A stretch of 64,000 nucleotides of DNA, from contig RHPI01000560.1 in assembly GCA_009103225.1 (NCBI GenBank), positions 293,465 through 357,464 on the forward strand, read 5' to 3'. The first letter of the stretch is position 1. Every line of letters begins with the position of its first letter. Shown here piece after piece: positions 1 to 64,000 of the stretch. Source of the DNA: Chlorokybus atmophyticus (taxonomy: Eukaryota; Plantae; Mesostigma and Chlorokybus algae). Made by a program: the position numbers and the translations under genes. The notes below the pieces were generated by a model that ran no database searches, was not told the DNA's origin, and saw only the letters and a list, made by a program, of their open reading frames with translations.

Positions 1-1093
1 AAGAGAAAGCTTAATTGTCAAGTACTGCTCCTTTGTGCGCTGCCAGAACTCTGGTCAGTCTGCAATGAACAGACAGATTCATGTGAGCGGTTGAAATGTT
101 GTCGTCAGCAAACGACAGTCACGCTGTTCGCGCCCTACGCGTAGGTCACACGCTGCGTGTGGCTGGATTGCGTAGTTCGGCAAGGGAGTGTCTGCAGGGT
201 TGATCAATTGAAGCGAGAAGGAGCGCGGTGGTATTGCATAGCGCCGACAATGGTTTCGTATGCACAGGCTAGCTGTTGACCCTAGGTCAACACAACCATG
301 ATGATCGCGTGCGCTGGATGTGCGCATTGCGCTGTTTCACCCATGGTGTTTGCACAATGGCTTTGTTTCTTACAGTGAAGGAGGCCAGCTTGACAATTTG
401 CATATCTGAATTCTGAAAATATGTACATGAACCAGCTGCTAATCTTACAGAAACTCATACCAACTCGCCCAGCCATCGTTTACTATGATGAGTTGTGAAG
501 GTTGATTGCGATGCATGTAATTCACATTGTCCGCACACCATGCATGTAGGCACAGCACCATACCCCTCATATACACTTCTGGATGCACTGTCAGCAGAGA
601 TATGGTGCTGGCTCAAAAGTTACATCTTGACAAGGCCGCACCTGTTGAAGTCCGTTGCAGCAAAGATATGTTACTATGAGCGCATTAGTCCAATGTTTTG
701 CTACATCACGCGCGCGTGCATATGCTCATGCACAATCGTCAATCAGACATAATCATCACAGGCAGGGCCCCACTTGCTAACAAGGTCGGTGCAGCCTCGC
801 TGGATGGACTCGGATAGCGGATGCGGCCCATCGCCAGAGGTAGTACTGCAATGTGTGGCCGTATGGTAGTTTACTGCAGCGGTAGCCTGCATGCACTTTA
901 ATTGCAACTGATGTGCGCTCGAAACATTAAGTGCTACAGCGCAATGATATTCTGCCCTCTAACCCGCATCGCTGCGAGTTGCTGCATCAGTGCAGCATAC
1001 ACCGAATTGGATACGCATGCAACTGTGATTAATGAAACTGAGCAGGTATGGGACAATGTCAGCATGCCTAGGGCTGGCCGCAAATGGTGGTGC

Positions 1094-1124
<31 letters not shown>

Positions 1125-1195
1125 CGCATCAATGTACATTCAAGCTCACAAGTGCAGTGCAAGGTCACCAGCCACGGGTAGGCTTGATACATTCA

Positions 1196-4100
1196 TTAGC
1201 TTTGTAACAGTGTTTGAACAGGTCCGAGCTGTCTGCGACTGCTCAGCATGCTCATCAACTTGAGCGCATCGACCCACGCGTCCATGCGTTCATCCAAGTC
1301 AGCAACGAAGTACTGGGGGCCAAGCACCGTTGAGACACAGAACGCCGAGCCGGCGGGAAGACTCAAATCTCCAAACGGTTCAACCGCAATGATGTCCAAC
1401 AAGGGAATTGTTGCTTGATCTGCGTCAAAAGCGCCGCTGCTGTCCACCTGAGGCCAAACAATAACCACAATCAGAGCATTGCAGCATTGGAGGATACTGG
1501 AGGATACTCTAATCCGCAACATATGGCCACCTCATGCACATTCGCTTACCAATGCATCTTTTGGTGGCCGAGCCTCGCGGAATGATTCGTGATCCAACAC
1601 GAGCCATTTTCGTCGCCAGTGCTCATGCGTGAGGATGCCATCGAGTGGTTGGGCCAGCAGAAAGCCTGCCTTGATATAAGGCAGTGGCAGCTGCGACCAA
1701 GCAACCTGTTAGCATGGACTGTGCACAAACAACCAAGATACACGCAGACCTCATCCTTGTCTGCATGTGCGACTGGCAGCATATGCAACCCTGGCTGTCG
1801 CATGTAACATGCACTTGGTACAAGCAAGACAAGCACTTACCAATGGACGCACGAGGCCCAAGGCGCCAGTATACACTGTGTGCGCTGGCTTCAAAGCGTA
1901 AGCAACGCAAATATACAGGGCTGCAATGCTGTGCAGCTCAGCAGCAGTCAGATTGCTGAAACTGCCTCGTCTCATCTCCTCTGCGCGTCCGTACACCACA
2001 GTCCCCAGGTTGTACACGGCCTGCGAGCCATTCTGTCTTTAGCATGGCACCTTGGTCTACTCAGACTGCACGAATGGATATGAGGACTGCTGGGCTTCAT
2101 AGCACTGGTGCAACAAATGGACACAGTGCACTACAAGTGAGGTGCGCGTATTGTCTGTATGTTCTTGTCCTACACAGAAGCAGTCAATACCTTGTGAAAG
2201 TCGGTGCGCAGGCGGATGGCAGAGCGAAACCGGGTTATGCTTTGTGCAACAAACTCAGCGCGCTGTTCAAGTGGGCCTGTGGTCGCCACGTCTTGCAGGG
2301 CCAAACCCCAATTGTTGTAAGCCTACAAAATCAGGCAAGCAAGGTATCAGGATCGTATGTCACTGCTGGCAGGTCACTCCACCATCATACCTGTGGGCTA
2401 TTCCAGTTCAATACAACAGCTCGCTGATAGCACGCGCAGGCTTGCAGGCACAACTTATGGGCGTCTGCCCCATTCTTTTGCAGCTTGGCTAGGTCTGCAT
2501 CACGCAACAACAACTTAGCACTGCCTGTCATGACAGCCGCAAGTTAGGAGTGCATAGCAATTTGCAACTAACCTGACAATGCCATGCCCCAGTTGTAGTG
2601 TGCTTCATGAAAGTTGGGAGAATGCTGTGTTGCCTGAGCGTATTTTACACAGGCGTCTTGCAACAGCATCGCACGCTGCATTTCCAGAGCAGGGCCTGCA
2701 CCAACACTGTCTGCCTCCACCTGTGTTGTCAGAGGTCTTGGTTAGGGCACAACATTCTGCAAGCATATGTACACGGTATGGACAATAACCAAACAGACTG
2801 CACACTCAGCGAAGCTGCGGTAACCCTATTGCGAGTGATGCATTGTAAAGTGACGCTGCAATTTGCTCTACTTGTCTGAAATATCCTCACCTGGAGAACC
2901 AGTCCCCAATTGTACCAAGCGTCATAGTCACTGGGTGACTTGGCCACAGCCGCTTCATACCGCTTGGCAGCGGCTGCGCGAGCTCGCTGTCTGGCCCGCT
3001 CGTCAGCAGCTGCTGCATGCTTTTGACCATACATGGCGTCCTCTGAAAGCACAACGCTGTCCATCTGGCCTGTTTTATGTGAGCCTGAACATCATGCAAT
3101 ATCCAGTTATAATACGTGTCGCAGATATCGAACAGACACCACACGTGCGTATCTGGTTGAACATCTGCAGCATAGAGTGAGGCACACATACACACAAACA
3201 TGCACATCAATCAGGGCTTAACATGCACCCTTGCGGCACTCCCTGTTACGTCAGTGCAGCCACGAACGCAGAAGGCAGGACACAAGGTAATTCCACATAC
3301 CTGTGTACCAGGAGTGCGGCCCTGCAACTGGCATGTGAACATCCGTGTCTTCAGCACTGGCAGAAGCACTGGTAGCATTTGGTGAGTGTGCAGAGGACTG
3401 AGAGAGTATGGATGATGCAAGTTGCAATTCGAGCGCAGCTGTGCGCTGTGTCAATTGGCCAACTACTGCGCGCGTTATGGCCCACGTTGACTCTTCATCC
3501 TACAAAGCAAGCTCAGCATGTGTATCGCTTATGTGCGCCCATTGCAAGGCAATGTCGACTACATCAAGCAATGTACCTGGCGGGATGTGCCACTAGTAGA
3601 TGCTTGGCTGCTGCTGGCTTCCTCAGGCCGAGAGACTGCCGGCACTGATGCTGATGGCTGCGTCACGCTTGTTGTAGAAGCTGGAGACACTTGCGGGGAT
3701 GACGCTTCCGACGCTGTTGACGCAGCAGGCTCTTCTGTTGTTGAGGTGTCCAATTCAACTGCACAAGACTCTTGGCTCTCAGCAGGTTGAGGATCTGCTG
3801 CCTGCGCTCCTGAACTTGCAACCTTTGGGGCTTGCACGGACTGCGTTGCTTCGTGCGCAGCTTCGTCCTTAGGGTTGGTAGCTGCTGGTTCGGTTTCAGC
3901 AGCAGCTGCTGTTAACTCCACAGCAGAGGACGCAACGTGTTCTTCAGGCAATGCTGCAGCCGCCGCACTGATTGCAGCTGTGCGTGTTGCCTCCAATTCA
4001 TCATCCATATTGTACAAGTCGCTGCTATCCGATGTGCGCCTGGGGCTGAAGTGCTCCGGTGCTGTCACCACGGACTCTGTATCCACATCAGAGCCGTGAT

Positions 4101-4864
4101 CTCGATCCCCTTGGCCGTCGGTGATGACATCCGACTCACCTGGATCTGACAGCCCGTTTGCAGGAGCTGCAGCCGCTTCCTTTTCAGGCTTCAAGTCTGG
4201 TGTAGAATCTCTATTGTTGGAGTGGGACTCCACTTCGGCCTCCTCCGTTACACCATTCTCATGCTCATGCGACACACCAGCTAATTCAACTTCATCCTGC
4301 ATGTGCACTGTTTGTGGCTTTCTATGTACACCTTGATAACTCTTCTGACTGCAGGTGCCCCGCATCAAGTGAGCCATGCGTTGTTGCTTGCCAGATTTAG
4401 CTCAATACTCTGCTGTGGACCCGCAAACACGCCCCCACTTACAATGCCATGCACGTGCGCTCTGATAGTAGTCCTCCATGACCCAATCAACATCTCCTCG
4501 CAGCGCAATGCATGGCTGTCTAGGTGTAACTAGCGTAGCGTGTGAGACCAAGCTTTGAAGAGCAGCATCCTGTGCTTAGCTAGACTGTTCAGCACCAAAC
4601 TTCCATGAGATTTTGCGATCTATATATGAGAGCCCAACGACAGGACCGAGGTCACATCTAGCCCTTGTCCCCTTGATCAGCGCAATGGTGTCTTACCGGT
4701 TGACTCGAGTGCTCCGCTTCAGCAGCCTCGTAATGGTCGTCCTCGTCCTCGTTGGCGATGGCAGCGGCGGCGGAGGGGTCGGTAGTGGTGGCAGAAGCAG
4801 CAGCAGATTTTTGAGCAGCAGGCTTCTTGCCCCCCTTGCCGCCCCGGCCCTTGCCCTTAGCCAT
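1196..4864 (-). CDS. HLB1: HLB1-like TPR + PH-like domain protein (multi-exon)
   Basis: Exon 1 MAKGKGRGGKGGKK..SSQP|gtaag, then an acidic low-complexity exon (3559-4300). TPR exons follow: KRYEAAVAKSPSDYDAWYNWGLVLQ, LLQDACVKYAQATQHSPNFHE, ALQDVATTGPLEQRAEFVAQSITRFRSAIRLRTDFHK, YNLGTVVYGRAEE..SIAALYICVAYALKPAHTVYTGALGLVR. Then AYIKAGFLL..HWRRKWLVLDHE and a PH-like end (SAFCVSTVLGPQYFVAD..DAWVDALKL). These match my recollection of Arabidopsis HLB1 in order. Confidence 0.85.
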
Positions 4865-4932
4865 GCCCACCACCTTCACCACCCACCTCCAACAACCAAT
4901 GCACAACAGTGGCTATTTACCTCACTCACATG

Positions 4933-5037
4933 AAACCCTAACTTGGGACTTGCGCCGACACTTTGACTGCTGTCGGCACAGGGCATACTGTCAACGCACG
5001 CGATGCCCGTTTGACAGAAGCAAAGCAGAAACCCTAA
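4933..5037 (+). promoter_or_regulatory. Two telo-boxes (AAACCCTAA) in the divergent promoter of HLB1 and the hypothetical gene
   Basis: AAACCCTAA at 4933-4941 and 5029-5037, between start codons at 4864(-) and 5294(+). Confidence 0.6.
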
Positions 5038-5293
5038 CTTTGATTTCGTTTTTCCCGCGCAAAAGCAACGGCTGTTTGCTGACCTTGGTGGGGGGGCGGC
5101 GGCGGTGTGGGTGGGGTGTGGGACGTCACCGGCGCCAAGCATTTGCTATCCTGTCTGTGTGCCTGCTAACTCAGGTGTTTGCCTGTGTCTGTGACTGCTT
5201 TGGTGGAAAGGGCGGTTGGTGAGGGTCCTGGTTGTCCTGTGCATAGTGGTGGGCAGCCAGTGCTTGTGCGGGTTGAGTTATTGGTGGCGCTCA

Positions 5294-6854
5294 ATGGGCG
5301 AGGCGGATGGACTCTCTTCCGCCGCTGCTTCTGAGCGAAGCAGGATGGCACGGCTGCTCCAGATCTTTCAGAAGTTTCAGAAGGAGTTCCGGGGCGAGGT
5401 GGTGTCCCTCTTTGACATGCTCCTTTGCGAGGTGCGCGATGGAGGAAAGCTTCCGTGTTACCTCAGTGCTTAAAACAATCAACCTTGTCTTCTGTTTTGC
5501 TTTATGACTGAATGGTTCAAGCACTTTGTGTTGTCTCTCACACAACTTGCAGGAGCTGCAGTCACCAAGCACACCGCTCAAGAAGCGAGTCAGCACATGC
5601 GACGCCAGATTTCTTGACTTGGTTGAAGTGCTTTGCGAGAAAGTAGGCCCGCCTCCGACTCGACTCCTCAGCTGGATCCGAACCGTGTCTGAGATTGAGC
5701 AGGTCAGCTTCAGTATGTGTTTGATGCGCATTGCACAGGTGCAATGGCTTGTTTAATGCAGCACCATAACTGTTTGTGTCACGTGTATTGCGCTTTCAAG
5801 TACACATCTTATCATACGGTGTGGCCGACTTAACTTACGTGACTCAAGTTGATACTCTTGGTTGGTTTCTCTTGCAGCTTGAGGAGTTTGAGCGAGCCAC
5901 AACGGTAGGCGGAGCTTGTGTGCCTTAGCTTGTGCTTGCTACTTGCTACTATGGCACGTGCTGTTGCTCGAACAGCTTGTCATGCGTTGGACCTATGCAG
6001 GAAGATTTCAACGATCTTTGCGAAGATTTGAAGGTCAGTTTCCTTGGTCACTCATACAGTTGCAAGAACCGCTTGACAGTGGCTCAACAAACGGTGGCTT
6101 GTCTTCTGGGGTCCTCTGCTGCAAGCTGTTTGCTGACTGATACCCTCAACAGATTACCAGCGGCTTGTTACAACTTGACCAATGCTGGGAGCAAAGCTGT
6201 GCCAGCAAAGACTCCCTAGCCCCGTAAGCTAGTGTTGTGCTGCGCAAAATGAGTGTCACACATTGGCATAGGCACATGAAACACGCACCTTTGAGTTGTG
6301 TGACACTCCTGTTCACTGGGCAACGTTCTTGTGCGTGTGCAGTCCTCCCTTGAAGACAACGCCTTCACAGCTTGTGCGCTCACAAACAGTGGAGCTTTGG
6401 CGCTTGGAAAAAGACTACTACACATCGCTCGTTGCACAGGTATCATCATAGTCTCCACTGATTCTCATCTACGTTGGCGTGCATCTTGGGTTGCGCAGTT
6501 ACACACACTCTCAAACTCAGCCCTTGTGCTGATGCTGTGTATGCAGCAGGCACAGCATCAGCACTAGATGAGTCTCACTTTTGTCTGACTATGCAGCTGA
6601 AACACGAGGAGGCAGCAAGGGAACTGGCGCTTGACAAGCAAAAGCAAGCCGTAGCAGCTGCTGTTGCTGAGCTGACATGCCTCGTGCAGGCCGGACAGCA
6701 GGTAATAGCGATTGGCAAGTGTCTACATCCTTCCGTTCCATTGTGCATTAACCGCTGGCTTTACACATCTTGGCTGTAGGTGTATGCTGCAAGCAAAGCT
6801 TGGGCATCGAGGCCAGCACCTGTGGGAACACTCATGGACTGCAGCCCTGATTAA
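5294..6854 (+). CDS. Hypothetical multi-exon helical/coiled-coil protein
   Basis: ATG at 5294 (MGEADGLSSAAASERSRMARLLQIFQKFQKEFRGE). AG/GT-bounded exons: ELQSPSTPLKKRV..SEIEQ, LEEFERATT, EDFNDLCEDLK, LKHEEAARELALDKQKQ..AGQQ, VYAASKAWASRPAPVGTLMDCSPD*. No family recognised. Confidence 0.6.
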
Positions 6855-9800
6855 GAGACGGTTCAATGACATCAAACATCTTGCTTACACTCCTCTCCAT
6901 ACCGGCGCACTGTGTCAATAACAACTGTACATTCTGAACGCCATGCCTGTTACTGGTGGCGTCGCCTTCTTACCTCAGATACGTACAGTCACCATTGCGC
7001 ATAGGCAGCATACCACATAAGCAGCATGCGCGTTGATCCATGGGCATTAGCAAGTGGCTGCTGCAGGCACTGACAGTCATCATTATCATTGTATCAAATC
7101 CCTACCATGAAATTTCTCAGCACAGATGGTGACACTCAATACTACATGCAAATGTACAGGGTGACACTAGCCGACGCTGAAGGTTGTTCCTGTTGGAAGT
7201 TCTTTGTACTAGTATATATGACAGGCAAGGTGTATGGCAAAGCGGTAGACAGTAGAATGGCACTGAACCTGAGCCTTGGTGGTGTCCTTGTGCTAGTGTA
7301 CAGATTTCAGTGCATGTGGCTTGAGTGATGTGTTTGCTATGCTATACGCTATAAGCAAAGACAGCAAGCAATGGTATCACGACCAGGCAGCAACCATGCA
7401 CCTCTTGTCGGCTTGTAAGCCTGTGTGAGCTTGTATGTGCACGAAATGGCATGTATGAAAAATGACTTGTTCCCTATGCACAAGGGCAGTCCCAAGACCT
7501 GAATAGATGAACTGAATATGTTACCACATAATGTATGCTGAGTGATAGCAAGGTAGGGAGTGGTGCAAAGGGGGAGCACGGACAGGAGGAGCAGAGCAGC
7601 AGCAGACAATAGGCTGACATTGCAAGTAGTGGTATGTGGTGCACATGTGTGCACCTACGCAGATATTGTAGCAGTCTTCTTGCATGCTATCTGCTGACAG
7701 ACACCCACCTTACTGTGCTTGCAGTTACAGCCAAAGCGCATGTATGCGCATATGTGATCCATGGCCTATGCTCACCATAGCAACCACGTTACCCGGTAAA
7801 GCCTGAGGCGAAATGGTAGTTCATGATGGTAGGGGCTAAACCACAACTACAAAGATTACACATCACAATCAATGGCACGTGCTTGCACTTGAGATTGCCT
7901 TTACTTGTTTACTGTAGCGGTACACATGACATAAATAGATTTTCAAGCAGCATGTAACAAGTCCGGGGCACGCCACAGTCTCACTGCCCACTTTCGGCAG
8001 TGACTGTGGCGATGGTTCACAGGTTAGTCGTGTGGGCTGTTGGCGGGGTGTAGGCACGCTGTGAGGTGTGTTGCTAGCAAGGGCTTTGGGCCAGCCCCTT
8101 ACGGCCGTTGCTTTTGTTGTTAACTTGATGTTGCTGTTGCTATCATATGCCTGGCATAACGGACTTGTTACACACTGTGCACACGTGCTAGCAAGGCTGC
8201 ATAGTTGCGTACACACTGCATCTTGTCTATGTAACATGTTCATTAAATCTGTGACATGTGCTATTTATCGCGCATGCTTATTGGCATTGGCATTGGCGTT
8301 GACATTGCGTCGATGTCATCTGAAAGCCTTTTAGGCCTTGATGGGCTCGGGTGGTATAGCCCTAATTGGTTGCAGACATGTGCTTTCCCAATTTAGAACA
8401 CACCCATACATACCCACATTAATTGATGAATCTTTCTGAATTCGTGTCCATATTGGTTACTCGACAACTAGATATGCTGCGATGTTTCAATTCAGTTGTT
8501 ATTTCCAGCTCCTACCAAATGGTGCATCACGCCTAATGGCTCATGCTTGCACTTGAACTTGTTCACTTGTCTTGAGATTGTGAGCAAATATCGTACACCA
8601 TGGTGACACGTGATTGAATCATTTTTGTCAACATGAAGTTAAGGTAGCTTTGGGTTAATAATTATTGATGGTTTTAAATTAATGGCATTTATGTAATTTG
8701 TATTGCACTATTACATGCATTCTTATCTTATCATATTCCATCCTCAACTACACGAGCTATATGTTTAATTGATCACAACAACTACTTATCAATGCAATAG
8801 TTTCATGTAGCAACATTTGGTATGCGTAACAAACAATTATTTAACTGATTATCCAAGACCAAGTGATTAAACATATTGCTGGAGATTTAGCTCGTTTGCT
8901 GGAATTTGTCTAAAAATTTGCCATTTGCGTCAAGCATTCCCGTTAAGGTAATTACCTTCACGAATTCAAAAACTCTTGAAGACGAATATAATGATGTTTA
9001 ACATATGTGTTGGATTGTGTAAAGGGCAAGATTGTCACACCTCCAAAGATGTTGCCAAAGTCCAGCGGCGTTCTACCAACTATTAATGATGCCATTTACT
9101 AATATGCATGTTGCTACTTGTGTGCAGAATAATATACCTTTGAATGTAAATGTTCATAATGTAGCTATGCGTGTGTGAGTGTGTTCATGCTTGATTGTTA
9201 GAGCAACATGCAAAAAGGAAACACCAACTTCTCGGAGTTGGGCAAAGATGGCGCCTGGGAAAAACTTGAAGTGAGGAATGCAAGGGCCCTCATAAAGTCT
9301 AAGATTTGCCAGCGACCAGGGGTCAAGAGCATATTGATACCTGGCAACGAACGAAGGAGAAGTTCACTTGAACTTAGTCAGACAAATGGCACGTAAGTAG
9401 TTGCTGTTTCGCTGTTGCTGCTAACGACAATAACAGTAACTGTAACTCACTGGGCCGTATGACCTTGGGAAACTATGGGTCGTTTTGCACCCTGGATCAC
9501 ATCAGTTTTGTTGACACCTTCAAGCGCAAGTGCAAGCTATCACAGTATTGTTTTTCCACAAGATCCAACCATTTCCAGCGGTGTTGAACAGGCTGAAGAG
9601 CAATTGGCTGGACTTTCCCTGCAATTTGGAGACTTACAAGAGGTTGGAGCCGGCTAAAGGGGCCTTTGATGGCCACGACTAAGAGAATTTGCAATTGATG
9701 ATAATATTTTACCATATGCATGTAAAGCCATTAAGTGCACATGAGCAATGTGCACATTATGGTAAACAAATCTAGTAGATACTGATCAGCACACAAACTA

Positions 9801-10377
9801 CTTACAAACCATGTAACCAGCAACTATTGCATATTACATGACACACAATGGATGTTTTATGCATGATCATATGAAATTACATATGCTACATAAAAGAATA
9901 TGTACATTTGTCTAACATGAAATATCATACATGACTATCATTATATTTGCGAAGTTATATGCAGCATATGAACTATATTGCACAATGTACATTATCATAA
10001 TAAGTCTATTACTTGAATTATTTTAACTGGATATCACGCAATGAATGTAAGTACTTGTCAGTAGCTTGAAGATCACATGTTTTACATTAAACACATCCGC
10101 TGCTATGTACCGCCTTATGTTACTTTACAACTTGTATAAATCTATATCATGAGTGACACTCACATTGTGTGTCAATGTGGGTCACTCACCATACAAACAC
10201 GGTGTGAAGCACTCTAGTTCTACCTATCCAGACATTGTCCAGCGGACAAGCTAACAGCTGTGCCATCATAGTGGCACATCTGTAACGCAAGGACTTGGTG
10301 AACCTTATGTACATGTATGTACTGCATGAACCATGTGCATGAACCAGGCACGTTACGTGGCGCTGTAGATTGCAGCC

Positions 10378-11932
10378 ATGGCATCCATGGCGGCAGTAGC
10401 GGCGGCGCCGTTGTTGCTCGCGTCCACGGCGACGCCGTCCATCTGCAGAGCGCAGCAGTCCAGGCGCAGGTTATCAGGCAGTCACGGTGAGCTAGCCACT
10501 TGAACTCTTGATTTACAAACGCAACTTTGTGGCTTTGCGCCGCCAGCGCTGCACCTCAGTCAACTCACACCTCATGCATGACACACAAGAACCCAGTACA
10601 AACACCACCACTGTGGGTGAGCGAAGTTCTATCGCTAACGGATTTGTCAACATTCTCTCATCCGTTTTGTTCACCCATCCACTTTGTAGTACAGTCAGGC
10701 ATGCTGGCATTCATTCATTCAGCTTTGCACTCATGCGGCCAACGCATTTGTATGGTTGGTGTGAAAGAGAAGAGCAAGAAGACAATACAGTCGGCCCATT
10801 CTGTTTCTTGTCCTGCCAGACAGCAGCGAAGCCAAGTGTGCTATGACAGTCCTGACCGCATCAACAGTCAGTTTGAGAGACGAGTATTCAGCGCGCTTGC
10901 GCGCTATGTTGCATGCTATGCTCCTCAAGTCGAGTTTGCCTGCCTCGTTGTAATGCAAATGCTGCTGGGTATTGGCAAGGTTGGGCAACAGGTGTTGCTT
11001 AGTAAGGCCATCCCTGTCATACGAGGTTGTTAGATATTGGTTAGAGTTGGTCAAGAACTGCATTTTTGTCATGCATGATTTATACACGGCAAGTGATCAC
11101 AGTCCCTTCAGCTCCGGCTTGAGTACAAACTGTGCGCACATACTGTCTACCAACTGATGCAGCGTTGTGTGCCGAGCAAGCAGACTTGTTGCTGTTACAT
11201 GCAGGATTGTTGCCCCCACAACAGGGGTAGAGTTGCCCAAAAGTCCACACACAAATGCACTGTGTACTAGGGAGAGTGCGCGGAGGGGCCAGAAACATGT
11301 TGTCACTGTTGTTGTCGTGGGTATCCTCATCCTCTACTTTTATGTGTTGGTAGGTGTTGTGAAGCCATGCTTTGCAGGCAGCACGCGCACGCTTGGCCGG
11401 ACTCTGTTGTCCCGCAGTGCACGACCCGTCACGCATTCAGTAGCAGTCAGGTGTTCCACTGACCCTCCGCCTGAACCACAGCAGGTACGGTGGGGTTGGC
11501 GTGCGCGAGTCTGAGTGAGCACGCTACCATGCGCGCGCTCGTGTGTGTTCGCTCGTGTGCATGTCAGTTTCTGTTGGTCTGATTGCAGTCGCCCAGCTTA
11601 CACTGTTTCTAAACTGTCTGTGCATGCAGAAATTGGATGCATCCCCTCCATCCACCCCGCCAGCAGCAGAGGACGAGTACAAGCCCGGGTTCGTGGGTTC
11701 GGCAATACTCATTGTGCTCACAGTGGTAAGCATACTTACTTTGTGGTCAAGACAAAGGACTAGCTGCTGGCGTTGCAAACCATACCTCTGTCACGTTGTC
11801 CGTGTCTGTTTGTTTGTGCTGAGCATGGCGCTGTGGCAGTTTCTGTTCGGAGCTTCTCTGTTCACTACCCTGGGCAGGAACTTCTTGCCTGACCTCGCAG
11901 AGCCAGCACCAATCGAGGAGATGCAGAAATAG
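10378..11932 (+). CDS. Small plastid-targeted single-pass membrane protein (~135 aa), unknown family
   Basis: Four exons splice in frame: MASMAAVAAAPLLLASTATPSICRAQQSRRRLSGSHG|STRTLGRTLLSRSARPVTHSVAVRC-STDPPPEPQQ|KLDASPPSTPPAAEDEYKPGFVGSAILIVLTV|FLFGASLFTTLGRNFLPDLAEPAPIEEMQK*. It has a Ser/Arg/Ala-rich transit peptide ending in VRC and one hydrophobic helix. Confidence 0.7.
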
Positions 11933-12066
11933 TGATGGCAGCTGAGTTGCACGCCACAATTTGGCATGGACACAACACATACCATAGACAATAGACACAG
12001 CCGCAATTGCTGCAATTGATCAATTTTGGTTCACTCTATGAGCTATGTTATACAAACTGTTGTGCG

Positions 12067-14624
12067 CTACAAGGTCAAGATCTCGTGGCCTTCGTCTGTT
12101 ATAAGTATTGTGTGCTCAAACTGCGCAGACAACCCATGGTCGGCTGTCACTACCGTCCAATTATCACTCCAAACCTGTGTGGAAGAGGTACGATCAGTCA
12201 CCTCCAACTCAGCACAAACAAACCATGCAAACCCGTTGTGCAAATGCCTGTGCAGTTAAATTATTATGTTTGTTTCGACATGTATTATTACTGTGATTGC
12301 AAGTAGCTCCCGCAGTTTGTGTGCTATGCAGGTGCACACGCATGCGTTTGAACAAAAATGCGCGATGCACCCCTATTGCTGTTCTTACCTTCTCCTTGAT
12401 GCTGCCGCTTTGGGTGAGCATGGGCTCAATAGTGAAGGTCTGCCACGGCAGCATGCGGCCGCCCGCGTTGTTGCGATAGTGCATGATTGCAGGTCCAGAG
12501 TGGAACGTTCGCCCCACGCCGTGCCCAACATAGTTCTTCACCACTCCGTACTTAAACTGATCCGCATAATCACTGCCATAATAACAGCACCGTTTCAGTC
12601 AATGACTTGAGTTGATGCGAGAAGCAATGCATGAGACGATATGAAACTCACTGGATGGTTTTGCCAATCAAGTTGTAGGCTACACCCGGCGCGCATATTG
12701 CTATTGACTTGTCCAACGCCTCCTTTGTCACCTGTGTCGTGTGTAACAAGGGTTAAAGTAGAAAGGTTGCACATGAATGTTCACACCACACAAACAAGTT
12801 TGGTACACGCAAGCTCACCTCAACGAGTTGCCGCGCATCATCTGAGACATTGCCAACAAAAAAGGTTTTGGAAGTGTCTCCATGATAACCCTGCAGAGAG
12901 GACTTAGTAGGGTAATTCACTGAGTCAAGTCAACTGTGTTCAAGCATGCTGCATAATCAAACCGGCCATGTCTTACATTGAGGTAGACGGTAACGTCAAT
13001 GTTGATGATGTCACCATCCTGCAGCTCGGTGGAGTCGGGGATGCCGTGGCACACACACTCGTTGATTGACGTGCACACGCTCTTTGGGAACTTGCCATAG
13101 TTGAGCGGTGACGGGTATGCCCCGGCATCGGTAATTGCCTTGTGTACAGCCTTGTCGATCTCATCGGTGGTCACACCGGGCTGTGCACATGGAGTTGGTC
13201 ACACAAGTCAATGGCAAGGTGTGTTCGTATGTTGATGTGTATAACAACAGAGCATGCAAGCCACAACAGGCGGGTGCACATGCATTTACAAAGAGAGCAA
13301 GCGCATGTGCGCATGTGTGATCACTTGTAGAGAGCAAGCGCACATGCAGGCACGCGCGTACTTGTGTGTGCGATTACGTGCAAGGTGTGCGTGTGCGTGC
13401 ACGCCTGCACACACTTCAGCATTGGACCACCATGCGACTCAAGTAACATAGATGATTGCCATGGCCCCAGCACACGCGTGTGTGCGGTCACCTTGCAGAG
13501 CGTGCCAGCGTAGTCGCGCACTTCCGCGGCCAGCTTGCACGCGGCGCGCATGCGCTCGATGCCGCGTTTGTCATGGATCTGCGGGCGGTTGACCCACGGT
13601 GGCGACTCCCCCGATTCCGCGTATGGCGGCCGCGGGATGTGCTTCGGGACCTCCAGAGGCGGGGACACAGTGCCTGGCACCAGCTTCCTCCTCCCTGAAC
13701 TGTACATGCATGCACGTAAGCAAGATGACATTCAAGCAATATTGTTAAAGCATTGCGCTGGCCATCCTATGATAAAGCTTACATTTAATGTCCACTTCAA
13801 CTGTAAGCAAACAAACAGTACACAATGTCTACTTCAACTGTAAGCAAACAGACAGTACACGAGCTGCTCAGCTTTGCAATTGCATAGGCTGTTCAATAAT
13901 AACCTGTGCCAAATCGTAAGTAACATTTACAACAGACGCCTGCAACAATGTACCTTTGTGCTGGCTGTTCGGCCCTCTTAAACAGCTGTCCGAAACCGCG
14001 GGCAGCTTTTGCAACAACTTGCGACGCCGTGTGGACTTTGCGACCAGGACGTCCGCTGGCCGACACTGCAAGTTCAAAACAGTGTCGCATGTGTATGCAT
14101 GGCGCAACACGCTGACATATATTTAAACAATATCGATGAACTTTTCTGATTACTCGTTGCAACTACGATCCAAGCTGTTAGCGAGAAGTCTGCAATTGCG
14201 CATGTTCCCCACTCTCACAGCTGGTTACCATCAAAGGGCAGTCATTACACCTGCCGTTCCCATCTACCAAAGCGCCTAACCATCAAATAACTCACATGCC
14301 ACTGCCTGTGGCGTGGAGACAACACTCACATGTATTTATCATAATCTGACACCCAAAAGCACACTGACTGCTGCGGCAATCTCCCTCAAACGGCGTGCAT
14401 CAGCCAACCTCATGCGAGCTTCATGCAACAGCTGCCCAGACTGGCTTTCAACAAGGTAGAGCGGAAGAGCGTCGGACATGATGAAACCCTACTGTACCTT
14501 TTCTGGAGAGTGCCTCCTTAGCGCCCCAGAACGCGGCGCGCGGCTTGCCGTTGCGGCTGTGCTTGCCGGCGGCGCCCATCAAGGTGACCCGACCCGCCGC
14601 CGCCAGCAGGACCTGCCCCGTCAT
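12067..14624 (-). CDS. MAP1D: Organellar methionine aminopeptidase type 1 (MAP1D-like)
   Basis: Exons: [46 protein letters not shown]; [54 protein letters not shown]; [11 protein letters not shown]; [17 protein letters not shown]; [29 protein letters not shown]. The N-terminus is transit-like ([17 protein letters not shown]). Confidence 0.95.
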
Positions 14625-15362
14625 GTAGCTCAGCACGTGCCTCACTGGCCACACAATCACAAGGAGCACTGCGAGGCGGCAGCTACGGCGATGATGCCTA
14701 CGACAGCGGCGGTGTCGGCGCTGACGACGTTTGCCACTGCTGCACTGAGAAGGCTTGGAAGACTCACCGCATCCGGTAGGGAAACATAACGGCGCGCCGC
14801 ATGCAGCATGGAACCTTGTGACTCTCCATATAATCACACATTGGGACCGCGTTGAAAGCATACAAGGTTGAAATCTGTGTTTATACACCAATCATCATGC
14901 CATAGGCTTGGTAAATTCATAACACACAAGAGTTGCGGTAAAGGAAGCTCTAAGAGTGGTTACAATCATCATACCATAACATCTGTCAAAACGTCATGTG
15001 GAACTTTGGCATTGTGTTACCAATTGCTTGTAATGCTACGTCAATTGCCTTACTCCTACTAAAACAGTGGACAAGCATTTGAAGTTGGACACATGGTTGT
15101 GATGACAATGTGCTTGTCGGAGTCTTAAAGCAAAAAATTAACGCAAGTGTGATGGAAATGATTTTGCGCAGGGTTTTTCAATATGAACAAACATATCAAA
15201 CAGTAACTGCCTTGCGCATATCCTGTACAACACCACTGATTATGATCCATGCATGCTTATGCGCAACCCTGAAGATAACCGCAACGAGGATGACCTTCAT
15301 GATTAGGCAGTGCACAATCTTTACAGCTATGGTCACATACCAGAAAGATTGTTATGTAGACG

Positions 15363-18036
15363 CTAGTCATACAGCAAGTACCGGTTTCGCATCGCACTGA
15401 ACCAGGTGACATCTTCTTGCCAGCTTGCTATGACGGCGCTTTCTTCCATGCCAGAATCGATGGCTTTCCTGACAGAGTCGGAGCCCGTGAGCTTGTCTAC
15501 CCAGAAGCCAGCTCCTGTGTCGTACCGCCATGCAAACTTCTTTGGCCATAGCAGTCGTATGCAGCTAATCACCGCGATCGCTGTTCTCAGCGGGTCAAAC
15601 AGCCTCTCATCGGTGATGAATACCTGTTTACGAATCCACATATTAGCTCTCAACGTCAAACATGAAGCTGAGCTGTGTGACACTGCTAGCTAATACTCAA
15701 TTCATCTGTCAAACCAGCAGTAGGTGGTTATCGCGGTGAGGCTACTTGCAAGGAAGCGATTAGTCACAATGTGCCCACATGCTGTAGTAAGTTACCTGCA
15801 CACCGCCGACAGTCTGCTTCTCGTACTTGCTGAAGGTTGGTTGGAAGTAAGCCTCCCTGAACGCTGCGCCTGGGACACCTTTTGCTCGCAAGGCGGCCGC
15901 CAAACTGCCATCGATCCACGGTGCACCTACCTGCGTGCAAAAAGATATACTCCTGTATGAGCCGCAGCAACAACCACCTGTTGCAATGAGTCTAGCCTGT
16001 TTAATCACCAGCTCGAAAGGCAAGGTGGTCCCTCGCCCTTCTGATACATTTGTTCCCTGCAAGTGGCAAGGAGAAGTTGCAGCCATGACCTGCATTGCAT
16101 GTTGGTCCAAGCGTACTCAGTGTCTTGTAAATACCTCAAACAGCCCCATGCCGGCATACACCAGCGCAGTGGTGGCGGTAGGTACATTTGGTGAAGGCGG
16201 CACCCACAGTAAGCCCAGTTGTGACCAGCGCATGCTGCGCCGCCAGCCTTTGCATTTGACTACTCGCAGATCTGCCTGATACACATGGCACGCTATTACT
16301 TGGTAAGGTAGCCAGGACATGCATGCAACCAACCAACACACCTTTGAGCCATTAGCATCGCCAGGTACGTACTCTGCGTTAAACAGCTGCGCCAATTCTC
16401 CTATGGTCATCCCATGCCGCAAAGCAATTGACTGCACAGGTCAAGGTGAGCATACAACACCCAGCAATGTAAGCATGCGTCAATGTAGGCACGAACCTTG
16501 CGCCCAACAAAAGTCGCACATGAGGGTGTCATCAAAGGCCCATCAACTATGTTGCCTCCAATCGGGTTTGGGCGATCCAGTACAACCACTGGGAGCTGAC
16601 ATAATGCAGCTGCAACCAGGCAGTCATAAAGCGTCCATATGTATGTGTAAAACCGCACCTGCGAAGTGCCAAATGTTTCAGCAACCTTGACAGCAAGTCT
16701 GCACGAGCACGAGACAATGTCAGGTTTTCAAAGAACACACACCAAAGTACAAACACTACCTAACACTCAACACCAGTACCCCAATGTCTTGCAGGTCGAA
16801 CACCAACGTGTCAATGCCAGCTTTTTGGAATATCGCTTTCAGGCCAGTCCCTTGCTGCATTTGGAACATACATGCGCTGAAACAGCGCAACCACCATGAA
16901 GATGATTCCACTACGAGCAAGTTGGGAAGCAAACAGCGTACCAACACACTGCCGAGCAGGCATGACTACCTTCATGTAGATATCGTACACAGGTAGTCCG
17001 GTTGCTGTGTCCACAGTAAAGCCTTCAGACTTGCCAGCCTACACATATTAACCGCAGCTAAGTGCTCGCTGTGCATCTCTCTTGGCCATCCATGTGTCAA
17101 CAAGCAGCCACATGATGCAAGCAAACACTGCACAAGATCGCTGCAAGCTAGCCTGACATATCCGAGCTCTGCAACCATACTGCCTACCTGAGATGTCCCG
17201 CGAAACCCGTGCTCAGGTCCAAATACAGCAACAACATTGACCTGGTCCGACGCGTGCGCAACATCCACCTGGCACATGCATTGACTTCACTTGCATGATC
17301 GGCTAAGCAACGACAGCCCGGTAGCCAACAAGCGAACTCACCTCATGGCGCATATCACTGAAGACACCGGTATGGTTGGTCAGCACGCCAACCTGTAACA
17401 CTACAGTTGTTAGCGTCACACACAATGCACCATGCAGTCTTAGTGGACAGTTGCTAGCAGTCGGTAACAAGTGGAACTGCAAAACATGCAACTGGACATG
17501 GCAAAAGCCTGTGCACGCTTATGCATGTCGCACGTGTGTGCCCGATGCCCATATGCTGCAGTAAACTTTGCAATGTCACACTGCAGGACTATGCCGAGCA
17601 TACCCTTATGTTACAAGATTGGCCTGCATGCTTGCTGGTCGTGCATGCATAGTCTCCAGACTGCTGTGTTGGAAACACACCATGCAGAGCATCCCATCAA
17701 CACACAATGCAGTTGTTTCTTTCACACTTGCACTTGATCTACGACAAACTCGATCACCTTACGCCCTTGAAGAATGCTGTAACCCTCTGCAGCCAGCATC
17801 TCCAGTCCGGTCACGACTCTGGCGGTAGCGGTAGCATCCATCAAGTTGGTTCGCCGCAGCAACGGACCGAGCCGTTCAACCACGCTGGCTCCTGCTGCAA
17901 CAGGCGGCTCCGACGACGACAATGGCTCGACGCCGATAGCATCGTCTAAAGACTCAGTCCTCGCAGCAGGCGGCGGCAAAAACACGCTCACCGCCGCCGC
18001 CAACCCCACCGCCCCAGCCAGCCATGCCGCCCACAT
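15363..18036 (-). CDS. namZ: Bacterial-type exo-beta-N-acetylmuramidase NamZ (DUF1343/YbbC, GH171) with spliceosomal introns
   Basis: Spliced motifs in family order: RVVTGLEML..GRKVGVLTNHTG, VAVFGPEHGFRGT, TGLPVYDIY, LVFDLQDIG|VRFYTYIWTL, VVVLDRPNPIGG, RHGMTIGELAQLFN, WVPPSPNVPT..ALVYAGMGLFE|GTNVSEGRGTTLPFEL, FREAYFQPTFSKY, WVDKLTGS, RNRYLLYD*. The N-terminus is hydrophobic (MWAAWLAGAVGLAAAVSVFL). Confidence 0.92.
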
Positions 18037-18269
18037 GCTTACTTGCAATGCTGCAACGCAGCTACCGTGAGCTGAAAATAACCAAACAACACAGCGCTAA
18101 CCAAGAACGATATCCATACTTCTTTCGGTCACGCAGGAACCGGTAACGCGTTTACTTCATGTATCGAGTTGGTTCCAGTTAGTGGGACTGAGGAACGTTA
18201 ACCACGAGGTCAGCTGCGAGGTTGTTGCCGGTAGAGCCGTGGTGGGCGGCGTAGGTGGCGTCGGCGGGG

Positions 18270-20003
18270 ATGGTCGCCTTGAGCAGGTGGCTTGCGTCCT
18301 GCGCGTTTCTGTCACTGCTATTGTTGGCCGCATGCTCCACGGGCGCTTGGGCCCAGAAGGCGAGCAAGCAACGGCAAGGGGACACCCGGCAAAAGGTATA
18401 ACGTGCTGGCTGTTGTTGGCTCCTCTTTTCGTCTCTGAGACGATTGCGGGTTAGATGTACAAACTAGTTGCATGCCAGACTTCGTACTCAGGAAGCCGAA
18501 TGAGTGTGCTGTCAGGCTTTAACCAGCTTATACAACACAATGTGTGCTCATCCAGAAGCATGCTTGCCTTCAAAAAGGGGTCAGGCAACAATGCGATGGC
18601 AAATGCACAGACATCCTGCCTACAGGAGCTTTATAATGCTGGAGCGTGCTCTCAAACTACGCTGTCTTGGTGCTGTTGTGTTAGGATTCCAGTCGTCGCT
18701 GGTTTGTGTCACACAGACTGTGCGCCATGGCACGCTTTCTCCGGTTTGCTCATCACTGTCTGTGCATTGCGAAAACAGCAAGCGCCCGATTGAGGGTTGT
18801 TGACGTTTGTGGCACGCATGTTCTTATTAATGCGTAACATTGCATGCCTGCAGTGGTGCCAGCTCGTGGCTTGCCACAATCTTGCAACGTATTGTTTTAG
18901 ACACAGTGACGATGGTGCTGACACATGGTCAAGTCGTTGACAATGCTTGGTTAAGTCATGCTGCTCACAATGCGGGCTGTATGGCAGGAGCTCGCAGGGC
19001 TGGTAGCTTCTGCATGGGATGGGATTATCTCCTTGGATGGCAGCCTGTTTGACAAATACGCACAGGGGAGTGAACCCAGGCCATACACGCTGGTGTTGTT
19101 CCTGGACGCTGAGTCTCTTCATAATCGCCTGCCTCTGCAGAAGTATGAGCAAAATCTATGCACATGCAAGCGCTATGGTTGTGTGTGAACAGTATTAAAC
19201 GTGTTGTGTGCAGGTTGAAGACTGAGTTTGCCCTGGCTGCAGCAGCGTACAAGAAAGAGCATGGCGCTACACCTGAAGGCAGAAGGGTTGTTTTTGCTAC
19301 AATGGAGTTTTCACGTTCGCAGGCGGCTTTTGGACTGTTGGGTGTCAAGACACTGCCTCATGTTTGCGTGATCCCGCCTTCAGCAAGCAGGGGAGGGGAT
19401 GGCGTCCTGGCGTTGCCTCCTGAGTACACGGCACCGCCACCAAACGACCTCAACTCCTATGCCGAGACCATTGCGCAGTTTGTTGAGGCAAGTACAGGGC
19501 TGAAGTTGACTTCGCCCATCGTGAGGCCACGGCTGTTTGATCAGACTTGGTTCCGGATCACCTTCTTGCTTGGCATTGTCGGTTTCCTCAGTCTAGCGTA
19601 CAAAATCATTAGTTCTGGTGCGCTCCAAAGACCTCAGTTGTGGGTGTTGGGAGCACTGGCAGTGTACTACTTCTCTGTCTCAGGGGGCATGTATGGCATC
19701 ATCCGTGGTGTCCCGCTTGTTGGCGTTGACCAACAGACCGGCCAGCCAACCTTTTTCTCTAGCCCAGGGCAGGGGCAGCTTGGAGCTGAGGGGTTCATCA
19801 TTGGCTTCCTCCATTTGTCAGTTGGGCTTCTTGTCGCCTTCCTCACACATGTTGCTCCCTCCATTGAAAATCCTCGCAAGCAGCGCTCTGTCACTTACAT
19901 CCTGCTGGCGGCGGCCGCATTGCTCTTCCTCAAGGATGTCAACCTCTACACATGGAAGACTGGCTATGGGTTGCGAGTGTTCTGGCCTAAGTTTTTGTCA
20001 TGA
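18270..20003 (+). CDS. OST3: Oligosaccharyltransferase subunit OST3/OST6 family
   Basis: Signal peptide MVALSRWLASCAFLSLLLLAACSTGAWA and a thioredoxin-like lumenal part (GIISLDGSLFDKY..PRPYTLVLFLDA; LKTEFALAA..VVFATMEFSRSQAAFGLLGVKTLPH). The TM region carries YYFSVSGGMYGIIRGVP..GQLGAEGFIIG and ends YTWKTGY. Confidence 0.92.
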
Positions 20004-20863
20004 TGCATGGCTCTGGCGTGGACCTGGTTAGCTGAATTCAGCAGGCGATAAGGCCATTGCTAATGTTGAGAGTAAGATATCATTGCTGTTGCGTGTGTCG
20101 AGTGAAAAGCTGTGGGTTGGTAAGTCGTCATGTTCTATATCCTTGCTCTCTTCTGGTACAAACTTGTGGCTTGTATGCGGAAATATGCGGTATAGTTGTA
20201 GGTGAGCTTGATTTACAATGTCTGAACTTTGATACAGACCTAGGACATGCGATGGATACAAACATGGACTGCATGTTGACTGCCATGTAGCGGGGTGGGT
20301 AGCATATTGTGTGCGCTAGATAGTATAGTACCTGGTGCTGGCATCTAATGACACATGCATATGCTCATGCGCTTGATGAGATATGTGCATGATGCAACGT
20401 GTGACCATGCAATACCATGCAGGTGCATAGTAGACTAGAGATTGATGTACACTAACCCAACAGACCCCAGCATCAACCAGCTGCAGCAATCCTGCATCTC
20501 TTGTACGACACTGGGTGACTTCAGCAGCATTACCAAGTGATTTCGGATAAGTGAATGCATTGATTCCCATTATTCAATTTGTGGAATGTTCAAAGCCCAG
20601 GGGCTGACAAGTTTGCAGCAGGTATTGCCAGATTTTACCACTTTCACATGTTGAACTGACAGATAGCGAGTCGCACAAGAGACATGGCATTTGAGATCAG
20701 GCACAGTGCAGTGTGGGACAGATAGATTTCCTAGTCGTATGCATGGAACATGCTGGTGTCCTAGCATAAAGCAGAATGGTGTGAAACAGCTGCAAGGCTA
20801 CCTGACGGAGCTACGCAACAGTTGCATGTATAGATACTTGTAAAGAGTCAGCCAAAGCAGATG

Positions 20864-22495
20864 CTACTTGACATATTTACCCAAAAACTTCCTATGAAAG
20901 TCACTCCTGATGGTGTCATTGATAAACCGCTTTTGCTGCTTTGGCTCGCCCCTTGTCTGGTTGCGAAACACCACATCATCATCCCACCTGCGCTTCACGT
21001 CGAACCCCACAGCCTGCTGCTGCTGCTTGTTCATCAGGGGGTTGCCCTTCACGATGTCGCGCTCTTTGGCGCTTCGCGCCACCTCCTCTTCTTCAGCAGC
21101 CTGCCATTGTCATGTACACACACTTAAGCCAACAGCTGCTTGACAGCACTGCCATTGCTACAGGCCCAACCATGCAACATGCTCAAGATTGGGAGTTGGT
21201 AATCAGGATCTTACCTTCCTGGCTTGCTCTTCTGCGCGCTCCCTCTTGATGCGGTTCAGCTCCGCTAACAACTCAGCGGTATCATCCTCATCCTCGTCCT
21301 CACTGTTTAGCAATGACACAAAGGAGTTTGAGACGAGACGCAGGTGGTCAATTACAACCCAGGTAGGCAAGTGTTATAAACAATGCTCAGCATATACCTC
21401 TCCTCGTCCTCCGATTTGTCTTCCTCGTCAGTATCATCTGCATCAATGGCCCGTGGGACCAACTTGCTTTCGACATCTCCTTTGGCTGCAAACCGACCAA
21501 ACCAACTCAACACGCCGAAGGCTTTGTAGGCATGATAAGTTTGGGTGGTGGTAACCACTGTCAGATTGCAATCACAACTCACCAGGCGGGCCCTCCAATA
21601 ATCGTACGTCTTTTCTCCTGTCATCTAACGGAGAAAAGCAAACGACAAGCATTCAGTGTTAATCAGTGCACCAAAAGACCAGCACAGTTGCAAATAGCAC
21701 AACAACACAGAAAGGTGAAACCCATATCACAAATCCGCACCTGCATCGCTGTAGCGCTTCTCCTTGTCCTTAACTGAGAAATGCTTGCGCTCCCGCTCCA
21801 GCAGCTCCTCCTTCAGGTCGCGCGCCTTGACCTCAGCAGACGAGTCCTGACCAGGCTGCCTGCACGATGCGATTACATGCGATGTTGGTGCCAAGTGTCT
21901 AAATGATACAAGCAACCAGAACCCGTGCACGCAATCGGGCCTACAAGAAGTGCGCCAACAAACAATGAGCATGCACATGTCGCAACATGCCATAATTGCC
22001 AAGTATGATGCTTCGAGACCGACAATGAACCACGTCACATGGACACAAAAACAAAGCAGCTGAGATATTGTGTTTAGTTGCAAAATGCAACAAAACAAGC
22101 CGATTGCTCCAGTGCTTGTGTTGAAATGGCGCACAGACTTGAGCTCGACTTAAAATGGCGCATGAAAGGAAGCCAGCAGAAACCCTCCGCACGCAGGCTA
22201 GTAGTCATATACAATGTAGAGTGTGCAACTGTGCGACAACTTAATGCCCGAGGCCATCTATATGTATGCTTCTGGCAGCAGCAGCCATATCAACAACGAC
22301 AGTGACCACGACAATGACCACAACTGCAGCAACAAAAAGGGAGGATTAGAAGAATGCAGTGTACCTTGTCTTGAGAAGAGTATGAGAAGCCATATCTCTG
22401 GAAGAGAATTTCTTGGAAGGGCCAAACATCCTGGCACCTCCCTGCTCCTCGCCACCCTTGGCGGGTGCCCATGTTGGACGCGCAGCCGTTGTCAT
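20864..22495 (-). CDS. CWC15: Spliceosome-associated protein CWC15
   Basis: MTTAARPTWAPAKGGEEQGGARMFGPSKKFSSRDMASHTLLKTR; LKEELLERERKHF; IDADDTDEED; VKRRWDDDVVFRNQTRGEPKQQKRFINDTIRSDFHRKFLGKYVK*. Confidence 0.96.
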
Positions 22496-22570
22496 GTTGT
22501 AACACGACCCGCTCTCACGACCCTACCTCAAACCAACCCCCTGACTCCGCCTCCGCCTGCACCTCCTTGG

Positions 22571-23030
22571 AAACCCTAATTCAGCCAAGCCAGCAGTCCA
22601 ACCCCTCTACAAGCGCAAGCGCACCTGGAAGCGCGACCAGTAGCTACCCGTCGCCGCCCCTCACCACGTCACACTCAAGTGACAATGACAATTCCCTTCC
22701 TCCACTACAAACACCACCGCCGCCACCGCCGCCGCCGCTGACAACGCTGACAACCAGTCTTGTCGACGTCTGACAATGAACCCGCCCGACGACACAAGCC
22801 CAAAGATAACCGTTCTTGTCTATAAGATGTCGGTGCAGTTGGAATTAGATATCAGAGGTATTGCAGTGCAATGACCGTCTCTCTATAAGCAAGATTTTGG
22901 CTATAATGACAAATGCAACATGCACTGTGCAACCCCAATGTGTGCACTACAGCGAAGGGCATACGTTTTCCAGAAGTGAAAGGGCACTCTATTAGCATAT
23001 GCCTCAATCGTAAACCCTAACCCTAAAACC
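22571..23030 (+). promoter_or_regulatory. Telo-boxes in the CWC15 / pyruvate kinase divergent promoter
   Basis: AAACCCTAA at 22571-22579 and TAAACCCTAACCCTAAAACC at 23011-23030. GGC/GGT-rich leaders precede both ATGs. Confidence 0.6.
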
Positions 23031-23092
23031 GGCCAGCTAACCAGCTCGGCGGCGGCGGCGGAGGTGGCGGTGGCGCAGCGCCTTATTCCAGC

Positions 23093-25056
23093 ATGGGGAC
23101 CATCAGCATGGAGATGGTTGTCAATGACACCCACCGCCGGGTGAGTCTTGACGCCTATGGCTGTTGTCTCGTTTGCCGCATTGTGGCTTTCCTCTGCTGC
23201 CGTTACGTACTACCTTTCTGACCTGGCCTGGCCTGACCAGATAAGGCCAGGCCTGACCAGGCTAGGCCAGGCCATACAAGATAGCTCTCTAGGTCAGGTC
23301 ACAATACGTACACACGTCAATCATCGCCATGTCTGATTAAATCATTTGCACCCTGCTATTTTCTACTTCTACATGCATGGCATTGTGCCTTGACTGGCTT
23401 GGCTTGGCCCGATGTATGCATGTACACATACGGACTGAGTGCCTGCATGCATTATGACGCGGACACCCACAGAGGCATACTCCCGTATGCATGCTTGCAC
23501 ATATGTGTGCATGTTGGGGGTGCACCCGCACACCCGCACACCCGCACACGCACAGTCACACATGCACATGCGCGCAGGTGAACCTGACGAAGATTGTGTG
23601 CACGTTGGGGCCGGTGTCGAGATCGGTAGAGATGCTTGAGAAGCTTCTCCAGGCGGGTATGAGCGTGGCGAGGTTCAACTTCAGCCATGGCAGCCACGAG
23701 TACCACCAGGAGACGCTGGACAACTTGAAGCAGGCGATGAGGAATACAAAGATCATGTGCGCGGTGTTGCTGGATACAAAGGGTCCGGAGATCCGCACAG
23801 GCATGCTCGAAGGTGGCAACCCCGTGCAACTCGTGGCTGGATCCGAGGTGACCCTCACCACGGATTACACCGTCAAAGGCAATGACAAGCTTATCGCATG
23901 CTCGTACAAGAAGCTTGCGCAAGATGTGGCTCCCGGGAAGAAGATCCTCATGGCGGACGGGAGCATCACGCTCTCGGTGTTGTCGACAGACACGTCCGCG
24001 GGCACGGCTAAGTGCCGCTGCGAGAACACGGCCATGTTGGGCGAGCGCAAGAACATGAACCTACCGGGTGTGGTGGTGGACCTGCCCACCATCACGGACA
24101 AGGACAAGGAGGACCTGCTGCAGTGGGGCCTTCCCAACAGCATCGACTTCATCGCGGCCTCGTTCGTGCGTAAGGGCAGTGACTTGCAGTACATCAGGCA
24201 GGTGCTTGGCCCCGCCGGCGCGCAGATCCAACTCATCTCCAAGGTTGAAAACCAGGAGGGATTGGTCAACTTTGATGACATCCTGCATCACAGCGATGGC
24301 ATCATGGTGGCGCGTGGGGACCTCGGCATGGAGATCCCCACGCAGAAAGTGTTTCTGGCTCAGAAGATGATGATTCATAAGTGCAACTCGGCGGGGAAGC
24401 CCGTCATCACGGCAACGCAGATGCTGGAGTCAATGATCAAGTCTCCCAAACCCACGCGTGCGGAGGCCACGGACGTGGCCAACGCCGTGATCGACGGCAC
24501 GGACTGCGTGATGCTCTCGGGTGAGACCGCTGCTGGTAAGTACCCCATCGAGGCCGTGTCCATCATGAAAAAGATCTGCTGCGAGGCCGAGGCCTCCCTC
24601 AACTACTCCAACCTGTTCAAGCACGTGATGAAGCACGCCCCCATGCCGATGAGTCCCCTGGAGTCCCTCGCGTCCTCCGCCGTGCGCACCGCCATGAAGG
24701 TGGGCGCCTCTCTCATCATCGTGCTCACTCGCGGCGGGTCCACCGCACGCCTCGTGTCAAAGTATAGGCCCCCCGTGCCCGTCCTTACCGCCGCCGTGCC
24801 CATGCTCGTTACTGACAACCTCACATGGCGCATCTCCGGCGTGGCTCCGGCACGCCACAGCCTCGTCGTTCGCGGCCTCATCCCTCTCCTCGGCGAGGGC
24901 ACAGAGAAGGGCACCGACATGGACACCACTGAGGCACTCCTCCAGGGCTCCATCGACCACGGCAAGGCCAAGGGTCTCTGTGCTGTTGGCGACAGCGTCG
25001 TTGCCCTTCACCGCATTGGCTCCGCCGCCGTTATCAAGATTGTCGATGTCAAGTAG
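23093..25056 (+). CDS. PK: Cytosolic pyruvate kinase (two exons)
   Basis: Exon 1 is MGTISMEMVVNDTHRR|gtgag. Exon 2 (23578-25056) contains TKIVCTLGP, VARFNFSHGSHEYH, LLDTKGPEIRTG, ISKVENQEG, DGIMVARGDLGMEIP, TATQMLESM, PTRAEATDVANAVIDGTDCVMLSGETA. No transit peptide. Confidence 0.97.
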
Positions 25057-25418
25057 AGGCGCGTTGCCACTTGCAGTGTACATACTACTATCTCTCTTAC
25101 AGCTGTTGTATTATACGTTGAAAAGTTCAACGGTAGGACAGTAGACACAACCATTCTTTGCACGATTGCTATTCATGGGGATTGGGAGCCAGAATGTATC
25201 AAGGGTCATTGTGTTTTCACATGAACTGGAACCATTGCCAGTGCACAGGCGTAGAGATGATCCTACTGCCTTGTGGGGCACGGAGCAGCAGTGGACAGCT
25301 GGCATGCATTGGCTCGTGAAGCTGTTCCAATGCATTGACAACCTCCATTGTTACATGACTACATTTGGCTCATATGTCAATGCCAGCATGGAGGGCAACA
25401 TCTGCAGCTGACAGCATG

Positions 25419-25777
25419 AATATATATATATATATATATNNNNNNNNNNNNNNNNNNNNNNNNNNNNNNNNNNNNNNNNNNNNNNNNNNNNNNNNNNNNN
25501 NNNNNNNNNNNNNNNNNNNNNNNNNNNNNNNNNNNNNNNNNNNNNNNNNNNNNNNNNNNNNNNNNNNNNNNNNNNNNNNNNNNNNNNNNNNNNNNNNNNN
25601 NNNNNNNNNNNNNNNNNNNNNNNNNNNNNNNNNNNNNNNNNNNNNNNNNNNNNNNNNNNNNNNNNNNNNNNNNNNNNNNNNNNNNNNNNNNNNNNNNNNN
25701 NNNNNNNNNNNNNNNNNNNNNNNNNNNNNNNNNNNNNNNNNNNNNNNNNNNNNNNNNNATATATATATATATATATA
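25419..25777. repeat. (TA)n microsatellite flanking an assembly gap of Ns
   Basis: TATATA runs on both sides of the N block (about 25440-25758). Confidence 0.95.
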
Positions 25778-26215
25778 CCTCATTGCTTCTCAGTGAGCGG
25801 TGCTGAAAAGCAGTAGAGCATTTGACGTGTACATCAAATGCAGGACATGCATGCGCATGCACAACGTGTAGTCCAGTCAGCACGCAGCAACGGTGTAAGG
25901 TGTCGTACAAATGACAATTAGGTGACCACCGGGCTACTACTAGCAAGCTAATCTACTGCCTCTACCCCGGTAGACAAGCAGCAGTCAATATGCAATTGGT
26001 AATCACCTGCCCACATGGGCATTGGTTAGTTGTGTGGCCCCGCCTTTTTTTTGTTTGAATATGTGGGGGAACCATGTGAACCAACTATTCACCAATGCAT
26101 GACATGGTTGCTGGAGGCACATACATCACGTGCATATTGTGTACACTGTGACACTATCAACAGAGCAGTCATCACATCATATTGCACTCAACATGATGTT
26201 TGCAATACTGTACAA

Positions 26216-28262
26216 TTACATATACAGCCCCTCGGGGACGCCTTCCTTCTTCTTGAACATGACCTTCTCGCGGGCTTTCTTGAAGTCAGCATGCGTCACC
26301 TGTGCCAAATCTCGATTAGATTTGCCAGTCGTTCAATCAAGCATTGCACTGCAGGCAATAACATCACGTGCATCAGGTTTTCACACAACAGCACCGAGAG
26401 TTCTAAGCAACTGAGCGCTTTTCAAAGCAATTGACATCTTTCATTGCACTTAATCAGCCTGTAATCATACCTTCATGCGCCGTTCCCGCAGTGCAAGCAG
26501 CCCTGCCTCTGTGCATATGGCTTTAATGTCTGCCCCACTCAACTCGTCCTTGGCCATGACAAACTCTTCCAGAGTAACGTCATCGCTCAATGTCATGCGA
26601 CTGCTGTGAATCTGAGAACAGCAATCAAGTCAATAAACGAAATTGCTAATCGGGACAAAGTGTGGCAGAAGCGTGTAGCATGCTCAGAAGCTTTTGTCCA
26701 CCAGGCTTTGAAAACGCAGACGGTACCAGATTTACAAGCCTACCTGGAAGATTCTCCTCTTAGTCTTGATGTCAGGCAGGGGAAACTCTATTTTCCTGTC
26801 AATACGTCCAGGCCGAAGTAGGGCAGGGTCCAAGCTTTCAATTCTGTTGGTGGCAAGAATAACCTGCACCATCAAACAACCATTTGAGCTACTGTTGTCC
26901 GATGTCCCACACATGACACTCTTGGTCATGGAGCAAGTTCCTAGCACCATGCTCCTCGTACCTTCACATCAGCGCGCGCATCAAAACCGTCCATCTGATT
27001 CAGGAGCTCAAGCATAGTTCGCTGGATCTCTCGCTCTCCACCAGATTGTGAGTCGTACCTACAAGACAGGCAGTATCAAATCACATCCAGCAGGTGTTGC
27101 ACTGACAGCTGTCTAACTAGCAACATGCAGGTCTAGCACTTACAACATTGACAGCAATGCAGAATGCAAGTTGTACCGTTTGGTGCCGACAGCATCAATC
27201 TCATCAATGAAGACAATAGAGGGCGACAACTCATCTGCGACACGGAACAACTCGCGCACCAACTTTGGCCCATCTCCAAGGTACTTTTGGATGAGCTCGC
27301 TGCCGACAACACGCAGGAAAGTGGCGGCTGTGCTGTTGGCGACGGCTTTCGCCAGCAGTGTCTTGCCAGTGCCGGGCACGCCATACAATATTACACCCTT
27401 CGGTGGCTTAATACCAATATCCTCATACAACTCCGGATGCGTAAGCGGCAACTCAACAGCCTCCTTGATCTCCTGTATCTGCTCCTCCAAACCACCAATG
27501 TCTGCGTAGCTCTCCAAAGGTGCCTTATCTACCTTCATGACTGACACCATGGGATCCACTTCGTCTTGAAGGATACCCACAACCGACAACACCTTATTGT
27601 GCAAGAGAATGGAGCATCCGGGCTCCAGCTGCTCCTTATCAACAAAAGAGAGAATGTTCACGTAGTACTCTGGCCCTACGGAAGACGACACTATAGCGTG
27701 GCTCTCGTCAATCATCTCCTCAAGACTGCCCACGCTCATAGGCGTTCCACGCAGATCGTCAACCTTTGACCTGGTATATAGTAATACTGCAATCAGCATG
27801 GGACAACTGATGAAAATTGGCAGCCACCTCATTACGCATGTGTACACATTGACTGCTGCTGTGTTATTTAGCAGCGCAATTGTGCTATCCTTGCTAACCA
27901 CAGCATGGAGACGGTTAACCACGGACTCACCTGTCTTCCTCATTCTTCTCTTCATGAGGGCGGAGGCGCTCCTGGTTGGCGACAAACTCCTCTTCCATGA
28001 GGAGATAGTCCTTGACCCGCTCAAGCTTGAGCAGACGCAAGCGGCAGCGGGAGGCGGGCGTGACGACGGGCAGGCGGGCGGCAGCTTCGGGACCCTTCTG
28101 ACGGCGCTGCTTGCGGCCAACTCGGGTCGGAGGCGCGGCGGGCTCATACTTGCGGGTCTTGTCCTTGCCGCCCTTTTCTCCCTCCCCCTTGCCCGCCTTG
28201 TCGCCCCCACCAGCGCCCGAGCCCGGACCCTGCCCGGGCAACCCGCTCTGCCCCTGACCCAT
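26216..28262 (-). CDS. RPT2: 26S proteasome AAA-ATPase subunit RPT2 (regulatory subunit 4)
   Basis: MGQGQSG (N-myristoylation-type start), [46 protein letters not shown], Walker [22 protein letters not shown], Walker [37 protein letters not shown], ending [12 protein letters not shown]. Confidence 0.98.
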
Positions 28263-28399
28263 GGCTGGGAAGCTTCAACCTGTAATCTCTTGTCCTTGAC
28301 CTCCACGATCCTGACCACAACCTGCAGCTCCACACCCCTCCCGCCACCTCCGCCGCCACCGCCGATGTCGCCAACAACCACCTCGCCTAGAGGCTAGAA

Positions 28400-28414
28400 T
28401 TAGGGTCAGGGTTT
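28400..28414 (-). promoter_or_regulatory. Telo-box-like motif in the RPT2 / ADCS divergent promoter
   Basis: TTAGGGTCAGGGTTT on + reads AAACCCTGACCCTAA on -. Confidence 0.45.
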
Positions 28415-28658
28415 GTTAGCAACTTATTGACTTCTCACAAGCTCTAGTGCACACAATTCAGTTCTAGGCTTATGTACGACAGTGGATGGTTACAAGCTGA
28501 GTTGGACCACTCAGAAGGTGACACTAACAGCTGCCCACGTGGCTCTGTGGTGGCGGTGGCGGTGGCGGTGGAGGACGAGGAGGTGGGGGTGGGGGTGGCA
28601 GTAGTGTCGGAGGGAAGAGTGTTTGCTGGTGTATGCAGTGGTTGTTGCTTGGCAGGGC

Positions 28659-31600
28659 ATGGCGCAGCTGCCGCTGAGGGTGCTGCTTGTGGACAATTAC
28701 GACAGCTACACGTTCAATCTGTACCACCTGCTCGCCGCCGCCAATCACGGAGGTAGGAGTCTGAGTCTTTTTACAATCGCACACAACTCTGCACAAAGCT
28801 CAGGTCAGGTCATGCAATTCAGCTGTTTGAGATGACTTCATCCACTGTAGCTCATGCTCAGCTGCTGCTCCACCGAAGCCGCTCTCCCCGTGTAGTGATT
28901 GTGATCTGGATGCTTTGTTGGCTGCAGTGACTCCAATAGTCATCAAGAACGACGAGTTGACTTGGGAGGAGCTGAGACCTCAGCTTGTTGGCCAGCGTGC
29001 CTATGACTGCGTGGTCATCTCCCCTGGCCCAGGCACACCTGAAACCCCAGTTGATGTTGGTGCGTTGGTTGTCAGCAGCAACGTTAGCGGCATTGCCCTA
29101 TGTAGTGCATGCTGATACTGTGAAGTGCAGGCGTTTGTGTCCCCATTTTGAGGGAGTGTGAAGAACTCCCCGTGTTAGGCGTGTGCCTTGGTCATCAGGT
29201 GCGTGCAAGGCGCACAGCCGCGTTACAGGTTCTATCTCGCTACTACCTGATCAACATGCATGTTGAAATTAATCTGCTGCAGGCATTAGGCTTTGTGCAT
29301 GGAGCTAGGATTGTGCATGCCCCAGAGCCTGTGCATGGGCGACGCAGGTGCGCGACCACTTGTCGCTGTTCTTGCACTTCGCAGTGCGCATGTTGCTCAC
29401 CTGCTTTGTTTGCAGTGAGGTTGAGCACAGCAGCCACGAGCTGTTTAAACATGTCCCCTCAGGTCGCGACGCGGGCTTTGAGGTACACAAACACGCGCAC
29501 TCACACCCACACGCACGCACCTTGCAGTGTCAGTCTGTGTGCTTGTTAGCCGCATCAGTTCACCGAATGTCGTCCAAGGTAGGTTTTTAGAAATTGCCCT
29601 ACGACATGCATAATGTTAATGTTGTACATGAATCAGGTTGTGCGTTATCATTCCCTCGCACTGGATGTGGAGTCCCTGCCCGATTGTCTGGTGGCCACTG
29701 CTTGGACTGTTTCTACAGAGGGTGAAAGCAATGCAGAGCGCGCAAAGTCGGTAGTCATGGGCGTCTCGCATGTCTTTCGTCCTCATCATGGTGTACAGGT
29801 ATTGATTGACAGCGTGCTAATGTCAAGTGGCACCATGCCACATAGGTGCAGCCAGTAATTTTTATGTACGTCAATTCGCAGTCAGATGCCGTGCAATGCA
29901 TTGTGCAACCATCGTTGTGCGGTGTCACATCGAGCAATCATGGACGTATGTTTATGATATGTCCTTGCATGCTATTGCTTGCTTCATGATCATGCTGACT
30001 GGGTTTATACCATCGCAGTTTCACCCAGAGAGTGTTGCGTCCAGCTATGGGGACACGATCGCGGTAAACTTTCTGCGTTTGGTCGAGCAACATTGGGTAG
30101 GTCGTTGTCTTGGATTCGTTTGTAGGTCGTGTATTGATTGCTTGTCACTAAACTGTCGTATCTTTGCAGCAATCCAAATGCGAGAGTTATGGCGCAACAG
30201 TCCATGCTGGCATGTGCAGCACAAGTGGCAGTCACGAGCCGATGCTGCATTCGCAGAGTGGCACGCAGTTGCTGTGGAGGCGCTTGCCGGGTGCTCTTGC
30301 GGCTGTAGGTGACACAGATACCCTTTTCATGCAGCTATACGGCCACAGCGCGCAGGGATCGGACACGTTCTGGCTGGATAGCGCATCTACTGAAGAGGTC
30401 GGTGACCCCAATTAACAAATTACTCACTCCCCTCTGGTGTGCCTTCGATGCAAGAAGAGCTCTCATGGTTGGCTTAACGGCAGGGACGAGCGAGGTTTTC
30501 ATTCATGGGTGGCCGCGGAGGTTCTCTGTGGAGACGGTACATGCACAGATTAACTCCAGGGATGCAAACCGGCACTCTGTACGTTGAACATGCGGATGGC
30601 ACATTGGAAGAACACACAGATACCTCATTCCTGGAACATCTTGATAAGGTGCGCGGTATACCAGCACTGTGCGCAAGCTGTAGTGCAGAATTGGTTGCTC
30701 TTATGCGCGTAGCATAACTCATCTTGTCCGAGTAAAGTTGCTGTGTATGCACACAGGACCTGGCAGACCAGCATTGCGTCACAGGCGCGGTATACCAGCA
30801 CTGTGCGCAAGCTGTAGTGCAGAATTGGTTGCTCTTATGCGCGTAGCATAACTCATCTTGTCCGAGTAAAGTTGCTGTGTATGCACACAGGACCTGGCAG
30901 ACCAGCATTGCGTCACAGGCGTTCGCTCTTTGCCATTCAATTTCTGCGGAGGCTATGTTGGCTACTTAGGGTTCGTGCACGTGTTCATGTTGGCTGCTGC
31001 TCTGTGATCAATCGTTTGCCTTTGGTGCCACATTTCCGGAGTGTTCATCAATGTTGACATGCTTGCTACAGGTATGAGATGAAAGCTGAATGTGAAGCTC
31101 CTGTATCCGCATGCCAGCACGACTCTCCGACTCCAGATGCCGGCTTCTTCTTTGCTGATAGGTTCTTAGCTATAGATCATTTGACCAAGGACATTTATAT
31201 TCTTGCGCTCATCCCCACTGGCGACCCTGACAAATACGCCCTAGACTGGATTGATAGCATAGTAGATGAAGTGCTGCAAGGCCGTGTGGATTATCTTACA
31301 AGCCGCCGCACTACCGAAGGTGTTGACTCTATGCCACCTTTCAAGCTGAAGAAAAGCAAGCAGGAGTACCTTGCAGACATACAGGTACTTGACGTGCATG
31401 CAGTTGCAAGTTCAGTTACAAGGTCTGCTGCTTGTATATTCAAACGGCCCACATTCAGGGATGCTTAGTGTGGACATACTCTTCACCAGCTGGCAGCACT
31501 TGAACATGTGAATACTGTGGCTAGTATGGATGTCAAGAATATTTCAAGTATAGACTTTCTGAAATTTTTGAAACTGTGCTCAACGTCCGCATCACTCTCC

Positions 31601-32867
31601 CGCAGATCTGCCAAGAGCTGATAAATGACGGAGAAACCTATGAGGTTTGTTTGACAACAGCGATGCAGCGCAAGCCTGCGCCCGCTTTGCCCCTGGAGCT
31701 GTACCGTACGCTGAGGCGGGTCAATCCCGCACCGTACGCGGCGTGGCTGCAGTTCAACGATGCACTCTCTATCTGCTGCTCATCACCTGAACGCTTTTTG
31801 AAGCTTGGTTCTGACGGCGTGCTGGAGGCGAAGCCGATCAAAGGGACTCGTCCTCGCGCCGTGACGAGCGAAGAGGATGAGGCAATGCGTGTGCGATTGC
31901 AGCGTAGCCTAAAAGACCGGGCGGAGAACCTCATGATAGTGGACTTGCTGCGCCATGACTTGGGGCGCGTGTGCGAGGGGGGGTCTGTGCACGTCCCGGC
32001 GCTGATGGCAGTGGAGTCCTATGCCACCGTGCATCAACTCGTGAGTACCATACACGGGCGCAAGCGCGAGGATGTTAGTCCTGTCGAATGTGTGCGAGCG
32101 GCGTTCCCTGCGGGGTCCATGACGGGTGCACCCAAGAGCAGGACGATGACTATCATCGACGCCGTGGAGGGCTCGTCTCGAGGCGTGTACTCGGGTGCCA
32201 TCGGCTTCTTCTCTGTCAGCGGCACCTTTGATCTCAACGTTGTCATTCGCACGGCTGTGGTCTTCAACAATGAGGTCACCATTGGCGCAGGTGGGTTCAA
32301 GTATTCTTGTGCTTCCTCCTCCCTTCCTCACACTCGTGCATACACACATGTGCGTATGTACTTGCTCACACATGTGCGCAGTAGCTTACACGTCTCCCTC
32401 CCACTGTTGCAGGAGGTGCTATTGTGGCGTTGTCAAGCCCAGAGGAAGAGTTTTCGGAGATGCTGGTGAAGGGTGGGGCTCTGCTTCGCGCTGTTGGCGA
32501 ATGCGAGGCCGACAACACGCCAGCTGCAATCGACATTGGTGAAGAGGAGTCTCGCACTCGAGCTGCTCCTGCCAGACAGATGGATGCAGATATTGCTGAT
32601 GCTCTTGGTGTTATTTCAAAGGAGAACTCACAGAAGAAATCTGCCAGCGCAAGCCGGCCCCGACACGTGTCTTGCAGAGCAGGCAACTCAGTTGTGGCTT
32701 ATCTCCGTATACCATTGCTACCCCGGTTGCTTGCTGTACGACCAACCCGATGCATGCATGCCTTTCCTAAGCAACACATTGACCGACCATGGCTTCGGCA
32801 GTCACGACACTTGAAGTCCTCAGCTTCGATGGTGTACACGCGCATGCTGAGTTTTGGCCTTTGTTGA
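28659..32867 (+). CDS. ADCS: Aminodeoxychorismate synthase (fused PabA glutaminase + PabB)
   Basis: [55 protein letters not shown]|[26 protein letters not shown]|[104 protein letters not shown]|GAIVALS. The 3' end is approximate. Confidence 0.95.
30651..30918 (+). repeat. Perfect 134-bp tandem duplication spanning an ADCS intron/exon junction
   Basis: The unit gcgcggtatacc...gcattgcgtcacag occurs at 30651-30784 and again at 30785-30918, identical on read-through. Confidence 0.9.
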
Positions 32868-33743
32868 GCCCGCCCCTTGTCTCTAGTCTGTTAGTGCAGA
32901 GTGTCCTCAGGCATCTTTATGTAGGCATCAAAAATCAGCTCGCCATTCATCTGTACATTTGACACTCATTCTTGCTGAATTGTATGCATCAGCTATTATC
33001 GCAAGCAAAGTTATCAGCGTATCCGCATTGGACAGCTGCAACTCTACCTCCACGAAGATGCTTTGTGCCGAGTGAGTCGAGGGTGCCTTCAAATTGCGCT
33101 CCGCGAATGTACATGTTGGTGTGCTGAAAAGTTTTTCAGACTCGTCTCAGCGTCCAGTGTACATGGTGCTCTGTCATTGGGACCTTTGAGCGTTAGTGGT
33201 GGTTGTTGTATGGCTCTGTCAGCCCAGCCTAGTTTGTATGCTAAGCCTGCCCTGATCTGGCAACACCGAGTTGGTGCGAGTCAGTTTATCACATGACAAG
33301 CAAAGGTGGTCACAGCACCAATGAAGGCGAAGATAGATGTTGTAGACTAGTCGCAACAATCAAACACAAGCAAGGATGCTGCGCAAGGATGCTGGGGTGA
33401 TTGAAAGCAGCCAAGCGAGCAGCTGATGTAGTGTACAGGCATAAATAACACGATCACATCAACACACATGGCATATTCAGACACATGGCATATCCAGAAC
33501 ATAAAAAGTTGACTACAGTGCTACCAAAAAAGTCGTAAACGATCCCTATTCACCAACGTCCACTCAAGCTGAACTCGCTGCAGCTATTCACCTCACTACA
33601 ACACACTATACACAAAAGCACTCCATCAAACAGAACCACCCAAACCAACCCAGCCAGTGGTTAAGCGCGCATCATCATCAGCTCCACCCTCTGCCCATCT
33701 CTCCTTTCCTTCACAAATCTCCTTCATGACTCCATGTGCGCCC

Positions 33744-35672
<1,929 letters not shown>

Positions 35673-37466
35673 GATAGAAGATAGATTAACTAGGAGGATA
35701 CAAATGACATCAGGGGTGAGAAGAGGGGAGGCATGTAAAGACACATGGTCACCGTGTGCTGCATGTGATGCAAGAAAGACATCCACTCCCAAATGCTGTT
35801 TGAATGGGACAGCAAAGCAACACACACACACAATACACACACACACACCGGAGGGTGCAAATGCTCTGGGTGAGCACCACCTCGGGCACCGGTGCGACAG
35901 GAAGCAGAGCAGCAGCGTCGATGAGCAGCCACAAGACGAGCAGCGTGAGTGTTCGCTTGTGAACAGCTCTGTCCAGCCTTGAGTAAACTGCCTCTCTCTT
36001 ATACTATGATGAGCCGTGCATGAGGGGCAAGCTGCGACAGTGGTGCGGTTGCATTCTATACATACGCATGTCACATGCAGCGAGTGTACTGTACTGAGCT
36101 CTGCGCAAGCTCTCTCTTGTCTCCAGTTATTCGTTGGGGTAACCGTGTTCGCAGCAATGCAGTGTAGTTAAAACGTCATCGCAGTGCAATGTTCGTACGG
36201 TACACACGTGGCGCTTGGACAACGGAGAAGTCTCGGGGTTTCTGTGGCATGCACCAGGGGCATTAAACTAACTGTCCGTCAGTTCTGACGCACTGTCACG
36301 CAGTCAGGACTGCGCAGGACGACTGGGGACGGGGATGTCGTGGTAAAATGACACGCGACATCACATGACATGTTTGTGTGCCTATGAGGTATGAGGGGGG
36401 GACAACTTCCTTCTGATACTTGCGGATAATGTCGTTGGTCTGGCACGTTGAGTGCCACATGTAAGCCTTCAGCGAGGAGGCGCATATCAGGTAAGCTTTG
36501 GTGGGGCATTGGCGGCGGCGAGACACGTGTTCACGGCCTGGTGAGCGAGTGTTCACACTGTAGGTCAACAGTGCTGCCCTGTTCAACAGCCCGGCAACAG
36601 ACCGCACAAGTTACTGTTCTCCACCAGTTGTTTGGTATTGTATGCACAAGTATGTGCTTATGCACGCGCACCCCGAGACGACTGCATGAGCCGTTGGTGT
36701 ATGGAGAGGTGTGCATCATGCTGTGCTGTGCTGTGCTTTGCACACGAGTGAACCAGTTGCGAATGGATTGCGGCCATGTAGTTATTTCTTCTGATCATCT
36801 GCGCTTGTCTTGTCACCGGCTGATAGAGTACCCAGCCCCTGCATCATCACGTGCGCATGGATAGAGCGCTCTCGTGCACACAAACGAGCGGAGCCGCGGG
36901 TGCACGAGCATGCATACACGGCTCTAGGCTTGCACTCGCAGTAGAGCCGATTCCCTTACATCTACTACAGAGGCATGGGCCCACTTCAGAGTTGACTGAT
37001 TCGTGCATACGATCATATACCCTACACGCTTCCACATCGCATGCACCAGGTAACATTGCAAGCAGACATAGAAGTAAACCACTAGACGGCAATGGCATAT
37101 GACTATCAGCGTGCAGGACATGATGTTACTATGCCTGCCACTGTGCATATACACATTGCCATTTGTGCGCATTTGTGGTATGCTGATACCAGCTTTTACC
37201 ACATGCACTGCCATGAAAGGTCTCTTGCATGATGACAAAACTCACTAGCGATAGCGCTGCTGGTTGTGAGCAGGATTGGCAAGACATGGGCGCACTTGTT
37301 GTGTGCTGCTCATACATGGCTAGACAACATCCAGAAAGGTTGACATGGACACACTAATTCACCCACTGGTAGCTGCAAAACAATGCGAGTCATATGACAG
37401 AGGCTTCCAGCGGCATGCGACAATAATGAGGCTGCTTGAAATTGCGTGTGCACGGGGACCAACCAC

Positions 37467-39926
37467 CTAAAATGTTGGATCGCCAGGCCCAATCTTTGGT
37501 GGACCGTCAAGCATTTGACTGTTGCTGTCGGGATCATCGTCATAGCGAGGGGCGTTGTACTTTTCTCGCAGCGGCTTGGTGGGGATGTAGTTGCCGCTGC
37601 CATCCATGCCATAGAACAATAGGTATATGTACGGATGCTCCATCTTCTCCTTGTCGGGCTTGTCGGGCACCTCAATCAACTCCTCAGCAACTGCAGACAG
37701 ACAAACATGCAAAACTTGGGAAGCATTCATGCACGCACACAATGCATACTCGAAACACGTAAAACACAGCGTGTATGAGTAACTACATGTTCTTGGTGGT
37801 GTGGATGTGTTGCATGCAAAACACCATATGCTACAACTTGCGTACCATATGCTACTGTATACTCCAAATCCTTTGTCTGCACCAGCGCCTGAACCAAACC
37901 AAAGCAACATCTCAGCGCCAGATGGCTGATGAACAAGTTAGTCCACGGGTAACATCTTTGCAAAGCCATGAGCGTACTTGATAGAATGGTTGTTTTCGGC
38001 CAAACGTCAGCTCCTCCGTGCCAGTGCGAGCAACCCACTCTTCATTCTCAAAGCAAGACGGGTCCATGCCACATACTACACCTCTATAACCTGCACACAC
38101 CAATCTCTTCAGCATGGCTAAGCTCAAAATGCAGACAGCAAAATAACCACAATCACGCAGTCAAGACTCTCACCGAGTGTTTTATGCGTGAACTTCTGGC
38201 CCAATCGATACTTGAAAGACCTCCCAATCCCCTCAATGGCGTTGGCAGCCTCAGTAGCCATGGAGGCAGCCTCCAGTGCGTTGAGCTGATCGCGAATGCG
38301 TGCTGCTTCTGCGTAGTCTTCCTGCTCGATCGCTCGTTGCAGCTGCGATCTGCACAATGTGACCTTCATCAATGCTGTGCACTTGTTCAAATGGTGCGGG
38401 CACGTGCGCATACATGACGTGTCATGTCACCAACATATTATATGCAACAGATTGACACGTGATGCACACCAAGCCTGCAGGACGGCTACACGCACCTTAG
38501 CAGGAGACCTTGTTCAGCGCTTTCTGTCATTGTGATTCGCGTTTGGGCGGCCCGCTGTTTCTTCGCTCTACTCCTCGCAGCAACAACTTCAAACTGACAT
38601 TCAAACATAAGACCTTGCCTCAGTCCCTCATTGCAACCGGTTTGATATGCTAAGAGTGAGCGCTAGCCGCGTGCTTGCACACAAGCGACTGCGGCTGTAA
38701 CAGCAACTCGCATGGCAACGCACGTGTCACATGCATGAAGAACAACTGTGCACCTCAGCCATCTTGCGGCGCGCGATGGCTGCCAACTGAAAGTTTTCCG
38801 TGTTCAGAGCTTTCTGCAACCACATACAACTGGTATCAGCGCCAATGCGATACCACAAACCAGGTTCTTCACGAAGCCTACCACTAGCACAACTACAACA
38901 CCTGTAATGCGATCAACCTGCACAAAAGGTCTGTTACGCATACTGACAAAATGCTTACATAAAACAACTTGCTTTCAACAAAAAGGTCATGTTGATTGTG
39001 TGAGAGCTCCTTCACTCATGCTCGCTGTGCGGCGGAATCTTCTATAACATAAAAGGCGGCGACAGCGGACATGTTCACTGCATTATGATGGTAACTGCAT
39101 GCCATCAACCAGACATATGTCGAAATATGCGGTTATGACAACAACCACAACCACATCATGGAAATGTTACCAGCTGGCTGCCCCAGCAGACACTGTTCAT
39201 GTGCTGCCCTTATGATGGTTTCTGGTACAGCATATGGCGTTGTGTACCAAGGATTGTGGCTTGCATGCGGCTCGTGTGCTGCTGCTAGGCATGCAAGAGG
39301 TTACGTAATCTCACGCCTATGTGCATGCGTGTGCAGAACGACATAAACAGCAGCAAGCTGCTAGGCTGCTCACCACTGTCAAGCATGCGTCGCACTTGAC
39401 ACACCAGCAATAAAGCAGATAGCAATGTCTGACCTTCACAAAAGGAAACCAATGGCGACCACACTGTATTCTCAACAACAGCTATCACAATTTCTGCACA
39501 CGCATTGCATGCGTGCATGCGCGTGTAACAATGGACCACAGATTTGAGTGCATGGCGCACCTGCAGCTGTGCGTTAAGGTCCATCTGGAAGAAGAACACC
39601 AGCAGCTCCTCATTGACAGCCTCGCTCCTGTCTGAGGCCTCCCCGCCGCCGCTCGCCCTGCGTGTTCCCCACAGCGCCTGCGGCGGGGGGAGGGGCGGCG
39701 AGCTGCTCCTGCTGGTCCTCGACCACGCCGCATGCCGCCTCCTCCTCCTCTGCCACCTCTGCACCAGCAACTGCTGCTCAGGCCTGTGCTGCAGCCTGGC
39801 CAACAACCTGCTTGCGGAGTCGGAGGAGGAGGCAGAAGAGGCGGCGCCGGTGCTTGTGCTGCTTGTTGTTGTCGCCGTTGCCAGCAGCAGCGTAGGCGCC
39901 GACGGCGCAGCTCTAGCTAGCAGCAT
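37467..39926 (-). CDS. CLPF: Chloroplast Clp protease adaptor ClpF (NTD + UVR + YccV-like domain)
   Basis: Transit peptide, then SEAVNEELLVFFFQMDLNAQLQ|KALNTENFQLAAIARRKMAE, a UVR motif RSQLQRAIEQEDYAEAARIRDQLNALE, and YccV-like FKYRLGQKFTHKTLG|YRGVVCGMDP..KQPFYQV. It ends HPYIYLLFYGMDGSGNYIPTKPLREKYNAPR. Confidence 0.9.
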
Positions 39927-41202
39927 GCTGTGGTGAAAGGAGGGCCCCCCAATTAGGTTATCCCGCTACACTACACACAATGTTGAGCAGCCCCAATCAG
40001 CCAATGGACACCCTTCCAACCCCACCACCGCCGCCCACCCACACCCCCGCCTGTTTCTGCTCGCTAAGGCACCCACGTCATGCCCTGCGCTTACGCCGAC
40101 AGTGTCGACGCCGCCAAGCGAGCACGACTGCGCAGGCCTTGTCGGCGTAGGATTAGCGCTTATAAGCAAGCAACTCTTATTCGTGCTTGAATGCTGCCCA
40201 CGAGTCTTGACAACAACCAAAGTTCACTTGAAAATGTAAAGCACAGCACAACACTTGGAGGCCCGGAATAGTGTATCAAAGGGGTATGCTGATGTGTCAG
40301 CATGCGTGCATGGGTGCAGTTGTAGCGCAATTTGTTTTGCAGCACATAAGGAAAGTCCCATTGTAGCTCATACAATTGTTTTGGTTATGCCTACCTTTTA
40401 TTGCTGATGGTTCTTGCCATATGATATAGCCACTCCTTCAATTCAATGCGATGTATTCAACATGGTTCATATAATATCACAATCGTAACATGGCACACAA
40501 AGTAGTAACATTAGACTTTTGTGCACAAAAAGCACACTGGCTTAAGGCGAAGATTGCAAGCTTACGACTCACCGCACCTAAAAGCAATGTTCTGCCCATC
40601 ACAACCACTTCAGACAATGCAAGATTGCTTGTGCCAGGTATCAACAAACGCACAACATGTTTGACTTCGACGTTGTGTTAATGTATATGTCAGATCAGGA
40701 ATGAAGTTGCAGTATCCGGGGTTATATCTCCCCTATTATCAGTGCAATAGCGAAGCACAAGCGTGAACCAAGTGTACATGGGCTCTCACATCACGCACCC
40801 ATCGGTTGCAAGAGTTCTCACCATGAAGGATACTTCATATTTCTAAGAATCACATGCAGTATCATAGAATTGTTTTTATGTTTGATGCATTTCACATACA
40901 ATGACCGCAATGGGTTTCGAGAACAGGCATACTCGCCATTCTCATCTCCGTGCATATATAGCATACTATGTGACATGCAAACAAACATAAAGATTTGAAA
41001 CATGGCTGCGGCCATCAATGTATGCGCGTGTATACTGCATATACACACGTACCGTGTTATGGCTCTCATTGGTTGATGATAAACGCTATGAAGCGTTTGG
41101 TGTGCATGTTTAAGTACGTACTTGTTGTATCGCATTTTGCATTGCCGGGCACATGCGAGCAACAACTCCCGATGCAAGCAACTACCATGGATGTCTTGTG
41201 TG

Positions 41203-43179
41203 CTACTGCCTGTCCCACTCTAACCGGCGCAGCAAGTAGCTGACCTGCGAAGAGAGAATGCGGCACACAGAGGAGTCTTGATACACGAGTTGCCAAGCTC
41301 AAGATGGAAGCAACAACACATACATGCAGGCTTTACCTGCACCTCCTTTGTCAACGGCATGATCCAATCTTCATACATGCGTGCAACGAGTTGTGGGGAT
41401 ATCTTGTGCTTGATGTTGTCGCCAACGCTTGGTGTTTCAGACAGCGTAACCTCCTGAGTTGTCAGCACTTGAACAACCAGTAATGACAGAGACATACACA
41501 CATGTACACGCGCGCATGCGCATGCAAATGGACTAACACACAACGAACCTGACTGTACACGCTCGCCTTGCGCTCCACGCGCTGAATGACGCTCTCCTCA
41601 ACTTTTTGGAAGGTCAGCAGCTGCATCAACCCCTCACGATCCTGCCGCAAAAGCAAGTTATGTAGGTATGTTATACTAATGTGGATGTCGACCGTGTCAG
41701 CTTGTATAATGCTTGAGCTTTGTCATTGAGGCAGCTGCAAACACCTGATTTCGAATCAATGGGATGTACGTGCTGGGCGAGTCTGTAAACTTGGCTTCGG
41801 CAACAAACTTTCCATAGTGAATGCGCTTTGACAAAGCCTGCATGATCATCATCAAGACAATAACACTCAATCGTTTGCATGCAGGGCTCTTACTTCAGCT
41901 TGAGCCATTGTTGGAACGAGACGCATGCAGCATGCATGTGAAATGTCATTGTAAATAAGACTTGCCTGTAAGCAAAGGACGTCGAGTGTGGCAGCGGATC
42001 CATAGTTGAAATCGTTGCCCGGCTCGCTTATTGCAGGAAGCACCTCCTCAAGGTAAAGCTTCATGATGCTCGGGTTGATGTTTATTGACGACGCGAATGG
42101 CGCAAGAATCTGCACACGGCCAATGCAAACAATGGGCATGTCTCTACCACGTACACGCACACATGCATGCACCCACAGGCACAGTCCCTCCATCCAGCAT
42201 CAGCATCAAACACATCAAGCAACCATCATGCATCATGGTGTTGTGGTATTCCAGTTGTGTTTTGCGCGAATGTTGCCAGTCATGGCTGGTTGTGTGCACA
42301 TACCTCGGGGAAGGTGAGTGGCGGCAGCAACGCTTCCGGCAATTGTTCCGGAAAGAACGGATGCTCATCAGGACTCGTGTATCGGCGCACCTAAGTAGAT
42401 TGCACAACTTTCACGCCATACTCGTGTTTGCATACCAGAGCTTGACACAACAGACAGGCTCACAACACCTTTGCGTGGAGTGCTTCTGTCTCTTTGAGAA
42501 TGTAGTCCAGCAGCGAGCCGTCGAAGCCCGGTATGGGTATGGCGTGGCGGTCGTACGTGGGAGTGTTGCGCCGGAACTGTGCGCGCTCGATGAGAGAGTA
42601 GATGATGCTGTCCTCCTGACGGATCAACGCGTCGCGCACGGTGACCAGCGTGAACTGCTGCGAGAGGTCGTCCTCACTTGTCCTGCAAGCACATTGGAAA
42701 CAATGATGATGCATTGAACATGTGGAGTGAACATGAGGGCTGCTTACCATTGCCACAGCACGCTGGTCAACACCAAATGTCATCTACAAAAAATGCACAG
42801 AAATGCCCACACACATATACACACTTGTAATCGCGCACAAGCAAACACACTTGCGCAGTTGCACATGCATGAACAAGAGGCACAAACACTTCACCCTTAC
42901 GATCATAATGCAAGTAGAGCAAGACAACTCGGTCCTTTGTGGCGTCACATTGTCACGCTCAACACACACATTGCATGCTGCACACTTGATGCTGTTGAGC
43001 CACAACAAGCTTGCACAACGTAAACACTGTACATGCGATGCGTGTGGCGGTGCAATGCGCTACAAACTGCGTACACACAGTGTTTCTGCACACAACCGCA
43101 AACACACACCCGCTTGACAAAGACAATGCATGTATTACGCTGCAACACGCATTGCACATACACGCACATACAGTGTTTG

Positions 43180-43218
<39 letters not shown>

Positions 43219-43733
43219 CTGCTTGACGATGACTCCCTTGCGTCCGTCGACACAGCCGCAATGGGGTAAAACGCCCGCATGGCGATGGCACACTTCACGC
43301 TGAGCCTGGGCTTCAACCTTGGGATGAATTGTTCTACAAGAGCTGAGACAACTCTGCTGCTACGCTGTGCAACACTCTTCACCTCCTCCTTGCGCAGTCC
43401 CACAAAGGCCGCGGCAGGCAAGGAAGCTGTCGCTATGGCTGTCGTCACAGCCACAGCCACCATCAGTGGCAAAAGGCCAGTAAACGGGGTGCTGTGGAGG
43501 CAGGATTGAAGGCTATCACACCAAAAAGGGGGGTTTGCTGCTTTCAGCAGCAAAAACAGAAACAGAAAGCTCAGGTGCTGTGTTTCTTGTAGCAAGCTAG
43601 CAGGCTAGTAGCAGCCTCAGTGCCACCAGTAGCGCCAAGCTAGAGCCTGCATGCTGCGGCCGCTCCACCTGGGCAATGTCTCCCTCCCCATCAACGTCGA
43701 CGACGACAACGGCAAGGAGGCAGGAGCCGCCAT
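41203..43733 (-). CDS. CM: Plant-type (AroQ) chorismate mutase with transit peptide
   Basis: VRDALIRQEDSIIYSLIERAQF, VRRYTSPDEHPFFP, ININPSIMKLY, NYGSAATLDVLCLQ|ALSKRIHYGKFVAEAKF, LMQLLTF..VEE, YEDWIMPLTKEVQV..YLLRRL. The start is either Met 43463 (MVAVAVTT) or a spliced upstream exon from 43733 (MAAPASLPLSSS). Confidence 0.95.
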
Positions 43734-44299
43734 GGCCTACCACAACACCACACAACAATATCATGCTATGCCCACACGCAAATGCACTGCGGCGGCGGAG
43801 GAGGCGGCGGCGAAGGAGGCGACGCCTGTCTTGCGGGGCTGGTGTTGTCGATGGTGTCTCCAACGATGTCGCCGCCATGTTGAAGAGGAGCTTGGGCTTG
43901 AGCTGAGCCTCTGGAGCTGGTTGGGTGAACGCAGGGGACTGCGGGTGTCCCACATGTGAGTGCAGCTTGCTTGGTGGTCTCATCCAATGTTGCTGGCATA
44001 ACAGCCGCAAGACAAGGACACTCACAGCTGTACGCAACAAGCTCAGCTGTGCCTTCGGTCTCGATTTATTTCGGGCTTCAGTCGTTGACAAAGCACAAGC
44101 TTGCAATGTTTAGCGCAGTGTGTGGGGAATTGTCCATCAGTGTGAATGCCCGTCAGCCGATAGCAGTCCTCAAAGCCGACCAATTGAGTGACCAGACCAT
44201 GTCTGTGATTGTGTCCGAGTGTAAGAAGCGAGTAAGCCTTCTTGTGCTCTGCAGTGAGTGAGTGAGCGCTTGTGACACACACGTGCGTGCGCACACACT

Positions 44300-45065
44300 A
44301 TGGCTGTAAGCGATAACGGCAGCAGCTGCAACTATTACGAGCTGCTGGCTGTCTCACCACGAGCGACAGTCGCACAGCTGCGAAAGGCATACTTGGCTGC
44401 TGCACTCTCATCGCATCCTGACCAAAGCAAAGACAATACCAATAGCAAGACAGAACGCTTCCACCAGATTCAGGTACAGAGAAACAGAGATTACACTCTT
44501 TGCTCTATTCACTCAGTGATCAGAATTGTCTTGTTTAGGCTTGTGCTTGAAATAGGGCTGAGTTTGGTGCAATTGTTGTTTGACTGCAGGAAGCTTGGGA
44601 GGTTCTGCGCGATGCAAGGAAGCGCGCAGAGTATGACAGCCGGTTGCAGTGTGAGTTTTCTGCTGTAAGGATTGTGTGAGGACTTGTGTGTTGTGTTATA
44701 GTGTCAACCTGCATGCTTGCAGTTGCGCAAGGCCGGCTGGAGGCCATACCGGTCAATGAGGAGATTGATCTTTCGGCAATGGCCACCGCAACGAACCATG
44801 AAGGTGAGTGGACTTGTTGCAGTTTTGTGTATGCGAGACGTGCATCATCTGAAGAGCAATGCCACATTTGGAAGAACGGCCTTTCTTGATGCATCACAGC
44901 GCATCACACAACTTGCAATATTCAGGCCAATCAGAGTACACCTACCCCTGTCGCTGTGGCGGTGAGTATATCCTCCTTGAAGGCGACGTCCCGGATGTTG
45001 CCGCGGCTGCTGTGCTGCAGTGCGAGTCCTGTTCGCTTTACATCCGAGTGGCCATGTCGCGTTAA
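44300..45065 (+). CDS. DPH4: Diphthamide biosynthesis protein DPH4 (J-domain + CSL zinc finger)
   Basis: J-domain NYYELLAV..QLRKAYLAAALSSHPDQ..RFHQIQ|EAWEVLRDARKRAEYD, then EEIDLSAM and YTYPCRCGGEY..LQCESCSLYIRV. Confidence 0.92.
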
Positions 45066-46228
45066 TCGGGAGTGGTGATCGTGTGGATTCACTGGACCGA
45101 TATCCGATCTGACTGCTTGACTTCAGCTTCTTACCCCCCAACACTACCAACACCGAAGCCAGTCCTTACGGGCACCAGGTTCAATGCTAGCTGAGCACCA
45201 ACATGGTGCAGCATATGTGTGAGTACACAATTACATGCACAAGCGCGCGCTCACGCGGGCACCCACAAACACATGCACGTGGGGTTGTAACGTGTGCTAG
45301 CTACATGGACATCTGCGCTGCCTAGCGACCTGCCGTACAACCTCAATCTGGTTCTTTTTTGCAGGCAGCGCTTTCGGCCCTATGTAGGAGACTGTGTAAG
45401 TCAGTGGACACGCAAGCTCGCATCTTTATCCATTGATCTGTTTTTGGTCATGCCCACCAATGATGGTCGCCCAATCTCTGCTTGTTCCTGGCAATGGATA
45501 GGAAGGGACAATCTGGCGTTGGTCATACCCTTCAGCAGCTTTGCTCATGGTGTTAGGGCACCAAGGCGCATGCAGCTCACACCTAGCAGAAGGCGAGTAG
45601 AGGAAAGGGATTGTGCATGAGGGCAAGATTGGGCAGTTGGTGATCAGCATGAGTGATGGAGGTTGGAGCATGGAGCTAGCGAGCAAACGGAGTTTGGTAA
45701 AAACTGCGGAGAGTAGATAGTCAAGGTGGGAATTGCTACATGGCTCTGTGATAGTTTACAACATTTTGCGTAGTCTCCCATCTGTATATGACACTAACAC
45801 TATGTGTGTGCGCTTGTGTGCCGTTGTGCGTGTGTCTATAGCGTGGTAGAACATACGTCTTGCATATGTTACAATCACCTTATATGCATGCGGCATTTAT
45901 GACGTCTCTTTGCACGATCATTTGTGACAGCATCATCACAGGCACATTGCAACAACAACAGCCAAGTCTTCAGTTGAAACAATGCCTACACGGCGTATGT
46001 AGTACACGCGCAGAACGCGCCCCTAGATACTGTGACAAGTGCATGCCGGGTGCATGATGTGCACCCGCAGTTGCCGTTCGCATTCACTGTGCAACCCATG
46101 TCCAAGTGATGGCCATGTGAACGTGTCACATGTCCCAAATTACCATCATAACCATGCAGCTTGTACTCTGAGAGACTTCGTAGGTCTACACTACACGAGA
46201 AAAGCCAAAAAGTCGCAGGTTACTAGCA

Positions 46229-48402
46229 TGCCCACCAGCAGCTGCCAGACCACTGCCACCACCACCACCATGCTGACGGCGACCGCGGCGGCGGTGTCGG
46301 CGCCGCGGCGGCGGTCCCCGCCGTCGTCGAGGGCGCTGTACCCGGTCGTCCTTCCGTTGGGTGCCTCCCCGTCGCTTCGGCCCGCTCCGCCAGCCAGGAA
46401 GCAGCACCGGCGGAGGGCACGCTGCCGGTAAGCTTCAGCCTGGCCAATCAGCACTTGCTGCAACACATGACTAGTGACATAGTATCACAGGCAGCGCGGT
46501 TCGTTTGTGAGTAAGTGCCACCGCTTTACTCCACGCAAACACACAACATGACGTTGATGCACTACTTGTTGCAACGTCATACACACAGGTAAGGTAGAGA
46601 ATTTATAGAGTGGCTGGTTGAAGCAAGCGAGTGCGCACATTGCGCTTGTAAGCAATGTTACAGACAACAGTTGCAAGCTTACTTAGCCACTTCATAGGCG
46701 TACTCAGTGTTGTGATGCGAGCAAAGCGCAGAAAGTAGCCATCTGCTCGCTGAAAGCAACGCTTGTCGCACACGTGCAGTGCAATCTGTCAATTGACATG
46801 TTATGCATGCATTCATGCATGCTTATGTATGCGCATGCAAACACGCACACACATACACACTTGCGCACGCGTTGGCATATGTACACACTGGCATGCACAC
46901 GCACAACTATGGCATCACAGACGTTACATGTGGCCTTTGCATTGTCAAATATGTTCATGCCATTGCGACTTTTCTTTGTCGGTGAAACTACAATTGATAT
47001 GATATTTACTGCTTTGTCTGTACAGCGCACAGGCGGAAACGGCAGCAACAAATTGCGCCACAGACGCAGCAGCCTCGGCCTCTGTGATATCGAGGACGCG
47101 CCTGTTGCGATTGGCCGCAATATACGCCGCAGCCGCCACAACCGCTGCCGCCTCCCCATCGCTATCCGCAGCCCACGCAGCTGAGCAGAAGAAGAAAAAG
47201 GCTCCCGTCATAGAAGAACCAGACATCAAGTGCGTACAACAACAAGCGAATTGGTAGTCAGCTGGTTGGTTTACTCTATTCATCGCTTACATGCGCTCAG
47301 CACTCTTCAGAAGTTACTCACATCTGCCATACTGTGACAGAGTCATCACGCGGCCGAGTGGAGTAAAGTTTCAAGGTACGCTGTTTTTGTTAACAGCAGT
47401 TGCACACAGTTTGTCTCATGCATAGCTGAATGGCCAAAGTTACATCATATGGTACTCGAGCCATATAATGGTGTACATGAAGTAGTGCTACTTGACATGT
47501 GAATTTTTACATACACGTTATGCAGAGGTGTTGGAGGGGCGAGGTGACGACGCCGACGTTGCTCGGACGGGCGATACCGCGACGTTCCACTACGTGCTGA
47601 GGAGAAGCAACGGCTACTTTGTTTACAGGTTGGACTTGAGTCAGTTACGGTTGCTATGGTGAGGTTGCTGTGTGTGTGCCATGAAGGTTCTTACTTGCGT
47701 GCATTGTGTGCATGGCAGCACCGTGCAGGAAGATGCGCCGTTCATTGCTAGGATAGGCACAGGCCAGGTGAGACTCTGTCGGTCGTCTGGTACATTGCTT
47801 GTGCGTGCGTATGTGTGAGCGGCTGCATGTGCGCACACTTGAACATATGTGTGCATGCGCGTGCCTGCCCGTGCGTGCATGCATTGCGTGCAAGTTCAAG
47901 CATGCAGAACAAATGGTGTGCATCTTTTGCCAATCGCACATCACACACGTCTCTCTTGTTGCAGTTGATACCGGGCCTTAGCGACGTGTTGCAAGGCATG
48001 AAGCCGGGAGGTAAGTACCAGGTCTTGTGCGCAAACACAAACTCATATATTCTTGTGATGGTGAGTTGGCATAGAAACTCTACGGTGTGCTGTGTTGTGC
48101 TGCAGGCAAGAGGAGAGCACTGGTGCCGCCCTCACAGGGGTACATGGGTCTGAATGGTGAAGTGGACCCCAACCTGCAGCCGATGCCCGTGGGGGTGAGC
48201 GTGTGTGTATGTGCGCGCGTGCGCCTGCACACGCGGCGTTGTGTTGTCTGTAAGTGGAGGAGGTGATTGACACTGCATGATAATACTCATGTTGGGTATC
48301 CTTGTTTGTGCGCAGTTTGGACCGAAGCGTAGCCTGTACGCCCACGCCTCAGAGCCGCTCGTGTTCGAGATACAACTACTGAAACTAAAGCACTCCAGTT
48401 GA
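46229..48402 (+). CDS. FKBP17-1: Thylakoid-lumen FKBP-type PPIase (FKBP17-1-like)
   Basis: Bipartite transit peptide (..SRTRLLRLAAIYAAAA..AHA). GDTATFHYVLRRSNGYFVYS; LIPGLSDVLQGMKPGG|KRRALVPPSQGY; FGPKRSLYAHASEPLVFEIQLLK. Confidence 0.88.
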
Positions 48403-49522
48403 TGGTGTACTCCCCTTTGACTTGACATGTGGGTGGACCGCTTGCATGTTTGTGCCTATCAGTCACTCTTTGTGCTATGCATTATAGTGGCGTCATGAGC
48501 ATGCTTGTACACCGCTTCGCTTGTTATGAGCGACTTAACTCATGTCTCAGAGCGGGTCTTGATCATGCTACATTCTGCTGTTACGTTGTGTTATCTTGCC
48601 ATGATGATTGCCAGAGGACAATGTCTTGTACATGGTGGCAAAGTCCATCCAATTGATACAGCACTGGTCACTGTTGCATTGTGTCGTTGATGCCACCACA
48701 CTCTTGAGAGCGCATCAAAAGACAAGTGCAGTAGTTGCTCCGTGTAAGATGAGTTCAAGATGTTGTGTGGTGGTGGAGAGTCTATGCCGTCTACGTGCGA
48801 GGTTGCTGCTGAACAATGCGCGCTGCTTGGCTTTTTCTCCCAAATAGGCCCTGCCTTCTCTGCCCAGAGCCTCACCCATGAGTCGTGGCAACCGCTGCGG
48901 CCGTATCGTGTTGAGCGTCACCCCAACAGTGTGACTCCTGCGACAGAAAATCTGGCAGATTGTCCCGTTGCGAACGTGACACATGACGCATGCACGTGCA
49001 CACATTCTCACCGCACGCCAGATCAGTCACCCCTCGCCTCGCCTGCTGTCCTCCCTCACTTCCCAGCCTCTTACTCAGTGTACAGTACCAGTCGCACACA
49101 CTATTGCCAGGATTGCGATAGCATCTTCGAGTTTTGGTACACAATTCACACGCCTCAAGCAGTCGCACGCAACTTCAACAAGAAACTTCGTGCCTACGCG
49201 CGAGGTGAAGGGGAGGCTGCAGCCAGGAACATTTGTCATCTAATATTATTGCGAGGCTCGTCAAATAACATTTGACACGACGACAGCATCGCCACGTCTC
49301 AGTCGGCCTCTGCTGCTTGGGGCAGAGCCCACAACAACTGAAATGGGAAGCTACACACTACCAGCAGCTAATAAAATCAAAATAGTCTAAGACACGCCTA
49401 GCCTTCACTTCAGAGAAGGGGACATTATTGGCAAATAGCAGCTTAGGGGTGTCTTATTCTACCCAACATATATACGTCAACACTAGAGTGTTGATAACAA
49501 CATATGGGAGTCTTGCTGCTGT

Positions 49523-52500
49523 CTACAGCAGCAACAACATGAGGGATGCCATCAACCCACCCGCAACAGCGATCCGCGAGGCCACAATGTTGGCTGACCC
49601 CGCGTTGGGTGCGGGTGCGGGCACGGATGCGTTGGGACTCAAACCAAAACCAAAGTCAAATGGTGGCGGCGGGGCAACTAGTGTGGAGTTGGTGTCATTG
49701 ATAAAAGACGGTGCGGGAGCAGGTGAGACAACGTAAAGAGGAGCAGGCACGGGAGCGAACCCGGGAGCGAGTACGGGTGCGGGTGCGGGTGCAGATACAG
49801 GTGTTGTTGTTGTTGGCGCAGGTGCGGGGGCGGGCGGAGGGACCTCCGCGACACGCCCTTGTGCACACAGAAAACAGAACACACAGTGAGCAAGAGTGGA
49901 CAAGGGTGAGAGTGGTTGGAGGGAGAAGTGTGTGCGCTTACCGGCTGCTAGGGTGGTGAAGGTGAACTTGGTGCCGAGCTTGCAGGCGCCATTGGCGCTG
50001 GATATCACGTAGTAAGTGGTGTTGGGCGCAAGAACAAGCGTGTAGGGAGAAGTGTCTCCCACCTTTGAGAAAGACAAGCGAGGGTCATACACGCATAATA
50101 TTTGCACTTACTCACATACACGCGCAAGCGCACACAGGCAAGTACACACTCTTTTCAGAGCACACAAGCTTGCATAAGAGTAGACGCACGCATGCGTGCG
50201 CAAGCACACGCAAGCAGTAACATATATACAAACACACATACACATGCTATTCTGTATATACATGCATGCGCGCACTCACCAAGTTGCCAGATGCAGTGCA
50301 GGAGTCATACGAGGCCTTGTCGCTGACTAGGAAGACATTGTGTGTTGTTGGGTCGAAGACAAACAACAAGGCATCGCCGCCGGTGGCGTTGTTGGCCAAC
50401 ACCTGGTTAGCCCAATCCTGGTACAATGTCAAGCTCTGCACACACAATAAAGAACAGGTGAGTACTCGATGGTCCAAAGAACCACTTTCACACCCAGACT
50501 GGAGCTCATCCCACCTCGTTGGCAGCGGTGTACACAATAGGGAAGTCCCAGTTGACTGATGAGGTGATAAGAGGTGCACCCACGGGGAAGGTGTAACCCG
50601 TGAGTGCGGGAGGGGAAGCCACAGGTGCAGGCGCAGGAGCAACAGGTTCTACATCACAACATGTCACGAGTGAGTAGCCGACAAGTACAGACAATACGCT
50701 GTGGCGTGCGATGCGACTATTGATGCTTACTGCTTGCTTTGCCGGTTTTGAAGGTGAACTTCATGCCGAGACCGCAGGCGTCCGAGCTGCTGGATATCAC
50801 GTAGTAAGTTGTGTCGTCCGCAAGGACAAGTGTGAAGGGAGAAGTCTCCGCCACCTTAAAAGACGAGAGAGTCTCACCACACTCTCTTCAGAGCACACAG
50901 TCTTGCATTAGAAGAGATGCAAGTACATGCTACTACTCCCACGTACCAGTTTGCCCACTGGCTTGCAGGCATCATAGGAGGCCTTGTCGCTGACAAGGAA
51001 GACATTGAAGTTGGTTGGGTCGAACACAAACGTCAAGGCATCACCGCCGGTGGCATTGTTGGCCAACACCTGGTCTGCCCATCCTTGGTAGAACGTCAAG
51101 CTCTGCACACAACACAGAGAAGTGCAAGTAAGCCAACTCTCGTCGTTCAGGACCCACACCAAAGAAGTGCAACCACACCCAAACTGGAGTCTCACCACAT
51201 TTGCGGTAGTGAACACAATGGGGAAGTCCCAGTTGACTGATGAATTGATGAGGGGTGCACCCACAGGGAAGTTGTAACCTGTGAGTGGTGGAGGAGGGGA
51301 CACGGGGGCTGGTGCAGGAGGTGGCACGGGACCTAGAGAGAAACACAACAAAATATTAACAGTGAGCCAACAGGAATCAACCATGAACACTATGGCACGC
51401 AAGTATTCACCAAGAAACTCTCAAGTCACAACATGCATGGGATACTGAAGCTTGCAGGGAGTGTGTTAGCAATGTGGGCTTACTGCTGGCTTTGCCGGTT
51501 GTGAAGGTAAACTTCATGCCGAGGCTGCAGGCGTCTGGGCTGCTGGAGATCACGTAGTAAGTGGTATCATCCGCTAGGACAAGTGTGTAGGGGGAAGACT
51601 TCGCCACCTTCAGAGAAGAACAAGAGGGTCACACAAGCAGTGTAGGTATGCGCACATGATCGTGCACACGTACACGTATGCACATGCGAGTCGATCAGAG
51701 CAGCACAAGCTTGCAAACAGACGCACACGCCCGCAAACACACGCAAGCATCAACACGTACAGACACAAACATACACTCACCAATTTGCCCACTGCCTTGC
51801 ATGCGTCATAAGAGGCCTTGTCGCTGACGAGGAAGACATTAAAGTTGGTTGGGTCAAACACGAACGTCAAGGCATCCCCACCGGTGGCATTGTTCTTCAG
51901 AACCTGGTCCGCCCACTCCTGGTAGAACGTCAAACTCTGCATGACACACAGAAAAGGTCAGCAGCCAACTCCTGAACCGAACCCAACACAACACAACCCA
52001 ACCCAACCTAGAGTGGAGTCCTACCACATTTGCGGTGGTGTACACAATGGGGAAGTCCCAGTTGACAGATGAGGTGATGAGGGGTGCACCCACGGGGAAG
52101 TCGTAACCCGTAAGAGGAGGAGGTGGGGCCTCCACAGGTGCGGGTGTAGGTGTAGGGGGAGCGGGACCTGAAACACAACATGTGACTAGTGAGATGACAA
52201 GAACAGATACTCAGATCCCAGCATGCACACGAAAAAGAGGTGCTTGCAGAGACTGCTCAGCAGTATGTGGGGCTTACTGCTAGCTTTGCCGGTCTTGAAG
52301 GTGAACTTCATGCCGAGAGTGCACGCGTCCGGGGCGCTGGATGTGATGTAGTAAGTGGTGTCGTCCGCTAGGACAAGCGTGTATGGGGAGTTGCTGCTCA
52401 GCTTCAAGGCAGACAAGAAGAGGGTTACACACGCATGCAGATGCACATGCACATGCACAAGCGTGCAAGCGCATGCACATACCAACTTGCCCACTGCCTT

Positions 52501-54386
52501 GCAGCTGTCATATGAAGCCTTGTCGCTGACAAGGAATACGTTGAAGTTGGTTGGGTCAAACACGAATGACAAGGCGTCGCCGCCGGTGGCATTGTTGGCC
52601 AACACCTGGTCCGCCCAGTCCTGGTAGAATGTCAAGCTCTGTGTACACACACACCACACAAAATCCAGGTGAGTACCCAACCCAACATGGACCGAGCAGC
52701 AACACCACTGGGTATCCCCACCCCACCTGGTTTGCAAAGGTGTACACAATAGGGAAGTCCCAGTTTACTGATGAGGTGATGATGGGTGCACCCACGGGGA
52801 AGGTATAACCCGTAAGAGGAGGAGGTGGGGACTCCACTGGGGGTGCGGGAGTGGGCGCAGCTGCAACTGGGGCTGGTGCAGGGGGAGGAATGGAACCTAA
52901 ACAACACAACAACATGTGAGCAGTAAGCACTTGCTGTGCTGTGCTTGCCTGGTGAAGACATGTGTGCGTACTGGTTCCTCTGCCGGTTGTGAAGGTAAAC
53001 TTCATGCCGAGTTTGCAGGCGTCCGGGGTGCTGGCTGTCACGTAGTAAGTGGTCTCGTCATCCAGTTGGAGCGTGAAGGGAGAGTTGGTTGCCACCTTCA
53101 GCAAGAACAATAGGGTTACACATGCATGCAGGTGCCTTTCACTCGCACACACACGTGGGCACGCACCCTCCGGCCGTCTGCCACGCAAGCGTCATACGCG
53201 GTCTTGTCCGTGGCGAGGAAGATGTTGAAGTTGGTCGGGTCGAACACAAATGTCAAGGAGTCGTCGCCCGTCACGTTGTTCTTCAGCACTTGGTCCGCCC
53301 ATGACTGGTAGAACGTCAAGCTCTGCACGACACACGTTGCACGCCAACGAGGAGTTAATCCAACAACATACAGTAGACCTGACCAGACCAGACCAGACTG
53401 GATTAGTCATAGTGTCTTACCTGGTCTGCGGTGGTGTACACAATGGGGAAGTCCCAGTTGACAGATGAGGTGATGAGGGGTGCACCCACGGGGAAGTCGT
53501 AACCCGTTGATGTGGGAGGAGCTGGCACAGGAGCACCAGCACCACTGCCTAGACACAACAAGTCATGTGAGCACACAGCAAGCACACACTCAGGCACTGC
53601 GTCCTGGTGCATGCAGTAACTGGTGTTCGTTATGTGCTTACCAGCTGATGAGCCAGTTGTGAAGGTAAACTTCATGCCAAGCTTGCAGGCGTCCGGGGTG
53701 CTGCTTATCACGTAGTACGTGGTGTCATCGTCCAGGTCGAGGGAATAGGGAGAAGTTGTCGCCACCTTAAGCGAAGAGAATACAGGTTGACATGTAAGCG
53801 TCCTCAACCCAGTTAACCATTCACACATGCATGACCATATATACAGACAGGTACACACGCGAACATACACACGCAGATGCAGACACGCACTGACACGGAC
53901 ACGCGTGCGTGCTGCATTGCCATCAACATGCATTGACACACACAACCACGCACGCACCCTCTCGCCCACTGCCTTGCAGGCGTCATATGAGGTCTTGTCG
54001 CTGACAAGGAAGACATTGTTGACGGTGGGGTCGAACACGAAGGCCAAAGTGTCCGCACCCGTCGCGTTGTTCGCCAGCACCTGGTCCGCCCAGTTCTGGT
54101 AGAACGTCAAGCTCTGCGCACACACATTGCATGCACAAGGTGAGCCGATGTGAGCCTTGTAAGCTGCTGATTTGACCGGACCGGACCAGACCAGACCAGA
54201 CCAGACTGGACTGGACCCCACCTGGTCCGCGGTGGTGAAGACAATGGGGAAGTCCCAGTTCACCGTGGAGGTGATAATGGGCGCACCAATGGAGAAGTCG
54301 TACGCATGCACAGCCGGGAAGATCACCCCCAGACCAAGCACCAACACCACCGCCGCTGCTGCCGCCGCCGCCGCCGCCGCCGTCAT
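49523..54386 (-). CDS. Secreted, probably GPI-anchored chimeric arabinogalactan protein with six tandem phytocyanin (ENODL-like) domains
   Basis: Signal peptide MTAAAAAAAAAVVLVLGLGVIFPAVHA. Six copies of Y(D/T/N)FPVGAP(L/I)ITSSVNWDFPIV|SLTFYQxWADQVLxNNATGGDALxFVFDPTNFNVFLVSDKASYDxC|..SPYTLVLADDTTYYVISSxPDACxLGMKFTF, with AP/SP/TP/PPP-rich linkers. The hydrophobic C-tail is ..NAGSANIVASRIAVAGGLMASLMLLLL*. Confidence 0.88.
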
Positions 54387-54643
54387 CCTGGTAGAGCACA
54401 ACTTTGTGTCACGCAAACAGACTGACGAGACTGCACAGATGCGCTTAGGTGTGGAAAAATGAAGTCCTTGTGTTAGGGGCCCTAAGCTCCAGTCTGCAGT
54501 GCGCGACGCCAAAAGTTGACCCCGCCGTAAAAGCACGCAAAAGGGAATCCAACTCGCGTCGCGCGCTGCGACCGGCGAGCGAAAGTCAGCGGACGGGCAT
54601 CGGCCGTCTGGAATAAAGGGCCGCCTACGAATTATGCCCGGGT

Positions 54644-55428
54644 GTGACAGGCCCTACCTTGCCGATTGTTATACCATGTCGCGTAGCTTGCTTTAGTTAA
54701 TGACCGGTTAAACCGGTCATATCCGGCGCTGCAATGTGGGTACCATGTCGGTAACACTTTCGGACAAGATGCTTGCGTAGGTGTACATGACTGTGGCATA
54801 ACTAAATTGACAGCTGCCGGCAGCGTCGGAGGCTGTTCGGTAGCTGTTTGGTAGGGGTGAATGTGAAGAGTGTCCGTTGTGTATGGACAATGTACCCCAA
54901 TGTTGTACTCTAAGATTCTAAACGGCAACGGGGCGACTAGGTAAAAGATACTCCGAACTGGTATGCAAGGACAGTGCCGCGTGGCCTTCGATCGCATGAC
55001 GACAGGAGGCTCCGAGCGCAATAGACATGTGATGAGGAGCTGCATCAACGAATGGGTTGGAGTGGATTGATGGACACGATTCATGTCCATCGCTATCCAT
55101 GCATGGTTGCTCCACTCATATTGTAAAGCTTGTGCAGGGCTCCAAGTTGACGGTCCAATACCACCAGTCACTAGTTGTAAAACTTACCACTGGTCTCCAG
55201 AAATGGCTGCACATGAATTGGTAAATGAGTTATAAGATATTATGTTTAGCTGAAGATGAACGTCGCAAAATGTTTCCCCTGCCGGCCGACTAAATATTGG
55301 CAATGGCCGAGCACCTGGAAATACTTATTTAGACTGTCGTGGCTCAGTCCACATGTAATCTTGATACAGGGACGCAAGCATAACTTCCGTTACTATCAGG
55401 CCCTTCCCGTTACAATATAGTCTGTGAC
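54644..55428. mobile_element. Possible LTR-like or other TE fragment
   Basis: A roughly 785-bp noncoding segment that begins TGTGACAG and ends CTGTGACA (TG..CA ends). No target-site duplication or second copy is visible. Confidence 0.2.
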
Positions 55429-55444
55429 AATTGATTAAGCCTAA

Positions 55445-55690
55445 TTAACAGGCATCTACTAATTACTTAATAGGCCTTAACAAGTGACTATGCCTGCTTA
55501 ACAAGCACCTGTTAGTTACTCATCAGGCCATAACAGGTGACTATAGCCAATTAACGGGCACCTGTAAGTTACACATCAGGTCTTAACAGGTAACCATACC
55601 TAACTAACATGCACCTGCAAGTTACATATTAGTCTTACATAGATAACTCAGCCTATGTGACAGGCACCTGCAGGTTACACACTAGTCCAG
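55445..55690 (+). repeat. Degenerate 53-bp minisatellite, about 4.6 copies
   Basis: Units start at 55445, 55498, 55551, 55604 and about 55657. Approximate consensus ttaacagGCACCTGtaaGTTACacatcaggtcttaacaggtgactatacc. Confidence 0.85.
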
Positions 55691-56085
55691 CGCACGCGAC
55701 TGAGCATATATTACAAGCATCAACTAGATAATTGTCGACAAGATAAGGCATTCTGAAGCAACTGAAGGAAACTGATGCATAACTAATGTTATATGTATTT
55801 GCATAGCATGACCACACGCGATCGTCATTGACTGCCAGCATCGTTATGTGCATGTGCTGTACACAGATACCTGAAATGTATATAGTGTCTCTCAGTCACT
55901 TGTCAAGGCTTGTAATTCGATTATGTGACTTGAATGCCTGCAGTTCCATCGTATATCATAGGGATGCAAGTTTTTACATGCAACAGCATAATGACGATTG
56001 ACTGAGCTGGTTTAAGATGCACAACACTAAGTCACAAGAGCCTTGCAGCTGTGTACACTACCAGCTAAATGGACTACCAACTGCG

Positions 56086-57970
56086 CTACAGCTCCTCTCC
56101 ATCATCACCTTGCACGCCATCATGGAACAAAGCACCATGCGCTAGGGCGTGTAGAGGAGACGCCGGAGCTTGCTCTTCCTCCTCCTCAAATGGTTGCGCC
56201 ACCCAATCAGATGCCGTTTCTGCCTCAACAAGCGGGTCACGAGCGGCTGTCTCTTGCGGCCGACGCCGATTAGGATCTTTCAGGTATTTAATACAAGATG
56301 CAATGCGGCGTTGCATAAGGGTGAATGGCCGGAGGGCTGCGTACCGTTGCCTCATCTCCAGCTTCATTGACATGATCATAGTGTTCATTTCGCTGAGGTA
56401 CTCTTCATATGCGTCGTTGCTAGCAGCTATGAGAGGGTCTCCATCCTTGCCCTTAAGGATGCGCTCCACTTGCGTAGTTTACAGGCATGTCTTAGTGGCA
56501 TTGAAAGCCACTATTCATTGCAGCGCGCGTCTGCAAGCCTGTAGTTTGGGGCTACAGCATTCTTGAATTGCTGGTGATTCAGTTCAAAGTGCTCACCGTA
56601 AGCAACATGTATGGGAGGTGGTTGACTGTCAGCTGCCGGCAACCAGGTGCAGGGACGGCGTAAGACAAGCACGATCATTTGCCAGATTATGGGATTGCCC
56701 CATTCATGGATGTATCTCCTCTGCTCCGAGTCTGCATTGTCGGTCACCTTAAATTTCCACCATGACTAGTCATAGCAACAACGCATTAGTCACGATATAG
56801 ATAGTTCAAGTTGAGCCTGCACCAGGCTAGAATAATGCCTGTGACTTACTTTGGAGCGCGTTGCGCATCTGGGCTTTTTGAGTCTCGGGGTCCATTGGGG
56901 CGTCGATGTGCCTAATTGAATCGGTTATAATAGGCGAGATGCGTACGTGTGTATGGAGGCTGAGTAAGAAGGCAATGTTGCATAGCAGACATGGTGGTGA
57001 GAAACCCAACTCACTTGCGCTGGTTGCTGTTACACACAGCAACCAGCGCAACAGTGTCCACTTGTACTTATTCTCAAGGGCATGCTTGATCTTAGTGACG
57101 TTCTCAGACCAGACCTATGTAGCTTTCTTTAAGGCGACAGGCGACACTCCCGTGGAAGGGGCACTTCTTGGGCGTCCAGTACACCTGATAGAATTTGGCC
57201 GCATCAGCCTCATCGTCATGGTCGAAGCCAACACGGGCCAACACGGGCAGATTGGTCAGTGTCATGGTGCAGTGAAGTCATGAAGCATTCACAGCACCTG
57301 ACACATGATGTTACAAATGGTGTCCTCCTTGGGATAAATGTGGCTCTCTACCTAGTGGCCGTTTATGATTTCAACGACATCTCGCAAATGCTGTCCGCAG
57401 AAGAACAATCCGTTACACACAGTGTCACAGTGTCACACAGTGCTTACCTCGTTGCCAATCTTCCACTTGCTTGGGGAAGGGTTGCTGACGGCCGAGGTTG
57501 CTACGTCATGGCCAAATGTGTTTGCGATGGGGGTTCCAATCGACCCTCCGCAAGCACAACCACGTGAGTCATGTTGCCAGCCATAAAAGATGCAACCCTC
57601 ACAGCTGAGCAAGATGAACAACGAGCACAGTGTATTCAGAACGCATGCAGTGAGTCACTGTGCCAGTGATGAAAGAAGCAAGCATCAAAGTTTAAGTTGA
57701 CCAAGAAGTTACGTGCATGGTACATAAAGAAACGCATGCAATCTAGCTTGCCCTTGCGACAACGATGTCAGGTGGAGTTGTTGTGATGGGCTGGGCGTTA
57801 GTGCAGGGTCTTGCTGCGATTGATTGGCCAAGAGTGGCTGCTGCTGGTTGACGATGGTTGCCTAGTTGAACACTGGGGGCAATGTGGACTTGGGGCGCCG
57901 ACCTCCACAACGAGGTGCACTTACAGAAGGACCACAAGGCATCTCTCTGACTGATAGTCAGATGCCGCAT
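56086..57970 (-). pseudogene. Degenerate spliced ORF fragments, probably TE-associated
   Basis: Coding-looking pieces (ISPIITDSIRHIDAPMDPETQKAQMRNALQSK|gtaag; VTDNADSEQRRYIHEWGNPIIWQMIV; ERILKGKDGDPLIAASNDAYEEYLSE..FEEEEEQ) lie downstream of a palindrome cluster. No family recognised. Confidence 0.35.
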
Positions 57971-58125
57971 GCTTAGTTAATGGTGGCGCTGCCGCATCCA
58001 ACGCTGCCGCCGCCAGGTGGCCCGCCCAAATGTACAAGGCGCGGTAACGAAAATGAGGCGGTTTTGAACGTCTAGTGTCCCGCAGTAGAGTCGCACTTGT
58101 ACTGCGTCTTTCTCTCCTATGGTTG

Positions 58126-58272
58126 ATGGTACGACTTATGCATTCGTACCATGCTTCGTACAACCAAGGGTAACAATGGCTTGGGCGTAACATTTATGGT
58201 ACGACAGAGGCATCTATCGTCCAACCCCAGCCATTGGCGTACAATGGCTCTGTCGTACCATCCATGGTACGA
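58126..58272. repeat. Cluster of ATGGTACGA/TCGTACCAT inverted repeats
   Basis: Exact 9-mers at 58126(+), 58144(-), 58196(+), 58253(-) and 58264(+). There is a 14-bp inverted repeat ATGGTACGACAGAG / CTCTGTCGTACCAT. Confidence 0.85.
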
Positions 58273-58699
58273 GAGAGGCATTACTCGATCAGCCCTAATG
58301 CGAGTTAGCGTGCACTCACCCAAACAGCTTCATTGATGGCCGGATGATGGCACGCAGGGGCATCAGTTCAATAACGGGTCGAATGTAAGGCATAATGGAC
58401 CTGGGTTTGGCTAGGAGGCGGAGGACCAATAGGCGGCGGCGGCGGCGGCGTGGCACATTTTGCGAGAAGTTGTGGTCATAAGAGATCAAGCAGCGAAGCC
58501 AGCTAATATCGGGCGCCACGTCATGGATTATGGCAGGCGTCAGCAATGGGGCTGTCCAACACGCATCACCAGCATTGGACAAACCAGCAGGCAAGCCATC
58601 AAGGACCATCTCCACGTAGACAGCTGCTTGGTGGCTCGCTTTCTGCAGCAAGGAGTGGATCATGAGCTACAGTTTTTAAAGCCCCTTATCAGAACTATG

Positions 58700-60010
58700 C
58701 GGGACCAATTGTGACTATGGGAACAAGTCGTAAAAGATTGATCTCAACCCAAGAATATACATCACTTGCGATCATTCTTGGAATTGGCAAACTACTTTCG
58801 CAAGTTTATGATGGGGTATTCTACAGTTGTGGTGCTTTGATGAAATTGTTGCGAAAAGGCGCTCCATTCTTGTGGATAGCTGAACAAGAAGCTGCTATGC
58901 AATAGGTGAAGCTAGCTTTGACTTCGGCTTCAGTGCTAGCATTATCGGACGGTGACAAGCACTTCACTGTGGTTAGCGATGCGTCCACCCTTGGGTGTGG
59001 TGCAGTATTGTTGCAAGGTGGCAGCTCATGTGCTTATGAGAGTAGGAAGTTCATCCCAGCAGAGGTGAAATACACTACCACTGAACAAGTATTGTTTAGC
59101 ATGGTACATGCTCTAGAAACATGGCGACATTCATAAGAGGGGGTTCAGTTCACAATGGTGACTGATCATGATCCATCGGTGTACTTCTCGAAACAGCAAA
59201 ACTTGTCGCGTAGACAAGCTCGCTGGAATGAATTTCTATCCCGGCTTACTTTACTTAGAGTGGGTATATCGGCCAGGCATTACCAGCGTTACTGATCCTC
59301 CAAGTCTGTTCGTTATTGTTGGCGGTTATGCGTGCGCAATTGCTTGCGACGCGCGGTACATCGTCTCCAGACAATAAATTCGTGCAAGCACTTGTGCAAG
59401 GGTATGCTTCAGACCCATGGTTCTCTTTAGGAAAGATAGTGCAAAAGCTTGACGAACAAAACAATTTATATTGCGTGGGCACCAGCTTGGTGATATCTAA
59501 CCATGCTGAGTTGCATGCGAAATGTATAGCTAATGTACACGATCCACCGTACACTGGGCACTTTGGCAGTTGCAAGACTGACAAGGCAGCGCAACAGTTG
59601 TATTGGTGGCCATCGTTGCCTATTAACGTAAAACATTATGTGGACACGTGTGACAAATGTCAGCATGACAAGCCGCTACGTCAAGGTGTTGCTACTAGCA
59701 TTGCCTGTTCCGAATGGCAAATGGGAAAGTGCGAGTGTGGACCTGATTCCTGAGCTCTCAAAGACAGCATTGAGTCACACTGCGGTTGCAGTTGTTGTGG
59801 ATCGTTTAGCAAAAATAGTTCACATCGTCCCTTGTTGCACGGAAATAGGCTCCCATGAGTTAGCAATGGGTTTTTTCATGTCTGTATTCAAGTTGCATGG
59901 CTTGCCTCGCAACTTTATATCTGATCGCGATCCGCGATTTGTAGCTCGGTTCAAAAAGTCGCTATGCAGCTTCTTAAAGACGTCGCAAATTTTACACGGT
60001 GACTGACTAA
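58700..60010 (+). mobile_element. Decayed Ty3/gypsy retrotransposon pol fragment (RT connection - RNase H - integrase)
   Basis: HLRSFLELANYFRKF, LLRKGAPFLW..EQEAA, VVSDASTLGCGAVLLQ..AYESRKF..KYTTTEQ..HALETWRH, TDHD, integrase Zn finger HDPPYTGHFG..YWWPSL..YVDTCDKCQ, and core WESASVDLI..VVVDRLAK..FKLHGLPRNFISDRDPRF. The RNaseH-then-integrase order is gypsy-type. Multiple stops and frameshifts. Confidence 0.92.
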
Positions 60011-60547
60011 GAACTGAGGGACTGACTGGTGCCTGAGCCTGCTTGAGCCTGCCTGTCGCTGCCTGAAATATTACTTTTGGTTTGTTAGGTTGCCGTTGGC
60101 TTAAGTGGACTGACGCAGACGGCCGCGGGCTGAAAGTGGTTGTCAGTGGCACCAACCGGCCGAAAGTTGTCAACCAGTTACCCTTTGGTCGTGTGCACAG
60201 ACGGCCGTTAGCCGGTAGTTACGGACAGCTGACAGCAATAGCCGGCAGTTTCTTTGCCGTTACATTGCTGTTAATATGTGACCCTTGCCGTTTGACAAAA
60301 GTTGGCAATTCTTGCCGTAAGCCAACACTAACATGCCATGCAGCTTGTACAAACCTTGGACTGATTGTTTGGTCTTGCATCAATAAGCCCACAATATATA
60401 CAATGTACCGGCAGTGGTGAGAGTATGTCCACTTGCAACTGAGCAGCCGACTTGCGCATGAAACTACCCTATAACATTGAGTCTAGCTGTCGGACTCATG
60501 CGCAGCTTGTCAACCCGTGGTGCCTGCCTCAAAACTCCGACTCAAAC

Positions 60548-61400
60548 CACCTCCTCCTGTTCCTCCTCCGACGAGTCTTCTGTTTCAACGCCGGAGTCAT
60601 CTTCATCCGCTGCTTCGCTCGCTGACAGTACAGCGGCTACTTCGTCCTTCAGCTTGAATGTCAGCGCCTCGCCGTGCACGCGCATGCGCTTGATGGTCGC
60701 TTTGAGAGTGACCACCTGCATTTGGTAATGCTGTAAGAGTGGCGTGCTGCCAGAGGACTAGCCCATCAGCATACACACGCTTACCTCGTCTTCCGCTTTG
60801 TTGCACTCCGCCAGGCAGACAGTCAGCCTGCCGCGCTGCTCTTGGTTCACTCTGACCNGAACTGCTTAATTACCGCTGGAAACATTCAACTAGGTTATGG
60901 ATTACCCGTTCGTGGTACTCCGCAGCTTCTCTTTTGCGACTTGTGAGCTCCCGCAAATAGAAATAGGCTGTGCATTTGCGAGATTGGTCATGCTGTTTAT
61001 GTGCATGACACTGGAGGTTGTGCATGAGGGTGTGCATGTGGTATTGACAGTGTATGTCAAGTGCAAGATACTTGAGGCTGTGCATGTGCAAGATAAAAGA
61101 ACCCTAGCATGTGGCATTGACAGTGCATCGTAACCCACCTTGGTTATGCCAGTCTTGTTTGGTCCCTTCAATCATGTCGCCGAAGTCGCAGCTGCTGGTG
61201 GGTCGGATTTTCTTAGAGGCAGTATTGTGGTGTGCCTTTGCCCACTCGGAGGGGGAGCCCTGTAAGATATCGCCCGAATCACTGTTGTCATTGGATGTGC
61301 CCTTGGTAGTCTTGGTGGGGTTTGACACCGAGGACACCCCTCCGGCACCCTGCCCGCCCTGTGCAAACATGGAATTCATCCCGGACCTCGACCACAATGC
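60548..61400 (-). CDS. Hypothetical spliced gene or pseudogene with coiled-coil and acidic tail inside the TE block
   Basis: VRVNQEQRGRLTVCLAECNKAEDE|gtaag..atgcag|VVTLKATIKRMRVHGEALTFKLKDEVAAV..EDDSGVETEDSSEEEQEEVV*. Upstream pieces are LRELTSRKREAAEYHERVIHNLVECFQ and a Gly/Ser-rich segment. There is a single N at 60858. Confidence 0.45.
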
Positions 61401-61540
61401 CCACTATGCCCCTGGCAGCGCCGCGAACGATCCTCCAAACGCCACATACCCTCGGCATCACGCCCCTGTAAGGGCATAGCTCGGCGGAGCTATCGATGGT
61501 GTTTTCATGCGCAGGGGGGGACTGACATTGCCACAGTTGT

Positions 61541-61747
61541 CAATGGTACGAACTGCCATTGCCATTGCACAAAGGTACCATTTCAATGGTACCTTTGTGC
61601 AATGCCTATACCTTTAGCTAAGGGCATCTTCGTACCATTGAAACGGTTCAATCAGTCTACATATATATATATATATATATATATCCAGAGACTCACCCTG
61701 GACGTGCAATGGCTCGATCGTACCATTATAATGGTACGACGGAGCCA
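61541..61747. repeat. Nested perfect palindromes on both sides of a (TA)12 run
   Basis: A 20-bp perfect IR (61563-61582 / 61585-61604) is nested inside a 12-bp IR (61541-61552 / 61629-61640). (TA)n spans 61661-61684. A 22-bp perfect palindrome TCGTACCATTATAATGGTACGA at 61718-61739 is flanked by TGGCTC/GAGCCA. Confidence 0.9.
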
Positions 61748-64000
61748 GTGAATGGCGGCCAAGTTTCCCGCCTCTGGCATGCAAGGGTAGCGGTGGCGGT
61801 GGCGGCGGCGGGTGTGCGTGTTGCTGGATATGATGCAGGTTACATTGGCGACACCTGTGTCGACATTAGTAGTGAGATATGGGAGTCCTTTGTCCGTATT
61901 GCCACATGCGCTTCACCACACGCAGCTCGATCTACATGCACATTATTAGCAGCAAGGTGTGCAAGCAGGTCAAGCTGTATGTCGGCCAGCGTCCATTACA
62001 GTACAATGCGGGTCATGTTGAACCGGGGAGTTCGATCCAGGATGCTCACATGCTTGATGCTGAAGGATTCCTCCAGGAGACACACGCACATCAGCAACAG
62101 GAGGAGGAGGAAGTGAACGAGGGCTTTCGATGTGTGCGTGTGCCTGAGAAACCTGTGGCACGCCAACATGGAAGTGGAGGCGTCTCTTCGCACGCGTCGG
62201 AATCCAGGTGGTATGGCTCGGAGCATGCTCTTGTAGTGGCATTCGTGCAGTGCAACAACGGCCAAGGCCTGTCGGCCTCCGACGTGGGGCGGATCATCAA
62301 GTACATCCGAAATGCACACTTCCTGACGGAAGAGTTCCAGTGGGAGACCGGTGTGCATGTGGCCAGCTACCTCCGGACCATGATTGCTTTCTCTCAGTCT
62401 GAGGTGTGCTCACGGTGTGCGGCGCATGTGCTTCAACCATCAGAGCCATGTCACATATGCACATGCGAGTGTGCCGCCGTATCACTACGTGACGGCTGAC
62501 CTGCGCAAGCCTGGAGACCATGAGGATCAGGACATCTGCGTCACATATATGCCGGCCAAGGTCTGTGAAATGCAGTACCTAATGCAGTATCGATGCAGTA
62601 TCTATTCTGAGGCCAGCATAGTAAGTAATGCTCTTGGTCGGAGCAGGTATGGCTCATGCGGTTGTATGGCAATCCACATGCCGCCAATGGCTTCAATTTC
62701 TGGTACACTGGTGACGAGCACAGCTTTGGCCATCCTTCCACGGGCGATTGGTGGAAGGATGTCGAGGTGGATTTGAGGAGAGAGGTGGGGGAAGCGTCCT
62801 ACTTGGCGCCTGCCATTCTGTACAGTGACAAGACCATGCTGGACGGCGCGGGCAAGCGCTCTGGCTACCCTCTGATGGCATCGCTTGCCAACTACAATTG
62901 GGACATGTATGCTAGCAACATGGGGGTTATTATGATAGCGCTTCTGCCGGTGGTTCACGCAGTGGCCGGGCATCCCACCTGGGCGCAGGGCAAGGTGTTC
63001 TCCATTCGAAAACATGAGATTTTTCATGACGCTTTGAATGTAGTGTTTGGGGATGTGAAGCGGGTGAGTTGGGAAGGTCTGCAGCTCATCGACCCGAATG
63101 GCATCGAGCGCCGTGTGTTTCCCGCGCTTGCCAACTACATCAGCGATTTGCAGGTAATGGGCATGAATGGTTGTAACCGGATGCAGCCTGCCAGCAAACA
63201 GTGCATGGAGGATGTTGTCAGTAGAGCATCTGAAATTGTCGTGTTGTAGGAGACTGCCACACTCGCACGCACTGTGTCGGGCAACCAAACACGACATCCT
63301 TGCGATGTTTGTCTCGTCACTAAATCAGATCTGTTGGAGATGGATGAGGACCGGGCATTGAGAACCGAGGCCTTCTACACACCAGCAATACGTCAGCTGC
63401 GGGCGGACCTGCATAGCGGTGTTAGGAATGCACGCCAGACAGCCAAGGCTTTCAAAGAGCAGCACTCCATGCATGTCGAGGAGGTAATGGTCAAATTATC
63501 GGCATTCGTGAGGATGAATGGCTTTTCGTGAAACCAGGCAATGTGATTTGGCAACAGAATGCACTGTGGGGTTGGCGACAGTCGCGAGTGTCGGGAGCTG
63601 ACTGCTACTCTCGTCTTGCCCTTCACGCAATGCATGTGCTGGGAGGCATCATTGACCACCTGCTTGCTGCTGTGTACGACGCCGCGAAGGAATGAATGCG
63701 TCCATCCATGAGACAGATTCTGCAGGCCAGGCACGTCTTTGATGTTGCTTTTGTGTTGAACACAAAAGCCAGCGACACGTGCTCACAAGCAGATGTGCAC
63801 AGGCTGAATGCATGCAAGGCGACTCTGCGGGTTTCGCACTTCAAGGCACCCACAAGCACAGTAGATTTCTTCCTGTCCGACCACTCCTTTCAGGTGGTGG
63901 AGAAAGTGGCAGTGCTGCAGCTGCTGCCGTTCCTCGCAGACGGTTTGCTGCTCGACAGTGAAGGCAACGATTTCTTCACCATTGCTGCCGCATCGCTTGC
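61685..64000 (+). mobile_element. Plavaka-family (CACTA-related) DNA transposon with intron-containing transposase, truncated by the window end
   Basis: ATG at 61879 with a C2H2-type finger (CPYCHMRFTTRSSIYMHIISSKVC). Then GHPSTGDWW, PAILYSDKTMLDGAGKRSGYPLMASLANY, IALLPV, IFHDALNVVF, GLQLIDPNGIERRVFPALANYISDLQ|ETATL..PCDVCLV, and HAMHVLGG. These follow my recollection of the Plavaka transposase motifs (ILxSDKT, YPxxxTxGN, DGxxRxxFPxLAxYxAD..CxxC, DxLH). Confidence 0.78.

Follow-up and report, generated by a model that had tools for sequence, protein, structure and literature searches.

A gene that resembles those of bacterial NamZ enzymes (GH171) stands in the genome of the alga Chlorokybus atmophyticus and raises a question: is it a recent gift of soil bacteria, or an old possession of the green lineage with a task of its own? 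The background lends the question some interest. The synthesis of plastid peptidoglycan has been approached through genetics and biochemistry in mosses and through surveys across green plants; much less is known of how it is broken down. We examined the gene within a window of 64,000 nucleotides, that is, the whole stretch of DNA that was analyzed.

Gene structure and expression

The exon-intron model, derived from GT-AG and reading-frame rules, divides the gene into 11 exons and 10 introns and yields a protein of 463 amino acids (Table 1). Spliced transcript contigs of two runs, each from a different study, show every one of the ten junctions as a CT..AC skip. The spliced protein is identical at 463 of 463 residues to the public Chlorokybus atmophyticus model in EukProt (jgi/Chlat1/1649/Chrsp127S01895). 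The surrounding genes are all eukaryotic, encoding an M24 methionine aminopeptidase, OST3/OST6, Cwc15, pyruvate kinase, and a proteasomal AAA ATPase. Contamination and decay to a pseudogene are both ruled out by the splicing, by these flanking genes, and by the full residue conservation described below. Chlorokybus NamZ is thus a real, transcribed, and correctly spliced nuclear gene.

Table 1. Features of the Chlorokybus NamZ gene, in window coordinates
Feature	Position	Strand	Content and evidence
NamZ/GH171 gene	18036-15363	-	ATG at 18036; final base of stop codon at 15363
Exon 1	17758..18036	-	codons 1-93: annotated ATG, hydrophobic leader, acidic low-confidence linker, start of conserved domain (about residue 70); junction 17758 transcript-confirmed
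Out-of-frame 33-codon ORF in exon 1	17841..17942	-	its TGA overlaps the Met66 ATG (TGATG)
Exon 2	17342..17392	-	17 codons, VGVLTNHTG...; model and transcripts
Exon 3	17188..17268	-	27 codons, GPEHG; Glu129 codon 17212-17214; model, Pfam, transcripts
Exon 4	16970..17038	-	23 codons; model and transcripts
Exon 5	16780..16854	-	25 codons, ...FDLQDIG; model, Pfam, transcripts
Exon 6	16497..16658	-	54 codons, RFYTYIW...DRPNP...; Pfam match of 67 bits alone; transcripts
Exon 7	16342..16431	-	30 codons, RHGMTIGEL; model, Pfam, transcripts
Exon 8	16135..16275	-	47 codons, PPSPN, end of NamZ_N; model, Pfam, transcripts
Exon 9	16009..16056	-	16 codons, NVSEGRGT; Arg324 codon 16033-16035; model and transcripts
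Exon 10	15796..15930	-	45 codons, NamZ_C; model, Pfam, transcripts
Exon 11	15363..15623	-	86 codons and stop, end of NamZ_C, ...RYLLYD*; model, Pfam, transcripts
Ten introns	within 15624..17757	-	GT-AG, all phase 0; model and transcripts
Introns 1-5	17757-17393 (365 nt), 17341-17269 (73), 17187-17039 (149), 16969-16855 (115), 16779-16659 (121)	-	
Introns 6-10	16496-16432 (65 nt), 16341-16276 (66), 16134-16057 (78), 16008-15931 (78), 15795-15624 (172)	-	

Family membership and predicted fold

Searched against Pfam, the full protein matched NamZ_N (PF07075) with 253 bits over profile positions 1-202 of 203 and NamZ_C (PF20732) with 178.5 bits over positions 1-152 of 152; the respective cut-offs are 26.9 and 25 bits. 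The matches of single exons to the two profiles are colinear along the gene. The family's motifs begin at residues 127 (GPEHG), 180 (DLQDIGVRFYT), 213 (DRPNP), 245 (HGMT), 296 (PSPN), and 321 (SEGRGT). We defined near-invariant positions as columns conserved at 93% or more in 32 labeled prokaryotic NamZ proteins, and the algal protein is identical to the family in all 46 of them, including E129 (in GPEHG) and R324 (in EGRGT), whose columns are 100% conserved among those 32 proteins. In Bacillus subtilis NamZ (BsNamZ), Glu92, at the tip of β-strand 2, is the proposed catalytic residue, and Arg279 is a conserved arginine of the C-terminal domain (PMC8054146). Matched through the motifs rather than by direct alignment, E129 and R324 would correspond to these two residues.

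An AlphaFold model computed with an alignment (mean pLDDT 89, pTM 0.84) points in the same direction. Foldseek superposed it on the Bacteroides fragilis DUF1343 structure 4K05 (E 6e-37, TM 0.91 by target, rmsd 2.1 Å) and on 4JJA (TM 0.86), and the predicted model has the two-domain fold of BF0371 and BF0379, with a Rossmann-like α/β/α N-domain and an α/β C-domain. A feature search of the ESM-Atlas returned generic bacterial NamZ clusters only. We conclude that the Chlorokybus protein is a full-length member of the GH171/NamZ family, with both Pfam domains and the DUF1343 fold.

A sequence-only reading of this DNA had anticipated much of the above. It placed the gene at 15363-18036, and these bounds are exact. 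It held the NamZ motif set to be intact, and six of six motifs, along with all three stretches that it quoted, are present in the spliced protein. It saw about nine spliceosomal introns; the gene does bear introns, although both the model and the transcripts put their number at ten. Its judgment that the eukaryotic neighbors made contamination unlikely is borne out by five such genes and by the splicing. It had also named two outcomes that would speak against it, the loss of catalytic residues and a lack of transcription. Neither occurred: E129 and R324 are kept, and transcript contigs come from two studies.

Orthologues and shared introns in the green lineage

Is the gene peculiar to Chlorokybus? 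Among the matches listed, 11 named green genera carry NamZ. Besides Chlorokybus, orthologues were found in the streptophytes Mesostigma, Klebsormidium, Chara, Mesotaenium, Marchantia, Ceratodon, and Diphasiastrum (a lycophyte) and in the chlorophytes Cymbomonas, Chloropicon, and Picocystis. The green orthologue group spans chlorophytes of prasinophyte grade, every streptophyte algal class that was sampled, bryophytes, and a lycophyte. No angiosperm NamZ was present among the matches listed (the best 120 of 8000 candidates), and the same best 120 suggest that the gene is also absent from core chlorophytes, red algae, and glaucophytes.

The intron positions are more telling. Marchantia, Ceratodon, and Diphasiastrum share all ten phase-0 introns of the Chlorokybus gene, position for position; Klebsormidium has eight of the ten, and Cymbomonas has three. 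Even if only the 26 AG|G sites of the coding sequence are allowed, the chance that one species would have the same ten introns is about 2e-7. Introns held in common with bryophytes and a lycophyte (ten) and with a chlorophyte (three) argue for a very old acquisition followed by vertical inheritance. The ten phase-0 introns were already present in the streptophyte common ancestor, and three of them probably go back to the green-plant ancestor. The gene itself is older than the streptophyte radiation and probably older than the ancestor of the green lineage.

Phylogeny and the bacterial donor

Among the matches listed, the closest labeled prokaryotic relatives of green NamZ are Actinomycetota. 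Over the whole domain, the Chlorokybus protein is 52-58% identical to its actinomycetotal counterparts (Streptomyces, Nocardioidaceae, Nonomuraea, and Micromonosporaceae). The best 80 of 600 GTDB species loci, nearly all of them from Streptomyces, are labeled Actinomycetota, the single exception being a “Bacillota” MAG that groups within the Actinomycetota clade. In our careful tree, whose labeled outgroups were drawn from plasmid records, the green and Actinomycetota sequences form a clade with support of 92/90, and support for Actinomycetota is 98/90; outside the joint clade fall Bacillota, haloarchaea, Deinococcus, Burkholderia, and Bacteroidota. The green sequences are monophyletic in the best tree, with moderate support (74/76). 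Closest to the base of the joint clade lie metagenomic representatives that bear no taxon label (P0051, P0021, P0031, and P0094). As an observation apart, namZ adjoins nagZ on haloarchaeal plasmids.

The nesting of the green group in prokaryotic NamZ diversity, beside Actinomycetota, argues for a single early bacterial origin. The gene came from bacteria once, very early, and, as far as the sampling shows, from a source other than the cyanobacterial endosymbiont. Descent from the plastid's cyanobacterial ancestor would fit the age of the gene, and the presumed substrate is itself a cyanobacterial relic, but we deem such an endosymbiotic transfer highly improbable. No cyanobacterial NamZ was found in the top 120 matches of three databases, in the best 80 of 600 GTDB loci, or in 32 plasmid records; the tree contains no cyanobacterial GH171, as none was retrieved. 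The nearest labeled relatives are, as noted, Actinomycetota, and cyanobacteria are not named as NamZ holders in the paper that founded the family (PMC8054146).

Could the gene instead have passed from soil Actinobacteria into Chlorokybus in particular, and fairly recently? The protein is 55-58% identical to those of Streptomyces, slightly more than to that of Chara (53%), and a topology in which Chlorokybus is forced to group with Actinomycetota is not rejected on the protein alignment alone (AU test, p = 0.065). It is therefore the intron evidence, not the tree, that decides against a transfer specific to Chlorokybus. Unless the gene models of the other species are wrong, the intron map, which agrees in position and phase, refutes such an event, and the Chlorokybus junctions are confirmed by transcripts. 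Quick trees also speak against it: they pair Chlorokybus with Mesostigma (SH-aLRT 94-95), a pair that the careful tree did not recover as resolved, and in the first of them the streptophyte branching order matches the species tree. Taken together, these data leave the recent transfer scarcely credible.

The earlier reading fares unevenly here. Its sense of an actinobacterial rather than cyanobacterial affinity was well placed, given that the nearest relatives are Actinomycetota and that no cyanobacterium was among the matches listed. Its proposal that this alga gained the gene horizontally from soil bacteria is not borne out, given the ten introns held in common with bryophytes and a lycophyte and the breadth of the green clade. 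As a further outcome that would refute it, it had named a protein that falls with cyanobacterial sequences or in a broad eukaryotic clade already described. This applies in part. The protein does belong to a broad eukaryotic clade, a green one, but it does not nest among cyanobacteria, and our literature search found no publication on this clade or on NamZ/DUF1343 in plants or algae.

A putative role in plastid-wall turnover

What would such an enzyme do in a green alga? In the mechanism that we propose, Chlorokybus NamZ would act as its bacterial namesakes do, as an exo-β-N-acetylmuramidase on peptide-free peptidoglycan glycans, in keeping with the enzymology of the family (PMC8054146; bioRxiv 10.1101/2021.12.02.470905). 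An amidase would first strip the stem peptides, and NamZ would then alternate with a NagZ-type N-acetylglucosaminidase, the product being either MurNAc from the non-reducing end or the disaccharide GlcNAc-MurNAc. The in vivo substrate would be fragments shed by the peptidoglycan layer of the alga's own plastid, such that the enzyme would serve turnover or recycling. We hold this assignment of substrate and role to be nearly, though not quite, an even prospect.

We propose a plastid-wall role because every named green holder of NamZ, among the matches listed, belongs to a lineage for which retention of the complete peptidoglycan-synthesis (Mur/PBP) toolkit has been reported. That toolkit has been reported for streptophyte algae, bryophytes, lycophytes, Chloropicon primus, and Picocystis salinarum (10.1101/2023.05.02.539068; PMC4815162). 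Most of the peptidoglycan-synthesis enzymes of plants are reported to be non-cyanobacterial (PMC6946739). Considering all of the evidence, we lean toward an ancient green-lineage NamZ that is a putative plastid-wall turnover enzyme as the best overall explanation. A fuller version strikes us as somewhat doubtful: NamZ would be the exo-lytic arm of plastid-wall peptidoglycan turnover and recycling, derived in the green-plant ancestor from an Actinomycetota-like gene rather than a cyanobacterial one, with its ten introns unchanged from Chlorokybus to lycophytes and with the gene lost wherever the wall was lost.

The N-terminus and competing functions

The plastid wall sits between the envelope membranes, and the N-termini of the green proteins count against a role there. 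By inspection, no plastid targeting sequence was recognized in NamZ from Chlorokybus, land plants, Klebsormidium, or Chara. The annotated Chlorokybus N-terminus is not transit-peptide-like: residues 1-19 are hydrophobic (Kyte-Doolittle mean 1.79), resembling a signal or anchor on inspection, and are followed by an acidic linker, much as had been read from the sequence at the outset. In the structural model, pLDDT is below 50 at residues 1-51 and 61-66. Hydrophobic N-terminal segments are also found in Chloropicon (KD15 2.34, compared with 2.28 for Chlorokybus), Picocystis, and related marine sequences. The proteins of Klebsormidium, Chara, the bryophytes, and the lycophyte have no presequence, start 15-25 residues before the domain, and look cytosolic from their sequences. 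We considered N-myristoylation through the “MG” start conserved in Klebsormidium, Marchantia, Ceratodon, and Diphasiastrum and set it aside, as by the myristoylation consensus only Diphasiastrum has a favorable residue at position 6.

The start of translation in Chlorokybus deserves separate comment. Within exon 1, the transcript contigs span only 17758-17975, placing the ATG at 18036 outside their coverage; Met66 is thus a possible alternative start, and the true start codon is one that we infer. The contig end at 17975, next to which lies Illumina adapter sequence, was rejected as proof of a transcription start. The contigs of both runs also end at 15380/15381, 15-18 nt short of the stop codon, and contig ends accordingly do not mark transcript ends. 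Over codons 1-65, a codon-usage score weakly favors the annotated frame (0.014 vs. -0.49 and -0.19). The out-of-frame 33-codon ORF of exon 1 would be a uORF only if transcription started near 17975.

The hydrophobic N-termini invite another account, in which the same enzyme would travel the secretory pathway to the surface, the medium, or a vacuole and trim bacterial peptidoglycan there, either scavenging amino sugars or altering immunogenic fragments, as has been suggested for the NamZ genes that ciliates gained horizontally. The actinobacterial relatives carry Tat/Sec-type signals, and the NamZ proteins of B. subtilis and Tannerella forsythia are exported (PMC8054146; bioRxiv 10.1101/2021.12.02.470905). 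Eukaryotic NamZ has been linked to digestion in Paramecium bursaria (10.1101/2024.09.14.613017) and in anaerobic ciliates (PMC13198582), and Cymbomonas, itself a holder of NamZ, feeds on bacteria (PMC5167767). We nonetheless consider this account unlikely. The Klebsormidium, Chara, bryophyte, and lycophyte proteins lack a signal, and the transcript contigs do not reach the Chlorokybus leader. Furthermore, a general anti-bacterial role would predict neither an exon structure unchanged from Chlorokybus to a lycophyte nor the apparent restriction, among the matches listed, to lineages with plastid peptidoglycan.

It is also conceivable that the fold and residues were kept while NamZ was re-purposed in the green lineage, for example toward another acidic N-acetylhexosamine glycoside. 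The substrate mode of GH171 enzymes is not predictable from sequence (bioRxiv 10.1101/2021.12.02.470905), our NCBIfam search found no model that claims the Chlorokybus protein, and it is not obvious how the land-plant forms, which look cytosolic, would reach a wall polymer. The conservation of all 46 near-invariant prokaryotic positions and a phyletic pattern that, among the matches listed, tracks peptidoglycan-bearing lineages make re-purposing quite improbable in our estimation.

Significance

A conserved candidate exo-muramidase in lineages that keep the wall is testable, as Marchantia and mosses are genetically tractable. Were plastid-wall turnover its task, NamZ would serve as a marker of plastids that bear peptidoglycan and as a first handle on how plants dismantle that wall; were bacterial wall fragments the target, the enzyme would bear on the dealings of early green algae with bacteria. 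Green NamZ would add a degradative enzyme to the mosaic of non-cyanobacterial peptidoglycan genes in plants (PMC6946739). Kept in place across streptophytes, from their deepest branch up to a vascular plant, the ten phase-0 introns offer an unusually clean case of the full and very early eukaryotization of a bacterial gene.

Comparison with known systems

The founder of GH171, B. subtilis NamZ (YbbC; PMC8054146), shares both Pfam domains with the algal protein, as well as the conserved glutamate (GPEHG) and arginine (EGRGT). By analogy with it, an exported form of the algal enzyme is plausible, and the enzyme would be expected to follow an amidase and to work alongside NagZ. Unlike the B. subtilis gene, the algal gene is nuclear, has spliceosomal introns, and is not part of an operon; its annotated product is also longer at the N-terminus by about 65 residues, the reality of which is uncertain. 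The NamZ proteins of Actinomycetota are the closest prokaryotic sequences and branch as sister to the green clade, or next to it, but they are bacterial, intron-less, and furnished with export signals; our literature search found no biochemically characterized member. The B. fragilis proteins 4K05 and 4JJA share the fold yet are periplasmic proteins of a gut bacterium and distant in sequence (30-34% identity). T. forsythia NamZ1 and NamZ2, of the same family, need peptide-free MurNAc and illustrate its split into enzymes that release a monosaccharide and those that release a disaccharide (bioRxiv 10.1101/2021.12.02.470905); the mode of the green enzyme is not readable from its sequence.

Two further systems are instructive. 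The NAMZ of ciliates (P. bursaria, 10.1101/2024.09.14.613017; anaerobic ciliates, PMC13198582) is likewise a prokaryote-derived gene in a eukaryotic nucleus, but it is independent, lineage-restricted, and tied to the digestion of prey or symbionts, whereas green NamZ is far older, is vertically inherited, and resides in hosts that make their own peptidoglycan. PPASP, a LysM protein confined to those streptophytes that have the peptidoglycan pathway (PMC4815162), is, like NamZ, a plastid-wall candidate by virtue of phyletic co-distribution rather than sequence origin; it is an unrelated protein, with a TM helix and LysM in place of an enzymatic domain.

Gene structure and expression

NamZ-like stop-free segments could be chained across the three minus-strand frames from 18036 to 15363. 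Exons were joined by GT-AG and frame rules, with the junction in each gap picked to match the family consensus; this procedure yielded 11 exons and 10 introns, with a coding sequence of 1392 nt (463 codons). Single exons matched the Pfam domain NamZ_N colinearly at profile positions 19-44, 77-90, 91-143, 146-165 and 170-202, and NamZ_C at 27-72 and 75-152 in the same order.

In a search of sequencing runs, 33-38% of the sampled words, about the exon fraction of the window, were present in runs that two studies had made of a single organism. A 1337-nt contig assembled from one run (X1) and three shorter ones from another (X2) were placed on positions 14900-18500. They omit exactly the ten introns of the model and are otherwise identical to the genome; the skipped segments read CT..AC on the plus strand, i.e., GT..AG on the gene strand. 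Because spliced forms arise from RNA only, the gene is transcribed and the model is correct. The public protein Chrsp127S01895 (EukProt jgi/Chlat1/1649/Chrsp127S01895) is identical to the spliced protein at all 463 residues and represents the same gene model, upstream ATG included, which identifies the window as DNA of Chlorokybus atmophyticus. The sequence-only reading had given the coordinates exactly, and all of the motifs and sequence stretches it quoted occur in the spliced protein; it was right about the presence of spliceosomal introns, of which it counted about nine rather than ten, and the gene, whose lack of transcription would have counted against that reading, is transcribed in both studies.

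This transcript evidence consists of assembled contigs whose coverage misses both the ATG and the stop codon, so their ends are not transcript ends. Contigs of the two independent runs break at the same point, 15-18 nt short of the stop, leaving the 3' UTR uncovered. At its other end the X1 contig runs into Illumina adapter; an assembly branch, a filter or real ends are candidate causes of the breaks.

As initially described, the gene lies between eukaryotic genes; the flanking ORFs are house-keeping genes, namely M24 methionine aminopeptidase, OST3/OST6, Cwc15, pyruvate kinase and a proteasomal AAA ATPase. NamZ lies head to head with the upstream exon of OST3/OST6; as only ~200 nt separate the annotated NamZ ATG from the first transcribed base of OST3/OST6, the two genes probably share a bidirectional promoter region.

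Positions of features in the window.
Feature	Position	Strand	Remark
NamZ coding region	18036-15363	-	annotated ATG at 18036
Introns (ten)	15624-17757	-	all phase 0
Stop codon	15363-15365	-
NamZ transcript contigs	15381-17975		X1 contig ends at 17975
Contig break, both runs	15380/15381
Out-of-frame ORF in exon 1	17841-17942	-	33 codons
NamZ-OST3/OST6 interval	18036-18240		head to head
OST3/OST6 transcript contig	from 18240	+
Assembly gap	25440-25758		319 N, (TA)n on either side
Single N	34235		(AC)n/(GA)n junction
Single N	60858

Conservation and predicted fold

The full-length protein scored 253 bits against NamZ_N and 178.5 bits against NamZ_C. An alignment with 32 labelled prokaryotic NamZ proteins, drawn from six phyla and from haloarchaea, has 46 columns that are at least 93% conserved, and the algal protein carries the consensus residue at all of them. 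These include E129 (GPEHG) and R324 (EGRGT), which match the proposed catalytic Glu92 and cleft Arg279 of B. subtilis NamZ (PMC8054146); the proposed catalytic residues, whose possible loss had been raised, are kept. An AlphaFold model built with a 60-sequence alignment (pLDDT 89, pTM 0.84) was confident at residues 70-463 and not at residues 1-66. Its only significant matches in the PDB were the Bacteroides fragilis DUF1343 structures 4K05 (TM 0.91, rmsd 2.1 A) and 4JJA (TM 0.86), which were also matched at the sequence level.

Since sequence and fold are fully conserved, we infer that the algal protein is an exo-muramidase like the characterised enzymes. It would release MurNAc exo-lytically from the non-reducing end of glycan whose stem peptides had already been taken off by an amidase, its action alternating with that of NagZ. 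Some NamZ members instead yield the disaccharide GlcNAc-MurNAc; which mode the algal enzyme would have is not readable from sequence (bioRxiv 10.1101/2021.12.02.470905).

Distribution and phylogeny

An exon 11 query against 1.84 billion representatives returned top matches only ~50% identical. Full-length comparison and cluster look-ups identified holders among streptophyte algae (Chara braunii, Mesotaenium endlicherianum, Klebsormidium nitens and Mesostigma viride), land plants (the lycophyte Diphasiastrum complanatum, Ceratodon purpureus and Marchantia paleacea) and chlorophytes (Picocystis salinarum, Chloropicon primus and Cymbomonas tetramitiformis). Two further transcriptome sequences among the near matches carried no names, and the remaining near-top matches were all Actinomycetota. 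Of the 600 loci in GTDB species genomes that bear the motifs, the best 80 came from Streptomyces, Nocardioidaceae, Nonomuraea, Actinoallomurus and Jatrophihabitantaceae, along with one MAG labelled Bacillota. The alga's NamZ is 52-58% identical to the actinobacterial/GTDB loci and 53% identical to that of Chara. No angiosperm appeared among the matches listed in any search (the best 120 from no more than 8000 candidates with shared words), and no cyanobacterium among those listed from the same candidates, from GTDB (best 80 of 600) or from plasmid records; these absences are suggestive only. The proposed likeness to actinobacterial rather than cyanobacterial homologues is borne out, in that Actinomycetota are nearest among the prokaryotic matches listed.

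A maximum-likelihood tree (66 rows, 407 columns, LG+C20+F+G4 with PMSF) included labelled plasmid-record sequences as outgroups; cyanobacterial, glaucophyte and red-algal GH171 are not among its rows. Every green sequence and every actinomycetote fell in one clade (ultrafast bootstrap/SH-aLRT, 92/90), outside which lay Brevibacillus, Paenibacillus, Subdoligranulum, haloarchaea, Deinococcus, Burkholderia and Bacteroidota. This nesting among other prokaryotic phyla shows that the transfer ran from prokaryote to eukaryote. The Actinomycetota were monophyletic (98/90), as were the green sequences in the best tree (74/76); bryophytes and the lycophyte grouped at 100/99. Chlorokybus and Mesostigma paired in quick trees (SH-aLRT 94-95), a pair that the PMSF tree did not resolve, and the first quick tree recovered the streptophyte branching order of the species tree. 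Forcing Chlorokybus into the Actinomycetota cost 28.7 log-likelihood units (AU p = 0.065); a separate transfer into Chlorokybus would thus be compatible with the protein alignment alone.

Several individual sequences deserve comment. The Mesotaenium model ME000191S02470 (P0001) lacks the PSPN...SEGRGT segment, has an odd insertion ahead of RHGMT and is probably mis-spliced. Mesostigma Mv09722 (P0354) has ASEHG in place of GPEHG, and has an internal 'MGRLC' that falls, in the alignment, close to where other streptophyte proteins start with 'MG'. A sequence labelled haptophyte (P0381, EukProt EP00963 Diacronema/Pavlova lutheri) is nearly identical to the Picocystis protein, with the same unusual leader and the same KKRK-type linker, and the two end branches measure only ~0.1 each; it is probably green-algal contamination or mislabelling. 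The Bacillota-labelled MAG (L028, JBLNCQ010000060.1) sits firmly within the actinobacterial clade, at 95/86 with unnamed metagenomic sequences, through either mis-binning or transfer. Two metagenomic proteins of ~900 aa (P0297 and P0298, from JGI and NCBI) each have a pair of NamZ units in tandem, with DRPNP and GRGT both occurring twice, and topped the profile search only through the doubled score; a member of their cluster is labelled Planctomycetaceae. Four proteins on contigs of ~1.3-4 kb (P0051, P0021, P0031 and P0094) have eukaryote-style signal peptides, branch at the base of or inside the green and actinobacterial clade, and may be further eukaryotic holders. On Haladaptatus and Halorussus megaplasmids (L091, L092), a NamZ gene ~42% identical to the alga's lies directly upstream of nagZ. 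Haloarchaea have no peptidoglycan, and the arrangement suggests that bacterial wall sugars are used as food.

Introns and age of the gene

The genomic loci of seven orthologues were compared, each annotated protein being mapped exactly onto its DNA. In Marchantia, Ceratodon and Diphasiastrum the gene likewise has ten introns, every one of them in phase 0, and in all three species they fall at the same codon boundaries of the alignment as the Chlorokybus ten, which transcripts prove. Under a harsh null that confined introns to the coding sequence's 26 AG|G sites, the chance of one species having the same ten is p ~2e-7; three species do. Klebsormidium has 8 of the 10, and Cymbomonas has three in common (after GRK|VG, GTSQ|AG and VGRK|SI) plus eight of its own. 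The genes of Chara, Chloropicon and Picocystis have no introns. With every Chlorokybus intron in phase 0, all exon lengths are divisible by three; the base before the intron is G in 10 of 10 cases (AG in 8), and the next exon starts with G in 7.

The all-phase-0 structure has been kept unchanged from Chlorokybus to the lycophyte, while Chara, Chloropicon and Picocystis lost every intron. The ten introns were already present in the common ancestor of streptophytes, and the introns shared with Cymbomonas, together with the orthologues in chlorophytes, point to an origin reaching back to the green-plant ancestor. The shared introns and chlorophyte orthologues rule out both contamination, already judged improbable in the sequence-only reading, and a recent transfer. 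That reading's transfer from soil bacteria into this alga does not survive the ten introns common to bryophytes and a lycophyte. The gene instead stems from one very ancient acquisition, and the closest relatives sampled for its bacterial donor are Actinomycetota.

N-terminus and proposed role

The annotated protein starts MWAAWLAGAVGLAAAVSVFL (Kyte-Doolittle mean 1.79), followed by an acidic, proline-rich linker to about residue 66. As had been proposed, this N-terminus resembles a signal peptide or anchor, not a transit peptide. Chloropicon, Picocystis, related marine sequences and one streptophyte transcript have hydrophobic N-termini of a similar kind, and the actinobacterial relatives have Tat/Sec-type signals; the proteins of Klebsormidium, Marchantia, Ceratodon, Diphasiastrum, Chara and Cymbomonas start 15-25 residues ahead of the domain, with no hydrophobic segment. 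Codon statistics weakly favour the annotated ATG, which lies beyond the transcript contigs, and we consider it the likelier true start. The stop of the short out-of-frame ORF overlaps the Met66 ATG (TGATG), resembling a termination-reinitiation arrangement; with a transcript starting near 17975, Met66 would become the first codon translated and that ORF would be a uORF.

We tentatively rank first a role in turnover of the alga's own plastid peptidoglycan. A complete synthesis toolkit is reported for streptophyte algae, bryophytes, lycophytes, Chloropicon primus and Picocystis salinarum (10.1101/2023.05.02.539068, PMC4815162), and this ranking rests on the following: the named green holders all belong to lineages reported to keep that toolkit, no angiosperm is among the matches listed, and the non-cyanobacterial origin of NamZ is in line with that reported for most plant peptidoglycan-synthesis enzymes (PMC6946739). 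The weak point is topology, as the envelope membranes enclose the wall between them, and inspection of the orthologues' N-termini by eye found no plastid presequence. By analogy with Gram-negative recycling, in which NagZ is cytoplasmic, soluble wall fragments might get to the cytosol. The main rival, in which a secretory or vacuolar enzyme attacks wall fragments of bacteria, seems to us less likely; it parallels the role proposed for ciliate NamZ (10.1101/2024.09.14.613017, PMC13198582). A shift of green NamZ to some other substrate is improbable.

Relation to known systems

The plant and algal proteins are public as 'DUF1343 domain-containing' or 'hypothetical'. A full-text search, outside which most subscription-journal papers fall, found no paper on plant or algal NamZ, and the plastid-peptidoglycan reviews and surveys examined (10.1101/2023.05.02.539068 and PMC4815162 among them) do not mention it. 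Such absence is not proof; green NamZ is an apparently undescribed group within a family whose fold and chemistry are already known. The enzyme is ordinary; its setting and evolutionary history are out of the ordinary. Transfer of NamZ into eukaryotes has been described for ciliates (10.1101/2024.09.14.613017, PMC13198582), which acquired theirs independently of the green lineage.
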